From NCBI GenBank assembly GCA_964452555.1, contig CAYVMI010000019.1, forward strand, positions 6,288-70,287: a stretch of DNA of 64,000 bases. Reading direction: 5' to 3'. The notes beneath the pieces are model-generated. The model ran no database searches. It saw nothing but the letters and a program-made list of their open reading frames with translations, and had not been told where the DNA came from. This document shows, one piece after another, positions 1 through 64,000 of this stretch (position 1 is the stretch's first letter; the number at the start of each line of letters is the position of its first letter). The DNA is from an uncultured Desulfobacterales bacterium. GTDB lineage: Bacteria; Desulfobacterota; Desulfobacteria; Desulfobacterales; B30-G6. The translations under genes were made by a program, and so were the position numbers.

Positions 1-872
1 ATGCCGAATCCAACAACAACGAGTTTACCCGTAAAACTCAGCAAACTCAAGGCGGTCTCTTGCCCGGGTTTGGTACCCGTAACTTCAAAAATTTTCCAAC
101 CATAGGCCGGAAGACCGAATTTCTTGCGCACAGCTTTTATCTCCGTGCTTATGTCCCTGGTTGATTTGTCGCGGGCGTTGATGGCGACATCGGCACCGTA
201 AGACAAAATTTGATTCAAACGATCCTCATCTATGTCGATGGCAACGACGCAACCGGCCCCCAATGCCTTGGCAGTCTGAACCATGTATTGCCCGACGCCG
301 CCGATGCCGATAACGATTACATTGTCACCAATTTGCATGTCTGCTTTTTTGAGGGCTTGAAAAGGGGTCGTACCTGCATCAGCAACCACCGATAGATGCT
401 CTAGGGGAATCTCACCCCGATTTTTAATCTCACACAGATCAATGCTGGGTACCGGAATATGACTTGAAAACCCACCGTATATGCCGATGCTGTTACCCGG
501 CATTTTTTGATTTAGACAGCGATTGCCGCGGCCGGTTTTGCAGAGATAACATTGCCGGCAGGGCATAACGGCCGGTATCAACACTTCCTTGCCAATCCAA
601 GCTTCATCTCCGGCAACGACCGTACCGGATATTTCATGACCAAGCGTCAAGGGCGGTTTTGATACCGTTGGCACGCCATCATAAAAATATCCCAAATCAG
701 TGTGACAAACGCCACAACCGGCGACCTCCACCAGTGCATCGCCTGGTCCGATATTCGGAACGGGTATGGTCGTTTTTTCCAATTTTCCGGGCGTTACTGC
801 TTTAGTTTCCCGATCCCGGGTAGTTGGTTGGGTCATTTGCCAGGTTTGAATCATATCAGGTACGTTTCCCAT
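1..872 (-). CDS. Zinc-dependent alcohol dehydrogenase family protein, 3' end cut by window edge; possibly 6-hydroxycyclohex-1-ene-1-carbonyl-CoA dehydrogenase-like
   Basis: My own minus-strand translation from the ATG at 872 gives MGNVPDMIQTWQM... It contains CGVCHTD, GHEISG, a structural-Zn CRQCYLCKTGRGNRC and a Rossmann VIGIGGVG. GGAGGAGG Shine-Dalgarno (SD) sequence lies just upstream. Absent from the ORF track because it runs off the window. Confidence 0.85.
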   Translation of the reverse strand, partial: MGNVPDMIQTWQMTQPTTRDRETKAVTPGKLEKTTIPVPNIGPGDALVEVAGCGVCHTDLGYFYDGVPTVSKPPLTLGHEISGTVVAGDEAWIGKEVLIPAVMPCRQCYLCKTGRGNRCLNQKMPGNSIGIYGGFSSHIPVPSIDLCEIKNRGEIPLEHLSVVADAGTTPFQALKKADMQIGDNVIVIGIGGVGQYMVQTAKALGAGCVVAIDIDEDRLNQILSYGADVAINARDKSTRDISTEIKAVRKKFGLPAYGWKIFEVTGTKPGQETALSLLSFTGKLVVVGFG

Positions 873-975
873 GAATTACCTCCTCCTTTAATGGCATATC
901 TTTTCAATTGGATTGAAGTTATAATTTAGCTATAATGTAACTTCGGGCTCGGTTTCAAGTCAACAATAAAATCGC

Positions 976-1025
976 AAATTTAAATTCACCCCGCACTAAA
1001 CTTAGTGCGGGGTGAATTTAAATTT
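976..1025. promoter_or_regulatory. Perfect palindrome (23-bp arms, 4-nt centre) between two divergent genes; candidate operator or cruciform
   Basis: 976-998 AAATTTAAATTCACCCCGCACTA is the exact reverse complement of 1003-1025. It lies between an inverted TTGACT at 958-963 and TTGACT at 1030-1035. Confidence 0.6.
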
Positions 1026-1029
1026 TTGC

Positions 1030-1058
1030 TTGACTATTTATGTAGCTAATATATAGCT
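1030..1058 (+). promoter_or_regulatory. Candidate sigma70-type promoter for the SDR/thiolase operon
   Basis: TTGACT at 1030-1035, then about 16 nt, then TATAGC. The exact -10 register is ambiguous in an AT-rich run. Confidence 0.4.
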
Positions 1059-1215
1059 ATGGGTCAATCAAGTCTTTTATAACTTTAATCGTCTCCCGAG
1101 TCGTTGTACAATTGCAAACGGAATATTCCACTTGTCTGGAATCTAAGAATTGGGATGCGAGGCGCCAAGAACTCAAGCGAATTGATTCGCAATATACCTT
1201 AACAAGGAGCTTTAT

Positions 1216-1968
1216 ATGAAATTAGATTCAAAAGTCGCCCTGGTAACCGGAAGCAGCCGCGGCGTCGGCAAAGCAGTAGCCCTAGGATTTGCCAAGAATG
1301 GTGCCGATGTTGTCATTAATTATACATCCAATCAGGAAGCAGCCGACAACGTGGTCGCTGAAATCGAATCCATGGGTCGCAAGGCAATCGCCGTCAAAGC
1401 GGATGTGGCCCAAAAGTCTGATGTCACTGATTTGGTTGGAGCTGCCATTGACACCTTCGGCAAATTGGACATTCTGGTCAACAATGCTGGTTTTACACGA
1501 CCTGCCATGATGGTAAAAATGAGTGAGGAGCAGTGGGATCAGGTGGTGGATATCCATTTAAAGGGTGCTTTTATGTGCACCCAGGCCGCCGCCGTACATA
1601 TGAAATCGCAGAACAGCGGAAAAATAATTAATGTCACCTCCGTAGCCGGCCTGGTGGGAACAGTTGGTCAAATTAATTACAGCGCCGCCAAAGGGGGCGT
1701 CGTCAGCATGACCAAATCAATTGCCAGAGAAATGGCACGCTACTCGGTGTGTGCCAATGTTATTTCGCTGGGTATCGTTGCCACGGACATGTCAGAAAAG
1801 ATTCGCACTGACGAAAAACTTAAAGAGATATACATGAATCGCATACTGCTCAAACGCTTTGCAGAGGCCGAGGACATCTCCCCGGCATTTGTGTTTCTGG
1901 CTTCGGACGACAGCAACTATATCACCGGTCAGCTTTTGTGCGTCGATGGCGGTTACGGAATGATCTAG
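1216..1968 (+). CDS. Short-chain dehydrogenase/reductase (3-oxoacyl reductase, FabG-like)
   Basis: TGSSRGVG cofactor motif, NNAG, YSAAK catalytic Tyr/Lys. AAGGAG SD upstream. Confidence 0.92.
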   Translation: MKLDSKVALVTGSSRGVGKAVALGFAKNGADVVINYTSNQEAADNVVAEIESMGRKAIAVKADVAQKSDVTDLVGAAIDTFGKLDILVNNAGFTRPAMMVKMSEEQWDQVVDIHLKGAFMCTQAAAVHMKSQNSGKIINVTSVAGLVGTVGQINYSAAKGGVVSMTKSIAREMARYSVCANVISLGIVATDMSEKIRTDEKLKEIYMNRILLKRFAEAEDISPAFVFLASDDSNYITGQLLCVDGGYGMI

Positions 1969-2125
1969 ATTAGGCTTCAAGGGGTCAAGGATTCCGGGTC
2001 CACGTGCAGCCAAAAACAGGATGCCCTGGGCAGCCTTCCGGCATCCAAGCATCCCAGCCTCCAAGCCATATCGGATGCCGATATCATATAGCTAAGAGCT
2101 TAAATAATTTGAGGAGATAATAATT

Positions 2126-3292
2126 ATGGGAAAAGTAGGAATCATTGGTGTGGGCCAGAGCACGTTTGTGCGGTCCTATCCCGGATCTATCAGGGAACTT
2201 GTGTTCGATGGCTTTAAAGATTGTATGCAGGATGCTCAGATTGCGGCCAGTGATATTGACGCATCCGTGGTATGCTCTGCACCGGAGTATGACAAACAGC
2301 GTTCGCCGGCGGGAGTATTCGCAGAGTACCTGGGTTTAAATCCCCAACCAACCTTTTATGTGGAAACCCTGTGTTCTTCCAGCACGACCGGTTTGAAATT
2401 GGCTTATTCCCTGGTAAAATCCGGACTGCATGATGTGGTGGCCGTTTTAGGTTTTCAAAAAATGTCTGAAATATCTTCATCCGAATCCCAAGAACGGATG
2501 GGACGCGGGGCCGATATTCAGTGGGAAAGTCCCTTCGGCACAATGATGCCGGCTTATTACGCCATGTACGCCCGCGCTTATCTGGAACAGAGTGGCGCTA
2601 CCCTGGATGATTTGGCGCTCATTCGTGTCAAAGCAGCAACCTATGGTCAAATCAACGATCGCGCTGTATATCGCAAGCCGGTGACATACGACATGTTTCA
2701 GGATCCCGAACATATTATGGGCCGACCTGTTTCAACGCCTCTGCGGGTTGGAGACTGCTGTGCCAATGCAGACGGCAGTTCCTGCATTATCGTTGCCAGT
2801 GAAGAAAGAGCCAAAGCCCTGGGTGTTGAGCCCATTTGGATTCTCGGCATAGGCTCGGCCACCACGAGCGTAAACCTGGCAGGTAGAGACCTCTTTTCAG
2901 GCCTTACGGTAGCTCAGCTTGCTGCCAACCAAGCCTACAACATGGCCGGCATTACCCCCCAGCAAGTCGACGTAGCTGAAGTGCATGACTGTTTTACCAT
3001 CGCTGAAATGATGGCGTATGAAAACCTGGGTTTTGCCGAGCCTGGCCAGGGCAAAGAGCTTATTCGCAACAAAGAAACCTATAAAGAAGGCAGTATTCCG
3101 GTTAATGTTGACGGCGGACTTCTGTCCAAAGGACACCCCATCGGGGCAACCGGCGGATCCCAGGTGCGCACAATTGTGCTTCAACTAAGAGGCCAAGCCG
3201 GCGACATCCAGGTAAAGGATCCTGAAATCGGCTTGGTACACAATATCGGCGGTGTGGGTCTTTATGGGAATGTCATCGTACTGGGTCGGTAA
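2126..3292 (+). CDS. SCP-x/DUF35-associated thiolase (thiolase domain protein)
   Basis: Nucleophile context VETLCSSSTTG and NVDGGLLSKGHPIGATG. GAGGAG SD. Followed by a DUF35 partner gene. Confidence 0.9.
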   Translation: MGKVGIIGVGQSTFVRSYPGSIRELVFDGFKDCMQDAQIAASDIDASVVCSAPEYDKQRSPAGVFAEYLGLNPQPTFYVETLCSSSTTGLKLAYSLVKSGLHDVVAVLGFQKMSEISSSESQERMGRGADIQWESPFGTMMPAYYAMYARAYLEQSGATLDDLALIRVKAATYGQINDRAVYRKPVTYDMFQDPEHIMGRPVSTPLRVGDCCANADGSSCIIVASEERAKALGVEPIWILGIGSATTSVNLAGRDLFSGLTVAQLAANQAYNMAGITPQQVDVAEVHDCFTIAEMMAYENLGFAEPGQGKELIRNKETYKEGSIPVNVDGGLLSKGHPIGATGGSQVRTIVLQLRGQAGDIQVKDPEIGLVHNIGGVGLYGNVIVLGR

Positions 3293-3344
3293 TACTGACC
3301 AAATCATAAACAAAATTTTTGCTTAACAACAATTACAACTTAAT

Positions 3345-3483
3345 AGGATTCGAGGATTCAAGGGGCCAACTGATAGCTTTTTAGGTGTTTAGGCCGAAGA
3401 CTGTTAGCAGCTGACAGCCTAATAGTCTTCAGTCTAAAAACCAGATAATGCTTGCCCCTCGGATCCTTGACTCCTTGAACCCT
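3345..3483 (+). repeat. Long imperfect intercistronic hairpin built from CAAGG/GGATTC and TAGAC/CTAA words, apex GCAGCTGACAG
   Basis: Outer arms 3345-3366 and 3454-3475 pair at 22 positions with 2 mismatches and 2 G:U. Inner arms are 3397-3408 and 3419-3430, apex 3407-3417. Paired by eye. Confidence 0.65.
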
Positions 3484-3500
3484 TATTATTCGGAGGCCTC

Positions 3501-3938
3501 ATGGGTAAAAAGCAGAGCATCGACGATCGTTTCAAACATTTTGGAACGGTAAGTTTTACAGCAACAACCAAAACAAATGAATTTATTGACTTTCTGAAGG
3601 ACGGTAAAGTCATGGGATCGCGTTGTATGGATTGCGGTCTGGTGTTCTTTCCCCCCAGAGCTGATTGTTACCATTGCTTGTCCAGTAATATGGAATGGGT
3701 TGAGGTCAGCGGCGCCGGCAAACTGGTTACTTTCAGCAAACTGACATTTGCACCCATCGGTTTTGAAGATGACGTACCCTACTGCATTGCGCTCTTGGAT
3801 TATGGTGCTTACAAAGTTTTTGGCCGCATCGCTTCTGATATTCCAGATGAAGATATCCAAATCGGCATGGACATGAAAACAGTGGTCAACACCCTGCCGA
3901 ATGGGCAGATGAACTATGTGTTCGAGCCGGCCAGCTAA
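3501..3938 (+). CDS. Zn-ribbon/OB-fold DUF35 protein (thiolase partner, BbsA-like)
   Basis: CMDCG...CYHC zinc ribbon. GGAGG SD. Positioned after an SCPx-type thiolase. Confidence 0.88.
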   Translation: MGKKQSIDDRFKHFGTVSFTATTKTNEFIDFLKDGKVMGSRCMDCGLVFFPPRADCYHCLSSNMEWVEVSGAGKLVTFSKLTFAPIGFEDDVPYCIALLDYGAYKVFGRIASDIPDEDIQIGMDMKTVVNTLPNGQMNYVFEPAS

Positions 3939-4000
3939 CATTATCTATCTGCTGAAAACACTATAATTATTTAGATACTGCGGGCTAAAAAAAATAATAT

Positions 4001-4068
4001 TCTGTGTTTTGTTTTTAGTATGTTGTGTTTCGTAAGCCCAACACGAAACACCCAACACGAAACACCCA
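4001..4068 (+). repeat. Imperfect hairpin of GTGTTTCGT / ACGAAACAC words
   Basis: 4025-4033 GTGTTTCGT pairs with 4043-4051 ACGAAACAC. The ACACGAAACACCC word is duplicated at 4055-4067 and partly complements 4003-4012. Confidence 0.45.
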
Positions 4069-4086
4069 TAAACTAAAGGTAAAATC

Positions 4087-4857
4087 ATGACCGAAGAAAA
4101 AACCATTATCGTTGAAAAAGAAAATAATGTGGCCACGATTAGCTTTGCAAGACCCAAACATAATGTCTTCAATATTGATATGATGACGTTGTTCTGTGAA
4201 GAGCTGGAAGGACTGGTGCAAGACGACGAATTAAAATGTTTGCTGCTCAAAGGACAGGGAGCCAGCTGGTGTGCAGGGGTTGATGTGGGTGATCACAAAC
4301 CGGAAATGGCGGACCAGATGATCGCTACCTTTAACCGGTCGCTTTTGCTCCTGGAAAGCTTTAAAATACCCACGATTGCCGCCGTACATGGTGCCTGTCT
4401 TGGCGGCGGTATGGAATATGCTGTTGCCTGTGATGTGGTTCTGGCCAGCGAAAAGGCCAAATTCGGGCAACCGGAAGTGAAACTGGGTTTCCTGCCGCCA
4501 TATGCGGCCATTCGCCTGCCCAAATTGGTCGGCCCGGCCAAAGCGATTGAAATCTGCTGCTCTGGTAAAATATATACAGCCGCCCAAGGTTTATCCATGG
4601 GATTTGTCAGTCAATGCATTCCTGCCGACGAGTTTGATGCTGCGGTAGATACATTTGTGGCCGAAATTACGGCCAGCAGTCCGCTGATCCTGCGGCTGAA
4701 CAAACAAGCTGTTAACCAACACCTGACAATGCAGACCGCCGATGCAGTGGAAAGTGTCAGCGACCTGTTCCTCAACACACTCATGAAAACAGAGGACACT
4801 CTGGAAGGCATTGCCAGCTTTTACGAAAAGCGTAGACCGGACTGGAAGAACAGCTAA
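4087..4857 (+). CDS. Enoyl-CoA hydratase/isomerase (crotonase) family protein
   Basis: CAGVDVG and GACLGGGMEYAVACD oxyanion-hole regions; typical length of 256 aa. Confidence 0.9.
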   Translation: MTEEKTIIVEKENNVATISFARPKHNVFNIDMMTLFCEELEGLVQDDELKCLLLKGQGASWCAGVDVGDHKPEMADQMIATFNRSLLLLESFKIPTIAAVHGACLGGGMEYAVACDVVLASEKAKFGQPEVKLGFLPPYAAIRLPKLVGPAKAIEICCSGKIYTAAQGLSMGFVSQCIPADEFDAAVDTFVAEITASSPLILRLNKQAVNQHLTMQTADAVESVSDLFLNTLMKTEDTLEGIASFYEKRRPDWKNS

Positions 4858-4860
4858 TTA

Positions 4861-5028
4861 AAGGGTTGGGATTCTGGAGGGTAGCAGAGCTAAGGTGTGG
4901 TGCCTTTGAACGGCGGCGGCAATCTCCAAACATTGAAATTGAATTAATATTCGTAAGCTATAATGCTCGAATGGTTTAAAGCTGCATATCGCCCGTACAC
5001 CCCTCAACCCTCCGGACCTCCAACCCTT
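4861..5028 (+). repeat. 22-nt inverted repeat arms enclosing a 124-bp ORF-less insert
   Basis: 4861-4882 AAGGGTTGGGATTCTGGAGGGT against 5007-5028 ACCCTCCGGACCTCCAACCCTT: 18 Watson-Crick pairs, 2 G:U, 2 mismatches. Confidence 0.6.
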
Positions 5029-5087
5029 CAGGGTAACTCATATATCGTCTGATGGCATGCTTTTTAACCACTTAAAAACCTAAAGCA

Positions 5088-5666
5088 ATGAATTCGCATC
5101 CCGAACACCCTGCCCTGCTGATCATCGATATGGTTAAAGACAACTTTCGGGATGAAAGACAGCTGCCCATCACCCCCCTGGCCCGCAAAATAATCGCCCC
5201 CATTAATCAAACCATTCAAAGTTTCCGATCAAACAACTGGCCGGTTATTTTTTCAACCGATTCATTCCATAACGAAGACTTTATTTTTACGGGCAGTATG
5301 TCACCGCATTCACTAGCCGGAACCGAAGGCGCCGAAGTTGTTGATGAGCTGGATATGCGGGAAGGTGATGTTTGGCTTCCCAAACCCCGTTTTTCGGCAT
5401 TCTTCAATACGGGTTTGGAAAACGATTTGCATGAACTGGGCGTAACCCTGTGCGCTGTTGCCGGCATCGCTACCCATTTTTGTGTACTTACAACCGCCAT
5501 GGATGCCTTGTGCCATGACTTCAAAGCGGTCCTTTTGGAAGATTGCTCGGTATCATATGCAGCGGAAGTGCATCGACAAACCCTTGATTTGTATCGACGC
5601 AACCCGCTTTATCCGTTATTTCGAGTTATGACAGCCGAGCAACTTCTATTGGAGTTGGTACCATAA
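5088..5666 (+). CDS. Isochorismatase-family cysteine hydrolase
   Basis: LLIIDMVKDNF N-terminus and GIATHFCVLTTAMDA catalytic Cys context. Confidence 0.85.
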   Translation: MNSHPEHPALLIIDMVKDNFRDERQLPITPLARKIIAPINQTIQSFRSNNWPVIFSTDSFHNEDFIFTGSMSPHSLAGTEGAEVVDELDMREGDVWLPKPRFSAFFNTGLENDLHELGVTLCAVAGIATHFCVLTTAMDALCHDFKAVLLEDCSVSYAAEVHRQTLDLYRRNPLYPLFRVMTAEQLLLELVP

Positions 5667-5754
5667 GGATATGTATAATATTTACTTTAGGTTACGATTT
5701 TAAACTTACTCTTTGCACTTCATTGCAGCGTTAAAACCGGGTCGTGATTTTATC

Positions 5755-5783
5755 TTGACTTAACCGTTTTGTAGCTGTAATGT
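5755..5783 (+). promoter_or_regulatory. Candidate sigma70-type promoter upstream of iorA
   Basis: TTGACT (5755-5760), 17 nt, TAATGT (5778-5783). Confidence 0.5.
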
Positions 5784-5967
5784 AGCTTCATATTTTTAAC
5801 CTAAAATGAGGGATATTCACATAATGCCAGGTCCTCACATTAGGAAATGGATTCATGTCCACGTTTTGAATTCACCTTGACGCAGGAATTTCCAGTGGGC
5901 TGAAGTCAAGCCGCAATTGGGGAATTCAAACTTAACCTACTTCCCAGAAAAACGTAAGGAAAAGACC

Positions 5968-7818
5968 ATGCACAAATTACTAACTGACGAACCAGGTAAA
6001 AAAATGCTGCTTCTTGGCAACGAAGCCATCGCTCGCGGGGCCATGGAAGCGGGTGTCGCATTTGCATCAACCTATCCGGGAACACCTTCTTCCGAAATTT
6101 CTTTGGCCCTATTTCAAATGTCCCAAGAATGTGATCTTTATTTTGAGTACAGCACCAACGAAAAAGTGGCCCTGGAAGTCGCCGCCGGTGCTGCCAATTC
6201 AGGGGTTAAGACCATGTGCATGATGAAACACGTGGGCCTGAACGTTGCCGCCGATCCCTTGATGACCCTGGCATACGTGGGTGTTACCGCCGGCATGGTG
6301 ATTCTGACCGCCGACGATCCATTCATGTTTTCAAGTCAGAATGAGCAGGACAACCGTTATTATGGCAAACTTTCCGGCTTGTCGATATTGGAGCCTTCGT
6401 CTGTGGAAGAGGCCAAGGAAATGATTCCGTATGCATTCGATCTTTCAGAAAAATTGAAGGAACCGGTACTTTTCCGTACGACCACGCGCATTAACCATTC
6501 CACCGGGGTTGTAACCCTGGGTGCTATGCAACCACGGAAAACACAAGGCGATTTCACCAAGGATCCCTTTAATCTCGTTACCGTACCGGCTGTCTCTCGC
6601 AAGTTGCATGTAAAGCTCCTGGAGAATATACAAAAGGCCGAAGCCATCTCGGAAACATCTGAATACAACATGTTAAACGGCCAAGGGCCCTGGGGCATCA
6701 TTTGCAACGGTGTCAGCTACAATTATGTTAGCGATGCCGTCAAAGATCTCGACATTGCCGATAAAGTTGCCACCCTGCGTATCGGGTTTTCACATCCCCT
6801 GCCGGAAAAACTCATCAAGAAGTTTATTGCCGAGCGTGAAAAGATTTTGGTGGTCGAGGAAGGCGAGCCCTATCTGGAAGAAGCCATCAAATCTTTTGCC
6901 CAAGAAGCCCAAAGTACAATACCCATAAAGGGCAAGGACGAGACTTTATTTAGCAGGCTATATGAATTCAACCCATCCCAAGTGAGAGAAATCGTCGCCA
7001 ATTATTTTGGTACAGGCTTTGAAGCCTCTCAAATACCGGATCTTTCGGATGTCCCTGAAATACCTCAAAGGCCACCCAACTTGTGTGCCGGTTGCTCGCA
7101 TCGGGCCACTTTTTATGCCGTAAAGAAAGCCATGGAAGGCGAAGAGACAGTCTATCCCACCGATATCGGCTGTTATACCCTTGGTTTTTTACCGCCCTTA
7201 TCCATGGGCGATTTTCTGATTTGCATGGGATCTTCAGTCAGTACAGCTTGCGGTTTTGCGCAAGCCACCGATAAAAAAGTGATTTCGTTTATCGGCGATT
7301 CCACTTTCTTCCATTCCGGTTTGACGGGTTTGGTCAACGCCGTCTTTAACGATCATAATTTTACTCTGATTATTCTGGACAACAGCACCACGGCCATGAC
7401 CGGGCACCAGCCACATCCGGGTGTTGACATGGGCAATTGGAACCTGGAAGGATACGGCCGTGTATCCATAGAGGAGGTTGTCAAGGGAATCGGCGTAAAG
7501 CACGTTAGTGTCATCAAACCTTTTAAAATTCGAAAAAGTGTCGAAGCCATCAAGGAAGCCGTGGCATTTGAAGGTGTTTCCGTTGTTATTGCCAAAGAAA
7601 TCTGTACGTTATATGCAAAAGGCTTGAAACAACTTAAAGTCAGAGCTTTCCAGGTTACCGACAAATGCAAGGACCACAAGGATTGCATTACCAGTCTGGG
7701 GTGCCCCGCATTCTATATACAAGACGCGCGCGTTAAGATCGACGCCGATTTATGCGTCGGATGTGCGGTGTGTGCTCAAATTTGCCCGGAGAATGCTATT
7801 TTACCTGTTAAAGCGTAG
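5968..7818 (+). CDS. iorA: Indolepyruvate:ferredoxin oxidoreductase alpha subunit
   Basis: TPP motif GDSTFFHSG and a C-terminal CVGCAVCAQICPENA 4Fe-4S motif. I prefer the ATG at 5968 (AAGGA SD) to the TTG at 5917 given in the track. Confidence 0.92.
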   Translation: MHKLLTDEPGKKMLLLGNEAIARGAMEAGVAFASTYPGTPSSEISLALFQMSQECDLYFEYSTNEKVALEVAAGAANSGVKTMCMMKHVGLNVAADPLMTLAYVGVTAGMVILTADDPFMFSSQNEQDNRYYGKLSGLSILEPSSVEEAKEMIPYAFDLSEKLKEPVLFRTTTRINHSTGVVTLGAMQPRKTQGDFTKDPFNLVTVPAVSRKLHVKLLENIQKAEAISETSEYNMLNGQGPWGIICNGVSYNYVSDAVKDLDIADKVATLRIGFSHPLPEKLIKKFIAEREKILVVEEGEPYLEEAIKSFAQEAQSTIPIKGKDETLFSRLYEFNPSQVREIVANYFGTGFEASQIPDLSDVPEIPQRPPNLCAGCSHRATFYAVKKAMEGEETVYPTDIGCYTLGFLPPLSMGDFLICMGSSVSTACGFAQATDKKVISFIGDSTFFHSGLTGLVNAVFNDHNFTLIILDNSTTAMTGHQPHPGVDMGNWNLEGYGRVSIEEVVKGIGVKHVSVIKPFKIRKSVEAIKEAVAFEGVSVVIAKEICTLYAKGLKQLKVRAFQVTDKCKDHKDCITSLGCPAFYIQDARVKIDADLCVGCAVCAQICPENAILPVKA

Positions 7819-7931
7819 AATGTTTTCTTTTGAGAGAGACCGGTCGACAAGATTTTAACATGCAATATTAACCATTTTATTTTTGCGCTGGATAAGCGTT
7901 GGAAAAAAATAAAATTAAGATTGGATAAATC

Positions 7932-8531
7932 ATGGAAACAAAAAAATTGATCATTGTGGCGGTTGGTGGCCAGGGCAACCTGCTGGCTTCAAAGGTTCTT
8001 GGTGAGGCGGCCTTGATTTCCGACATTCCTGTTCGGATGAGTGAAATCCACGGCATGGCGCAACGCGGAGGGGTGGTTGAATCGGCCATTCTATTTGGAG
8101 ATGCCCAAAGTACCATTATTTCGGATGGCGAGGCCGATATATTGGTTGGATTTGAGCCCTCAGAAACATTGCGTGCCCTGAATAAGTGCAGTTCAGACAC
8201 AGTCGTGATTACCAATACGGCGCCGCTTCCGCCTTTTACAGTCGGCATCGGCATCGGAAAATATCCGGATATGGAAGAATTGCAAAAGCTGATAAAGGCC
8301 AAGACCGGCCGATTTATTGCTTTTGATGGATCTGATCTCGCTAAGCAGGCCGGCAACCCCATGTCCCTAAACATCGTGCTTTTAGGTGCCTTGATTCAAA
8401 CCGGCATTCTGCCTATATCCGCCGATAGTATCAGGCAAGCCATCCATTCGACCACCAAACCCGCGTTTTTGGATGTCAATATCAAGGCTTTTGAATTGGG
8501 ATTTACAGCTGCAGAACAAGCAGCAGCCTAA
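7932..8531 (+). CDS. iorB: Indolepyruvate:ferredoxin oxidoreductase beta subunit
   Basis: VGGQGNLLASKVLG gamma-domain motif; directly follows iorA. Confidence 0.9.
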   Translation: METKKLIIVAVGGQGNLLASKVLGEAALISDIPVRMSEIHGMAQRGGVVESAILFGDAQSTIISDGEADILVGFEPSETLRALNKCSSDTVVITNTAPLPPFTVGIGIGKYPDMEELQKLIKAKTGRFIAFDGSDLAKQAGNPMSLNIVLLGALIQTGILPISADSIRQAIHSTTKPAFLDVNIKAFELGFTAAEQAAA

Positions 8532-8588
8532 TTTGTATTTTTTTTGATAATAACGCTTTATTCTTATTTAGCCTGAAGGAGGTAGCAT

Positions 8589-9896
8589 ATGCCCTGGAAC
8601 AAAGAATTCGAGTGTATGCCGGTTGAAAAGCTCCAAAAATTACAACTGGAAAAATTAAAAGAAACCATTGAGTGGGTATCCAAAAAGGTTCCGTTTTATC
8701 AAAAAAAATTCAAAGAAATGAATCTGAAACCGGGCGACATCAAAAGCCTGGAAGATATTGCCAAGTTTCCGGTTACGGTTAAGGAAGACCTCCGTGATAA
8801 TTATCCCTTTGGATTGTGTGCCGTCCCCATGAAAGACGTCGTTCGGGTGCATGCCTCTTCCGGGACAACAGGCAAGCCCATTACCGGACCCTACACGTTC
8901 GAAGATTTGGAACAGTGGACCGAATGCATGGTTCGAAATTTTTGGGCTGCCGGGGTCCGACCCGAAGATGTGGTACAGAATGCCTATGGCCATGGCTTAT
9001 TTACAGGCGGTCTTGGATTTCATCAGGGAGCTACCGGCCTTAAATGCACGACCGTGCCGACAAGCGCAGGCTTAACCGAACGCCAAATTACCATCATGCA
9101 GGACTTTGGCACCAATATCCTTTGTTGTACACCCTCTTATGCCCTGACCATTGCCGAACGTGCCGAAGAACTAAAGGTCGACATCCGGTCGTTGCCGGTT
9201 CGCGCAGGCATATTCGGTGCCGAACCTTGGACGACACCCATGCGTAAAGAAATCGAAGAACGCATGGGCATCAAGGCTCATGAAGCCTATGGTTTGACTG
9301 AACTCGGTGGACCGGGCGTTTCCTTTGACTGCGAGGTTCAGGACGGCCTGCATATCAATGAGGATCATTATCTGGCTGAAATCGTCGATCCGGCTACCAT
9401 GGAACCGGTACCCTTGGGAGAAAAAGGGGAGCTCATCTTCACATCGCTGCAACGCAGAGCCATGCCGATGATTCGCTACCGCACCAAGGATATTACCAGT
9501 CTCCGGCGTGAAAAGTGTGCCTGCGGCCGAACCTTAATTAAAATGCAAAAAGTATTCGGGCGTACCGATGACATGCTGATCATCAGCGGTGTCAATGTGT
9601 TTCCATCCCAGATTGAATCGTTATTACTGGATGTTGAGGAAGTAGAGCCGCAATACCGCCTGGTGGTCCGCAAAAAGGGCTATCTTGACCAACTGATTGT
9701 ACAGGTTGAAGCCAAGAAAGAAGTATACGACGCCGGCAAGGAAAAACAGTCCGAAATCGAAGGCAAAATCATGGGTCACATTAAGGGCAACATGGGCATC
9801 AGTGTCGAAGTAAACCTGGTTGAGCCCAAATTCATCGCCCGCAGCGAAGGCAAGGCTCTGCGGGTTGTGGATGAACGGCCCAAGCAAGAGCGCTAA
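8589..9896 (+). CDS. paaK: Phenylacetate-CoA ligase family protein
   Basis: SSGTTGKP motif, PaaK-like N-terminus, 435 aa. AAGGAGG SD. Confidence 0.9.
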   Translation: MPWNKEFECMPVEKLQKLQLEKLKETIEWVSKKVPFYQKKFKEMNLKPGDIKSLEDIAKFPVTVKEDLRDNYPFGLCAVPMKDVVRVHASSGTTGKPITGPYTFEDLEQWTECMVRNFWAAGVRPEDVVQNAYGHGLFTGGLGFHQGATGLKCTTVPTSAGLTERQITIMQDFGTNILCCTPSYALTIAERAEELKVDIRSLPVRAGIFGAEPWTTPMRKEIEERMGIKAHEAYGLTELGGPGVSFDCEVQDGLHINEDHYLAEIVDPATMEPVPLGEKGELIFTSLQRRAMPMIRYRTKDITSLRREKCACGRTLIKMQKVFGRTDDMLIISGVNVFPSQIESLLLDVEEVEPQYRLVVRKKGYLDQLIVQVEAKKEVYDAGKEKQSEIEGKIMGHIKGNMGISVEVNLVEPKFIARSEGKALRVVDERPKQER

Positions 9897-9953
9897 TAAA
9901 AGCCTACGCGCTTTTATGTGAAGCGACTTTGTCGCTTTATAAAGCAAAAATTA

Positions 9954-10026
9954 GACGGTTTTGTAAAAAGTTCAAATTCAAGTGCGTGCTGCACAACGCA
10001 GAAGTTGAGCTTTTTACGAAACCGTC
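9954..10026 (+). repeat. Intercistronic hairpin with a 22-bp stem, ending 15 nt before the next start codon
   Basis: 9954-9975 pairs with 10005-10026. The only two non-Watson-Crick positions are U:G on the plus-strand transcript and would be C:A on the minus strand. Inner mini-hairpin TGCGT...ACGCA. Confidence 0.75.
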
Positions 10027-10041
10027 AATAGGGGGAAAGGT

Positions 10042-10986
10042 ATGGGAGAAGAAAAAGTATTAGATCCCCAGAAATTCGCCGTAATCGGTGCCGGCCCGGT
10101 TGGAAGCATCTTAGCCGCATTCCTGGCTAAGAACGGATATGATGTTACCCTCTGCGACATATTAGAGGATTTGCTGGCGCCGGCGCTTGATCCCGGCATC
10201 ACGATTGAAGGCGCCGAAAATATGGTTCAGCCGGTAACGCGTGTCTGTCAGGCTGTAGACGAAATAGCTGACAATCCGCCTGACGTTATCTTCATTACCG
10301 TGAAAGCCAATGCGCTGCCCCTCATCGTATCAGCCATTGAAGGATTCTATCAGGATGGCATGTCGGTAGTCAGCTGGCAGAACGGCATCGATACTGAGCT
10401 GGAAATATCAAAAACGCTGGGAAACAAGTCTGCCATGCGGGCAGTTGTAAACTATGGCTGCGGGCTAAAAGCGCCCGGACACGTCGTCATGCCGTTTCAC
10501 CACCCACCCCACTATATCCAGGAACTTGATCCGGAATCAAAAGACGCCGCGATTGCCATCGCCGGGGCTTTGTCCGAAAGTGGCCTGGAAACGGCGCATA
10601 CCGACCAAATCATTTCGATGGTATGGCGTAAAGCCGTTATGAACGCCTGCATGAATCCTGTTTGTGCCGTAACCGGCCTTACCATGGCCCAGGCCATGGG
10701 TGACCCGATTGTTTTCAACATTGTCGACTGCCTGGTTAAGGAATGCATAAAAGTGGCACGCGCCAATGAAATAAATCTGGGCTGGGATTTTTATCCATTT
10801 GCCATCAATTATATGCGCAATGCCGGAAATCACAAGCCCTCCATGTTGATGGACATTGAAAGTAATCGTCGAACCGAAATCGACTATATCAATGGCAAGT
10901 TTGTGGCGTACGGTGAGCGGGCCGGTATTGAAACCCCCTACAACAACACCTTGCGGTCACTGGTTAAAGGGCTAGAATCCAGATAA
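10042..10986 (+). CDS. 2-dehydropantoate 2-reductase family (PanE/ApbA-like 2-oxoacid reductase)
   Basis: VIGAGPVGSILA Rossmann motif; family-typical length. Stop overlaps the next ATG (TAATG). Confidence 0.85.
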   Translation: MGEEKVLDPQKFAVIGAGPVGSILAAFLAKNGYDVTLCDILEDLLAPALDPGITIEGAENMVQPVTRVCQAVDEIADNPPDVIFITVKANALPLIVSAIEGFYQDGMSVVSWQNGIDTELEISKTLGNKSAMRAVVNYGCGLKAPGHVVMPFHHPPHYIQELDPESKDAAIAIAGALSESGLETAHTDQIISMVWRKAVMNACMNPVCAVTGLTMAQAMGDPIVFNIVDCLVKECIKVARANEINLGWDFYPFAINYMRNAGNHKPSMLMDIESNRRTEIDYINGKFVAYGERAGIETPYNNTLRSLVKGLESR

Positions 10987-11768
10987 TGTCTTCTTCTAAA
11001 CCTATTTACGTGGGTGTGGATGTGGGTGCGTCCCGCACAAAGGTCGCGATCCTAAATGCCCAGAAAAGCCTGTTAGGTCACGCGGTTCAAAAGTCTGGTA
11101 CGGACTTCGCTGCGACGGCGAATCGTTGTCTGCAAATGTCCTTGGAGATGGCGGGTGCCACTAAGGAAGATATGAAGCGCGTTGTGTCCACCGGATATGG
11201 CCGCAAGAATGTCACCTACACGCATGCGACCAAAACCGAGATCGGATGCCATGCCAAAGGCTGTTATCTTTATTACCCAACGGCGATCACGATTATCGAC
11301 ATCGGCGGCCAGGATAATAAAGTCATAAAATTAGATGAAAGCGGTCGTCGAACCGGTTTTAAAATGAATCGCAAATGTGCAGCCGGTACAGGGGCATTTC
11401 TGGAAGAAATGTCACCCCGCCTGGACATCCCGTTGGAAGACATGGATGGATTGGCCCGGCAATCCAAAGATATGGTCAAGTTAGGCAGTTTCTGTACTGT
11501 ATTTTCAGGAACCGAGGTGCTGGAAAATATCAGGCGGGGCAAAAAAATAAGTGATATTATCAAGGGACTGTTTTACTCGGTAACCAAACGTGTCATCGAA
11601 ATGGATGCCCTCAGTGAAAAAGTCGTAATGACTGGCGGGGTCGTGGCCCACAATCCCTATCTGGTTACCATGATGGAAGAAATAATTGGCAGATCCATCA
11701 GCGTGCCTGAACATCCGCAACTTACCGGTGCCATTGGCGCAGCAATTTATGCCCTAGAAGCGGTTTAG
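10986..11768 (+). CDS. Acyl-CoA dehydratase activase (BcrAD/BadFG/HgdC-type ATPase)
   Basis: GVDVGASRTKVA and DIGGQDNKVI ASKHA motifs. Cys residues in NRKCAAGTG and GSFCTVF. Confidence 0.9.
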   Translation: MSSSKPIYVGVDVGASRTKVAILNAQKSLLGHAVQKSGTDFAATANRCLQMSLEMAGATKEDMKRVVSTGYGRKNVTYTHATKTEIGCHAKGCYLYYPTAITIIDIGGQDNKVIKLDESGRRTGFKMNRKCAAGTGAFLEEMSPRLDIPLEDMDGLARQSKDMVKLGSFCTVFSGTEVLENIRRGKKISDIIKGLFYSVTKRVIEMDALSEKVVMTGGVVAHNPYLVTMMEEIIGRSISVPEHPQLTGAIGAAIYALEAV

Positions 11769-11913
11769 GCTGTAGACTGGTAGACTACTAGTTGGTTGCA
11801 ATATAGAGATTTCCGCATTTGATCGGTTAAAAGTTTTAGGTATTAGGTTTTTGGGCATTATAATCTAATAGCAATTTACGCCTAACTGCCCAACAGTCTT
11901 AAGCCTTATAACC
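11762..11913 (+). repeat. Long, loosely paired word-repeat hairpin (TAGAC / CTAA family)
   Basis: 11762-11795 GGTTTAGGCTGTAGACTGGTAGAC... is partly complementary to 11881-11913 CCTAACTGCCCAACAGTCTTAAGCC.... Pairing is patchy. Confidence 0.35.
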
Positions 11914-11994
11914 TATTCACACAAATTGGTGCTGTAGCTGAATAATTCCAACTAACCATCTTAAAATCTCAATAATTTGGTAAAGGGGTTAAAA

Positions 11995-13239
11995 ATGAAT
12001 GAGGAAAAGAAAATCAACATTCGACGTTTGAAGACGGCCCGGGACATGGGCAAATTCATGGCTGACTACTATTATGAACTGGATGAGGCCTCTAAAAGTG
12101 GTAAGCAAAAAATAGCCTGGTGCACCAGCGTCGGCCCGGCGGAAATTTTGCGTGGCATGGGGTACTTAACCTATTTTCCGGAAACTCACTCCGCCATGCT
12201 CGGTACCACGCGCATGGCCGTGGATTTGATCCCCAAAGCAAATGCATTGGGCTATTCGCCTGACATTTGCTCTTACCTAACGGCGGATGTCGGCGCTTTT
12301 TTGGAAGGTGTTACGCCGCTTTCTAGGGCATTCAAAGGAATTGAATCTGTTCCCAAGCCGGACGTATTGGTTTTCAATACCAATCAATGTCGTGATGTGC
12401 AGGATTGGTTTGCCTGGTACGGCGAAAAATTCAACGTGCCGGTGGTCGGTGTGCATTCTTATGTAGGCGTCAAAGAGGTTACCCCTTCACATATCACTTC
12501 AATTGCCAAGCAAATGGAAAATATTGTCGAACCATTGGAGGAAGTCGCCGGGCGTAAGCTGGACATGGATGAATTCAAACACGCCGTCGGTCTATCCCGG
12601 GAATGCTCGGACCTATGGGAAAAATGTCTGGCGGCTGCAGCCGCAAAACCCTCTCCCATCTCATTTTTCGATGCCACCACTTTGATGGGTCCGGCCGTCG
12701 TCGGGCGCGGGACCCAAAAGGCCATCGATGCCTATCAGCTCCTGCTGGAAGAATTAGAGGAACGCGTGGATGCCAGCACCGGTGTAATCGACGACGAGCA
12801 GCACCGCATTTATTGGGACGGCATGCCGGTTTGGGGACGATTAAGCATGCATTCCAAACTTTTCGCCGGCTTGAACGCCAATGTGATCGCTTCGACATAT
12901 TGCAGCTCTTGGATCTTTTCGGCGCTGGATGCGGATGATCCGTTTAACAGCATGGCCAGAGCATACACGGAGCTTTTTATTGTTCGGTCGGATGAGTACA
13001 AGGAAGATTACATCAAAAACAAACTCGAATTATTCGATATTGACGGTGTGGTTTACCACGATGCCAAAACGTGCCCCAACAACTCCAACTGTCGATACGG
13101 TCTACCCCAGCGCTTGGAAAGCATTACCAAGATCCCAAGCCTGACCATCAATGGAGATTTGAACGATCTGCGTCTCCTCTCGGACGAGCAAACCAAGACC
13201 AATGTGGAGGCCTTTATCGAGCAACTGGAAGAAAAATAA
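11995..13239 (+). CDS. 2-hydroxyacyl-CoA dehydratase family (HgdB/BcrC/YjiM-like) Fe-S protein; single subunit
   Basis: HGD-D family-like sequence with conserved Cys contexts (AWCTS, DICSY, NQCRD, KTCPNNSNC). ATG at 11995 preceded by AAAGGGG, preferred to the TTG at 11977. Confidence 0.85.
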   Translation: MNEEKKINIRRLKTARDMGKFMADYYYELDEASKSGKQKIAWCTSVGPAEILRGMGYLTYFPETHSAMLGTTRMAVDLIPKANALGYSPDICSYLTADVGAFLEGVTPLSRAFKGIESVPKPDVLVFNTNQCRDVQDWFAWYGEKFNVPVVGVHSYVGVKEVTPSHITSIAKQMENIVEPLEEVAGRKLDMDEFKHAVGLSRECSDLWEKCLAAAAAKPSPISFFDATTLMGPAVVGRGTQKAIDAYQLLLEELEERVDASTGVIDDEQHRIYWDGMPVWGRLSMHSKLFAGLNANVIASTYCSSWIFSALDADDPFNSMARAYTELFIVRSDEYKEDYIKNKLELFDIDGVVYHDAKTCPNNSNCRYGLPQRLESITKIPSLTINGDLNDLRLLSDEQTKTNVEAFIEQLEEK

Positions 13240-13273
13240 AATCGCTAGGGATTTTATTTTAGAGGAGGATGTT

Positions 13274-15352
13274 ATGCTGGAAAGTTTGTTTCGCCCCAAG
13301 TCTGTCGCCGTGATCGGGGCATCTACCAAAGAATTGTCCATCGGAAATCGTGTCATCCGCAATCTGGTCGATTTTGGATTTAAAGGTCCCATATATCCCA
13401 TAAATCCAAAGGCGGATGAAGTGCGCGGCATCAAGGCCTACAAATCTATTTTGGATGCACCCGACAACATCGATGTGGTTCACATGGTTATTCCGGCCAA
13501 GTTTGTGCCGATGGCAGTCGAAGACTGCGGCAAAAAGGGTGTCAAAAACATTATTATCAATTCAGGTGGGTTCTCTGAAATCGGACCTGAAGGCGAAGCC
13601 TATGAAAAGGATTTTCTTGAAAAGGCCAGGCAGTATAATATCCGCGTTCTCGGCCCTAATTGCCAGGGCATCATCAACAGCGATCCGGACGTCAGAGCCT
13701 ATTGCAACTTTACCTTCACCAAACCGGATATCGGCCATATCTCCATTGTGGCCCTCAGTGGCGGTGTTGCCGAAGTTATTCACCAGGGTTTTTCAGCCAT
13801 GGGTGTTGGCACGCGGATATACGCATCCAACGGCAATGCCTGCGACATTACCATTCCGGAAATCATCCAATATCTCGGTGATGATGAAGGCACCCGTGTA
13901 ATCGTCACCTATGTTGAAGGTTTGCGGGACCCGGCTACGTTTATGAAAGTGGCCCGCGAAGTTGCCGCCAAAAAGCCAATTTTAGCCATGAAAGCCGGGC
14001 GCACAGTGGAAGGCGCCAAGGCGGCCGCTTCCCATACCGGTGGACTTGCCAAGGAGGATTTAGCCACGGACCTGATTTTCAAAAAGGCCGGTGTGTTGAC
14101 CTTTATGGACGAAGGTGAACTCATTCAGGCTGCGGCGGCTTTTGCTTCCCAGCCGATACCCAAAGGCAACCGCGTCGGACTGATTACCAATACAGGCGGA
14201 CCCGCTGTTATCGCCACTGACATCCTGGTGGGAGCCGGAGCTGAGATTCCACCGCTTTCGGCAAAAACCGAGACTGTATTAAAAGAGAATCTTTACCCGG
14301 AGGCGTCCGTCAACAATCCGGTGGATGTATTGGCCACCGGAAATGCCGCCCATTACCGGACCTGCATGGATGCCATGCTGGATGACGATGCTTTCGATGC
14401 ACTGTACATCAATTTCGTGACGCCCTTTTTCGTGGATACCGACAGTATCGCCAAAGAAATAGCGGCGGTTAATCAGTTGCAGCAGAAACCCATGGTCTGC
14501 AATCTGATGACGGATAAACGTCAATGGACTGAAACAGTAAAGATCCTCAAGGAGGCCCAGGTGCCTACATTCAGCCTGCCGGGTGAGGCTGCGCGTGCCA
14601 TGACAGCTCTGGTGCGCTATCAAGGCACGCGATCACGTGACATTGGAACGGCAACGGTGTTTGATGATGTGGACAAATCCAAAGTGGCCGACATCCTATC
14701 AGCTGCTTCTGATGCGGGGCGTAGTTTTTTAACATCCGCGGATGCATATGATATTTTAACGGCCTATGGCATTCCTTGCGCTGAATACGCCATGGCCGCA
14801 ACACCCGAAGATGCGGTTGCCACAGCGGAAAATATCGGCTTTCCGGTGGTTGTCAAGGCTGACGCCGCCGCTATTGTTCACAAAAGCGACATGGGGGCTG
14901 TGGCTGTCAATTTAACCAGCGCCGCCGATGTTCGGCAGACAGTGACTGACATGCAGCAACGCCTCAAAGCGGATGACCTCACCTTCCTGATTCAGAAATT
15001 CGTACCGGAAGGGCTGGAAGTTATTCTGGGGGCTAAAGCCGAACCGGGCTTGGGACACTTGATCATGTTTGGCATGGGTGGCATCTATGTGGAGGTGCTC
15101 AAAGATGTGATTTTCAATCTGACGCCTGTTACCGAATTCGAAGCCCGGGAAATGATGGATGGCATTCAATTAGCGCCGATACTCAAAGGCGTCCGCGGGG
15201 AAACTGGTGTTTACCAGGACGGTATTGCAGAACTCATTCAGCGCCTATCGCAGCTGGTATCCGATCACCCGTCGATTCAAGAATTGGATCTGAATCCAAC
15301 CTTGGCCTTTGAGGAAAGTGTGGTGGCTGTGGATGTACGCATCAGTATTTAA
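13274..15352 (+). CDS. ADP-forming acyl-CoA synthetase (fused CoA-binding and ATP-grasp domains)
   Basis: KSVAVIGAS CoA-binding N-terminus and ATP-grasp C-terminal half. ATG at 13274 with AGGAGGA SD, preferred to 13202. Confidence 0.9.
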   Translation: MLESLFRPKSVAVIGASTKELSIGNRVIRNLVDFGFKGPIYPINPKADEVRGIKAYKSILDAPDNIDVVHMVIPAKFVPMAVEDCGKKGVKNIIINSGGFSEIGPEGEAYEKDFLEKARQYNIRVLGPNCQGIINSDPDVRAYCNFTFTKPDIGHISIVALSGGVAEVIHQGFSAMGVGTRIYASNGNACDITIPEIIQYLGDDEGTRVIVTYVEGLRDPATFMKVAREVAAKKPILAMKAGRTVEGAKAAASHTGGLAKEDLATDLIFKKAGVLTFMDEGELIQAAAAFASQPIPKGNRVGLITNTGGPAVIATDILVGAGAEIPPLSAKTETVLKENLYPEASVNNPVDVLATGNAAHYRTCMDAMLDDDAFDALYINFVTPFFVDTDSIAKEIAAVNQLQQKPMVCNLMTDKRQWTETVKILKEAQVPTFSLPGEAARAMTALVRYQGTRSRDIGTATVFDDVDKSKVADILSAASDAGRSFLTSADAYDILTAYGIPCAEYAMAATPEDAVATAENIGFPVVVKADAAAIVHKSDMGAVAVNLTSAADVRQTVTDMQQRLKADDLTFLIQKFVPEGLEVILGAKAEPGLGHLIMFGMGGIYVEVLKDVIFNLTPVTEFEAREMMDGIQLAPILKGVRGETGVYQDGIAELIQRLSQLVSDHPSIQELDLNPTLAFEESVVAVDVRISI

Positions 15353-15371
15353 GCAACAAGGTTTAAGCCAC

Positions 15372-15406
15372 AGCTATAAGCTGCTAAGAGCCAGCAGTTA
15401 AGAGCT
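15372..15406 (+). repeat. Small word-repeat hairpin (AGCTGCT / AGCAGTT)
   Basis: 15379-15385 pairs with 15393-15399 including one G:U, with a patchy extension. Confidence 0.35.
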
Positions 15407-15500
15407 AATAGCCGCGGCGCAAAATTTAGAGTTTCCAGCATAATATGGTAGAATCACGAATAATATATCACCTTGATAGCATCAAGAAGGAGCGCCGCCT

Positions 15501-17054
15501 ATGACCGCCTGGATGAATTTGGGCCAGCAGCTCAAGATGAATGCCGCTAAATACCCCGATACGATTGCACTGGCCGACAAAGACCGCCGATTTACCTATC
15601 CCCAAACCAACCAGCGCGTAAACCAGCTCAGCCACAGCCTGCTGTCTATGGGATTGAAAAAAGGCGACAAGGTTGCTGTATTTATGGAGAACAGTATCGA
15701 AATCATAGAAGTTTTCCTGGCAACCGCCAAGACTGGTTTGGTGATTGTGCCCATCAACTTCCGTTTAGTAGGCAAGGAGGTTGCTTACATCGTCAATAAT
15801 TCAGATGCCAAAGCCTTCTTTATTGATGATGAGTTCGCCCCCATGATTAACGGCATCAAAGCAACGCTCACCAACATTCCATCAGAGAATTACGTCGTTA
15901 TCGGTGAAGCTGTTGACGGCTACAAAGAATACGAACGCTTCATTGAGTCCGGTTCCAACCTCGAACCGGTATGCGCGGTTGACTCTAAAGACACCTGGAT
16001 TCTCATATATACATCCGGTACAACCGGCAAACCCAAAGGGGTGGTGCGCTCACATGAATCGCATATAGCTTTTTACCTGATCAACGGCATTGATTTCGGC
16101 TTCAACGAACATGATGTCTGCTTGAATGTCATGCCCCTGTGCCACATTAATTCAACCTTTTTTACCTTTACATTCCTGTATATAGGGGCCAGTGTATACG
16201 TGCATCCTGCCCGGTCCTTCAAGCCTGAAGAAATCCTCTACATCATTCAAAATGAGAAAATTACCTTCATTTCCCTGATTCCCACCCATTATAACCTGAT
16301 TCTCAATATTACTGATCAAGCCCAGAAATATGACGTTGGCTCTATTCGCAAATTGCTCTGTTCTTCCGCCCCGGTGCGCAAGCAGATGAAGCTGGCCATC
16401 ATGGATTTTTTTCCGGGCGTGGATCTCTATGAGGGGTATGGGTCCACTGAGGCCGGCATTGTAACCGTGCTCAAGCCGGATGACCAGCTCAAAAAACTGG
16501 GTTCCATCGGCTACGAATCTTTGGGAACTGATTTCATCAAGGTTCTGGATGAAAATGGAAACGAAGTGCCCGCCGGTGAGGTCGGAGAGCTCTACTCGCG
16601 CGGCCCGATGCTTTTCGATGAGTACTATAAATTGCCGGACAAGACCAAAGAAGCCTTTCAAGGGGAATGGTTCAGCGCCGGTGACATGGCCCGTAAAGAT
16701 GAAAATGGCTTTTATCAAATCGTTGATCGCAAGGATAATATGATTATCACCGGTGGTGAAAATGTTTATCCCAGTGAAATCGAAGAGGTTGTCGGAAGTC
16801 ATGAATGTGTTTTCGACTGTGCCGTGATTGGCATGCCGGATGACAAATGGGGCGAGAAAGTTGTGGCCGTGGTGATACCTAAAGGAAACGAAGACGTGGA
16901 ACTGACTGAAGACATGATCATTGATTGCTGTCGTGATCAGATGGCCGGTTATAAACGTCCCAAGGAAATTCTCTTTATTAAAGAAGACGATATGCCGCGA
17001 ACTCCCACAGGGAAGATATTGCATCGCAAACTACGAGAAAAATTTAAAGAATAA
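15501..17054 (+). CDS. AMP-dependent acyl-CoA synthetase/ligase
   Basis: YTSGTTGKPKGV and GWFSAGDMA...DRKDNMIITGGENVYP motifs. AAGGAG SD. Confidence 0.92.
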   Translation: MTAWMNLGQQLKMNAAKYPDTIALADKDRRFTYPQTNQRVNQLSHSLLSMGLKKGDKVAVFMENSIEIIEVFLATAKTGLVIVPINFRLVGKEVAYIVNNSDAKAFFIDDEFAPMINGIKATLTNIPSENYVVIGEAVDGYKEYERFIESGSNLEPVCAVDSKDTWILIYTSGTTGKPKGVVRSHESHIAFYLINGIDFGFNEHDVCLNVMPLCHINSTFFTFTFLYIGASVYVHPARSFKPEEILYIIQNEKITFISLIPTHYNLILNITDQAQKYDVGSIRKLLCSSAPVRKQMKLAIMDFFPGVDLYEGYGSTEAGIVTVLKPDDQLKKLGSIGYESLGTDFIKVLDENGNEVPAGEVGELYSRGPMLFDEYYKLPDKTKEAFQGEWFSAGDMARKDENGFYQIVDRKDNMIITGGENVYPSEIEEVVGSHECVFDCAVIGMPDDKWGEKVVAVVIPKGNEDVELTEDMIIDCCRDQMAGYKRPKEILFIKEDDMPRTPTGKILHRKLREKFKE

Positions 17055-17200
17055 AAAATTTATACAGATCAATAAATCTTTTATATGATGCAGGACATCC
17101 GCCCTGCGATTATATTGGCAGAGGTTTGTAACAAAATATAAATGCGGCGAAGCCGCACCAAATAAAATCGTGAAACGATTTTATTTTAAGGAGGAAACTT

Positions 17201-18394
17201 ATGTTAACTAAGGCCTATATCCCCTACGGCGGCTATTACAGCACGCCATTCTGTCGCTGGCAAGGTAGCATGCAGAATGAAAACTCGATCATCCTGGCAG
17301 CCGACACATCCAAACGCTGGCTTGAAGCCAAAGGTATTGATGCCGGCGTATTTGATTATTTGTATCTGGGCATCACCATCAGCCAGCTCAGCCAATTTTA
17401 TGCAGCGCCATGGGCCGCGGCCTTGATGGGCGCCGGGCACGTTCCCGGCATTGCCCTCAGCCAGGCCTGCACCACCGGTACAACCTGCATCTACCAGGCC
17501 GCCGTGGGTGTCGAAGCCGGCCTGTATAAAAATGCCTATGTCATGACCACGGATCGCACCTCCAACGGCCCCCATACCATTTGGCCTAATCCCAAAGGCC
17601 CGGGTGGGGAAGTCATTTCGGAAAATTGGCTTATGGACAACTTCAACGCCGATCCCAATGTTGGACTGCGTATGATCGAAACAGCGGAAAATGTTGCCAA
17701 GGAAGAAAACATCACCAAGGAAGAATGCGATGCGGCGGCCCTAAAACGATATGAACAGTATCTGATGGCCCTGGAAAATGATCGCGAATTCCAGAAAAGG
17801 TATATGTTTGGGGCCGAAATCAAGCTTTCCAGAAAAAAAACCATAATGGTGGAAGAGGATGAAGGCATTACGCCCACCAGCGCAGAAGGATTGGCAAAAC
17901 TAAGACCTTTGATACCTGACGGCGTTGTCAGCTTTGGTGCCCAGACCCATCCGGCAGACGGCAATGCCAGTCTGATCGTCACCACTGAAGAACAGGCTAA
18001 GGAATTAAGCGCCGACCCATCAATCCCCGTTCAGGTGGTGACTTATGGATTTTCCAGGGAGAGAAAAGGCTATATGGCTGCGGCACCGGTTCCGGCAACA
18101 AAAATAGCTTTGGATAACGCCGGCTTGTCCATCGGCGACATGGCCGTTATCAAATCGCACAACCCCTTTATTGTTAACGACATCAATTTTGCCAACAAAT
18201 TCGACATTGATGTCAACAGCATGAACAACTATGGCTGCTCCATGATATATGGCCACCCCCAAGGATCCACGGCTACACGCTTGATTATCGAAGGCATAGA
18301 AGAGACCGCCATGAAGGGCGGCGGGTATTTTCTGTGGACCGGTTGCGCCGCCGGTGATTGCGGTGCAGCACTGATCCTTAAGGTTGGAAAATAA
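17201..18394 (+). CDS. Thiolase family acetyl-CoA C-acyltransferase
   Basis: SQACTTG nucleophile, YGHPQGSTA His region, GCAAGDCGAAL C-terminal Cys. AAGGAGG SD. Confidence 0.9.
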   Translation: MLTKAYIPYGGYYSTPFCRWQGSMQNENSIILAADTSKRWLEAKGIDAGVFDYLYLGITISQLSQFYAAPWAAALMGAGHVPGIALSQACTTGTTCIYQAAVGVEAGLYKNAYVMTTDRTSNGPHTIWPNPKGPGGEVISENWLMDNFNADPNVGLRMIETAENVAKEENITKEECDAAALKRYEQYLMALENDREFQKRYMFGAEIKLSRKKTIMVEEDEGITPTSAEGLAKLRPLIPDGVVSFGAQTHPADGNASLIVTTEEQAKELSADPSIPVQVVTYGFSRERKGYMAAAPVPATKIALDNAGLSIGDMAVIKSHNPFIVNDINFANKFDIDVNSMNNYGCSMIYGHPQGSTATRLIIEGIEETAMKGGGYFLWTGCAAGDCGAALILKVGK

Positions 18395-18422
18395 ATTAAA
18401 AGCCCTTAATTTATTTTATGAA

Positions 18423-18447
18423 GCCCCGGTTTTCCCGGGGCTTTTTT
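18423..18447 (+). terminator. Rho-independent terminator after the thiolase gene
   Basis: GCCCCGG / CCGGGGC stem (18423-18429, 18435-18441) followed by TTTTTT. Confidence 0.75.
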
Positions 18448-18476
18448 CAATTTGAATTGTGTTCTTTCGTCTAGGA

Positions 18477-18546
18477 GCGACGGTCTTTCGCCCGCTGGGC
18501 GAAAGACCGTCGCGTTATAATAAAATCGTGAAACACGATTTTTTTT
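18477..18546 (+). terminator. Two further tandem hairpins (17-bp GC-rich stem; AT-rich stem plus U-tract)
   Basis: GCGACGGTCTTTCGCCC / GGGCGAAAGACCGTCGC is a perfect pair (18477-18513). AAAATCGTG / CACGATTTT (18522-18542) is followed by a T run. Confidence 0.6.
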
Positions 18547-18551
18547 GAGTT

Positions 18552-19658
18552 ATGAAAACAAAGATCAATTCAGCTTATCTTAAAAAATACCACCCTGCCC
18601 TCCTGCGCTGGTATGATAAAAATCATCGCAAGTTGCCCTGGCGGGAAACAGAAGACGCTTATTACATCTGGATCTCAGAGGTCATGCTGCAGCAGACTCA
18701 AGTTCGTACGGTTATCCCCTATTATTCCCGATTTATTAAAAGATTTCCCACTGTCCAAAATTTAGCCAATGCCCACCAACAAACCATACTAAAAATGTGG
18801 GAAGGACTTGGATACTACAGCCGCGCTCGCAACATGCACCGCGCAGCCAAAATTATAGTCCATGAATATAATGGCGTGATACCTCAAAACTGGACTCAGA
18901 TTCGTAGCCTGCCCGGCATAGGGGACTATATTGCCGCTGCTGTGCTCAGCATTGCAAATGACCAATCCTATGCGGTAGTGGATGGCAATGTTAAACGCGT
19001 TTTTTCGAGGCTTTTCTGTATAAGCTCACCCACAAATCATGCTTCCGCGAAAAAGGAGTTTAATCTCATCGCTGAAAAACTTCTCCATGAGATGGAATCA
19101 GGAAAATATAACCAGGCGGTCATGGAACTGGGGGCCTTAATCTGTACCCCAAGAAATCCTGGTTGTAATAGTTGTCCCCTCAACTTCCTATGTGACGCTT
19201 TCCGGGATTCCTCAGTTGCAGATTTTCCCCAGAGAAATAAATCCAAACCAACTCCATCCCATCTATTGGCAACGGGTGTAATTGTTAAGGAGAATAAAAT
19301 TCTGATAACTCAGCGGCCGGAAAATGGTCTTTTAGGAGGTCTGTGGGAATTTCCGGGAGGGCAGATTAAAGTTGGAGAGGACGCCCAAGAAGTATGCAAA
19401 CGGTCTATCAAGAAATCAACCGGGCTTAATATCGAAATACGTGATTATTTGACGTCCGTTAAGCACGCATATACGCATTTTAAAATAAAAATGGATGTTT
19501 TTCTCTGCCACACGAATTCATTTGCGGTCGAATTAGACGGACCGATGGGCTATCGCTGGATCGATATTGATGATATTCATAAATACCCATTGCATAAGGC
19601 CAATCACAAGTTTCTGCCACGTGTTCGTGACGCATTGAAGAACCTTCAGGCGGGTTAG
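18552..19658 (+). CDS. mutY: A/G-specific adenine DNA glycosylase with C-terminal NUDIX-like domain
   Basis: HhH-GPD core, Fe-S loop CTPRNPGCNSCPLNFLC, MutT-like C-terminal region. Confidence 0.92.
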   Translation: MKTKINSAYLKKYHPALLRWYDKNHRKLPWRETEDAYYIWISEVMLQQTQVRTVIPYYSRFIKRFPTVQNLANAHQQTILKMWEGLGYYSRARNMHRAAKIIVHEYNGVIPQNWTQIRSLPGIGDYIAAAVLSIANDQSYAVVDGNVKRVFSRLFCISSPTNHASAKKEFNLIAEKLLHEMESGKYNQAVMELGALICTPRNPGCNSCPLNFLCDAFRDSSVADFPQRNKSKPTPSHLLATGVIVKENKILITQRPENGLLGGLWEFPGGQIKVGEDAQEVCKRSIKKSTGLNIEIRDYLTSVKHAYTHFKIKMDVFLCHTNSFAVELDGPMGYRWIDIDDIHKYPLHKANHKFLPRVRDALKNLQAG

Positions 19659-19667
19659 AATGCTGTA

Positions 19668-19706
19668 TTTTGGTTTATTGGGTTCATTGGATTCGTTGAG
19701 TTAAAC
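19668..19706 (+). repeat. Solo GT-rich arm of the four-helix-bundle cassette repeat family
   Basis: TTTATTGGGTTCATTGG (17 nt) is the exact reverse complement of part of the AC-rich arm at 22956-22990. It ends in GAGTTAAACAA, like the left arm at 22504-22545. Confidence 0.6.
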
Positions 19707-19794
19707 AAATTGCTGGCATGCAATGACGTTATAAATAGGTCATAGCTGATAGGTCCTGGGCTCGTATTGCGTTCCGCTTTTGGTTTGATCGCTA

Positions 19795-19861
19795 TCGGTA
19801 TCGCTATCGGAATTGAAAAAGCAGGATCCGACACCGATTTTGATACCGATGGCGATACCGA
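19795..19861 (+). repeat. Hairpin of GATACCGA/TCGGTATC words
   Basis: 19795-19810 pairs with 19846-19861: 16 bp with a single U:G on the plus strand. Confidence 0.65.
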
Positions 19862-19933
19862 CCTCACAGCTACCTAACAGCCTACAGCCTAAACACCTAA
19901 AAGGCTGTTTGTTAATGGAGGTATCGTTAATTT

Positions 19934-20815
19934 ATGCGCGAACAACATTTCGGACCTATTTGGTTCATCCCCGGTGAAAATAAAGGTAAATATCCATTCT
20001 GCCATTCAATCTACCTCGAAGGCCCTGGCATCTTAATCGATCCGGCTTCGGATCGAAAGAGACTGATGGCCTTGAAGGACTCTCCGGGTGTTCAGGCGGT
20101 ATGGCTGAGCCATTGGCATGAGGATCATTTTCTGCACCTCGATTTATTCGAAGGTGTACCGCTTTCCATTACGAAAGCCGATGCCCCAACCTTATCGAGT
20201 ATCGAAGCTTTTTTGAATGGATATGGGGTTGAACCACAAGATCGCGAGATGTGGCGCAAACTGGCTGTGGACATGTTTCATTTTCGGCCAAGGAAACCCG
20301 ATCAATATTTGATTACGAATAAATCTCATCTATTTGGATCACTTAAAATAGATATATTAGCCGCCCCAGGGCATACCCCCGGCAACATCGCCTTGCATTT
20401 TCCAAATCAAGATGTACTTTTTATAGGCGATTATGATTTAACGCCCTTTGGGCCCTGGTACGGCGACGTGGATTCTAATATTCAGCAGACCATAGAATCA
20501 GTAAGGATGCTTCGCAAGTTTCAGGCCACAACTATTCTGACATCACATGAGCAGGGAATTTTCGAATCACCACCTGATGATATATGGAATCGATATCTGA
20601 ATGTTATAGCTGAACGTGAAAATAAATTGCTGGAGGCCCTGTCGACACCCTGCAGCATGGATGATATCGTCAATAAATGGATCGTTTACCGTAAGCCACG
20701 TGAACCGTTGCCGTTCTATACGTTTGCTGAAAAAGCCTTGATGCGAAAGCATTTAGCGGATTTGATCAATCGCGAGGTGGTTATAAAGGAAGACAGAAAA
20801 TATTCAAGGCTATAA
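19934..20815 (+). CDS. MBL-fold metallo-hydrolase
   Basis: SHWHEDHF (HxHxDH) motif with later His/Asp ligand contexts. Confidence 0.88.
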   Translation: MREQHFGPIWFIPGENKGKYPFCHSIYLEGPGILIDPASDRKRLMALKDSPGVQAVWLSHWHEDHFLHLDLFEGVPLSITKADAPTLSSIEAFLNGYGVEPQDREMWRKLAVDMFHFRPRKPDQYLITNKSHLFGSLKIDILAAPGHTPGNIALHFPNQDVLFIGDYDLTPFGPWYGDVDSNIQQTIESVRMLRKFQATTILTSHEQGIFESPPDDIWNRYLNVIAERENKLLEALSTPCSMDDIVNKWIVYRKPREPLPFYTFAEKALMRKHLADLINREVVIKEDRKYSRL

Positions 20816-20928
20816 AGCAGAGTGTCGATTGAAAGGTCAAAGCTGATAAGTCATAGGACTCGCATAATTACGCTTCTGCTCAAAAAGTTCAAAGAATTCA
20901 ACAATCCAAATAACGATAGAGACTCCAT

Positions 20929-21321
20929 ATGGATACAAAAATCAACAGCGTTGACTACCTGAGAAAAATAACCGTTTCCTTGGAAATGGGAACATCCGCG
21001 GAAGAAATGGATCTAAGTTCTGCGTCCAGTGAGTTTCAATTCATATACGGTGTTGGTACCCAAGGAATTTGCCTGTTCGAAAAGGCACTTTTTGGGAAAC
21101 AACCAGGGGAAGCCGTTGTCCTGCCAGTGGAAATTACAAACGTGAAAGACTTTTTCGGTCACTTGTTGCCGTCTATTCGCCCAATCTTGCCGCCAGCATC
21201 CTTTTTCTACTTAAAATCGAATTTAATTGCTGTCGATCTGGTAGAAAATCGGGAAGTTGTCCAGGCAATCGCTGACGGCAGGGGTTTATGTGCTTGTGAT
21301 TGCGGCTGCGGGTGTGACTGA
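20929..21321 (+). CDS. Hypothetical protein with an alternating-Cys C-terminal tail (CACDCGCGCD); possible degenerate FKBP/SlyD-like core
   Basis: 130-aa ORF. FQFIYGVGTQGICLFEKALFGKQPGE resembles the FKBP F-x-F-x-x-G-x-G...AL-x-G-x-x-x-GE pattern. Five Cys sit at alternate positions in the last 10 residues. Confidence 0.6.
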   Translation: MDTKINSVDYLRKITVSLEMGTSAEEMDLSSASSEFQFIYGVGTQGICLFEKALFGKQPGEAVVLPVEITNVKDFFGHLLPSIRPILPPASFFYLKSNLIAVDLVENREVVQAIADGRGLCACDCGCGCD

Positions 21322-21394
21322 TATGTGTCCGCTTTTGCAAAAAAACAGTGAACGCCCGTGGATGAATGCCCAAAATAAATCTTGAGGATAGGGC

Positions 21395-21610
21395 ATGATG
21401 CCGCCCCTAAAGATAAGGCGGATAACCGCGGCCTGGCTTAAAACAGGCATTGCAATGCAACTACGGGCTTACCCTTTTGGATCCATAATCTTTTCGGCTA
21501 GTAATGGCAAGCTTATCAGCACTGAACTGTTCGAATGCTCACCCGCAGGTGGTAAGGTGAGTCCCAATGCTGTGTTCAAATCCATGCTTGCAAAAAATAT
21601 CAAAAATTAG
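21395..21610 (+). CDS. Hypothetical small protein (71 aa), doubtful
   Basis: The only ORF in a 390-bp gap. GAGGA about 8 nt upstream. No recognisable motif. Confidence 0.25.
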   Translation: MMPPLKIRRITAAWLKTGIAMQLRAYPFGSIIFSASNGKLISTELFECSPAGGKVSPNAVFKSMLAKNIKN

Positions 21611-21712
21611 TAGATGCTGCTAAATTATTCATAATTACCGGCAGTTTCTCAACATATTGGTCAACCCAGCGAACTCAATGAAGCCAATAAGCCCGACAAA
21701 TCGCTAACAGCC

Positions 21713-22489
21713 ATGCAATCCGAAAAAATAGTTAGTCTTATCGTCAGTGAACTGACACAATATTGCGACAATGCCGGTCTGAGCGGCTTCGTGGTGGGTG
21801 TGTCCGGGGGCATTGATTCGGCGGTCACTTCCACACTATGTGCCCATACAGGTAAGCCGGTGATTGTGCTCAACATGCCTATCCGCCAGGCAAAACAGCA
21901 AGATTCACTATCCTCCCGGCATATGCAATGGCTTCAAAGTCGATTTGAGAATGTTCGCGGTTTGCGCCTAGATCTCACAAGCCCATTTGATTCCCTGCAT
22001 GCTACCTGGCCAGTTGAAATCCAAGATGATCTAACCATGGCAAACACACGATCACGACTGCGCATGCTGACACTATACGCAATAGCCGGCCACCATCGAT
22101 TTTTAGTTGCTGGCACCGGCAACAAAGTAGAAGATTTCGGTGTTGGTTTTTTTACCAAGTACGGTGACGGTGGGGTCGATATTTCTCCGATCGCCGATCT
22201 GTTAAAATCAGAGGTTGGCACGTTGGGTAAATATCTCGGTATCCTCGATGAGATAATCAAAGCACCACCGACCGATGGTTTGTGGGCCGATAATCGTACC
22301 GACGAAAGTCAAATCGGAGCAAGCTATCCAGAACTGGAATGGGCTATGGGCACAGCCGAACAAAACCCCGGAGATAAATTAACTCAGCGTCAGGAAGAAG
22401 TTATCTCCATTTACCGCAGATTTCGCGAACGCAACCGTCATAAAATGGAACCCATCCCGGTGATTAAGATACCGGATGAGTTTCGATAA
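21713..22489 (+). CDS. nadE: Ammonia-dependent NAD+ synthetase
   Basis: SGGIDSAV PP-loop; NadE-like length and sequence. Confidence 0.92.
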   Translation: MQSEKIVSLIVSELTQYCDNAGLSGFVVGVSGGIDSAVTSTLCAHTGKPVIVLNMPIRQAKQQDSLSSRHMQWLQSRFENVRGLRLDLTSPFDSLHATWPVEIQDDLTMANTRSRLRMLTLYAIAGHHRFLVAGTGNKVEDFGVGFFTKYGDGGVDISPIADLLKSEVGTLGKYLGILDEIIKAPPTDGLWADNRTDESQIGASYPELEWAMGTAEQNPGDKLTQRQEEVISIYRRFRERNRHKMEPIPVIKIPDEFR

Positions 22490-22503
22490 TAGCAACTGAA
22501 TGT

Positions 22504-22990
22504 TTTTTGAGTTCGTTGAGTTTATTGTGTTTATTAAGTTAAACAATGGGTATATCGATTAAAAGATTTGAAGAAATTGATGCATGGCAAGCATCACGAG
22601 AATTAACCAGATTCGTATATAGTGCAATCAACCGTAACGAAAGGTTTCGTAAGGATTTCAGGCTCTCAAATCAAATTCAAGGTGCAGCCATATCAACAAT
22701 GTCAAATATAGCTGAAGGATTTTCAAGAAAAAGCAATAAGGAATTTATTCAATTCCTATTTATTTCTAAAAGTTCTGCAGCTGAAATACAAAGCCAACTG
22801 TATATTGCACTTGACCAAAATTATATTGACGAAGCTACTTTTGATATCATCTACGAACAAGCTGAAAAGGTATCAAAGCTCAACTCTGGCTTCATAAAAT
22901 ACTTGCGAACTAAGATTTAATTCAGTGTAAAATTTATTCCATTTCAAATAAGTGGCAACTCAAATAACCCAATGAACCCAATAAACATAA
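22504..22990 (+). other. IVS-like cassette 1: GT-rich left arm, four-helix-bundle ORF, AC-rich right arm
   Basis: Left arm 22504-22541 (GAGTTCGTTGAGTTTATTGTGTTTATT) is imperfectly complementary to right arm 22956-22990 (CAACTCAAATAACCCAATGAACCCAATAAAC). Confidence 0.6.
22546..22920 (+). CDS. Four-helix-bundle protein (23S rRNA intervening-sequence protein / Avd-like family)
   Basis: 124 aa with SNIAEGFSR and SKSSAAEIQSQL motifs typical of the family. Paralog at 30651-31025. Confidence 0.9.
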   Translation: MGISIKRFEEIDAWQASRELTRFVYSAINRNERFRKDFRLSNQIQGAAISTMSNIAEGFSRKSNKEFIQFLFISKSSAAEIQSQLYIALDQNYIDEATFDIIYEQAEKVSKLNSGFIKYLRTKI

Positions 22991-23463
22991 AAGCCGGATA
23001 TTTCCCAGGCACCATCGGCAGGATTGCGGAAATGCATGCCCGCTATTATAGTTTGCATTGGAACTTTGGTGTCTATTTTGAAGCCAAAGTGGCATCAGAG
23101 CTGTCAGAGTTTGCTGGCAGATTTGATGAACAACGAGATGGATTCTGGACAGCTTGGGAGTCTGATCGTGTTGAGGGATCCCTAATAATCGATGGCATTA
23201 AGGCCGATTCAGAAGGTGCTCATTTGCGTTGGTATATCGTTTCCGAAAAGATGCGTGGTTACGGAACCGGCGACAAGCTTCTCTCCCTTGCTATGCAACA
23301 CTGTCGCATACAAAATTTTTCTAATATTTACCTTTGGACCTTTGCCGGATTGGACTCGGCACGGCACCTATATGAAAAACATGGTTTCAGCCTGGTTCAC
23401 GAACAAAGCGGCGATCAGTGGGGTACGCCGGTTACAGAGCAAAAGTTTGAGTGTTATCTCTGA
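22972..23463 (+). CDS. GNAT family N-acetyltransferase
   Basis: MRGYGTGDKLL acetyl-CoA-binding motif. Its ATG lies inside the AC-rich repeat arm (CCAATGAACCC). Confidence 0.85.
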   Translation: MNPINIKAGYFPGTIGRIAEMHARYYSLHWNFGVYFEAKVASELSEFAGRFDEQRDGFWTAWESDRVEGSLIIDGIKADSEGAHLRWYIVSEKMRGYGTGDKLLSLAMQHCRIQNFSNIYLWTFAGLDSARHLYEKHGFSLVHEQSGDQWGTPVTEQKFECYL

Positions 23464-23464
23464 A

Positions 23465-23555
23465 AAAGCTTGGATGCCGGGATGCCAGAAAGCTGGGATG
23501 CTGCCAATAGCTACAAGTAAGATGCAGCGTCCAGGCATCCTTGCTTTCCAGCTTT
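23465..23555 (+). repeat. Imperfect hairpin of GGATGCC / GGCATCC words
   Basis: 23495-23504 pairs with 23524-23533, GGATGCC 23480-23486 with GGCATCC 23534-23540, and AAAGCTTGG with CCAGCTTT. Confidence 0.5.
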
Positions 23556-23601
23556 ATAGCAAAGAAATAGCGAAAAAAATTTGAAGACAGAGATTGTTTA
23601 A

Positions 23602-24294
23602 ATGAAAACGACACAATTAAAAAGCAAAATTGCGAGGTTCATGCGTGGCTGGGGTTTTTCCATTATCGCCGCAGTATTGATCGCCACCTCATTTAAATCC
23701 GCCATTGCCGATTGGAATGATGTGCCCACCGGCTCTATGATTCCTACCATTCTCGCGGGAGACAGGGTGTTTATCAACAAGCTGTCCTATGGCCTAAAAG
23801 TACCCTATACTACCTGGCATATTTTACGGTGGCACACACCCAATCGCGGCGACATCGTCGTTTTTTATTCGCCCGTAGATGGCAAACGATTAATCAAGAG
23901 ACTAATCGGCATTCCCGGTGATGAAATTGCTTTGTATCGCAATCGCCTGTTTTTAAATGGCAAGCCGCTTCAATATCAAAATGCTCAAGAAAGCGTAAAT
24001 AAAAGCCGACTTTCAAAAATAGAGCATCAGTATCTAATTGAAAATTTGGCTGGAGTGCGGCACTCTGTCATGTTTACTGCGCTGAGAAGCCCGCTTGATT
24101 CCTTTGATCCCATCATCGTCCCTCCTAACAAAGTGTTTGTCATGGGTGATAACCGTAACAACTCGGCGGATTCACGCGTTTTTGGATTTGTTGAAATCGA
24201 CCAGGTTGTGGGTCGCGCTACGCATATCGCCCTAAGTCGAGAAGGATCATTTTTACATCCGCGGTGGCATCGTTTTTTTCAGAAATTGTTGTAG
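23602..24294 (+). CDS. lepB: Signal peptidase I
   Basis: N-terminal TM segment, GSMIPTI Ser box, KRLIGIPGD Lys box, GDNRNNSADSR. Confidence 0.92.
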   Translation: MKTTQLKSKIARFMRGWGFSIIAAVLIATSFKSAIADWNDVPTGSMIPTILAGDRVFINKLSYGLKVPYTTWHILRWHTPNRGDIVVFYSPVDGKRLIKRLIGIPGDEIALYRNRLFLNGKPLQYQNAQESVNKSRLSKIEHQYLIENLAGVRHSVMFTALRSPLDSFDPIIVPPNKVFVMGDNRNNSADSRVFGFVEIDQVVGRATHIALSREGSFLHPRWHRFFQKLL

Positions 24295-24452
24295 CAGAGA
24301 GTTTTTGAACTGAGATGGTGAGCGTATTCCACGTAGCGACTCGACTGAGGCCTTCGAGGGAGCGTTCTAATTCGGCAAGCTCATTCGATATAGCCGAAGT
24401 CCTCATCGAAGTCTTGCTGCAGGGTACGCTTCAATAACAGCATATCTATTGC

Positions 24453-24481
24453 TTGACAAAACGCAATGTATTCTTTAATGT
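24453..24481 (+). promoter_or_regulatory. Candidate sigma70-type promoter for the ABC transporter operon
   Basis: TTGACA (24453-24458), 17 nt, TAATGT (24476-24481). Confidence 0.55.
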
Positions 24482-24604
24482 TCCTTCATAGTTGAACATC
24501 ACATCATTTCATGAATTCCGTTTATTAAAAACAGTTGCCGACGCAAGCTAATTGCGTCAATATATCTCAAAAGGTTGTATTCAACTTTAACTGAGGAGGG
24601 AATT

Positions 24605-25795
24605 ATGCTTTCAAGAAGTCTCTTATTAATTATCTTAGCGTCAATTCTTCTCATTCCGAACGCTGTACTGGCAAAAGATCCCGGTATAACCGATGATGAA
24701 ATTGTTCTCGGCTGCACGACACCCCTGACAGGTCCTGCTGCTGGCTGGGGCATTACGATTTCAGGCGGCATGAAAGCCTGGGCAGAGCATGTCAACAGCC
24801 AGGGCGGTGTCCATGGCCGTAAAATTAAACTGATTATCAAAGATGACGGTTACAACCCGGCCAGAGCAGTGGCCAATTTGCAGGAAATGAAAAACAAGAT
24901 ATTTGCAGTTGTGGGACAACTTGGATCAGCCCCCTGTAATGCTGCCAAAGATTTTTACCCCAAAAACAAGATACCTTTGATTACGGCCTATGCCAGCCTT
25001 GGGATTTATGAACGCCAGCCCAAAGAGGCCAGGAAATATTATTTTATTTCCTATCCTGACTATGAAGATGAAACTGAATTCATGACCGAATATGCCATGA
25101 AGAGCCTGGGCGCCAAAAAGATTGCACATTTCTACCAAAACGACGAATACGGTCTGGGTGCCAATGCTGGAATAAAGAAAGCTTTAAAATCTCACTCGGG
25201 GGCTAATCTGGTGGCCGAAGTTCCGTATGAAGTAACCGAAAGGGCCCTGGGGACCCACGCACTTAAACTAAAAGAATCCGATGCGGATCTGGTGATCATG
25301 ACGAGTATGATCGGAACCGGCGCTATCATGACCAAAGAAATGGCCAAAATTGCATTTCGCCCCAAGGTCATGGGAAATTTTCCCATTGGTTTCCCCCTGA
25401 TGTATAAAGTGGCAGGTGAAACCTGGGAAGGAACCTACACCACCATGTCGGCCCATATGAGTCTTCCCGATTTTCATCCGGAAGCCGACAAAGTTACCGC
25501 TATTCTCAATAAAATCAACCCGAAACTCAAGGGCAATGAGTTTCTGTCACTTTTTGGGGCGGTTTCCATGATGCACTTTGTGGAAGGTGCCAAAAACGCC
25601 GGCAGAAATCTCACCCGCGAAAGCCTGATCAAGGGTATGGAGATGATTAAGAACTGGAAACCTGAAGGAATGGGAGCCCCCGTGACTTATGGTCCCGATC
25701 GTCATAATGGCTGTAATGCCGTATGGCTCCAAGTGGCTGAAGGCGGCAAACATAAACCTGTGATGAAATATGTGGAATTTCCTCCCAAATTCTAA
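24605..25795 (+). CDS. ABC transporter periplasmic substrate-binding protein (LivK / type I PBP family)
   Basis: Signal peptide MLSRSLLLIILASILLIPNAVLA. GAGGAGGG SD before the ATG at 24605, preferred to the TTG at 24575. Confidence 0.9.
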   Translation: MLSRSLLLIILASILLIPNAVLAKDPGITDDEIVLGCTTPLTGPAAGWGITISGGMKAWAEHVNSQGGVHGRKIKLIIKDDGYNPARAVANLQEMKNKIFAVVGQLGSAPCNAAKDFYPKNKIPLITAYASLGIYERQPKEARKYYFISYPDYEDETEFMTEYAMKSLGAKKIAHFYQNDEYGLGANAGIKKALKSHSGANLVAEVPYEVTERALGTHALKLKESDADLVIMTSMIGTGAIMTKEMAKIAFRPKVMGNFPIGFPLMYKVAGETWEGTYTTMSAHMSLPDFHPEADKVTAILNKINPKLKGNEFLSLFGAVSMMHFVEGAKNAGRNLTRESLIKGMEMIKNWKPEGMGAPVTYGPDRHNGCNAVWLQVAEGGKHKPVMKYVEFPPKF

Positions 25796-25822
25796 ATTGC
25801 TTGCTAATTAAAATAAATATAC

Positions 25823-25860
25823 TAGAGCTAAGGCAATACACGCCTTAGCTCTATTTTATT
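25823..25860 (+). terminator. Rho-independent terminator or attenuator after the binding-protein gene
   Basis: TAGAGCTAAGGC / GCCTTAGCTCTA is a perfect 12-bp stem followed by TTTTATT. Confidence 0.75.
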
Positions 25861-25978
25861 GATTGAATCCCAATGCGTTAAGATCTACTTGAGCCCTTAA
25901 ATCCTGGAGCCCTTTGATCCTTATGGATAGGGTACCACAGACAGTGGGTCTGATGCGGCATCTGGAAAGAAATTTGGA

Positions 25979-26734
25979 ATGTCTTTACTTGATATAAAAA
26001 ATCTGAGCATGAGTTTCGGTGGTATTCAGGCCTTGTCGGATATTAGCCTGTCGGTGGAACACGAAGAAATTTTGGCCGTAATCGGCCCGAATGGTTCCGG
26101 AAAAACCACCTTGTTCAACTGTATATCCGGTTCTTACCATCCTCAAGCTGGTGAAATTACATTTAATGGGCAAAAGTTATTGGGATTGTCACCAGATAAA
26201 GTCGCTAAACGCGGCATTGCCCGTACCTTTCAGAATTTACGCTTGTTCATGCATATGACGATTCTGGATAACCTCATGCTCGGGCGGCATGTCAAGTTTA
26301 AGAAGAATCCCCTGCATGCTTTTTTACGCCTGCGAAGCGAAGAGTTAAAACATCGTGAAAAAGTAGAAGAGCTGATCGATTTCTTACAGCTCGAGGCCTA
26401 TCGTATGGTGAGAATTTCTGATTGCCCTTATGGTGTTCAGAAACGCGCTGAAATTGGACGTGCTCTGGCTTTAGAACCTAAAATGCTCATGCTGGATGAA
26501 CCCATTTCGGGTTTGACGGCTGAAGAAAAGCAAGAAACCGCCTATTTGATTAATGAAATTCGTGGCCGGTTTAAGCCTACGATTCTATTGGTTGAGCATG
26601 ATTTGCGCCTGGCTTCGGTTCTGTCCGACCGCATGGTAGCCTTTGACACGGGGTTAAAGATCGCTGAAGGGACACCCGATGAAGTTCAAAGAAACCCTGA
26701 TGTAGTGCGGGCATATCTTGGAGAGGATGAATAG
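25979..26734 (+). CDS. livG: ABC transporter ATP-binding protein, LivG type
   Basis: Walker A GPNGSGKTT, Walker B MLMLDEP, LivG-type C-terminal extension. Confidence 0.9.
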   Translation: MSLLDIKNLSMSFGGIQALSDISLSVEHEEILAVIGPNGSGKTTLFNCISGSYHPQAGEITFNGQKLLGLSPDKVAKRGIARTFQNLRLFMHMTILDNLMLGRHVKFKKNPLHAFLRLRSEELKHREKVEELIDFLQLEAYRMVRISDCPYGVQKRAEIGRALALEPKMLMLDEPISGLTAEEKQETAYLINEIRGRFKPTILLVEHDLRLASVLSDRMVAFDTGLKIAEGTPDEVQRNPDVVRAYLGEDE

Positions 26735-26856
26735 CCTTGCGTTAGCCTGCTGGAAGACTATCCGGCGGGGATGCCATAAAGCTGCTAATTGCGAATCGTC
26801 TCTGGCGGCATTTAGGCATCCCGGTGTTCTAGCTTAACAGCTATTTTTCTACTTCT

Positions 26857-26940
26857 CTCAACAAACTCAACGAACCCAAAAAAATCAACCAACAAGACAA
26901 CTCAATGAACCTAAAAAAAACAACAAACTCAATAAACGCG
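26857..26940 (+). repeat. Solo AC-rich arm (CAACAAACTCAACGAACCC... words) overlapping the livF start
   Basis: Same word vocabulary as the right arms at 22956-22990 and 31059-31103. No local GT-rich partner was seen. Confidence 0.55.
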
Positions 26941-27714
26941 AACCCTCTGCTCCGCATAGCCAATATCGAGACACTCTATTTCGATCGGATCTATGCGTTG
27001 CACGGGCTTTCATTAACGATCCAAGAGCAAGAAATTTTCGCGGTACTGGGCCCCAATGGTGCCGGCAAGACAACGTTGTTAAAAACTATCGCGGGACTTT
27101 TGAAGGACCAGCCCAACAAAGGGATTATCGAATTTATGGGCAAGCGGATTCATCGGCGCCCACCCGAACGTGTTGCTAACCTCGGAATTGTTTATGTGCC
27201 CGAAGACAGAGGGCTGTTTCGAGAGCTAACCGTGAAAGAGAACCTGGACATCGGTTGCTGGGGAAGAAAAGGTAAGGAAGTACTGGACGACCTTGAATTC
27301 GTATACACCTTATTTCCGATCTTAAAAGAGCGTGGCAAACAGCAAGCCGAGACGCTATCAGGCGGGCAACAACAGATGCTTGCGGTTGCCAGAGCCATGC
27401 TGCGAAGACCCAAGCTGCTTATGCTGGACGAGCCTTCCTTGGGATTGGCACCTCTGGTTGCCAAGGATGTTTATGAGGCTCTGGTCAAGATCAGTAAAAC
27501 CGGAACAACCATTCTGTTAGTGGAACAAAATGCTAAAATGGCCTTAGGTATTGCCGACTATGGTTTTATAATGGAATCCGGCCGCATCGTCCTGGAAGGA
27601 TCTTCAACGGATCTTAAAGAGAATAAGGATGTCCAGGAGCTTTATCTCGGAATCGGACAAGACGATGAATCTTCCACCGGCTTTAGGCTGTATAAGAAAA
27701 GGAGAACCTGGTGA
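26905..27714 (+). CDS. livF: ABC transporter ATP-binding protein, LivF type
   Basis: Walker A GPNGAGKTT, signature LSGGQQQML, Walker B LLMLDEPS. The first roughly 13 codons are encoded by the AC-rich repeat, so the start is somewhat uncertain. Confidence 0.88.
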   Translation: MNLKKTTNSINANPLLRIANIETLYFDRIYALHGLSLTIQEQEIFAVLGPNGAGKTTLLKTIAGLLKDQPNKGIIEFMGKRIHRRPPERVANLGIVYVPEDRGLFRELTVKENLDIGCWGRKGKEVLDDLEFVYTLFPILKERGKQQAETLSGGQQQMLAVARAMLRRPKLLMLDEPSLGLAPLVAKDVYEALVKISKTGTTILLVEQNAKMALGIADYGFIMESGRIVLEGSSTDLKENKDVQELYLGIGQDDESSTGFRLYKKRRTW

Positions 27715-29507
27715 TGATGAACCATGCCGCCCATTTTCCGGATCTCTTTTTTACCCAAGTCAAACGATTGGGAGACAAGGTAGCACTTCGGCACAAGGAT
27801 TTTGGCATTTGGAATCGTATATCCTGGAAAGAATATGGGCAAAACGTACGTCTGGCCGCTGCCGGCTATTTAGCATTAGGGCTTGAACCAGGCCAACGCA
27901 TCTCAATATTAGGCGATAATCGACCCGAATGGTTGGAGTGTCATCTAGGATCCATGACAGCCGCTTGTGTCACGTGTGGTATCTATCCTACCTCCTCGCC
28001 TGAAGAAATCGAGTATATAGTTGAACATTCAGAGTCGAAAGTTCTTTTTGTCGAAAACGAAGAGCAAATCGAAAAAGTTCTTCAGATTATCGATCGATTA
28101 AACATTAAAAAAGTGGTTATATGGGATGAACAAGGGTTGTGGGGATTCAATCACCCGCGAGTCATCTTCTACAAAGATTTCATTAAAAAAGGCGCTAGCT
28201 TTCTTGAGTCTAATCCGAATGCACTAGATGACCGTATGGCCGCAATCCAACGGGATGACATTGCCATGATGATCTACACTTCCGGTACCACCGGGAGACC
28301 GAAAGGGGCCATGATCTCACATGAAAATATTCTGGCTTTAACGGGTTCTCTAGTGCAGGTCCTCGGTGAAAGAGATGATGACGAATTACTTTCTTACCTA
28401 CCGCTTGCTCATATTTACGAAAACCTCATTTCTGTTTTTCAGGCGGTATGGACCGGCGCAACCGTAAATTTTGTGGAAAGTATCGATACCCTGGCCCTGA
28501 ACTTGCGGGAAGTGTCACCAACCATATTTGCCAGCGTACCGAGACTTTGGGAAAAGTTTGTTTCCATGGTTGAAATCAAAATGTCCGATTCAACTATAGT
28601 CAAACGCGCGGTCTACAAATTGGCCATCGATATCGGATTGAAGCGCATGCGAGCGCAAGCAGGGTCATCTGAGCGGTTGTGGCTCAGCCTCATATATTGG
28701 CCACTATACTGGACGGTTCTGTATCACCTCAAACGACAATTGGGTATGGAACGCATCCGCTATTCCATTTGTGGCGCTGCTCCGGCCAGTCCTGACTTAT
28801 TTGAATGGTTTAATGCCATCGGTGTACCATTACGTGAAGGCTACGGCCAGACCGAATCCACCGGTGTTATTGCCATACAACGGGTTGATCGTCCGAGGGC
28901 CGGGTACGTAGGAGAGGCACTACCCGGTGTTGAAATGAAGATTGCGGAAGATGGGGAAATTCTCGCTCGAGGCAAGGGTGTTTTCAAAGGCTACTATAAG
29001 CAGTCGGAATTGACGGACGAAACTATTGTAGACGGGTGGCTGCATACAGGTGATGTTGGCACTATCGACAATGGTTTCTTACAAATCCTGGATCGTAAAA
29101 AAGACATTATTATCACGCGCGGCGGAAAAAATATTACGCCGGCCTTCATCGAGAATAAATTGAAATTCAGTTTTTACATCCAAGATGCCGTTGTGATTGG
29201 AGACAATCGCAAATACTTGACGGCCCTGATCTTGATTGATGAAGACAATGTCAATAAATATGCCCAGGACAATGCCATTCCCTTTACAACTTTTGCTGAT
29301 TTAACGCAAAATCAGGAAATCATTAAATTGATCGATAAGGAAATTCGTTCCATTAATGAAACCCTGGCCCGGGTGGAAACAATCAAGAAATTTCGTTTGC
29401 TGCCTAGACGTTTCTATGCCGAGGATGGAGATGTGACCCCAACCCAAAAGGTTAAAAGGCGGGCACTGGAGAAAACGTACGGGGAATTGATTGAATCAAT
29501 GTACTAA
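27711..29507 (+). CDS. Long-chain-type AMP-dependent acyl-CoA ligase embedded in the ABC operon
   Basis: YTSGTTGRPKGAM and GWLHTGDVG...DRKKDIIITRGGKNITP motifs. Start is GTG 27711 or ATG 27714, overlapping the livF stop. Confidence 0.9.
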   Translation: MMMNHAAHFPDLFFTQVKRLGDKVALRHKDFGIWNRISWKEYGQNVRLAAAGYLALGLEPGQRISILGDNRPEWLECHLGSMTAACVTCGIYPTSSPEEIEYIVEHSESKVLFVENEEQIEKVLQIIDRLNIKKVVIWDEQGLWGFNHPRVIFYKDFIKKGASFLESNPNALDDRMAAIQRDDIAMMIYTSGTTGRPKGAMISHENILALTGSLVQVLGERDDDELLSYLPLAHIYENLISVFQAVWTGATVNFVESIDTLALNLREVSPTIFASVPRLWEKFVSMVEIKMSDSTIVKRAVYKLAIDIGLKRMRAQAGSSERLWLSLIYWPLYWTVLYHLKRQLGMERIRYSICGAAPASPDLFEWFNAIGVPLREGYGQTESTGVIAIQRVDRPRAGYVGEALPGVEMKIAEDGEILARGKGVFKGYYKQSELTDETIVDGWLHTGDVGTIDNGFLQILDRKKDIIITRGGKNITPAFIENKLKFSFYIQDAVVIGDNRKYLTALILIDEDNVNKYAQDNAIPFTTFADLTQNQEIIKLIDKEIRSINETLARVETIKKFRLLPRRFYAEDGDVTPTQKVKRRALEKTYGELIESMY

Positions 29508-29534
29508 GCCGAAGTTTTATCCTAAATTCGGCTC

Positions 29535-29606
29535 GAGACTGTAGGCTGTAGGTTTTTAGACTGTAGGCAGCTGACAGTCTACAGTCTAAAAACCTACAGT
29601 CTAAGC
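29535..29606 (+). repeat. Intercistronic hairpin with a perfect 21-bp stem, apex GCAGCTGACAG
   Basis: 29546-29566 CTGTAGGTTTTTAGACTGTAG is the exact reverse complement of 29579-29599. The loop contains the same 11-mer as 3407-3417. Confidence 0.8.
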
Positions 29607-29623
29607 CGACTAACTGGGAGGCT

Positions 29624-30607
29624 GTGTTGGATCTAATCGAAAGTTACGCTGAAGAATTAAAGCTCATACGTAAAGCCGGCACTAAAGCCTGGGTATTTGC
29701 TGTCATTATTGCCTTATTTCTGCTACCCCTCTATGCACCTGAAGATTTTGTTTACGTTGCAACCATCATCGCCATATTTTCCATCGGTATTATCGGTCAA
29801 AACATCCTGATTGGCTATACCGGCCAAATCTCCTTTGCTCAGGCGGGATTCTTTTGCATCGGGGCCTTTGCTTTCGGGCATCTATACCGGGCTGGTGTAC
29901 CCTGGCCCCTGAGTGTATTAGCCGCCGGTATAATTACCGGATTTGTGGGTATCCCGGTGGGATTTCCATCTCTCAGGCTCAAAGGTCCTTACCTGGCCAT
30001 TGCTACCATGGGATTTGGCATTGCTGTGTATCAGATCTTCGTCAACACCCCCCTACTCTCCGGCGGACGCATGGGATTGATGATAACCAAATTAGAGCCG
30101 ATTTTCGGGCTCTCGACAGTCAATACGTATTACTATATCAATTTGATCATCGCTTCCATATTTACACTGGTGGCCTACAATATTGTTTCCTCATACATGG
30201 GACGCGCCTTTATCGCCATCCGTGACAATGACATTGCCGCTGAAGTTCTGGGAGTTAATCTGACTCGATACAAATTGATGTCTTTTGCCATTAGCTCTTT
30301 TTATGTGGGCATCCAGGGCGGCCTATATGCCTTATTTCTGGGCTATTTGGAACCTAACATGTTCACCTTTATGGAAACCATTACCTTTCTCGTTGCGGTT
30401 ATCGTGGGAGGGCTGGCTTCTGTGGAAGGTGCCATCATGGGGGCGGCCTTTGTAATTTTAATTCCGACGCGTCTTAGCGATCTGCGTGAATTTATTCCGG
30501 TTGTGTACGGTGTCGTCATAATTCTCATTCTGATATTTCAACCCGGCGGCTTGGCCGGCCTGTGGATGAAAATTCGGCTTTATTTTCGCAATTGGCCATT
30601 CCGTTAG
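29624..30607 (+). CDS. livM: ABC transporter permease, LivM type
   Basis: Polytopic hydrophobic protein with LivM-like sequence. GTG start with GGGAGG SD. Confidence 0.88.
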   Translation: MLDLIESYAEELKLIRKAGTKAWVFAVIIALFLLPLYAPEDFVYVATIIAIFSIGIIGQNILIGYTGQISFAQAGFFCIGAFAFGHLYRAGVPWPLSVLAAGIITGFVGIPVGFPSLRLKGPYLAIATMGFGIAVYQIFVNTPLLSGGRMGLMITKLEPIFGLSTVNTYYYINLIIASIFTLVAYNIVSSYMGRAFIAIRDNDIAAEVLGVNLTRYKLMSFAISSFYVGIQGGLYALFLGYLEPNMFTFMETITFLVAVIVGGLASVEGAIMGAAFVILIPTRLSDLREFIPVVYGVVIILILIFQPGGLAGLWMKIRLYFRNWPFR

Positions 30608-31103
30608 TTCTTTGAGTTTATTGTGTTTATTGAGATTATTGAGTTGAATAATGGGAATGTCGATAAAAAGTTTTGAAGAAATTGATGCATGGAAAGCATC
30701 TCGAACGTTGACCAGATTCGTTTATGGCGCAATCAAAAGCAATGAACATTTCAAGAGGGATTTCAGGCTTTCTAACCAAATTCAAGGTGCGGCCATATCA
30801 ACAATGTCAAACATAGCGGAAGGATTCTCAAGAAGAAGCAATAAAGAATTTATTCAATTTTTATTTATTTCTAAAAGCTCTGCTGCTGAAATACAAAGCC
30901 AGTTGTATGTGGCCCTTGACCAAAACTACATTGATGAAGACACATTTAATATGATTTACGCACAAGCAGAAAAAGTATCAAAGCTCAATTCTGGATTCAT
31001 TAAATATCTTCGCACAAAAATTTAATCGTTCGAAAGGTGGCTCAAACACATAGAATCGTCAACAAAACAAACACAATGAACTCAACAAACACAATAAACA
31101 CAT
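30608..31103 (+). other. IVS-like cassette 2: GT-rich left arm, four-helix-bundle ORF, AC-rich right arm, inserted between livM and livH
   Basis: Left arm 30608-30647 against right arm 31059-31103. An approximately 33-nt alignment has about 6 mismatches by eye. Confidence 0.6.
30651..31025 (+). CDS. Four-helix-bundle protein (23S rRNA intervening-sequence protein / Avd-like family), second copy
   Basis: 124 aa. By my count it differs from the 22546-22920 product at about 16 residues. Confidence 0.9.
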   Translation: MGMSIKSFEEIDAWKASRTLTRFVYGAIKSNEHFKRDFRLSNQIQGAAISTMSNIAEGFSRRSNKEFIQFLFISKSSAAEIQSQLYVALDQNYIDEDTFNMIYAQAEKVSKLNSGFIKYLRTKI

Positions 31104-31113
31104 AAGGTATCAT

Positions 31114-31998
31114 ATGGAACGCGTTCTACAGTATATGGTTTCCGGTCTCTCCCAAGGCAGTCTGTATGCATTGGTAGCAATTGGCGTAGTCCTCATCTAC
31201 CGATCCAACCGTGTATTAAATTTTGCACATGGTGATGTTACCACTGCGGGTGCTTTTATCGCGCTGGCCTTCATGCTCATGAACATGAACTGGTGGTTGG
31301 CCGCCATATTCGCTTTGGTTTTAGGCGCATTGATCTCCATACTGTTCTATTTCGTGATTTTAATTCCGGCCCAACGCCGTGAAGCTACCCATTTAGGCCA
31401 AGTTATCCTAACTTTGGGCTTCGGGCTTATTCTGCAAGGACTAATTCTCAGATTCTGCAATACGGCTGAACCGCAAAATTTTCCCTTCCCTCTTTCCGAT
31501 GTAAAAGTATTCACCTTCGGAAACATAATAATAAGCCATCTCAGTTTGGGTACGCTCATTGTAGGCATAGCAGGAAGCCTGCTTTTTTATCTTTTGATCC
31601 AGAAAACCCGGATCGGACTTGCCATGCGGGCCACATCCGAAAATCTTCCTGCGGCCCAGACCTTGGGCATTCCGACCCGGAGCATACTGGCGCTTTCCTG
31701 GGCCATGGCGGCTTTCACAGGCATACTCGCTGGATTATTTCTGGCAGCCCAACTTCTCATCGACCCATTCTATATGTTGGAACCTTTCTTAAAAGGGTTT
31801 GCTGCCGCTATCCTGGGTGGACTCAACAGTTTGCCCGGGGCCATTGTTGGGGGTTTACTCCTGGGGGTGGTGGAAGCCCTCTTCGGCGGTTTTATTTCGG
31901 TTGCTTTTAAGAATACGCTCGCATTTCTGATAATCATTGTTGTTTTGGTGTTCCGACCCGAAGGTTTGCTTGGCAAGGAATTTATTGAAAGAATATAA
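31114..31998 (+). CDS. livH: ABC transporter permease, LivH type
   Basis: Polytopic hydrophobic protein with LivH-like sequence. Confidence 0.88.
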   Translation: MERVLQYMVSGLSQGSLYALVAIGVVLIYRSNRVLNFAHGDVTTAGAFIALAFMLMNMNWWLAAIFALVLGALISILFYFVILIPAQRREATHLGQVILTLGFGLILQGLILRFCNTAEPQNFPFPLSDVKVFTFGNIIISHLSLGTLIVGIAGSLLFYLLIQKTRIGLAMRATSENLPAAQTLGIPTRSILALSWAMAAFTGILAGLFLAAQLLIDPFYMLEPFLKGFAAAILGGLNSLPGAIVGGLLLGVVEALFGGFISVAFKNTLAFLIIIVVLVFRPEGLLGKEFIERI

Positions 31999-32057
31999 AT
32001 GTATTTTTTCGTATAGTCATTACTGACATATTTTTCATTTGCTTTGGGATATTGGTA

Positions 32058-33332
32058 ATGGATGAAGCACGTTTAAATAGGGCGAAAAAATACCGCTGGT
32101 ACATCTTCTGGGTATTGGCGCTGGGATATGTATTGGTCTATTTTCACCGTCTTTGTCCAGCAGTTGTTGCTGTTGAGATGATGAAAGATCTAAATGCAAC
32201 CGGAGCTTTGACCGGCTTTTTAGGAGCAGCCTATTTCTATCCATACGCTGCCATGCAGTTACCGGCCGGTCTTTTGTCCGATTCCTGGGGACCGCGCAAT
32301 ACGATCACATTGTTTTTCAGCGTTGCTTTCATTGGTTCCGTCATCCTTGCTATGGCGCCTTCTGTTTCATTGGCAATTTTAGGCCGAACCCTGGTGGGGT
32401 TGGGCGTTGCGATGCTGTTTGTTCCCACTATGAAGATTTTGGCTGAGTGGTTTCATGCCAGAGAGTTCGCAATGATGACCGGCATTCTTATGGCCTTGGG
32501 CGGACTGGGTTCTCTAATTGCGGCGACACCACTCGTATGGCTCAGCAATTGGATCGGCTGGCGCCAGTCTTTCTTATTTGTGGGCATATTTACGCTAATG
32601 CTGGCCGTATTCGTTTTTATTATTGTCCGTGACAAACCCGCTGACAAAGGATTGCCGTCACCAGTAGAGACGGCGCAAACAGTCATAAAACCGATAGCAC
32701 TCATGGCCGGCGTTAAGAAAGTCGTGACGACTACATATTTTTGGCCGGTTGCCGTATGGTTCTTTTTTGATTGTGGCATATTTTTTTCCTTTGGCGGGCT
32801 ATGGGGCGGACCCTATCTTATGCAGGTTTACGGATACAGCAAAAGCCAATCCGGTCAGATCCTCTCCATGTTGGCCATCGGGATGATCGTGGGCAGTCCC
32901 TTGTTGAGCTATCTGTCAAATAACGTCATTAAATCACGCAAAAAGACAATTGTCCTATCAAGTTTGCTCGTTTTAATTCTGATGCTGCCGCTTGCCTTTT
33001 TTACGGCATCTATCCCTTTGATTTGGCATTATATCATTTGCCTGGGTCTGGGTATATTTTCCAGTGCCATCGTGGTGATCGGCTTTACTACAAATAAGGA
33101 GCTATTTCCGGTTCAAATGGCTGGCACCGCCACCGGCATGATTAATCTCTTTCCATTTCTAGGCGGAGCTGTATTTCAGCCGATACTGGGCTTGGTGTTG
33201 GAATTAAACGGCAAAGTGAATGATGCCTTCACACTGGCCGGTTATCGACAGGCGTTTCTAGTTTTATTCGCCTGCAGTGTCATCGCACTCATCTCCAGTT
33301 TTTTCTTAAAAGAAACGCTTCAGGACCAATAA
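32058..33332 (+). CDS. MFS transporter
   Basis: About 12 hydrophobic segments and a GLLSDSWGPRN motif-A-like loop. ATG at 32058 preferred to the TTG at 32052. Confidence 0.88.
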   Translation: MDEARLNRAKKYRWYIFWVLALGYVLVYFHRLCPAVVAVEMMKDLNATGALTGFLGAAYFYPYAAMQLPAGLLSDSWGPRNTITLFFSVAFIGSVILAMAPSVSLAILGRTLVGLGVAMLFVPTMKILAEWFHAREFAMMTGILMALGGLGSLIAATPLVWLSNWIGWRQSFLFVGIFTLMLAVFVFIIVRDKPADKGLPSPVETAQTVIKPIALMAGVKKVVTTTYFWPVAVWFFFDCGIFFSFGGLWGGPYLMQVYGYSKSQSGQILSMLAIGMIVGSPLLSYLSNNVIKSRKKTIVLSSLLVLILMLPLAFFTASIPLIWHYIICLGLGIFSSAIVVIGFTTNKELFPVQMAGTATGMINLFPFLGGAVFQPILGLVLELNGKVNDAFTLAGYRQAFLVLFACSVIALISSFFLKETLQDQ

Positions 33333-33349
33333 GCTGGCAAGTTTGGACG

Positions 33350-33421
33350 CTAGAAGGCCAGATAGCGCTTTTAGATCAGAGCTTGAGCAGCTCCCCGCAG
33401 GATAGCTACCCAGCTTTCTAG
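33350..33421 (+). repeat. Imperfect hairpin of CTAGAA/AGC words
   Basis: 33350-33366 against 33405-33421: 13 Watson-Crick pairs, 1 G:U, 3 mismatches. Confidence 0.4.
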
Positions 33422-33588
33422 AAAAAGTGCCCCATCAATCACTGTTATCACCAACCCCTTGAAATTTGGATAAGATAGTTTATATTATTAGAATCTTTGT
33501 TATTTTTATATATTGCTGAATCATGAAAAGTGAGCGACAGCTCACGTAATAATAGAATCGCCAGGCGGTTTTATTTAGGAGGAAAACG

Positions 33589-34044
33589 ATGAAACTCAAA
33601 CAGATCACCATATCGATCGAAAATGCACCCGGCAGATTATTGGAAGTAACTGAAGCCTTAGGCAATGCCGGAATCAATTTGCGAGCCTTAAACCTGGTGG
33701 ACACCGGGGCATTCGGCCAACTTCGCTTACTGGTTTCGGATGTTAAGAAAACGCGACGGATCTTGATGGATATGCAGGCCAGCGCTCGAGTCGATGAGGT
33801 CCTGGCCGTCGAAATTGAAGATAAACCCGGCAGTCTGGCTGCTATTTTAAAGCCATTGAAAGCCGCCAGCATCAACGTTCGCTACATGTATGCCTTTATC
33901 GGCTTATCATCGAATAAAGCTGTAATGATTTTCAAATTTAGTGACAACGACAAAGCGATCAAACTTATTCAAGAAATTGGTGTCAATATTATAGATGCAC
34001 AAACGTTTGGGATACTAGAAACCGGAAATAACGGAAACCAATAG
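33589..34044 (+). CDS. ACT domain-containing (amino-acid-binding) protein, tandem ACT
   Basis: Two ACT-like beta-alpha-beta-beta-alpha-beta units (ITISIENAPGRLLEV...; AVEIEDKPGSLAAIL...). Confidence 0.85.
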   Translation: MKLKQITISIENAPGRLLEVTEALGNAGINLRALNLVDTGAFGQLRLLVSDVKKTRRILMDMQASARVDEVLAVEIEDKPGSLAAILKPLKAASINVRYMYAFIGLSSNKAVMIFKFSDNDKAIKLIQEIGVNIIDAQTFGILETGNNGNQ

Positions 34045-34136
34045 TCAGGATACAGAAGACAGAATTCAGAAACTAAGCATGGGAAAGACTAAGAGATACA
34101 GCGCATTCTGAATTCTGTCTCCTGACTCCTGTCTTC
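34043..34136 (+). repeat. Hairpin of CAGAATTC/GACAG/TCAGGA words
   Basis: 34058-34071 GACAGAATTCAGAA is the exact reverse complement of 34106-34119. AGTCAGGA 34043-34050 pairs with TCCTGACT 34120-34127. Alternative registers are possible. Confidence 0.7.
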
Positions 34137-34171
34137 TAAATATTTTCACAAAAAAACCGTAGGACATCATA

Positions 34172-36496
34172 TTGAGCAACGATCCTTCACAAAACTCTCG
34201 AACGCCACCCGATAATGCCGCGCTGTTAGAAGCCTGTGATATACCCCAGGATCGCTACCGCGTGTTTTTAGAGGATGTTGCCGATGCTTTCTTCGAAACC
34301 AACATCCAAGGCAACTTTGTATTTTTTAATAACGCACTTTGCCGTATCTTCGGATATGACCGAGAAGAAATCGAGAATCAAAATTTCCGACACTTTATGG
34401 ACGACCAAAACGCCGAGTATGCCTATAACAGTTTCAATCGCATGTTCGAAACCGGCGGTCGTGTTAACAATATATTATGGGAAATCAAAACAAAGTCTGG
34501 TAAGACACGCATACTTGAAATCAATGCCAGGCTTTTGGAAGATACCCGTGGTATTAAAACAGGCTTTCAAGGTATAGCCCGGGATATCACCGAAAAAATA
34601 AAAGTTGAAAATGCACTTAAAGCTTCTGAAAAGTTAGCCCAAGAGCAATACGCGGCCAGCCGATTGGCGGAGAAGCGCTATCGTGCTTTATTGGAATTCT
34701 TGCCGGTTCCCGTATTTGTGTTTAATCTCGATGGCACCATTGCTTACATAAATCCCGCCTTTGAAAAAACATTTGGTTGGAACCTGAAGGAGACTGAAGG
34801 TAAATATATTCCCTTTGTTCCCGCAGACCAAAAAGAAAAAACCCGCCAAGGCATTAAAGAACTTTTCGAACAAAAACGAATTTTTGGATTTAAAACCCAA
34901 CGTCTGACCAAGGACGGACGGATTCTGGACATCATCTTAGATGGCGCCCTTTTCTATGACGAGAACGGCCGGCCGGCCGGTCAGGTTGTCACCCTTCAAA
35001 ACGTGACCCAGGAAAATCGAGTCACGCGCATCAACAAGGCACTCTTTAGAATTGCCCAGGCATTATATGAATTCAGGGGACTTGATGAACGACTACAGTT
35101 CATTGCAATGCAGGTTAAGGAACTATTGGGTGCAAGCGGGGCCATGGTTATTCTTGTCGATCCGAAGACCAATGAATTTTTCTTTCGTGAAGCTGCTTTT
35201 GAAGACGAAATAACGGGCCAAAAGGTAAAAGAGATCCGATTTCCCGTTGACAAGGGGGTTGCCGGAGAAGTCTATCGCACCGGCAAATCTATGATCGTCA
35301 ATGATACCAACAAGAGCCCCCATTTTTTCAAGCAGGTGGATGATAAGGCCGATATGCATACTCAAAACATGCTGGATGTTCCTATTCAGCTTGAAGATAG
35401 GCTCATCGGCGTTCTTTGTATAATTAACAAGCAGGGGGGACCGTTTGACGAAACGGATGCGGAACTGGCAATCGCCATTGCCAACATGGTAGCCTTGCCC
35501 ATTGAAAATGCCAGAATCACTGAAGCCCTGGTGAGATCTTATGAAGATGTGCAAAACCTGAACCGGGCTAAAGACCGGGTTATTCACCATCTATCCCATG
35601 AGCTTAAAACACCCGTATCCGTTTTATCAGCCTCCTTAAGCCTTCTCCAAAAGCGATATTCCGGCACGGATACCGAAGGTCTTTCAAAAATACTGACGCG
35701 AACCGAACGCAGCCTTAATCGGATCTTGGAAATGCAGTATGAAATTGAAGACATTGTGGGACAAAAGGATTATAAAAGTCACTACCTGCTGTCCGTCATG
35801 TTGGATGCGTGCCAAGATGTATTGGATGCCCTTGTAGCCGAAGAACTGGCTTCAGAAAAAATCACAGACATCCTGCGCCGAAAAATCGACACGGTCTTCG
35901 GTCCCCGTAATGTTGAACCCGAACTAATTTATCCGAATTCGTTCTTGGATGATTTGTATCAAAAGTTACACCCCAAATTTATCCATCGAACATGCCAGAT
36001 TGAGACCCGTTTCGAAAAGACAAGCCCCATTCTCATTCCGCCGGAGGTCATGTCAAAAGTTTTCGAAGGTCTCCTTCGCAATGCAATAGAAAATACGCCG
36101 GACGTCAGTAAAATCATTGTTTCCCTATCACAATCGGCCAAAGGTCCTGAATTGGTGGTAAAAGACTACGGGGTGGGCATTTCTAAAGAGAACCAACGCC
36201 TAATTTTTGACAACTATTTTGCTGCCTATGAAACAGCCCATTATTCATCCAAAAAACCCTATGATTTCAATGCGGGCGGCAAAGGGTTTGACCTAATCCG
36301 TATGCAGATTTTTGCAGAAAGGTATAATTTTAAACTGAAAATGGCATCCAGACGATGCCCTCATATTAATGAAGACCAAAACGATGGATTTAGCGGCAAT
36401 CATGCCTGCACCCAGTGCAAATTAGACGAGGCCTGTTTATCGTCCGGAACGATCATGACCGTTCAATTTAAATCCGCGTCTAATCCGGCGAAGTAG
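34172..36496 (+). CDS. PAS-PAS-GAF sensor histidine kinase with a Cys-containing C-terminal extension
   Basis: Two PAS-like blocks, a GAF-like block, H-box HLSHELKTPVS and G-boxes DYGVGIS / GGKGFDL. TTG start; no in-frame ATG nearby. Confidence 0.88.
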   Translation: MSNDPSQNSRTPPDNAALLEACDIPQDRYRVFLEDVADAFFETNIQGNFVFFNNALCRIFGYDREEIENQNFRHFMDDQNAEYAYNSFNRMFETGGRVNNILWEIKTKSGKTRILEINARLLEDTRGIKTGFQGIARDITEKIKVENALKASEKLAQEQYAASRLAEKRYRALLEFLPVPVFVFNLDGTIAYINPAFEKTFGWNLKETEGKYIPFVPADQKEKTRQGIKELFEQKRIFGFKTQRLTKDGRILDIILDGALFYDENGRPAGQVVTLQNVTQENRVTRINKALFRIAQALYEFRGLDERLQFIAMQVKELLGASGAMVILVDPKTNEFFFREAAFEDEITGQKVKEIRFPVDKGVAGEVYRTGKSMIVNDTNKSPHFFKQVDDKADMHTQNMLDVPIQLEDRLIGVLCIINKQGGPFDETDAELAIAIANMVALPIENARITEALVRSYEDVQNLNRAKDRVIHHLSHELKTPVSVLSASLSLLQKRYSGTDTEGLSKILTRTERSLNRILEMQYEIEDIVGQKDYKSHYLLSVMLDACQDVLDALVAEELASEKITDILRRKIDTVFGPRNVEPELIYPNSFLDDLYQKLHPKFIHRTCQIETRFEKTSPILIPPEVMSKVFEGLLRNAIENTPDVSKIIVSLSQSAKGPELVVKDYGVGISKENQRLIFDNYFAAYETAHYSSKKPYDFNAGGKGFDLIRMQIFAERYNFKLKMASRRCPHINEDQNDGFSGNHACTQCKLDEACLSSGTIMTVQFKSASNPAK

Positions 36497-36544
36497 TCGT
36501 TGAATAGGGCGCGGATTCAAATTATGAAAAGTTCTTTATTGATT

Positions 36545-36569
36545 AAGCGGCAACGCCGCTTCTCGTTTT
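36545..36569 (+). terminator. Possible rho-independent terminator
   Basis: AAGCGGC / GCCGCTT stem followed by CTCGTTTT. Confidence 0.5.
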
Positions 36570-36613
36570 GAAAAAATTCACTTTATATAAAACCATAGCA
36601 GGATTACAAAAAA

Positions 36614-37405
36614 ATGATAAGCAACAAGGGAAATTTAAAATCTAAAGGATTTTTTCAAAACTTGGATATCGAGTTTCTAATTCACGAACTCAAAGATCCT
36701 ATTGCCGTGATAGAGACAGGTGCCCGGACCCTTCTCGAAAAGCAGGATAAATTCGGTGTGTTATCCAGCCGTCAAGAAAGGACCATTAAACGCGTTATAC
36801 GCAATACCCGCAAAGCACGCGACATGCTTTACAGCTTATTAGAGGTGGGTCGTTCCGAAGCTGGTAGCTTTGCATGCGGTTCTTTCAAGCCTGTCGAAAC
36901 AACTTTCACGGTGTTGTGTGATTGTATAGAATTGAGGACGCCCGCCATCGCTGATGAGCTGCAGCAATTACCAGATATGCTTGCGGCAATTGAATACCTT
37001 AATTCATGTGGTATATATTTTTCAGCCGCTCCTGAAATGAGTTTAATGGAAATTACCCAGGACGTTGAAAAATACCGGCAAATCCTGGGAAACCTGATTA
37101 AAAACGCGTTGCATTTCCGACGCCAGCGCATACAAATAAACCTGGAAATAAATAATGAGTATCTACATGCAGCCATTATCGATGACGGCCCCGGGGTAAA
37201 CCCGGAAGATTGTGAAGCTATTTTCGAGCGCTATGCTCAGTCCAAGGATTGCACGCTAAATGCCCGACAAGGGCACGGTCTGGGTTTGGCAGGTGCACGC
37301 ACGATGGCTCGTTACCTAGGCGGGGACATAGAACTGATTCTTGATCCCAAAGAAGGAACTAAATTTCAGTTAACTTTACCGGTGGATCTCGCCGCCGCTT
37401 CTTAG
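36614..37405 (+). CDS. Soluble histidine kinase (HisKA plus HATPase_c only)
   Basis: H-box IHELKDPIAV, IDDGPGVNPED, GHGLGLAGAR. No TM or sensor domain recognised. Confidence 0.85.
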   Translation: MISNKGNLKSKGFFQNLDIEFLIHELKDPIAVIETGARTLLEKQDKFGVLSSRQERTIKRVIRNTRKARDMLYSLLEVGRSEAGSFACGSFKPVETTFTVLCDCIELRTPAIADELQQLPDMLAAIEYLNSCGIYFSAAPEMSLMEITQDVEKYRQILGNLIKNALHFRRQRIQINLEINNEYLHAAIIDDGPGVNPEDCEAIFERYAQSKDCTLNARQGHGLGLAGARTMARYLGGDIELILDPKEGTKFQLTLPVDLAAAS

Positions 37406-37670
37406 GCATATAAACAAACTTAACTCTGATTCTCTATAGATTTTTAAGCCAAAGAGGCAAAATAAATAAGTTATTATCTCTGTGTCCATTGAACCCCTGG
37501 GTGAAATTATACCAGTATATATATAAAATTAGACTCTAAGCGTCCCGCTTATCACTCGAATCGGAACGTTAAAATGACAATCACTGTAAAATTGTAATCA
37601 AGAAATTGACAGTTCAGATAGATGGGTATAACCTAAGAATATAAGAAATCGACACTTAAATGGGGGAGTT

Positions 37671-38222
37671 ATGACTCAATTAGAATTTCTGGCGGGAAAA
37701 TCGATTTTGGCGGTGGATGACGAAGAAGATATTCTGGAAACGATTGAGGATGTTTTGGAAGAATGTAAGATTGATACGGCGCGTGACTATGAAAGCGCCT
37801 CAGACAAGATTAAGAACCAGTCCTATGACTTGGTTATACTCGATATCATGGGTGTGAACGGGCTACAGCTTTTAGAAGAATCAGTAGCAAAGGGCTTTCC
37901 TACGGTGATGTTGACCGCCCACGCCATCAACCCTGAATCATTAATGGAATCGATCCGAAAAGGGGCTATCTCGTATCTACCCAAAGAATCCCTGGCTGAC
38001 TTGGATGAACTTTTGAATGAACTCCTGGGGGCCTATGAAAGGGGTGAGGCGCCCTGGAAATTGCTGTTCGATAAATTGGGATCTTATTTTGATGAGCGCT
38101 TTGGTACCGATTGGAAGCAAAGTGATCAAAAATTTTGGTCGGACTTCGATCAGACCTATGAGATTGGCAAGGGAATCCAGGAGCGGTTAAAGCAAGACGA
38201 TCGTATCACCAGCAAGTTCTAA
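37671..38222 (+). CDS. Response regulator, receiver domain with a short uncharacterised C-terminal region
   Basis: VDDEEDI, DLVILDI (phospho-Asp context), MLTAH, YLPKE. GGGGAG SD. Confidence 0.88.
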   Translation: MTQLEFLAGKSILAVDDEEDILETIEDVLEECKIDTARDYESASDKIKNQSYDLVILDIMGVNGLQLLEESVAKGFPTVMLTAHAINPESLMESIRKGAISYLPKESLADLDELLNELLGAYERGEAPWKLLFDKLGSYFDERFGTDWKQSDQKFWSDFDQTYEIGKGIQERLKQDDRITSKF

Positions 38223-38368
38223 TGATAATATCTTGTCCCAAAATGCTATATCTAGCGGTATCGCCTTGGTCCATGGTTTAAAGTGGGTTGAGTTCCCTTT
38301 AGATTCCGACTTCAATGGGTAACGCTAAACTGACCGAATAGCCTAACCGTATTCAGCCTAAATTGCTA

Positions 38369-39190
38369 TCAGTGTAGCATCTTGTCTGCAAGTTCCTTCA
38401 TCAGCTTGGCTGCCACCATCGCGGTCATATCATTGACATCCCTTGTTGGATTGTATTCAACAATATCTGCACCTACAATAGGTGCCTGAATCTGTTGAAT
38501 CACACTTATTAGATCACGTGTACGCAAACCTCCAGGCTCTAAATGAGAGACTCCCGGTGCAAAAGCCGGATCCAACACATCCAGATCGATCGAAATGTAG
38601 AGAGGTCCCGGAAAGTTAAGCTTTGATAGACCCTGGGGGATGGATTTCATATCAACAACCTCCACATTAAATCGATTGGCCTGTTCCTGTTGATGGGGTG
38701 TCATGCAACGAATGCCCACTTGCACAAGTTTTTTAACTAAACCCTCCTCCATAATGCGAGCAAATGGGCAGGCATGTGAGTACCGATTGCCATCCAATTC
38801 ATCATAAAGGTCTGGATGGGAATCAAACTGCAATAGACTCAATCCGGGATAATGTTTTTCGTATGCCTGAATAATAGGCAGCGTTACGGCGTGGTCACCA
38901 CCTAATGCTATTATTCTGACCTGATTATCGAGTAATTCCTCAAAGGTATGCTCGATGGAACTAAACACATTCAATCCACGTTTCCAATCCAGATCACCGA
39001 GGTCATGAAAGTTTGACTGTTGGGCTAAATCTAATCCACTCTCAGTACATTTATTCGTGGAACTTGAGTGATAAGCTTCTCGAATTATTGCCGGTGCTTT
39101 GGCCGCTCCCTTTAAAAAAGATGACTGCTCATCATAAGGAACGCCGACTACGGCAACAGATTTTCTATTTAATTTATATTTATTAATCAT
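38369..39190 (-). CDS. Agmatinase/arginase (ureohydrolase) family protein
   Basis: GGDHAVT, DSHPDL and SIDLDVLDP Mn-ligand motifs. Confidence 0.9.
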   Translation of the reverse strand: MINKYKLNRKSVAVVGVPYDEQSSFLKGAAKAPAIIREAYHSSSTNKCTESGLDLAQQSNFHDLGDLDWKRGLNVFSSIEHTFEELLDNQVRIIALGGDHAVTLPIIQAYEKHYPGLSLLQFDSHPDLYDELDGNRYSHACPFARIMEEGLVKKLVQVGIRCMTPHQQEQANRFNVEVVDMKSIPQGLSKLNFPGPLYISIDLDVLDPAFAPGVSHLEPGGLRTRDLISVIQQIQAPIVGADIVEYNPTRDVNDMTAMVAAKLMKELADKMLH

Positions 39191-39280
39191 TATGTTACAA
39201 TACTTTTGTTAATGTTATATGTAAAAAAATATAGACCTCAATATAAATTTAATAGAACCTAGCCCCAAAGCCTGATTGGA

Positions 39281-39886
39281 TTATCGCCCAATCGGCATAA
39301 TATAAAGCGGCGCCACTTCCTGGTCTAATGACAGCACCTTTTTGACCTGATTATCACGAAAAGCACCGATGGAAACGGTTTTCAAACCCAGGGAAACTGC
39401 TTGCAAATAAATATTTTGCGCGGCATGACCAGCTTCCATATGAATATATTTTATGGCCCTATCGCCGTATTTTACGCGTGTTCTTTGTTGAATCGCACAG
39501 ATTACGATATCAATGGGGGCCCACTGTACACTGCGCTGATTTAGGGCGGCGCGGCATAGTTCCGGACGTACATCTCTATTGATCAGACTTGTCAACTCAT
39601 GTGTTTTAGGTAGGTAATGATAAATGCCGACATCCAATTCCTGAACATTTCCCGAAACGATTATAATTTCGAGCGGGTAAAGGGCACCGGCAGACGGGGC
39701 TGCACGAAAACCGCGCAGGCTGGTTTTTCCCTGTGCCGCCCAACACAATTGCCCGACCTGCTTTAATTCTAAGGATCGCTCTGCAAATAAACGGTTGGAC
39801 CGCCGTTCCTTTATTGCCTCTTCAACCGACACTTCGCTATGGAACCACGGTTCCGGCAATTTAATGATCTGCGTTGCTGCCTTCAT
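39281..39886 (-). CDS. SagB-type dehydrogenase / nitroreductase-superfamily protein (stand-alone)
   Basis: RAAPSAGALYP hallmark motif; nitroreductase-like length of 201 aa. Confidence 0.85.
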   Translation of the reverse strand: MKAATQIIKLPEPWFHSEVSVEEAIKERRSNRLFAERSLELKQVGQLCWAAQGKTSLRGFRAAPSAGALYPLEIIIVSGNVQELDVGIYHYLPKTHELTSLINRDVRPELCRAALNQRSVQWAPIDIVICAIQQRTRVKYGDRAIKYIHMEAGHAAQNIYLQAVSLGLKTVSIGAFRDNQVKKVLSLDQEVAPLYIMPIGR

Positions 39887-40012
39887 CGTTTAATTTAGAA
39901 TCCGCCGGCGCTTTCCTTCCCACTTCATGATTTAATATTTTAATTCATCTTAGATTAAGCACGCTGTTTCTGGGTGCGAGGGATTAAGCTGACACCGTTT
40001 CCGAGATCGCTG

Positions 40013-41086
40013 TCACCTTCCAAACAATTGATTCATACGCAACAACAGCTCAAGATCCCCTTCGACGATGTACTTCTGCTGCATGAACATGGTTTGGCCA
40101 TCGGCTTTGCCTGTCATGATATCCATCCACAGTTCAAATGGTGCCTGTATGCTGACATCCGGATTCGCGTGCAAACCCGTCTCCGTCTTGATCGTTCCCT
40201 TGTTAATAGAAAGAAAGCAGTTGCCGCTGACAACGCCGGAAAATACGAATTGTATAACCGCCCTCGTATCACCGGCACCTTCCGGATTGAAACCCAGACT
40301 GAGGATGGCCAGAAAGCTGTCAAGTGAATCAGGCCGAGGTATCATGCCTTTTTCCTCAAACTCCCTGGGTGTCACACCCGCGTCAATGCAGGTCTGCCAA
40401 AATAAATTGCCCAGTCCACCGAACCCTTCTTGTTCGGATGTACGTAACGGCTGCTGTATGGCTGCTATGGTTTCCGCGGCGACTTTTCCTGTTTGGATTA
40501 TCTCTATTCCGGCTGCTTGGACTGCCTGGGCGATTTGTGCTCTCACCGTATCGTTGCCGGTCTGCATCATGGTTTCAGCGGCAGGTCGATATATTTCCGC
40601 CAACAGCCTTTTTTTATATATAAAATTAACATATTGGGACAGCTGGTCAAAAACACTCATCTCTGAAAATCCCGCTACGGACAACCACACCGCATCCGGA
40701 TGCTCATGCCGCAACGGATGACCTGATCGGCCATTCTCTTTTTTAATAATAAAGGGCTCGAGTATCGGTAGTGTTCGTTCGATAAATGTTTTGATCTGGG
40801 CATTAACGGTATAATGATACAATGGGGTTGCGAATACGACCAATTCGGATTCAATGAATTGTTGAAACAGTTCTCGGGCCATATCATCATTGTGAACGCA
40901 TACCCCGGGGGTTTTAGACCAGCAGGTAAAACAGCCGATGCAATAATTTATCTTTTTTTTACGCAGATCAATCTTATCTACCTCAGCCCCGGCTGAACAC
41001 ATGCCTTCAATCAGATTATCGAGCATCCACTCGGTTTTGCTTTGTCCCCCTCCCCGCGGACTTGAATTCAACGCCATGACTTTCAT
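40013..41086 (-). CDS. Iron-sulfur-flavoprotein-like NAD(P)H-dependent FMN reductase domain fused to a C-terminal SCP2 lipid-binding domain
   Basis: N-terminal LNSSPRGGG and CIGCFTCW. The C-terminal roughly 100 aa are SCP2-like (QAPFELWMDIMTGKADGQTMFMQQKYIVEGDLELLLRM). AGAGGGA SD. Confidence 0.8.
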   Translation of the reverse strand: MKVMALNSSPRGGGQSKTEWMLDNLIEGMCSAGAEVDKIDLRKKKINYCIGCFTCWSKTPGVCVHNDDMARELFQQFIESELVVFATPLYHYTVNAQIKTFIERTLPILEPFIIKKENGRSGHPLRHEHPDAVWLSVAGFSEMSVFDQLSQYVNFIYKKRLLAEIYRPAAETMMQTGNDTVRAQIAQAVQAAGIEIIQTGKVAAETIAAIQQPLRTSEQEGFGGLGNLFWQTCIDAGVTPREFEEKGMIPRPDSLDSFLAILSLGFNPEGAGDTRAVIQFVFSGVVSGNCFLSINKGTIKTETGLHANPDVSIQAPFELWMDIMTGKADGQTMFMQQKYIVEGDLELLLRMNQLFGR

Positions 41087-41107
41087 ACACAGTCCCTCTT
41101 TTTAGAG

Positions 41108-42469
41108 TTACAGACGCCAGTAATGGAGATCATATTTGGCGGACTCCTTTAGGCCAAACATAGATTTTACATCAATCAGGCAACCACCCGGAACAAGTTT
41201 CCGGGTCAATCCATCCATACCTTCATTCGCGTAAAAAGAGTGCGACACCGCCAGAACAACCGCGTCCAGATCCTGTAAGCTTTCATATGAAATCAATTCT
41301 ATATCATAGAAAGCCTTGGCCTCTTCCGGATTAGCCATGGGATCATGAACCAGCACTTCGATTCCATAAGTGCTCAGCTCTTTGACGATGTCCGGCACAC
41401 GTGAATTCCTTAAATCCGGGCAGTTTTCCTTAAATGTCAGCCCCATGACACCTACCCTGCTCTCCTTTATGTGCAAATCGGCAGAGATCATCATCTTCAC
41501 TGTCTTTTCAGCAACATATTTTCCCATATTGTCGTTGATGCGGCGACCGGCCAATATAATCTCCGGATGATAGCCCACCAATTCTGCTTTGTGGGTCAAG
41601 TAGTAAGGATCCACGCCGATACAGTGCCCACCCACCAAACCGGGGCTGAATTTCAAAAAGTTCCACTTGGAACCGGCTGCTTCCAATACATTCACTGTGT
41701 CAATGTCCAACTTGTCAAAAATTATGGAGAGTTCGTTTATCAATGCAATATTGAGATCCCTTTGTATGTTCTCAATAACTTTGGCCGCCTCGGCTTCTTT
41801 AATGCTTTCGGTTCGATGAACTCCGGCTTCAATGATTGACTCATATAAAACAGCAACGGCATCCAAGGTCGGTGCATCATCTCCGGAAACAACCTTGGTG
41901 ATGCGCGTTAGGGTGTGTTCCTTGTCCCCCGGATTAATTCGCTCCGGCGAATAGCCCACATGAAAATCCTTTTTCCAGACCAAGCCCGATTCCTTTTCCA
42001 GAATGGGTACACAAACCTCTTCTGTGGCCCCTGGATAAACTGTGGATTCAAAAATGATGACGGCCCCCTTTTTCATGTTCTGACCTACGATGCTGGATGC
42101 GGACATCAAAGGCGTCAAATCCGGCTGCCGGGCTGCATCGATTGGTGTTGGTACCGCCACGATGATGTAATTTGCCGTTCCCAGGGCCGCTGCATCCGCT
42201 GTTACCCTCAGATGGATCGCTTCTTTGAATTCCGCTTTGGAAACTTCACCGGTCACATCAACTTGCCGGTTTAACTGATCTATTTTAGCCGCATCGAGAT
42301 CGAATCCGATCGTGTCGATTCGTTTGCCGAAAGTTACCGCCAAGGGCAGTCCGACATAGCCCAGACCGATCACGCCGACAGTCGCATCTCCTTGCGGGCG
42401 ATCGGACATCATTGAATTTTGCACGTTTTGTTTTGGTGTGGCCAGGTTTGATGTGTTTATTGTATTCAT
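41108..42469 (-). CDS. Nucleotide-sugar dehydrogenase (UDP-glucose/GDP-mannose dehydrogenase family; UDP-HexNAc dehydrogenase-like)
   Basis: GVIGLGYVGLPLA NAD motif, GGHCIGVDPYY catalytic Cys. GGAAGGA SD. Confidence 0.9.
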   Translation of the reverse strand: MNTINTSNLATPKQNVQNSMMSDRPQGDATVGVIGLGYVGLPLAVTFGKRIDTIGFDLDAAKIDQLNRQVDVTGEVSKAEFKEAIHLRVTADAAALGTANYIIVAVPTPIDAARQPDLTPLMSASSIVGQNMKKGAVIIFESTVYPGATEEVCVPILEKESGLVWKKDFHVGYSPERINPGDKEHTLTRITKVVSGDDAPTLDAVAVLYESIIEAGVHRTESIKEAEAAKVIENIQRDLNIALINELSIIFDKLDIDTVNVLEAAGSKWNFLKFSPGLVGGHCIGVDPYYLTHKAELVGYHPEIILAGRRINDNMGKYVAEKTVKMMISADLHIKESRVGVMGLTFKENCPDLRNSRVPDIVKELSTYGIEVLVHDPMANPEEAKAFYDIELISYESLQDLDAVVLAVSHSFYANEGMDGLTRKLVPGGCLIDVKSMFGLKESAKYDLHYWRL

Positions 42470-42736
42470 TGAATCCTTCCGTACATGTGGTTAATTGGAT
42501 AGACTGTTATTACCTTAAAGAGACCTGATCTACCGTGAAAGCCTCCGTTGCAGCAAAAGCTTAGTGGATGCCATGCGAGATAAACCTTAATGGAAAAACG
42601 AGCCGAACCCCTGAACAGGCTGCATCCGATAGATCGATCATAATCCATACACAATCAAGGCGTTTGGATGCCTTGATTCAACTATATTATTATGGTTCAT
42701 GGTAAAGCGCATGGCAACGTATATGATGTGGCCCAA

Positions 42737-43786
42737 TTATTTTGCCAGCATTTTATCGATAACGGCCCTGTTGGGCATTGAATTTTCATCATACAATTTC
42801 TCAAAACCAAAGCACTGCAATATTTTAAGGCCGGCGTCAATTTTTCTTACGCTTAATTCTGACTTCCATGAAGTGATAGGTGAAAAGCCCTTTATAATGC
42901 CGCTGTCGGGGTTGGTTACCCGGCTGGGCTGATTGATAATATCTTTACTCAGACGAACCGGGTGGCCTTTCACTTTGGTATGCGCGATAATACCGGACAC
43001 TTCATCATTTGGATTGGCGTATATTTTTTCGTAAAAGGCCACGTGTATTTGATTGGGGGAAAATTGCATGAGCGGCACATAATTTATAATCGACCAAATT
43101 AATATCTGACAGGTTATATAGTCAGCCTCCCGACTAGTTTTCTGAATAATATCATCAAACGGAGACAAGTAATCTTCGCAAAGTTTAGGCTGTTTAAGAA
43201 ATTCCGATGGATCGGTCATCCAAAACCAATTTTGCCGATTATATTTAGATAATGCCACAGAGAAAGGATTACGAATTAGTAAAATAATTTTTAAATCGGG
43301 GAAAAAACGTGACGCCCAGTATGAAAAGAGATTTGCGAAAATATCTTTTATCAGCAAACCGCTGAAAGTTAATGAGCGTACGGCCGGATCAACCGAAGGA
43401 TGTATAAATTTTCCGCAAAAAATCTCCTTGGCTGCGTTTTCCAATTTAGAATGCGAATCTTGCGGCCGCATGTAAAGATGCGGCTTCAAGAAGCTCATGC
43501 TGTCAACCGTCTTCGGGTGAAAGGGCTCAAACATCTCCCGGTAATTCTTTTTATGATTCAGCAAATTCGCCACCCAAGTCGTACCGCTTCTGCCATCACC
43601 GATTAACCATACCACCTCCTTGTAATTGTTAAGGAAATAATTCAGTTGAATTATTGTCCTGTAGAGATAAGCCTTTAATCTTTCTTTCATTCCGTGTCTG
43701 TGAGCCATTGCTTGTGTATGCGGCCACGTCCGGTTTGGTGGTTCGGATAAGTCGTCAGGTACAAACAAATTATGAAAGCCGCTCAA
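42737..43786 (-). CDS. Sulfotransferase family protein
   Basis: GDGRSGTTW 5'-phosphosulfate-binding loop and LLIRNPFSVALS 3'-phosphate-binding-type motif. The start is uncertain: TTG at 43786, with alternative ATGs at 43708 and 43690. Confidence 0.82.
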   Translation of the reverse strand: MSGFHNLFVPDDLSEPPNRTWPHTQAMAHRHGMKERLKAYLYRTIIQLNYFLNNYKEVVWLIGDGRSGTTWVANLLNHKKNYREMFEPFHPKTVDSMSFLKPHLYMRPQDSHSKLENAAKEIFCGKFIHPSVDPAVRSLTFSGLLIKDIFANLFSYWASRFFPDLKIILLIRNPFSVALSKYNRQNWFWMTDPSEFLKQPKLCEDYLSPFDDIIQKTSREADYITCQILIWSIINYVPLMQFSPNQIHVAFYEKIYANPNDEVSGIIAHTKVKGHPVRLSKDIINQPSRVTNPDSGIIKGFSPITSWKSELSVRKIDAGLKILQCFGFEKLYDENSMPNRAVIDKMLAK

Positions 43787-43860
43787 GCAAGATTCGCAAG
43801 TGGCGTCAAAAGCGTCCGATCAGGTAAACCCTTTGGCTGTGCCCATATTTCGTCATCATA

Positions 43861-43894
43861 AAAAACCCCGCGATTACTTTTGCGGGGTTTTTTC
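43861..43894. terminator. Bidirectional-looking rho-independent terminator downstream of the giant gene
   Basis: AAAAACCCCGC / GCGGGGTTTTT stem flanked by A and T runs on both sides. Confidence 0.7.
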
Positions 43895-44057
43895 TATTTA
43901 TGAGTATCGAAAGAATTTCGAATAAAAGTGACTAAAGACACGCTTATAATAAACAAGCTCTGAAGAATTTATCGTCGGGCCATACCTCAGCGAAACATGA
44001 ATTTTCGAACGCTTTTTTAAACCCAATTAATAATAATGAAATTAACGCAGCATTAAT

Positions 44058-47000
44058 CTATTCAAAAATAACGGATCGAATAAAGCAGTCTTCAACATCG
44101 TCCTCTGGATCATCGTCATCGTCACCTCCGCCGCCGCCACCGCCGCCAGTGTTCGTTACGACGGCCGCATGCACGCCGGAAAAATGGTATACCTTGAGCT
44201 GAATACCGGAGGCACTGTTCACTCGTGAGCCTGCCACCATCCATCCCGGCAGACCGGAACTCCCATCGGTGTCCGAAGCCAGAACCCACTCCCCATTGTA
44301 AATATAAATCTGTACGGTCGCGGCACTCACACCTTGGGTAGGAATAATCAGTTTTACCGGTGTACTGAATATGGCCGGCGGCTGCACATTGAGCAGATCA
44401 CCGAGTTCATTTACGTTGGCCGAGGGTAAAAAATCCGGAATGCCGTCTGTGGGCGCCAGGACCGGTATAATGGGTTCGGCGTCATTGTAGAGTACTTTGG
44501 CACCTTGCATAATCCCCGAATCAACCTGATACCCTGCATTGTAGGTATGGTCAGGATCGGTCAGATCCGGATCGGCAACATCCACGGTACTGTAATCGGG
44601 AATAGATGGATCCGTGGGCGCACTGTTGTGTTCTGCCTCGGTTTCAACACGGAAACGGTAATCCGCGGTGGCTATATGCCCATCGACATTGCTTACCGTG
44701 GCCGTAATTTCCACGGACGCGTCAAAGGGAAAGTCGCCATTGGTGTCCAAAGAACGGTCATATACAAACCAGAAAGCCGTCACAGCGGTGTCCGGATCGC
44801 TGGCATCCATCTTGATGATCCTCACAACGCTCGCGTCACCCAGATTGACCTCATAGGAAGTGTTGACCGTATCGTCCACTTCGAGAACCACACTGTTGTT
44901 GTCGGTTGTGTCGATACCGGCACTATTTGATATATAAACGCCAAAAGAAGCATTGCTGGGCACACGGAAGGCGTCATCGATGCCGGCCCGGTGATGGGGT
45001 ACGCTGTCCAGCAAATCAGGAGGTGACGGGAAGTCGGTGTCATCATCCGGATCGGTGTTGCTGATAAACTCCTCGTAGTTGGTATACCCATCCGAGTCAA
45101 AATCACCGGTTTTACCTTCGCCGGCAGATGTATTCGTGCTGGTGGCATCCAGTCCGTTTTCAGTCTCCCAGTCGTCCGGCAGATCGTCACCATCATTGTC
45201 ATTTATTTTCACCGTAGCAGGCTCCACATAATACCCGTCGGCGTCGGTGATGTCCTGAGTCAAGGTCAGGGTGTAGATGGTGTAGGCTGTCACGTCATCG
45301 TAGGACAGACGATAAGTACTGGTTTCACCAATGGAACTCTCCAGTTCGATGGAATTGCCAGGATTTGCAAAGTTCATGCTGGGCGTGATTAAATAATACG
45401 CTTCCCCTTCTGCATTCTGCATATTTAATTCGTCATAGGTAATCTCAATATAGTCAGCTGCGGCGTTTGCCACTGGATATTTGGTAGGATGCTGGGCATC
45501 AGGGTACACGATAATCGAGGGCGGATCCGCCTCGCCAGTGGTCGTCAGCCTTTCGATGGATGGGTTGACATCCGAGCCACTTGTTTCAAAGTTATTGCCA
45601 CTGGCGTCGGTGGAGCTTGCCCGCACATAATAAAGTGTGCTGGGCGACAGTCCGGTCAGCGTCACACTATGCTGCATTGTCAAGCCGCCGTCATTTTCAC
45701 TAAAAGGGTAATCCTGCCACACGGCACTGCCAGTCCCGTACCGGACCTGGCTGTTACCGGGTTCGTCCGTAATCCAGGTTACCAAAACGGTAGTGCCAGA
45801 TAAGGCCTGCACAGCCATATTGGAAATCTGGGGAGCACTCACATCGGGACCGTCGTCGGTGGTAAAATTAACTTCTGCTGAGGGCGTTGGTCCGTTCCCT
45901 TTGGCATCTGTCGAACCTACCATGAAATAATAGGGTGTGTCGGGCTGCAGGTTGGCTAAAGTCACGCTGTGGTTCAGAACCATATCAACATCGTTTTCGA
46001 AAATTGCGTAAGTGTTCCAGGTACCCGTAGACACATCGTAACGCACCTGGCTGTTGCCGGGTTCATCTGTGGTCCAGGTAATAAGGGCAGTGCTGTTGGT
46101 AACCCAGGCAACGGTCACATCTGTTATGACCGGAGCTGTGGTGTCCAAATCCACTGCCGTGGTAAAAGTGGATTCGCTGCTGGGGTTGGTGGCATCCTGG
46201 TTCAGTTCGGGGCCGTTTCCGGCGGCATCCGTTGAGCCCACGCGATAGTAATAAGCTGTAGAACCTGTCAAGCCGGTTAGCGTTACACTATGATGGGTTC
46301 TTAAAACAGCATCGTCCTCGCTGTCTGAATAGTTTGCCCAGGTGCTGACGGTTTCACCAAAACGAACGATACTGTTAGACGGTTCATCGGTTTGCCACTC
46401 GATGATGGCGGAGCCGGCATCCACGGCCGTTACGGATGGGCCTGCGATGATTCTCGGCGCTTCCTCATCTGCGGCCATGTCAGTAATGAAAGTTTCCTCG
46501 GCAAAGGGATTGTTGTTGTCAGTATCGGCGGGGTCAGGTCCATTACCGGCGGCATCCGTTGAGCCTACCATGAAATAAAAGGTGCATCCACCGGCATCAC
46601 AATCCTGAAACTGGCTCAAGCCGGTTATGGTAACACTATGGCTGGTCACCATATCACTGTCATTCTCGACATATCCATATGCAATCCAACCAAGAGATCC
46701 CTCATCATAGCGAACCTCACTGGTGCTGGGTTCATCCGTCTCCCATTCAATTGTGGCCGAATCGAGGGACTTATCAGTAACGGTGGGCGGAGTGGTAATC
46801 CGCGGCGCTTCCATATCCGGATCAGGATCTGTCCTGAAGGTGATTTCGGAAGATGAAGCAGGTCCATTGCCGGCGGCATCCGTACTGCCAACCCGTAAGT
46901 AATAGAGCGTATCGCCGCTTAGCCCCACCAGGGTAACTGTATGTGCCGTTACCAGCTCTCCATCGTTTTCGCTGAAATCGAAGCCGCCCCACTCTGCCGT

Positions 47001-49934
47001 ACTAGTACCGTATTGAACCTGGCTGTTACTTGGTTCATCCGTGAACCAGGCGATTACGGCGGAGTCATTGTCAACCGTCGTAACCGTGGGAGGGGCCGTA
47101 AATTGTGGTGGAATTACGTCCGGATCCGGATCGGTTGTGAAGCTGACCTCGGTGGAACTCGTGGGGCCATTACCGGATGCATCCGTTGAGCCGACTCTGA
47201 AGTAGTAGAGCGTATCGCCGTTGAGGTTGGTGAGGGTCACTGTGTGGTTGACTACCATATTGGCGTTGCTCTGGGCTTGCGTATAAGCGCCCCAGGCATT
47301 GCTGTCCGTGTCATACTGGACAACACTGTTGCTTTCTTCGTTGGTTGTCCACGCGATGGTGGCGGTTTCATTGGTTTTGATGGTCACCGTCGGGGGGCTG
47401 ATGATTTGCGGCGCCGTGGTATCGGGCGTTGCATTGGTGGTGAAGGAGAACTCTCCGGAGGTGGCCGGACCATTGTTGGCATTGTCCGTAGAACCGGCCC
47501 GGAAAAAGTACTCCGTATCGCCCGCAAGACCGGTCAAAGTGACGCTGTGGAAGGTCACCATGCCGGCGTCGTTTTCGCTATCCGGATAATCATTCCAGGC
47601 TTGACTACTGGTGCCGTATTTTACCTGGCTGTTGCTGGGCTCGTCCGTTTCCCAAACGATTATGGCCGAATTGTGGGTCTTGCCCGTGGCAGTGGGCGGA
47701 GATGTAAACTGCGGTTCGGTCACATCAGGATCCGGATCGGTGGTAAAACCTACCTCATTGGATGTTATGGGTCCGTTCTGTTCCACGTCCGTTGATCCCA
47801 CCCGGAGTGTATAAGTGGTGCTTCCTGTCAGGTTGGTAAGGGTAACACTGTGATCCGTCACCATGGCTCCGTCATTCGCACTGGAGTTGCCGGCACCATC
47901 CCATGTGAGGCTGCTTCCGGCAATGTACTGCACCAGGCTGTTGCTCGGTTCGTCCGTGGACCAGGTAATGGTGGCGGTGGCATTGCTGATGCCGGTAACA
48001 GTTGGCGGAACAGTGATGGTGGGCGGCGTCTGGTCTGCCAGGGTCGTGAAGTTCAATTCAGTATTGGTGGGGTTGTTGTCGCCCGTGAATGCCGGGTCCG
48101 GGCCATTGTTGAGCAGATCAGTAGAACCAACTCTGAAATAGTAGGTCTGCTGGTCGGTTAATCCGGTCAGAACCACGCTATGGTTGGTTACCATGGCGGG
48201 GTCGTTTCTATTGCCGGCATAGGTCGCCCACGTGCGGGAGGTTGTATCGTACCTTATTATACTGTTGGACGGTTCGTCCGTTGTCCAGGAGATTGTAGCT
48301 GTTGTGTCGGTGATACTTGTGACCGTGGGTGAAGAAATAATGGTCGGGGCGGTTGTGTCCGCCTGGGTTGTGAAGCTCAGAGCCGTATTGGTGGGATTGT
48401 TGTCTAGGCCGTAAGCCGGATCCGGGCCATTGTTGTAAGTATCGGTACTTCCGACTCGGAAATAATAGGTCTGGTTCTCAGTCAAGTTTGTAATCGTTAC
48501 ATTGTGAGAGGTAACCGATTCGGCCTTGTTTACCACTGTACTTAAATTGGCCCAGGTCTGAGATGAAGTATCGTAACGCACCTGGCTGTTGCTGTTCTCA
48601 TCTGTCTCCCATATAATTGTAGCGGTTGTATCCGTTACGCCGATGGCCGTGGGTGTGGTCGTAATTACCGGTGCCGTGGTATCTACTTCCGGTTCGGTTG
48701 TAAAGGTGTCATCCGGAGAATACCTGGGACCATTGCCGGCTTCGTCGGTTGAACCAACCCTGTAGTGGTAAAGCGTCTCTGGATCGAGCAGCGTTATCGT
48801 CACGCTATGATTAATGACATAGTCTTCCAGCGATCTCGAACGTGTGTAGGTCGTATCACCAAACTCGACAATGCTGTTAGCCGGTTCGTCGGTGGTCCAT
48901 TCAATTACCGCCGTGGTGTCGGTAATGGATGTCACCGTAGGCGCAGCGGTGATCACGGGCATGGTGGTATCGGCTGCCGGTTCGGTGGTAAAGGTAAAGT
49001 CGGCCGAACTCGTTGGACCGTTGTCGCTTGCATCCGTAGAGCTGACTCTGCAGTGATATGTGCTCTCGGGATCCAGTCCGGTTAATGTTACACTGTGAGA
49101 CACCACGTCCGTTCCATCGGTCTCGGTACTGCCATAGCTATCTGTCGGGCCGTAATCCACCACACTATCGGACAGCTCATCCGTAGTCCAGAATATAGTG
49201 GCTGTTGTGTCGGTGGCGTCGATGGCTGCCGGAACATTGGTGATCACGGGTGCGGTGGTGTCCGTCTGGCCGCCGGATAGTGTCGTGAAGGTAGCATCCA
49301 CTGATGGATTATAGTCCACTGCCGAGTTGTCCGGCCCGATCCCCTGTGAGTTGACGGAACTGACCCGGAAATGGTACTCGGTGGCAGGCGTCAGCCCGGA
49401 AATGGCGACCGTATGGCTGGTAAGATGATCCGTCGCGGGCGGCAATGGCGCCGTGCTGCCGTAACTCGCCGTGGTGCCGTATTCGACGATGCTCGTGCCG
49501 GGTTTATCCGTGGTCCAGGATATGGTCGCGTTCGTGTCCGTTAGCGAAACCAACGTTGGCGACGATGTGATCTGGGGTGCAGCCGTGTCCACTTCCAGTG
49601 AGTAATCGCTTTCAAAACCGTCAGCATTTACGGCCGTAACTGCAAAGAATAAGATCGGGACCGGATCGCTGAATGTTTTCTGGTAGGTATAGGTGTCTAA
49701 ACCGGGGCTGTGGGCAATCTGATCTGGGGTGCCGTCTCCATCCACCAGGTTGTCGAAAACACCCGGCGTTTCGCCCCAATACAAGCGGTAATGAACAATA
49801 TTTTCAATGGGATCATTGGCTTCCCATTGAAAGGTGTACGTCACAGCGAAACAGGGAATTGCCAATATGAAAAAGAAAGCCGCAAAAAAGACACCCGGCA
49901 ACAGACGATATATGAAAGGTCGTAATGATTTCAT
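44058..49934 (-). CDS. Giant secreted FN3-repeat protein (1958 aa)
   Basis: N-terminal signal-like segment, one FN3-like domain and 13 tandem repeats of about 100 aa. Also a D-x-D-x-DG Ca-binding-like region (DFDSDGYTNYEEF) and Ig-like C-terminal modules. The tail is GGGGGGGGDDDDDPEDDVEDCFIRSVIFE. Confidence 0.93.
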   Translation of the reverse strand: MKSLRPFIYRLLPGVFFAAFFFILAIPCFAVTYTFQWEANDPIENIVHYRLYWGETPGVFDNLVDGDGTPDQIAHSPGLDTYTYQKTFSDPVPILFFAVTAVNADGFESDYSLEVDTAAPQITSSPTLVSLTDTNATISWTTDKPGTSIVEYGTTASYGSTAPLPPATDHLTSHTVAISGLTPATEYHFRVSSVNSQGIGPDNSAVDYNPSVDATFTTLSGGQTDTTAPVITNVPAAIDATDTTATIFWTTDELSDSVVDYGPTDSYGSTETDGTDVVSHSVTLTGLDPESTYHCRVSSTDASDNGPTSSADFTFTTEPAADTTMPVITAAPTVTSITDTTAVIEWTTDEPANSIVEFGDTTYTRSRSLEDYVINHSVTITLLDPETLYHYRVGSTDEAGNGPRYSPDDTFTTEPEVDTTAPVITTTPTAIGVTDTTATIIWETDENSNSQVRYDTSSQTWANLSTVVNKAESVTSHNVTITNLTENQTYYFRVGSTDTYNNGPDPAYGLDNNPTNTALSFTTQADTTAPTIISSPTVTSITDTTATISWTTDEPSNSIIRYDTTSRTWATYAGNRNDPAMVTNHSVVLTGLTDQQTYYFRVGSTDLLNNGPDPAFTGDNNPTNTELNFTTLADQTPPTITVPPTVTGISNATATITWSTDEPSNSLVQYIAGSSLTWDGAGNSSANDGAMVTDHSVTLTNLTGSTTYTLRVGSTDVEQNGPITSNEVGFTTDPDPDVTEPQFTSPPTATGKTHNSAIIVWETDEPSNSQVKYGTSSQAWNDYPDSENDAGMVTFHSVTLTGLAGDTEYFFRAGSTDNANNGPATSGEFSFTTNATPDTTAPQIISPPTVTIKTNETATIAWTTNEESNSVVQYDTDSNAWGAYTQAQSNANMVVNHTVTLTNLNGDTLYYFRVGSTDASGNGPTSSTEVSFTTDPDPDVIPPQFTAPPTVTTVDNDSAVIAWFTDEPSNSQVQYGTSTAEWGGFDFSENDGELVTAHTVTLVGLSGDTLYYLRVGSTDAAGNGPASSSEITFRTDPDPDMEAPRITTPPTVTDKSLDSATIEWETDEPSTSEVRYDEGSLGWIAYGYVENDSDMVTSHSVTITGLSQFQDCDAGGCTFYFMVGSTDAAGNGPDPADTDNNNPFAEETFITDMAADEEAPRIIAGPSVTAVDAGSAIIEWQTDEPSNSIVRFGETVSTWANYSDSEDDAVLRTHHSVTLTGLTGSTAYYYRVGSTDAAGNGPELNQDATNPSSESTFTTAVDLDTTAPVITDVTVAWVTNSTALITWTTDEPGNSQVRYDVSTGTWNTYAIFENDVDMVLNHSVTLANLQPDTPYYFMVGSTDAKGNGPTPSAEVNFTTDDGPDVSAPQISNMAVQALSGTTVLVTWITDEPGNSQVRYGTGSAVWQDYPFSENDGGLTMQHSVTLTGLSPSTLYYVRASSTDASGNNFETSGSDVNPSIERLTTTGEADPPSIIVYPDAQHPTKYPVANAAADYIEITYDELNMQNAEGEAYYLITPSMNFANPGNSIELESSIGETSTYRLSYDDVTAYTIYTLTLTQDITDADGYYVEPATVKINDNDGDDLPDDWETENGLDATSTNTSAGEGKTGDFDSDGYTNYEEFISNTDPDDDTDFPSPPDLLDSVPHHRAGIDDAFRVPSNASFGVYISNSAGIDTTDNNSVVLEVDDTVNTSYEVNLGDASVVRIIKMDASDPDTAVTAFWFVYDRSLDTNGDFPFDASVEITATVSNVDGHIATADYRFRVETEAEHNSAPTDPSIPDYSTVDVADPDLTDPDHTYNAGYQVDSGIMQGAKVLYNDAEPIIPVLAPTDGIPDFLPSANVNELGDLLNVQPPAIFSTPVKLIIPTQGVSAATVQIYIYNGEWVLASDTDGSSGLPGWMVAGSRVNSASGIQLKVYHFSGVHAAVVTNTGGGGGGGGDDDDDPEDDVEDCFIRSVIFE
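45528..49589 (-). repeat. Coding tandem array of 13 FN3 / purple-acid-phosphatase-N-like units (96-116 aa each)
   Basis: Each unit matches D-T-T-A-P-x-I...T-x-T-x-A-x-I-x-W-x-T-D-E-P-S-N-S...H-S-V-T-L-T-G-L...Y-Y-F-R-V-G-S-T-D...G-N-G-P...F-T-T. I parsed residues 116-1469 by hand. Confidence 0.85.
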
Positions 49935-50134
49935 AATTCACATCCAAATTTTTGAATACCCTGCTGGGATTCGTCTGAGGAGTTGCCTGAGCCACGGGAA
50001 ACGTCCTCGTCAAATGGTCCAGGGTGGGTTCAACTTAATTGATAAAGATCATATTAACGAAATTGGCCGAACCTTAAAATTGTTTAATAGCGCATAATTA
50101 TTTTTAAGGCATGAAAACAAAGGCACATATAGGA

Positions 50135-50163
50135 ATTTTATGTCCTATACGCTTTGAAGTCAA
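50135..50163 (-). promoter_or_regulatory. Strong candidate sigma70-type promoter for the giant gene
   Basis: On the minus strand: TTGACT (50163-50158), 17 nt, TAAAAT (50140-50135). This implies a leader of roughly 195 nt. Confidence 0.6.
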
Positions 50164-50479
50164 GTATTTACACTCAAGATCCTTTTTTCAACTTTTCCGA
50201 GCCCATCAGATAGGATCAGCACGATTCATGCCAAAGGAACGAATTTGATATCCGGAAGGCTGGTGGAATGCGACCATGTGCCGCCTTTGATGCTCTGATA
50301 TTTGCATCCGGCGGTTCTCCTCCGATCAAACGATTTGTGCATGTATCTGCATGCTTCCGGGTACTTCCGGTTGTCGCCATAGACGGTATTGTTCTCCTTC
50401 GTCCTAGAAGGAGGCCCGATATTCGCCTTAAAACCGTTGCCTGGCCGGCGGTCGCGGTGCTGGTACTGAATGAAGGCTT

Positions 50480-51304
50480 TTATTCAGTTAGTCTGAAGTC
50501 GGATGGCGGACTGGGAGGTGGACTTCCCCCGTTGGAACCAAGGTCAGGATCTTCTTCGGAAAGCGTCCAATTGTCATAATATTGGTATCCGTCCTGAAGA
50601 CTGCTGTTGCGCGTATAGCTAGAGAGCAAATATTTTCCAAACCCGAATGAAGTATTTTCGCGAATATTCAGGTTTGTCTGATCGATTTTAAGCTCATCAT
50701 TGATCCACATTTTTATCACACCGTCCGCAAGGTTGGGTGTGTTGAGCCTGCAATATAGTTTTATTTTATCCCAACTTCCCGGGGTAATATATGCAGGTTG
50801 CCCGACATGTTGTCGAATACCGAAAAATCTCCATGAACCGATATATGAATACTGTACCCGGTATTCTGCCTGATCTGCATCGGAAAACTTCCGTGCCTGA
50901 ACCATAACTTGGTAACGTCTTGTACTAACAATGCCATCTGTAAGATTCAAAAGCATTACCTTAACATTGTCGCTCGGCCAGGTAACATAGTTGGCGGAAA
51001 ACTTGACATGGCCCGACCACCAAATCTCTTCTAACTTTGTCCCGCCAATTGAATAATAATCACCGATTTTGTGTTCTTGATAATTGTCATTCAACGTACC
51101 GGTAAGGTGCGTGGCCCGCGCATGATACGACCCCTGGAACGGGGTTCCCTCGGTGGTGATAACAAGACCGGTTTCTGCGCGTCGGCTTCCGTCCCAATCG
51201 CTCCAACTGGCATCCTCAAAATCCTCGAAAAGTATGGGTTCAGAGTATGCGCTCAGCGGTATCATTGCCAAAATTATTATGTATAACACGATTGATTTAT
51301 TCAT
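50480..51304 (-). CDS. Secreted concanavalin-A-like (lectin/glucanase-fold) protein, possible polysaccharide lyase
   Basis: Signal peptide MNKSIVLYIIILAMIPLSAYS from the ATG at 51304, preferred to 51433. Beta-rich sequence with a GVIKMWINDE motif resembling polysaccharide-lyase (heparin-lyase-I-like) families. Pro/Ser-rich tail. Confidence 0.6.
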   Translation of the reverse strand: MNKSIVLYIIILAMIPLSAYSEPILFEDFEDASWSDWDGSRRAETGLVITTEGTPFQGSYHARATHLTGTLNDNYQEHKIGDYYSIGGTKLEEIWWSGHVKFSANYVTWPSDNVKVMLLNLTDGIVSTRRYQVMVQARKFSDADQAEYRVQYSYIGSWRFFGIRQHVGQPAYITPGSWDKIKLYCRLNTPNLADGVIKMWINDELKIDQTNLNIRENTSFGFGKYLLSSYTRNSSLQDGYQYYDNWTLSEEDPDLGSNGGSPPPSPPSDFRLTE

Positions 51305-51605
51305 ATCTATTTCATTTCTTTTTAAAAAAGGTTTGATCGTCTTTTCGAACGCGTCGGCTTCTCCGGCGCAGGAAGGTTCGGTTCCGGAACAGGGAAATTC
51401 CCCGCTTTTTATGGCGCCTGCACGCGCTAACACCCTTGAATGACGGCCTTGATCCGTCCTCTAAATACCAAATGGGCAGCAACGACAGCCCCTATAAATA
51501 TCAAATGATTGCTTAAAGGGCAAGTCCGGGATGGTGAAACCCTATGCCGAAGCAGCGGGTAATATCACATCCGCAGGTCGTGACACCAATTATTAACTGA
51601 AATAT

Positions 51606-52556
51606 TTAACCGATTTTGTTGCCACGCAATAATTTGTACGCCAGTTGTCCAATGATTGAATATTTTAGTCTTCGTTTTGCTCTGAAGCGCATGAACCGCC
51701 ATCCCAGATTCAAGGAAGCCATTTTTTTCTGTCTTCCCGTCCAGTGGGTGCTTGTAGCTACTGGATCACGCACCTGCATGGTTTCTGAAAGCTCTAAATT
51801 GCGTTTCCATTCTGCATGGAATGGGCTTTCAGGAAGCCACGGCTGCAGGCAGTGAACAAAATGCAGGACAATGCCAACGGCCTTGTTGGGGTGAGTCATT
51901 TTGTAATGGTGAAGGTAGGTGTTGTAAATCAATGGCAAGCGGACCCACTTATCACAAAACATCAATCCCAGTACGGACTCATCTTCCTGCAGTATGAGTT
52001 TTTCATACTGCTGAAAGACGCGCTTCAATTCAGAAAAGGTTTCTTTTTTAATAATATCTGTATTGAAGGCATAAACACCCCCGTTGAACCCCGGACAATC
52101 AAGATTGTATTTACTGTTAAGTTTGTTGTATAAATGTTTAAATTCGCTGGAGGCCTCTTCCGTGACGGACTTAAATCTATTCCTGATCTTTGGCAGTCCA
52201 ACACCTCGGACGGCCCCAAATCCGTCAACATCGGCCAAATCATCAATTGAAGCCCGGACGATAATATCCGAATCAAGAAAAACGACGCTTTTCCAGTTTT
52301 TCATATTATCTTTGAACAGTTCTAACTTGGTCAGAAGAATTTTACGTTTATGCTCTAAATAATCGAAAAGCGGTGCGCACTTTTTAATTAATATGCCTCT
52401 TGCACGAAACCACGCTAACTTAGATTCAGGGATATCCAGTGAAAGCAGCATGTAGTCACCTTTCCAGCCGGCATTATAATGAACGCTGGCAAATAGTTGT
52501 TTGGCCTGTTCCACATATTTGTCGTCAGACAAGGTAACCACCACGCTTTTTTTCAA
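51606..52556 (-). CDS. Glycosyltransferase family 8-like protein
   Basis: VVFLDSDIIV DxD motif; GT-A-like N-terminus. TTG start with AAGGAG SD. Confidence 0.78.
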   Translation of the reverse strand: MKKSVVVTLSDDKYVEQAKQLFASVHYNAGWKGDYMLLSLDIPESKLAWFRARGILIKKCAPLFDYLEHKRKILLTKLELFKDNMKNWKSVVFLDSDIIVRASIDDLADVDGFGAVRGVGLPKIRNRFKSVTEEASSEFKHLYNKLNSKYNLDCPGFNGGVYAFNTDIIKKETFSELKRVFQQYEKLILQEDESVLGLMFCDKWVRLPLIYNTYLHHYKMTHPNKAVGIVLHFVHCLQPWLPESPFHAEWKRNLELSETMQVRDPVATSTHWTGRQKKMASLNLGWRFMRFRAKRRLKYSIIGQLAYKLLRGNKIG

Positions 52557-52652
52557 TCGCTCAATCTCCTTTTAGTCGATTCGAATTTGAAAGCACCTTC
52601 GCCGAAATTATTTGCGGCATGCTAGTTCAGGCAACATTCATAGATATGATCC

Positions 52653-53825
52653 TCACAGCCACTTTTTAATGACCTTTGCTATGGCAATAACATCACTGCT
52701 TTGCACAAATTCATGTAGGGGCAAGGTCAAAATTCTCTCTGATATAATTTTTGCATTTTTATACACGACGTTATCATCAAAATATCGGCTGGCACCTTCC
52801 AGTTCATTAAGCGGAACCGGATAACTGCCGGTTGCGCCCAAACCGCGCTGTTTGAGATCTTTTAAAACTCCGTCCCTAATTTTTTTCTCCTTAAAAATTA
52901 TTGGAAATCGCAACAAAGCCTTTTTATGGTCCAAATTGGGAATAAATTCGAATGCATCCCTGAGGTCTTCCAGAGAATTCAAATATAATTTTGCCAGCTT
53001 AATTTTTACATGGTTTAATTTATCCATTCTTTGGATTAACATATTGCCGAGAGCGATCACGCCTGGGCCGATTTTTTCCACTTTTACATCTAAAGCAAAA
53101 ATGGTCTCTCCGATATGCAACCATGGCAGCGAATTGGGGATCCAATACATTCGCGGACGGAAAAATATTGAATATAAGATAAGTTTGACTAAGTACTCTG
53201 TTTTAAATTGGACAGGATTTGGCGATAAGACTTTCTGCATATGCTGACGCACGTATTGATTTAAGCGGTCATTAGTGACAATGACCGCTCCGCCACTTAA
53301 TAAACTCATCGGCTTTCCGCGCCCGAAACTGAGTACGATCAGGTCACCCCTGCCGGCACCGTTTTTAACGGGTCCGAGATTTCCCTGAGCCGCATCCTCA
53401 ATTACGTAAATTCCATGTTGAATTGCAATGGCCTTTATCGCCTTTACATTCTCATGCATCCCGAACAAATGGACAGCCATGACCGCGGCCGTATCCGGGT
53501 TGATTTTTTGCACCAATTGATCCAGATCAAGTTGAAAGCTGTATGGTTTTAGATCGCAAAGCACCGGCTTAAGCCCGGCTTTCAAAATAGCAGCGACCAA
53601 TGAAGGGCAGGAATAAGCAGGCAGTATCACTTCATTTTTTTTTGATGCCTCCTTGAGGCATTGAGCAGAAATGGCCAAGGCGGCACTCCCGGATGAGACC
53701 GGAAAATACGGATGGCGGCCAAACCAGTTGCTTAGAAAGCTTGATTGCGGCGCGCTTTGTCTAAAGATCCGTAGAAAATCACGCACCAGTATTGAGTTGC
53801 CTGCAGGTGGCAGCGAGCGTAGCAT
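52653..53825 (-). CDS. DegT/DnrJ/EryC1/StrS family sugar aminotransferase
   Basis: Family-like sequence with SFGRGKPMS PLP-Lys context. Confidence 0.88.
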   Translation of the reverse strand: MLRSLPPAGNSILVRDFLRIFRQSAPQSSFLSNWFGRHPYFPVSSGSAALAISAQCLKEASKKNEVILPAYSCPSLVAAILKAGLKPVLCDLKPYSFQLDLDQLVQKINPDTAAVMAVHLFGMHENVKAIKAIAIQHGIYVIEDAAQGNLGPVKNGAGRGDLIVLSFGRGKPMSLLSGGAVIVTNDRLNQYVRQHMQKVLSPNPVQFKTEYLVKLILYSIFFRPRMYWIPNSLPWLHIGETIFALDVKVEKIGPGVIALGNMLIQRMDKLNHVKIKLAKLYLNSLEDLRDAFEFIPNLDHKKALLRFPIIFKEKKIRDGVLKDLKQRGLGATGSYPVPLNELEGASRYFDDNVVYKNAKIISERILTLPLHEFVQSSDVIAIAKVIKKWL

Positions 53826-53834
53826 TTTAGATAG

Positions 53835-54599
53835 TTAAATTCGACCTTTCAGCTTGTACCAAAACAGCCCCAAATACTCATGAAATGCATAATCCGTGTA
53901 TTTAAGGTGAGTTATGGATGGCAATAGTTTTGCAACCAGTGGATTGTTTCCGACCATGTAATCAGTAGGTGCGGGTATCGGTTTCATTTCCAGTTTCAAG
54001 AAAATTTTTATGGCGCGGGGCATGTGCCCGGCGGAAGTAACTAATATAAATGGCTGTTGGTCTAACATTCCCCTTAAAGCTGTCGCATTTTCAAAGGTGT
54101 TCCTCGATTCATTTTCTATTAGAATTCGGTCCTCCGGCAAACCAAGCGCCAGGAATACATCTCTCATCAATCCGGGAACATCCTCATTCCCGGTTATCAC
54201 GATTGTGGCATGTGTAAATTTGTTCCAAATTCTCATGGCCTCGATTATTCGATATGTCGATGAGGCGTTTCCCACGCTACTGAGTGGAAAATATGGATCC
54301 GGCATGGCATGCCCGGATAAAACCACAATCTTCTCAAAACGTTGAACATTTTCAAAAGAGTGAATGGCCGGATATTTTGACTCCAGCGTTCCGATCACCC
54401 AATACGAAAAGGGCCCATTGCCAAGTGCGATGAACAATAGCGCCCCGGCTCCCCATGCATAAGTCGCGTAACGTCGAAAACGACGCACTGCCAGCAAAAG
54501 AAAACCTGAAATCATGGACAGGCTAATCAGGTTTGAGGGGGTCAGCAAAAATTTGAGAATCTCAATCACCCGGGGATTCTCCAAAAAGTTGGGGGACAT
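53835..54599 (-). CDS. YdcF/ElyC (DUF218) family protein
   Basis: N-terminal TM segments; ILVTSAGHMPRA motif typical of DUF218. The annotated start overlaps the upstream gene by 38 nt, so a later start is possible. Confidence 0.8.
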   Translation of the reverse strand: MSPNFLENPRVIEILKFLLTPSNLISLSMISGFLLLAVRRFRRYATYAWGAGALLFIALGNGPFSYWVIGTLESKYPAIHSFENVQRFEKIVVLSGHAMPDPYFPLSSVGNASSTYRIIEAMRIWNKFTHATIVITGNEDVPGLMRDVFLALGLPEDRILIENESRNTFENATALRGMLDQQPFILVTSAGHMPRAIKIFLKLEMKPIPAPTDYMVGNNPLVAKLLPSITHLKYTDYAFHEYLGLFWYKLKGRI

Positions 54600-55350
54600 G
54601 CTTTTGGGTGAAGGCTGTTAGTACTTCGTAGCCTTTTGAGGAAACATGGGTGCCGTCTTTAGTGGCATATTTCTTTTTACGCATATTTTTCTCGTCTGAC
54701 AAAAGTGTCTGAAAATCAAGCAGCATGAGATTGTTCTGCTCAGCATAATTTTTGAGCCAGTTATTAACAGCAACGACCTGCCGGTTGACATAGTCCTGAT
54801 AGCTCTGCTTTCCTAAAATACGGCCCACCAAACCCATAATTGTCTCCACGAAGGATTTCTCAGGCCTTATGGTCACTTCGCTGGCAAGTATCGTTTCGAT
54901 GCCGGCGTCCCTGGACAATGCTATCATTTTTTCGTAACTTGACTTGATCTTATCAATGGTTGATTCCATATTCTTTCGATTTGATCTATGAATGTCATTA
55001 ATAAAGCCCCAAATAATAACAGCTTCCGGTTGCAGTGACAAAACATCATCCCTGAAGCGGGACAAGAATTCAAAAGATTGCTGACCATCGATGCCTTTGT
55101 TGACCACTTCCATTCCGGCCACGTTTTTCAGGTGCCAAGCATTCACATAGGAGGCACCCATCAATATAATTTTCTTGGTTGATTTTTTTAAGTCGCTCCG
55201 ATGATCTCCCATTTTTTCGGTCGAATTCAGATTACCCTGATCTTGATCTGACCACGCTGAAATGCAGATTATAAGAATCCCTGCGACTGCCAAAACCAAT
55301 CCATACATATATTTTACTATTTGATATTTTTTCATTGGCAAAAATCTCAT
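54562..55350 (-). CDS. SGNH/GDSL-type hydrolase
   Basis: Block I LMGASYV, block V DGTHVS; N-terminal membrane anchor. Confidence 0.8.
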   Translation of the reverse strand: MRFLPMKKYQIVKYMYGLVLAVAGILIICISAWSDQDQGNLNSTEKMGDHRSDLKKSTKKIILMGASYVNAWHLKNVAGMEVVNKGIDGQQSFEFLSRFRDDVLSLQPEAVIIWGFINDIHRSNRKNMESTIDKIKSSYEKMIALSRDAGIETILASEVTIRPEKSFVETIMGLVGRILGKQSYQDYVNRQVVAVNNWLKNYAEQNNLMLLDFQTLLSDEKNMRKKKYATKDGTHVSSKGYEVLTAFTQKHVPQLFGESPGD

Positions 55351-55689
55351 TCACAAATAGATTGAAATTGCACGGGCGGTGCTGCCCGGAGGTTGAATAC
55401 TATTTTATATTTAGGCAAATTCGGAGAGTTGCCGGCAATTGGGATATTAAACCCCGATTTCCTGAATGGATATTTCTACATTTAGATCGGTTTCCAAACC
55501 CTCTTGTCTGCCCACTCCAAATACGGCAAATTAAGGGTTTCGATGAGGTTCTCTTATCTTTTTCTGGTGTCATTCGGTGCGGCACACACTGTCAGTGCCT
55601 TTCCACCGAATATGGTCGAGCCAGCTGCAAGTCCGGCTTTATATTTAATAACCTGCCTCCGAGTTATTACACGCCGACCCCGATATTGC

Positions 55690-56295
55690 TTATTTTTTTG
55701 GGCAGCGTTTTGCGATCTCCGTCACACATTTTTCAATCCTGCGAAAGCATTTTTCGAATACATCGATATGCTTCCCGTAAGGATCCTCGATGTTGTATTT
55801 CTGGTAACCTTTCAGCCGGCTGCCTTCATTATCCAACAGGGCCAGTAAAAAAAACTTTTGTTTATATTCTGGGTAATTATTTCTCATCGCACGAACATGT
55901 TTTGCTTCCATTCCAAATATCATGTCGGCATTTTTGACCATGGCATGATTCAGCTTTTTGGGTTGATGTTCCCTGAGCATAACGTCAAAGTTAGACGCTG
56001 CCATGACCGCATTTTCGGGCGATTTTTCAGCTTGTTTGGCAGTTAAACCAGAGGAGGATATCTTAATTTTCGAGCTGCCGCCCTCGCTGATGATCATCGC
56101 AAGCAGATGGTGTGCAAATGGGCTTCTGCAAATATTGCCCTTGCAAACAAAATGCAATAGTTTCGGGTTGTCAACATATTCGGGATTTTTCAGGAATTTA
56201 CCGTAAATGTTCCAGTATTGATCCCGCAAAAATTCCTTAACCACCTTCCGGTAAATTTTACGCAATAACTTGAATATGCCGTTATCATTAACCAT
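55690..56295 (-). CDS. Low-molecular-weight protein-tyrosine phosphatase
   Basis: VCKGNICRSP (C-x5-R-S) P-loop and EDPYG Asp loop. Confidence 0.88.
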   Translation of the reverse strand: MVNDNGIFKLLRKIYRKVVKEFLRDQYWNIYGKFLKNPEYVDNPKLLHFVCKGNICRSPFAHHLLAMIISEGGSSKIKISSSGLTAKQAEKSPENAVMAASNFDVMLREHQPKKLNHAMVKNADMIFGMEAKHVRAMRNNYPEYKQKFFLLALLDNEGSRLKGYQKYNIEDPYGKHIDVFEKCFRRIEKCVTEIAKRCPKK

Positions 56296-56468
56296 ATCAG
56301 ATCCAGACTATCATTTTTCATAATAATATTCAGCAACTTGGTAGCGCCGGCCAAATAGGTTTACCATGTGAGATTTACTACTTTCATTGTAATTTATTCC
56401 GGTCAAGTCTCTATAATTCAGCAAAATGTTTTCTGACAAACCTCCGACTTAGCCCTAGATTTACCGGG

Positions 56469-57563
56469 TTACTTAAGCCATATTCTTTTTAACTTCAGTA
56501 ATTGGGTGGAGACTAACGATGCTAGTGAAATCATACTTCTTAGCGAGTAAGGAAAAATTAAGATCGTCAAGTACCTGTGCCTGTTTGTTGGCCAGGATGA
56601 TTGCCAAGTTTCCGCTGAGCCCAGAAACTCGTAACGCTTCAGCTTGGATTCGAAGCAGTGTTGTATGGAGGCATGCGTTAATTGAATACCTGGTGAACAG
56701 TGGGAAACCTCATTGTGATAACCCATTTTAAGTATCCACAGTGTCTGTTGCGATTCGATTGCGATGAGCATTGAAACTGGTTTTTCATTGATCTTAAGGA
56801 AAAAAAATCTCAATATTTTGTTCTGAGCAGCGAGTTTGCAATAATTTTGAAAAAAATCTTTAAGCTGCGGATTCTTTAATAGGGAACTACCTTCAACGCC
56901 TTTCCAACTGCTATCTTCTATTTCTATGGACAGGTTAAATAGAAAATCGAAATTTTCCGCCGCGGGTGTAATACATTCAATTGCCAAATCACCGAGTTTT
57001 TCGGCTTTTTTACGCTTTCGTTTTAAATCATAACGCCTGTTGGAAGAAAGCTGTCGCACAAACAGATCCCAGTCTCCCTTTATGTCGATATAGGATGATG
57101 GCGACGTTTTCTTTTTGATTATTAAGGATTTACGTACTTTAATTGACTGGCATAGGGCATTTATATCATCATTCTCCGGTATGCGTAACAAGCTGATCGG
57201 CAATTTCTGGCGGATTGCTATTTCGAGCAAATAGCGTAAAGCATTCTTGTCGTTGTAAATAATCTGGCACGGCTCATAGAGTGATGATGTCCCGATAAGT
57301 TCCAGCCGATCATAACCCTTTTGTTTTTGAACGTAAAAAGGGGCGACCGCCCTGATTTCATTATCTTGTCGTACGATAATTATCCGTAGTTCGTCATTTT
57401 TGTTTATCGTTTTTGCACAGCAATAAAACCAATCAAAACATAGCAAAGGTGATTTGAATCTATAAGCGAGTTGATCCCAATCAAAACGCAGTCTTTTTAG
57501 TTGATTTCCATTATAATGCTCAAAGCTGTAGATAATTTCATGCTTATACATATTAAGTTTCAA
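56469..57563 (-). CDS. CelD/BioF2/FemAB-like GNAT acyltransferase
   Basis: Acetyltransf_6-like architecture. Start is TTG 57563 or ATG 57551. Confidence 0.75.
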   Translation of the reverse strand: MKLNMYKHEIIYSFEHYNGNQLKRLRFDWDQLAYRFKSPLLCFDWFYCCAKTINKNDELRIIIVRQDNEIRAVAPFYVQKQKGYDRLELIGTSSLYEPCQIIYNDKNALRYLLEIAIRQKLPISLLRIPENDDINALCQSIKVRKSLIIKKKTSPSSYIDIKGDWDLFVRQLSSNRRYDLKRKRKKAEKLGDLAIECITPAAENFDFLFNLSIEIEDSSWKGVEGSSLLKNPQLKDFFQNYCKLAAQNKILRFFFLKINEKPVSMLIAIESQQTLWILKMGYHNEVSHCSPGIQLTHASIQHCFESKLKRYEFLGSAETWQSSWPTNRHRYLTILIFPYSLRSMISLASLVSTQLLKLKRIWLK

Positions 57564-57571
57564 ATATAAGC

Positions 57572-58360
57572 CTAGAGGCGATGGTTTGATCGTTTCTGAT
57601 AGATATTATACGATCTATTTGAGGTAATTATATTTAAGGACGCATGATTAAAAAGGTCAGCGCAGGTTGGATTTCGATATAAAATGATAAAGTCAAAAGG
57701 TTGCTGCTTTATGAATCGCATAATTTTTTCGGATACTGATCGCATAACCTTGCCGATAAAAGGGTTATACATAAACAGAACAATATTGTTCTCCGGGAAA
57801 TCATAGTGCTCAACGTCCATGCAGTGTAGTTCGAATTCGTTAGAAGAAGGCAGTGTTCGTTGGTAAGATGCTATATTCTTGATAGCCTTCTCATGCAGTG
57901 ATTTTGAAAATTCTATACCGATCAATTTTTTAAAGGGATACTTGGCAGAATACATCAAGGCTCTACCTTTGCCGGAGCCAAGGTCTATAAAAGTATAATT
58001 GCTAGTATTGTCTACAATCTGCAGAAGATGGTTCATCATTTTAGTAAAAACGTCGAATTGTATTGCCTGATATGGAATGGCGTAATCGGCGTTTCCCGTA
58101 TCAATTTCTTTCAAATACTCAGATTCACCCAACGCGGTCTCAACATCATATTTCCGCTCGAATCGCTCTTCTTTAATCTGGTTGACTTTCCATCTGATAT
58201 GATCGATGGCATCAAGTATAGGCTTCATAACAGCAGTTTTCCATGAATTTATTTCGCACGCCGTGATCTTATCCTCATCCCCGAGCATGTCGAGGGGAAC
58301 CAAAAATCTTATGCCCGAGACAACTACTCGTAATATAGACAGGCTCGGATCTGCGAACAC
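57572..58360 (-). CDS. Class I SAM-dependent methyltransferase
   Basis: FIDLGSGKGRAL motif I. Start uncertain (GTG 58360). Confidence 0.82.
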   Translation of the reverse strand: MFADPSLSILRVVVSGIRFLVPLDMLGDEDKITACEINSWKTAVMKPILDAIDHIRWKVNQIKEERFERKYDVETALGESEYLKEIDTGNADYAIPYQAIQFDVFTKMMNHLLQIVDNTSNYTFIDLGSGKGRALMYSAKYPFKKLIGIEFSKSLHEKAIKNIASYQRTLPSSNEFELHCMDVEHYDFPENNIVLFMYNPFIGKVMRSVSEKIMRFIKQQPFDFIILYRNPTCADLFNHASLNIITSNRSYNIYQKRSNHRL

Positions 58361-58381
58361 GCTGATCCGATTTTCAGCAAA

Positions 58382-59419
58382 CTACATGATCATATGCTTC
58401 AGGCGTCTAAATATTCCAAGAATAAACGGGCTAAATGGGATGTATGCCAACAGCTTCATAATAAGAAGATTATAATTATTGGGCTTGATGTTTTGCTGTT
58501 TCATGGTTTGGATGTTGCGCTTAATTCCATCAATATCCGCCCGCAATAGTTGCAATTTAATGAGGTCGCAATACAGTTTATATTGTTCATTATTAAGTTC
58601 TGCTGAATATTCTTGGCTGAATTCAGGATCTGCCTGCCAGATTCGTTCTATCAGTTTAACCCGTCTCGTTAATATAATTTTACGGTCAATCCTGGTAAGT
58701 CTTACGGCATCTTCATGACTACGGTTGTAGGCGGTCTCCAGGTCAATGTAACCGGCGCCGTGCAATTTGGATAATCGTGCAAAAAATTCCCAATCCCCAC
58801 AGGTTGAGTCTTCCTCATTAAAAACAAGTTTTCCTTTTGTCATCGAGCTTCTATAGAGTGAAGCGCTAGGTAATACTGCCGGGTGAAATAAAGATGAATG
58901 ATAAATATCACCTAAATATACTCGATGCTCGTCGTAGTTATAATTTGAGAATTTATCCGTAAATGATTTTGGCAATTTATGCGAATGGTTAAACAGTTTC
59001 TCCCAGTCGTTTTCATAAGTGTACCATTTGCGAATACCGTTATTTATTATACTACCAGTTGGCTTTAGAATTGCAAAATCAGAATAAACGAAACCAATGT
59101 TTGGGTGGGCATTGAGAACTGCGACTTCAAGATCTAACTTAAATTCCATCCATAGATCATCACTGTCCAATAACGCGATATATTCACCTTTAGCAATTTC
59201 TAAGGCTAAATTTCTGGCTGCATTTACACCCTTATTACTTTGTTTTATGTATTGGATATCTTTTAAATATGGTGCTATTCGATGCTCGGTATCGTCGGTT
59301 GAGCCATCATCAACAACAATTATTTCTTTGTCCTTAAATGTTTGCTTAATTACGGTTTTCAAGGTCTCCACTAAAAGCTTTGCACGGTTGTATGTGGGAA
59401 TAACTACACTTACTTTCAT
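58382..59419 (-). CDS. Glycosyltransferase family 2
   Basis: VVIPTYNR, DDGSTDDT and LDSDD motifs. Confidence 0.9.
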   Translation of the reverse strand: MKVSVVIPTYNRAKLLVETLKTVIKQTFKDKEIIVVDDGSTDDTEHRIAPYLKDIQYIKQSNKGVNAARNLALEIAKGEYIALLDSDDLWMEFKLDLEVAVLNAHPNIGFVYSDFAILKPTGSIINNGIRKWYTYENDWEKLFNHSHKLPKSFTDKFSNYNYDEHRVYLGDIYHSSLFHPAVLPSASLYRSSMTKGKLVFNEEDSTCGDWEFFARLSKLHGAGYIDLETAYNRSHEDAVRLTRIDRKIILTRRVKLIERIWQADPEFSQEYSAELNNEQYKLYCDLIKLQLLRADIDGIKRNIQTMKQQNIKPNNYNLLIMKLLAYIPFSPFILGIFRRLKHMIM

Positions 59420-59734
59420 ATTTCAAAATTCCAGACTAAAAGCATATAAAGAGAAGATTTTAGTGAAATTCTTATGATAAACAATAGCGGAACGGTCGTG
59501 TGGTTTTCGGTCCGATGTACAAGAATGAAGCTGACTATTATCGATCGAACAGTTTCATGGTTATTGAGCCAAGGTTAGGAATTTATCACGATTGGTGACA
59601 ACCGGTCGAGACGGACAAGAAGATATTCCCGCCATAATCGCTAATTATGTAACCCTCACCAAGTTAAACTTAACTGAAGGTAGCGACCTCTGGCTAACTT
59701 AAGCATTGAATACTGATCAATCGCTAAATTTATC

Positions 59735-60853
59735 TTATTTATTTTTTTTTAATTTTCCGAACACCATCCGCATCCACGCAACGGCTTTGGTGTTTCTTTT
59801 TGATAGATTGTATTTCTTTTTATTCTTCCAATATATTGCGCGGTAGTTGGTCCTCACGCGGTTGCACCATCGAAACTTATAGGGTTCGGTCCCGGTTAAA
59901 AAGTCGAAACAGTTGGCACCTTCCTTGATGGATTCTTCGACAACCCTGTTTAAGAGCACCGTGCCTACACGGTATCTGGAATAATCCATATCCCTTCCGG
60001 ATTGATAATAAGAATATTGCTTGTTGTAAAAAAAACAGTAAATGCCTGCAATAGGCCTGTCCGCGTCAAATAACATATATAATCGGAGCCAACCGTTGTT
60101 TAAGAATTGTTCACAAATTTTTCTATGAAATTCTATATATTGTTCATTTTTGAACGCGTTTGAGTTTTTCTTCCAGCGATCATGGTGAAGCTTGATTAAC
60201 TGGCTGTAATGAAATTCCAAATCATCCTGATTGTTGCTTCTGATCAAACTAGGCTCTAACTCTCTATCAATTCTGCGATAATCCTCTTTCATTTTCTTTT
60301 TGAAATTTTTACTTTTGCCGCCATAATATTCCTCCAAAGAAGCGGGAAGATCTGCGATAGGACATTTAGAATCGATATCAATTCGATAGTGGCTAGCTTG
60401 GGAATTTTTGGCAGCATCGCTCATGTACTGCTTTATAACGCCAGAAGAAATTGATCTCAGGTCATAAACTTCACATTTGCTTTTCATTTTGATATAACTA
60501 AAAACTGCTTCATTGACCTGCTTTTCGTACCCCATTTTAATGATGAAATTGAGGTACTCAGGCGTAACGTCTTCTCCAAACCCTATAAATTCTAAGGTTT
60601 TCATCTTCCGAAGAAGATAATGACGCTTATACGTAATTTTTAAGGGGGCAATGCATAACAGAATTCCATCGTTGTCTCTCACGGTTACTAAAAATAAGGA
60701 GTATCGAGAACCATATACCTTCCACCAAGTATAGTTCCATTCCCAGGTAAGGAATATGTTGTTATCCACACTTTCTTGAAGAAGTCTGTTCCATTCTTTC
60801 TTTAAGGCTTTAAATGCGGATGCTTCGCTATAGTGAGTAACCATGAAATTCAT
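59735..60853 (-). CDS. CelD/BioF2/FemAB-like GNAT acyltransferase, second distant paralog
   Basis: Same architecture as 56469-57563 (WNRLL... N-terminus; C-terminal GNAT-like core FDFLTGTEPYKFRW). Confidence 0.75.
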   Translation of the reverse strand: MNFMVTHYSEASAFKALKKEWNRLLQESVDNNIFLTWEWNYTWWKVYGSRYSLFLVTVRDNDGILLCIAPLKITYKRHYLLRKMKTLEFIGFGEDVTPEYLNFIIKMGYEKQVNEAVFSYIKMKSKCEVYDLRSISSGVIKQYMSDAAKNSQASHYRIDIDSKCPIADLPASLEEYYGGKSKNFKKKMKEDYRRIDRELEPSLIRSNNQDDLEFHYSQLIKLHHDRWKKNSNAFKNEQYIEFHRKICEQFLNNGWLRLYMLFDADRPIAGIYCFFYNKQYSYYQSGRDMDYSRYRVGTVLLNRVVEESIKEGANCFDFLTGTEPYKFRWCNRVRTNYRAIYWKNKKKYNLSKRNTKAVAWMRMVFGKLKKNK

Positions 60854-61044
60854 AATTTAAGACAGTCATCTCCTCAATACGTTTTAAATTGTTTAGCGAT
60901 GATGAAGCTGCAAAGGTGGATATGTAGTGCGGAAGTTTTTAAATCAGGAATCTAACTTTGGGAATGATAAACAGGACATTGATCTTGTAATTTTCTCAAT
61001 ATGAATCTGGATATCGGCATTATTCCTTACAATCCAGCCCATCT

Positions 61045-62244
61045 TCAAAGTTTTCGTTCTGTTTTTTGCCAGTCGGTATCCTTTATTCCGATAATGCCTT
61101 TGATTGTCACGAAAACTTTCCATATCAAAAAAGCGGGGATCAATATCGTAAATAGCCATGTTTTCAAGGGAGCCTTTGAAATAATCAGACCATAAACGAA
61201 ATTAGCTAGCTGCATCACAATGAGAACTATGCTCCATATTACTAGGTAATTATTTTCGAAACCAAGCAAAAGCAATAGCAATGCAACCAGCAGCAATAAG
61301 AAGCTCCAGGCAAATAACATAGAGTACGAAGGCAAAGCCAATTCAATCAGGGTGTCTAGTATTCTAAGATCCTTGTCTTTATAAAATTTAGCCAGCAATT
61401 TTCGGTAATATTTCAAGAGAACGTTCAGTCTGCCTTTGAACCATCTTTTTCTTTGAACTTCTCCATGCGCCAGCTTTGTAACAGCATGGGACAGGATAAC
61501 GGCATCTTCTTCATAAGCGACAGTGTACCCATGGATTAATAACTCAACGTAGTATTCCCAATTTTCGGTTATTGAGAAAGCATTCCAACCATAGGCTTCG
61601 ATAATCTTTTTGGAAAAACACATGCCATTACCCATCAGAGGGCATGACAGCCCGACAATGTCTTTGCAGTAATACCGGATTTTAAATTTTAAGAAACCAG
61701 GAATGAGCATTAATTTTGTTAACCAGCTGTCATCCGGGTTCATGATTCCGAAATAAGCTTGGATTGCTTCCGCACCACCATTGAGTTTTTGATTCAGCAT
61801 GTTTAAATAATTCTTGTCCAACATGGTATCAGCATCAATGATGGTAAACGCATCATAAATGTCGGTCTGAATTTGTTTAAAGATCCAGTTTAAAGCATAC
61901 GGCTTTCCTTTTTTGCTGCTTTTTCTAACATAGCACTGGAATCCATTTTCTTTAACAACATTTTCGGTCCCATCGGTACAGTTGTCAGCTATAATCATGA
62001 CATCATATTGCGCTTTGGGATAATCCAGGGTTTTTACACTGCGCAATAGTTCTGCGATTATGCTTTCTTCATTGTGAGCCGGTACAATAATGGCAAACTT
62101 ATTCAGCTTGTCATTCGTTGCTGAATCGCTGCGGCTGCCTTTTCTTACTAACCAGGACCAAACAATAAAAAAATAGTGGTATCCTACAAAAACGCTTATC
62201 AGTGCCAAATTTGCGAAGACGATTAAATACAACACGATGCTCAT
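61045..62244 (-). CDS. Membrane-integrated family 2 glycosyltransferase of the processive synthase type
   Basis: N-terminal TM, IIVPAHNEE, DNCTDGT, IIDADT, QRKRW (QxxRW) and C-terminal TM helices. Confidence 0.88.
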   Translation of the reverse strand: MSIVLYLIVFANLALISVFVGYHYFFIVWSWLVRKGSRSDSATNDKLNKFAIIVPAHNEESIIAELLRSVKTLDYPKAQYDVMIIADNCTDGTENVVKENGFQCYVRKSSKKGKPYALNWIFKQIQTDIYDAFTIIDADTMLDKNYLNMLNQKLNGGAEAIQAYFGIMNPDDSWLTKLMLIPGFLKFKIRYYCKDIVGLSCPLMGNGMCFSKKIIEAYGWNAFSITENWEYYVELLIHGYTVAYEEDAVILSHAVTKLAHGEVQRKRWFKGRLNVLLKYYRKLLAKFYKDKDLRILDTLIELALPSYSMLFAWSFLLLLVALLLLLLGFENNYLVIWSIVLIVMQLANFVYGLIISKAPLKTWLFTILIPAFLIWKVFVTIKGIIGIKDTDWQKTERKL

Positions 62245-62303
62245 ATCTTATGGCCTATTATTCTTTGGTATCGTTGTTCTGTTCCAATGATTTGAATTTC
62301 GCT

Positions 62304-64000
62304 CTAGTTTGCATTCTCGACGACTTTGCGGATAAGCGTCGTATCGTAATATTCGGTAGAAAAAGCAGAATACAGGTCAATCGGTTTCTTTTTTGACAGG
62401 AGCACCCTTTGCAGAACGATCAACAGAGGCGATACGGTCTTAAGCACAAAAGCCGGTATCCAGATAGACTTAAGTTCCAGCCTTTGATTTAAAAGTCTCA
62501 GAACAAGATCTTTCCTCGTCGGTGCTTCGGGCTCCACCACGTTCAACAAATCAGGCACTTCATCGAACTTTTGCATATATTGAATAATCACCTTAACCGC
62601 AGTCGCGGTCGTGCATATGCTCATTCTGTCTTTTTTACTTCCGACGGCGAAAAATGTCGTTCCTATTTCTCGACCTAGCCTTCCGGGCGGATAATATGCG
62701 TCATAGTCAACCAAAGGACCCAGCCTTAAGGTTTTGCCTTTTATCTTCCCTTTCTCATCAGCCTGGCAAACTAAATCCTCAGCTATCGATTTTGCCCAGA
62801 CATAGGGCCCGCGGTCAAGATTATCAATATCAACCGGAGATTGTTCGCTCAGCTTCGCTTTAGCGTCCGTCCCGGGTTTCAATACGGCGATACTGCTGAT
62901 ATTGATGAAATTGGATATTTTGGCAGCAATGGCGCCGTTGAGCAAATTTTCGGTGGCCACTATCGTATTCTTGCGGTGTTCTTCTTGATTCCCGGCGGTT
63001 TCGGCAGCGCAGTGAATGATGCATCCGACATTTTTAAACAACTGACCGTCCAGGGGAGCCGCAAGATCTGAAATGCAGTATTCGACACCTGGCTTGACGA
63101 CCGATTCATCCGGTTTTTTCCGAGTCAGCACACGAACCGGCCATCCCATGTCCCGTAGATCGGAAACAAGTTTCTTACCTAAGAATCCAGTGCCACCGGT
63201 GATCAGAATTGTCGCTTTCTGCTTGTCCACCGGTACCAATTTTGCTTCAATCTTTTTCAACTCCTCCCGGTTTTTTCTTTTGACTTCTTTTTCAATGGAA
63301 TTTAACCGCGTGTTAATTCTCTCACTTAATGCTACGGTATTCCAAATCAGCTCTTTTGAAACCGGTGCTTTCGTTTTGTTTCTAATGCTTTGGTAAAATT
63401 CTTCGATCAAACCGGCTAATCCCGGGTAACTTTTATGTTTACTTAATGCTCGCCGAATAAAAGCTACGGTTGTATTCACTGCAAATTGCCTTGCAAGGGA
63501 GTATGGGTTCAGGATTGCAGAAAATACCGATATACCCGGACCGGGTAGAATTGACACAGTACCTCTTACAAAATCCGTGACAATCGTCCCGTTAGTGCCC
63601 ACAATTTTCAAATAGGATTCTACCGGACGACCCTTAAGTGTTATGGTTAGCAAACCGCTGACTTTGCCCATGCTAACCAATGCATGGACATCATAGTCAT
63701 GATTGACGGTAATTTTATCAGTAATTACTTTTTGATCCCAGCCGCCCCCGTTTGCCTGGTTTAAAAAATTGAGTAAAATGTAAATCGGGTGAGGCATGAT
63801 ATCGACCAGTTGTTCTCTGGCGGTGCTGGTTTTTCTTACCTGATGAAACGAGAAATAGCTTTCAATATGGTTAATTCTACCTATCAGATGAAGCAGTCCC
63901 ATGGTCTCGGTGGCGGCGCTATCGAATAAAACTTGATGACCGGCGCATACATTGACGCCTTCTTTTGCGGCCAAATCCAAAATGGTCTGAGCCTCTTCGG
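62304..64000 (-). CDS. Gfo/Idh/MocA-like oxidoreductase region fused to an NAD-dependent epimerase/dehydratase (SDR) domain; 5' end beyond the window
   Basis: C-terminal half has ILITGGTGFLGKKL Rossmann. The N-terminal half resembles a Gfo/Idh/MocA C-terminal domain. The reading frame stays open to the window edge. Confidence 0.85.
   Translation of the reverse strand, partial: EEAQTILDLAAKEGVNVCAGHQVLFDSAATETMGLLHLIGRINHIESYFSFHQVRKTSTAREQLVDIMPHPIYILLNFLNQANGGGWDQKVITDKITVNHDYDVHALVSMGKVSGLLTITLKGRPVESYLKIVGTNGTIVTDFVRGTVSILPGPGISVFSAILNPYSLARQFAVNTTVAFIRRALSKHKSYPGLAGLIEEFYQSIRNKTKAPVSKELIWNTVALSERINTRLNSIEKEVKRKNREELKKIEAKLVPVDKQKATILITGGTGFLGKKLVSDLRDMGWPVRVLTRKKPDESVVKPGVEYCISDLAAPLDGQLFKNVGCIIHCAAETAGNQEEHRKNTIVATENLLNGAIAAKISNFINISSIAVLKPGTDAKAKLSEQSPVDIDNLDRGPYVWAKSIAEDLVCQADEKGKIKGKTLRLGPLVDYDAYYPPGRLGREIGTTFFAVGSKKDRMSICTTATAVKVIIQYMQKFDEVPDLLNVVEPEAPTRKDLVLRLLNQRLELKSIWIPAFVLKTVSPLLIVLQRVLLSKKKPIDLYSAFSTEYYDTTLIRKVVENAN

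Follow-up and report, generated by a model that had tools for sequence, protein, structure and literature searches.

A protein of 1958 residues encoded by an uncultured Desulfobacterales bacterium, a relative of sulfate reducers, ends in a nine-residue tail, CFIRSVIFE, that is very probably a short form of the CFI-box. The protein as a whole can be read, with a probability of roughly 0.55, as a Sec-exported acidic protein of the envelope or matrix that carries this minimal CFI-box tail as a Cys-centred signal. The tail is a new case of a catalogued class, NF041763 (sort_motif_CFI), which NCBIfam already lists as ‘CFI-box putative sorting motif’ and describes by a 14-position HMM ending six residues past the Cys.

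The coding sequence occupies positions 44058..49934 on the minus strand of the window, the 64,000-nucleotide stretch of contig that was analysed, and forms a single unbroken reading frame of 1958 codons followed by a TAG stop. The initial annotation had reported a 1958-aa reading frame at these positions without giving its strand; the frame is correct and the strand is minus. The product is strongly acidic (282 Asp and Glu vs 52 Lys and Arg) and Thr-rich. Inspection of the translation showed a basic n-region, then a hydrophobic core and then CFA-V in residues 1–30 (49845..49934, minus strand; MKSLRPFIYRLLPGVFFAAFFFILAIPCFA / VTY), which look like a signal of the Sec/signal-peptidase-I type.

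The gene lies between a Sulfotransfer_1/3 gene downstream (42737–43786) and a Polysacc_lyase_14-like gene upstream (50480–51433), as had been described earlier, within a polysaccharide-biosynthesis cluster. The polysaccharide context is kept at two orthologous loci, a conserved placement with which the earlier suggestion of a matrix scaffold or adhesin for the polymer would be consistent. About 165 nt past the stop of the giant gene there is a bidirectional terminator-like hairpin (43860..43893) with a 14-bp stem and A and T runs, and about 200 nt 5´ of the ATG there is a sigma-70-like promoter match (TTGACT-17-TAAAAT; 50135..50163, minus strand). Both are consensus matches, and promoter matches of this kind are no commoner than in shuffled sequence.

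Most of the protein is a tandem array of 13 diverged repeats of the FN3/Pur_ac_phosph_N type (residues 118–1469; 45528..49583, minus strand), delimited by 13 W-x-T-[DN]-[EK] anchors that set periods of 96–116 aa from residue 118 to about 1469. Above the gathering score, Pur_ac_phosph_N (PF16656) matches 12 stretches with 368.5 bits and fn3 (PF00041) matches 10 stretches with 170.1 bits. The 13 units share 33–62% pairwise identity, and Tandem Repeats Finder detected no DNA-level repeat of unit-length period. The number, length, type and divergence of the units had all been proposed before and are borne out by these data, as is an insertion with two Cys, QFQDCDAGGC (residues 1108–1117; 46584..46613, minus strand), which is found in repeat 10 only and may hold a local disulfide between Cys1112 and Cys1117. 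Ahead of the array, a putative FN3-like domain (residues 31–117; 49584..49844, minus strand) with the motif TFQWEAN...HYRLYWG has weak BLAST matches in the repeats and at the N-termini of two CFI-tailed paralogs. The strong matches to PF16656 and PF00041 place the protein close to other FN3 and purple-acid-phosphatase-N repeat proteins. It differs from a purple acid phosphatase enzyme in that no metallophosphatase catalytic family appears among the Pfam matches of the whole protein at E≤0.1; thus, the array is probably structural and the protein is probably not a phosphatase.

The array is followed by a conserved C-terminal cassette (residues 1470–1928; 44151..45527, minus strand) made of a beta-sandwich, a Ca-loop segment and Ig-like beta-sandwiches, which closes with ...GWMV.GSRVN...KVYHFSG. 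The Ca-loop segment is thrombospondin-type-3-like (residues ~1578–1622; 45069..45203, minus strand; NDNDGDDLPDDWE...GDFDSDGYTNYEE), and in an alignment of 19 homologs the N, D, G and E columns of its Ca-binding-like pattern, N-D-x-D-x-D...G-D-x-D-x-D-G-x-x-N-x-x-E, are invariant. In a profile search, Amuc_1099_fam matches the stretch 1584–1638. AlphaFold2 models the C-terminal module as beta-sandwiches, and a Foldseek search of this module against the PDB returned generic Ig and Ig-like, Fab and CopC-like sandwiches only, on which basis the assignment of a more specific fold was abandoned. The Ca-binding-like segment and the Ig-like modules noticed by the initial annotation are thereby supported. 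In complete homologs of the cassette, an ending of the CFI type comes next almost always.

In the giant protein, the C-terminus reads ...TNT-G8-D5-PEDDVED-CFIRSVIFE. The tether G8-D5-PEDDVED (residues 1930–1949; 44088..44147, minus strand), whose DNA contains CCG and TCATCG micro-repeats, is predicted to be flexible: together with the tail it is modelled as disordered, with pLDDT below 50 over the last 30 residues. The tail (residues 1950–1958; 44061..44087, minus strand) starts with Cys1950, ninth from the end and invariant in the 19 aligned homologs. The translation contains neither a TM or hydrophobic helix nor a basic cluster after the CFI motif, in agreement with the initial annotation, which had recognized the Gly-Asp-acidic ending with its single Cys and had set it apart from PEP-CTERM, LPXTG and GlyGly-CTERM signals. 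Consistently, NCBIfam models of the PEP-CTERM, LPXTG, GlyGly-CTERM and MYXO-CTERM type gave no match at E≤1 with the whole protein or at E≤10 with the tail.

The tail shares with NF041763 a Gly-rich or low-complexity tether, an invariant Cys (model position 8), the Phe-Ile pair and about four more residues; here this core, a low-complexity tether and then Cys, Phe and Ile, takes the form G8-D5-PEDDVED-CFI. However, the tail scores 11.4 bits in isolation and 11.9 bits in a six-frame genome search, below the cut-off of 15.9, because the acidic insert comes between the Gly run and the Cys. The P-[ED]-[ED]-V-x-x-C variant before the tail Cys is conserved within the ortholog group of the giant protein. 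Judging from sequence, NF041763-type tails correspond to a truncated form of a longer domain, CFI-box-CTERM (NF041770), which spans 69 positions from the Cys (CFIATAAYGS...FRD...YY.YSPP...) and usually precedes a TM helix and a basic cluster. Both forms occupy the same place after the same cassette in homologs, follow a Gly tether, begin with C-F-I-x-T and a hydrophobic residue, and are joined by truncation intermediates. In contrast to NF041770, which calls for a helical domain of about 69 aa from the Cys and at least 40 bits, the giant protein stops eight residues past its Cys, without the helical domain, TM helix or basic cluster.

The TAG stop brings in a further explanation, namely that read-through with pyrrolysine would add INAALISLLLIGFKK..., a hydrophobic stretch with Lys-Lys, and so provide a conditional membrane anchor. 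The genome does possess a complete pyrrolysine system, with a tRNA-Pyl(CUA) adjoining pylS, pylC and pylD, the in-frame sequence past the TAG reads INAALISLLLIGFKKAFENS..., and several orthologs of the same genus likewise stop with TAG. Against this, eight orthologs and homologs were checked and all lack a hydrophobic or basic extension past the stop, a hydrophobic run of 13 residues does not suffice to cross a membrane, and TAG ends four of the 17 CFI-tailed reading frames of the genome (TAA nine, TGA four) vs 26% of long reading frames genome-wide, which is no enrichment. AT-rich spacers often translate to peptides rich in Ile, Leu, Phe and Lys. Read-through was rejected as extremely improbable on the missing extensions and the lack of TAG enrichment.

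The 17 reading frames just mentioned, 16 of them besides the giant protein, end in a G/D-rich tether followed by C[FY][ILVMF] and 6–18 residues. The 10 with an intact N-terminus all begin with a signal-peptide-like sequence. The proteins are unrelated in their domains (cytochrome, delta-60 repeat, C25 peptidase, PKD-like), and choice-of-anchor U domains (NF041766) stand before the tail in paralogs. One paralog tail reaches 16.3 bits against NF041763, over the cut-off. The tail motif is almost exclusively C-terminal in this genome, with 16 of its 18 occurrences within 12 residues of a stop among 2.66 million scanned residues of reading frames. The genome therefore presents the setting that characterizes NF041763: exported proteins unrelated to one another, many of them per genome, with the motif at their very C-terminus. 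It has no match to NF041770, which is missing also from nearly all of the bacterial family, a family with many short tails. Five to six canonical PEP-CTERM proteins are encoded as well, so the CFI tails form a distinct set; the idea that they mark exosortase clients was dropped for this reason.

Dozens of proteins in related Desulfobacterales genomes carry the same kind of tail, and it is kept in orthologs of the giant protein. The outcome that would have spoken against the initial annotation, a tail confined to this protein and lacking in its orthologs, was thus not observed. That annotation had proposed a novel motif for sorting, processing or lipidation; the tail is indeed a recurrent, conserved and almost exclusively C-terminal tag, but it is not novel, being the motif of NF041763. 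As read from the sequences, its shared form is a Gly/Asp-rich tether, C-F-[ILVM]-x-[TSA]-[LIVM], one to three further residues and the stop. A logo of 55 short tails has Phe in 52 and Ile in 42, T/A/S at position +4 and L/I/V/M at +5. At least six residues follow the Cys in all 55, and five follow it in three tails of two later, larger homolog sets.

The cassette makes it possible to compare endings on the same domain. Orthologs of the same genus have either short tails (CFIQLIK, CFIGLVK, CFMRLLAE) or CFI plus a TM helix, and in other bacteria the same cassette leads into a short tail, into CFI with TM helix and basic cluster, or into the 69-residue CFI-box-CTERM, the full NF041770 scoring 99 and 96 bits in two cassette homologs (L103 and L105). 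Among 150 cassette representatives chosen at 50% identity, a rough regular-expression sort gave about 44–47 short endings, about 30 with CFI plus TM and at most 34 CFI-box forms classed as full or long, of which at least two look misfiled; a PEP-CTERM ending was found in none of the 150. The unrelated GEGP diheme cytochrome family independently repeats this pattern at the level of sequence, with about 95 short tails, about 22 TM forms and one full form among 120 homologs. By this comparison, the three CFI endings are interchangeable on one and the same domain. What stays constant across them is the tether-Cys-Phe-Ile core alone, which is therefore most likely a sorting or processing tag centred on the Cys and independent of a membrane helix. 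The chance that the short tail works as such a tag can be put at about even.

Part of the same evidence could be taken to mean that the short tail is a decayed remnant, in which nonsense mutations cut a CFI-box-CTERM or TM anchor, so that a formerly anchored protein is released and the CFIxxxx left behind has no function. Truncation intermediates do occur among homologs (CFIATAAE, CFIATAASD, CFINTAAYGSPVEP and CFIDTAAYGLVWPKM, with the stop right after each), and short and TM forms exist within one genus. Decay would hardly account, though, for C-F-I-x-[TSA]-[LIVM] being kept in 55 independent short tails and in about 95 cytochrome homologs, for the near lack of tails with fewer than six residues past the Cys, or for the presence of 17 clients in a single genome devoid of long forms. 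Nor does it agree with the near absence of the motif from internal positions. The conservation of the tail, its length floor, the number of clients and its rarity inside proteins argue for purifying selection on the tail itself, and make decay an improbable explanation.

Which factor might read such a tag was approached through a search for partner genes, and the sortase-like enzyme that the initial annotation had asked for did not turn up, either in the neighbourhoods of CFI genes or, for a CFI-tailed peptidase candidate, across 61 relatives. An all-against-all BLAST of the reading frames lying up to 8 kb from the 17 CFI genes found no family at more than two loci and no enzyme-like candidate, so a sorting enzyme encoded beside its clients was rejected. 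Around three homologs of the diheme cytochrome, the porin gene alone is conserved. A C25/PorU-like peptidase that itself carries a CFI tail was discarded as the processor: it is present in four of the 61 related genomes, and the tails are present in most of them.

That neither a dedicated enzyme nor a linked gene was found would be consistent with a mechanism without any enzyme. The exposed tail Cys would form an intermolecular disulfide or another thiol link (metal, polysulfide) with a partner or with itself, and F-I-x-x-L would serve as a hydrophobic docking peptide, the two making a self-sufficient tag for tethering or oligomerisation. The mature protein has only four Cys, of which the tail Cys is the sole one on a disordered segment, and the hydrophobic residues at +1, +2 and +5 would lie on one face of a short helix. 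This proposal, which seems rather unlikely, leaves unexplained why the short tail is freely replaced in orthologs, either by CFI with TM helix plus basic cluster or by a helical domain of 69 aa with TM helix, and why Phe-Ile is nearly invariant right behind the Cys. Moreover, the tripartite long forms resemble classical enzyme-processed sorting signals.

The resemblance extends to PEP-CTERM/exosortase, LPXTG/sortase, GlyGly-CTERM/rhombosortase and MYXO-CTERM/myxosortase. All are multi-client C-terminal tags on surface proteins with signal peptides, low-complexity linkers and ‘choice-of-anchor’ domains precede the CFI tag too, and in the mid-length CFI forms a TM helix and then a basic cluster follow the motif. 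An invariant Cys is a feature of MYXO-CTERM as well. The short CFI form differs from these signals in having neither TM helix nor basic cluster, and consequently does not offer the usual substrate of an intramembrane or membrane-face enzyme. To our knowledge, all characterised prokaryotic C-terminal sorting signals have a TM helix, which the short CFI tail does not. Within the literature library searched, there was no paper with ‘CFI-box’ or ‘CFIATAAYG’ and no published processing data for CFI-box proteins.

The eukaryotic CaaX box likewise places an invariant Cys and then aliphatic residues near a free C-terminus and needs no TM segment, and one ortholog has an ICMT/PEMT-like gene (a weak Pfam match) about 7 kb away. 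A pathway in which the Cys is prenylated in the cytoplasm before proteolysis and carboxyl-methylation take place is nevertheless most improbable: the CaaX box requires the Cys to be exactly fourth from the end, with three residues behind it, whereas CFI tails have at least five and nearly always at least six, the Cys being ninth from the end here and never nearer than sixth in the tails seen. In addition, CaaX clients are cytosolic, whereas CFI clients bear Sec signal peptides and are exported, and the long forms put the Cys on the outer side of the TM helix. Autoprocessing at G|C-F in the manner of inteins or Hedgehog proteins, in which the tail would serve as a split-HINT N-fragment of very small size, presumably does not apply either, as we take the C-h-h-x-T-h register to be unlike intein block A and the helical long form to speak against the idea.

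In the model that we prefer, in which the tail is a minimal, helix-less CFI-box signal on an exported acidic envelope or matrix protein, the 13 FN3-type repeats would form a long stalk. The stalk would lead through the cassette, with its Ca-loop and Ig-like sandwiches, to the disordered Gly8-Asp5-acidic tether and the nine-residue tail, whose signal core would be the tether and C-F-[ILVM]-x-[TSA]-[LIVM]. After export, an extracytoplasmic factor would recognize the tether-CFI core and target its invariant Cys, which would most probably be modified or attached covalently, whether or not the short remainder of the tail is also removed. Such a step would keep the protein on the envelope or the outer-membrane surface, and anything past the CFI core would be dispensable. 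It is possible, although a tentative extension of this model, that the short tail represents the first prokaryotic C-terminal sorting signal free of a membrane segment, in which an extracytoplasmic enzyme or envelope machinery reads tether-C-F-I-x-T-L-x, a free tag about the size of a heptapeptide, and lipidates or trans-links the Cys. If this is true, short-tail, TM and full-domain precursors would all mature to one anchored product.

CFI-box endings occur on large numbers of exported proteins in anaerobic bacteria; here, stalk-like adhesins and proteases bear them, as does a diheme cytochrome that is linked to a porin and may take part in extracellular electron transfer. As the tail of the giant protein falls below the cut-off of the curated HMM, proteins like it are probably not flagged for the motif in annotation. 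Several features constrain the mechanism: the core amounts to just tether-Cys-Phe-Ile-x-[TSA]-[LIVM] with at least five, nearly always at least six, residues past the Cys; the TM helix and the helical domain swap between close orthologs and can be read as dispensable; and a whole bacterial family relies almost wholly on the short form. With many short-tail clients, almost no CFI-box-CTERM and both short and TM forms within one genus, this Desulfobacterales family would be well suited to a hunt for the enzyme by phylogenetic profiling.

The gene at 44058-49934 on the minus strand of the window is an uninterrupted open reading frame of 1958 codons, and its product is a real, repeat-built giant protein, exported as judged by a putative signal peptide (the translated N-terminus is signal-peptide-like). 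The initial annotation described 13 diverged tandem units of the purple-acid-phosphatase-N/FN3 kind, and this holds in detail. The translation contains 13 W-x-T-[DN]-[EK] anchors, starting at residue 118 with periods of 96-116 aa, and matches Pfam Pur_ac_phosph_N (368 bits over 12 stretches) and fn3 (170 bits over 10 stretches); the Pfam matches of the whole protein include no phosphatase catalytic domain. Pairwise identity among the units is 33-62%. Tandem Repeats Finder shows no DNA repeat of that period, and the QFQDCDAGGC insertion is confined to repeat 10, both in line with the initial annotation. The protein is extremely acidic, with 282 D+E vs 52 K+R, and its C-terminus is likewise as described: ...TNT-G8-D5-PEDDVED-CFIRSVIFE-TAG, a Gly- and Asp-rich tether (residues 1930-1949) followed by a nine-residue tail.

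This tail had been regarded as a possibly novel motif, a view that has to be given up, as its class is already catalogued, though uncharacterised, as NCBIfam NF041763 ('sort_motif_CFI: CFI-box putative sorting motif-containing protein'), the sole model matching the tails. The model is 14 positions long; its Cys occupies position 8, and it ends 6 residues past that Cys. The tail studied here scores 11.4-11.9 bits, under the 15.9-bit cut-off, because the acidic insert separates the Gly run from the Cys; a paralog tail on contig C67 of the same genome (…SDSGCFIQSLMQ) reaches 16.3 bits. The insert, P-[ED]-[ED]-V-x-x-C, is conserved within the ortholog group. Apart from the curated score, all sequence criteria place the tail in NF041763, and it is not a PEP-CTERM, LPXTG, GlyGly-CTERM, MYXO-CTERM or CaaX signal. 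A literature search for CFI-box or CFIATAAYG returned no paper mentioning either.

The tail is a member of a recurrent, conserved and strictly C-terminal motif class. Other CFI-like tails in the genome had been anticipated, and a six-frame scan of the 5.9-Mb draft genome to which the window belongs (G000) revealed 17 ORFs ending in a Gly/Asp/Glu-rich tether, then C-[FY]-[ILVMF], then 6-18 residues (for example CFIGILK, CFVESLR, CFLETLK, CFIQSLMQ, CFINLLGFK and CYINILQLI). A six-frame HMM search with the 14-position NF041763 was insensitive, recovering 5 of these 17. Among 2.66 million ORF residues there are 18 occurrences of the tether-plus-C[FY]h motif; 16 of them lie within 12 residues of the stop, where about 1 would be expected by chance. 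The proteins that carry it are unrelated to one another and mostly large, and all those with an intact N-terminus have a signal peptide (by inspection). Among them are a GEGP diheme cytochrome, a delta-60-repeat protein, a C25/PorU-like peptidase and PKD-like repeat proteins, and several have NCBIfam 'choice-of-anchor U' as their final folded domain.

The motif was defined from 55 short tails. The Cys is present in 55/55, followed by Phe at +1 (52/55), Ile at +2 (42/55, otherwise V/M/L/F), a polar residue at +3, Thr/Ala/Ser at +4 (36/55) and Leu/Ile/Val/Met at +5 (45/55), with 1-3 unconstrained residues beyond. Between 6 and 8 residues follow the Cys in 41 of these tails and fewer than 6 in none; the two larger homolog sets collected afterwards contain three tails with 5 residues. 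Such a pile-up at the minimal length is expected if selection acts on the core and residues beyond about +5/+6 can be dispensed with.

The tether and tail are preceded by a conserved C-terminal module, the cassette (residues 1470-1928). An AlphaFold2 model of residues 1470-1958, built from a 19-sequence alignment (mean pLDDT 81), predicts a chain of beta-sandwiches plus a thrombospondin-type-3-like Ca-loop segment, whose N/D/G/E columns are invariant across the alignment. The last 30 residues, tether and tail, are modelled as disordered (pLDDT <50), and Cys1950 is invariant in 19/19 aligned homologs. Foldseek searches of the PDB with the cassette model gave generic Ig, Fab and CopC-like matches only, which point to no particular ligand.

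Homologs of the cassette show three endings, each occupying the equivalent position behind this one domain. The first is the short tail (CFIRAIFNF, CFVTTAFAH, CFINMLFF, CFIQLIK, CFIGLVK, CFMRLLAE). The second, found on FN3 giants and subtilases, starts with C-F-I-x-[ST]-A, and some 10 residues separate this from a TM helix with a basic cluster behind it (for example CFITAASHGPLIKHVLFYAVLNLILIVLGTYGIKKIIKK). The third is the full CFI-box-CTERM domain, CFIATAAYGS…FRD…YSPP…, again with TM helix and basic cluster after it, which scores 99 and 96 bits on its model NF041770 (cut-off 40). Orthologs bearing the tail occur within the window's own genus, in both the short and the CFI+TM form. An exhaustive profile search for the cassette gave 153 representatives at E<=1e-30; sorted by a rough regex, the best 150 comprise about 44-47 short, about 30 CFI+TM and up to 34 full or long CFI-box endings (at least 2 apparently misfiled), the remainder being truncated or unclear. 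Truncation intermediates were also seen (CFIATAAE, CFIATAASD, CFINTAAYGSPVEP). In the unrelated GEGP diheme cytochrome family, 120 homologs divide into about 95 short, about 22 CFI+TM and 1 full-domain ending.

After a cassette ending in …GWMVPGSRVNHN…IE[IV].VYHFSG, some CFI-box form almost always comes next (homologs P0144-P0290), and none of the best 150 of 153 representatives ends in PEP-CTERM or another named sorting signal. Rather than a free-standing 'choice-of-anchor' domain, the cassette may be an adaptor dedicated to the CFI system. Two loci in related genomes, L043 (G009:C1:8681-9150) and L049 (G004:C17:540007-540476), carry GGGG-CFIETTRS…, a TM helix and RFVRHR, and the same frame continues without a stop into an apparent second signal peptide (MLMLVTAILLGASLFVSNSYA/AEG) and more; either the CFI box is internal to a larger protein here, or an in-frame fusion has joined two genes.

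Across 61 related genomes, all uncultured Desulfobacterales or 'delta proteobacterium' MAGs, the DNA pattern (G/D/E)x4-C-[FY]-h gave noisy counts of 159 matches in 46 genomes vs 42 in a reversed control. Reading 60 of these sites added two TM forms and 25 short tails, of which 18 belong to the window's own family. NF041770 is missing from G000 and, within its family of 15 genomes, from 14; it exceeds its cut-off in 14 of the 61 genomes, 13 of which belong to other families of the order. The lineage thus relies almost entirely on the short form.

Read-through of the TAG stop was considered as a source of a longer C-terminus. The in-frame codons after the stop (44013-44057, minus strand) encode INAALISLLLIGFKK…, a short hydrophobic-anchor-like stretch with a basic pair, and in G000 a tRNA-Pyl(CUA) adjoins pylS, pylC, pylD and a methylamine-type corrinoid protein. 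Read-through was rejected because none of the eight orthologs and homologs checked has such an extension, and TAG terminates 26% of long ORFs genome-wide and 4/17 tails; the INAALISLLLIGFKK stretch was put down to chance, the spacer being AT-rich. As TAA, TAG and TGA are all used by the 17 tails, recoding is not involved. The pyrrolysine cluster itself is complete (C46:43068-48463; methyltransferase included), with tRNA-Pyl at C46:46712-46785 (complement) and scores of 312 bits for the PylS C-terminal domain, 398 for PylC and 220 for PylD. A tRNA-Sec lies at C47:34-131, and G000 probably decodes UAG as Pyl and UGA as Sec.

A co-occurring sortase-like enzyme, also suggested initially, did not emerge: the neighbourhoods of the 17 client genes of G000 share no recurrent gene family. 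The secreted, 659-aa C25/PorU-like peptidase (C21:72464-74449) weakly resembles the T9SS sortase PorU (C25 family) and itself bears a CFI tail, CFVESLR; present in only 4/61 relatives, it was rejected as a general processing enzyme. Canonical PEP-CTERM endings (VPEPATMLLLGTGL…RKK.FKK) occur on 5-6 small proteins (C4, C25, C39, C68, C69), so an exosortase system exists, but for a different protein set.

The gene lies in a co-directional minus-strand polysaccharide cluster (42737-64000, about 42.7-64 kb), flanked, as annotated, by PL14-like and sulfotransferase genes. The cluster comprises an epimerase, three GT2, two FemAB-like acetyltransferases (Acetyltransf_6), a methyltransferase, LMW-PTP, a GDSL esterase, DUF218, a DegT aminotransferase, GT8, the PL14-like protein, the giant protein, the sulfotransferase and UDP-glucose dehydrogenase, a content that suggests an acylated and sulfated exopolymer. 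The gene may be transcribed on its own, to judge from consensus matches to a promoter-like site upstream and a strong hairpin 165 nt downstream. Synteny is seen at one ortholog locus, which has GT2 and acetyltransferase genes upstream, UDPG-DH, flavodoxin-SCP2 and arginase genes downstream, and the same sensor kinases; another ortholog adjoins Wza/Wzz-type export genes and DUF218.

Among the other carriers, the GEGP diheme cytochrome of G000 (pair at C8:56516-58261 / C8:58519-59844; NF041762, 448 bits; choice-of-anchor U; tail CFIGILK) is encoded directly 3' of an outer-membrane porin gene of the Porin_O_P type. This pair recurs in three distant metagenomic genomes, where 10-21 nt separate the two genes, the upstream porin gene being the sole constant partner in the neighbourhoods, and may form a module for trans-outer-membrane electron transfer.

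As orthologs would otherwise differ radically in localisation, the simplest reading of the three endings is one common handling core. All three precursor forms would be handled through the tether-Cys-Phe-Ile core, with the invariant Cys as a putative reactive or attachment site (lipidation, transfer and disulfide being candidate chemistries) and the downstream part removable or auxiliary. The giant protein would be a surface- or matrix-retained stalk, associated with the sulfated or acylated polysaccharide of its locus. Protein and tail add a member to a catalogued but uncharacterised kind, to which the present analysis contributes the three-form series on one cassette, a minimal-length rule, several excluded mechanisms and a lineage that carries almost only the short tail.
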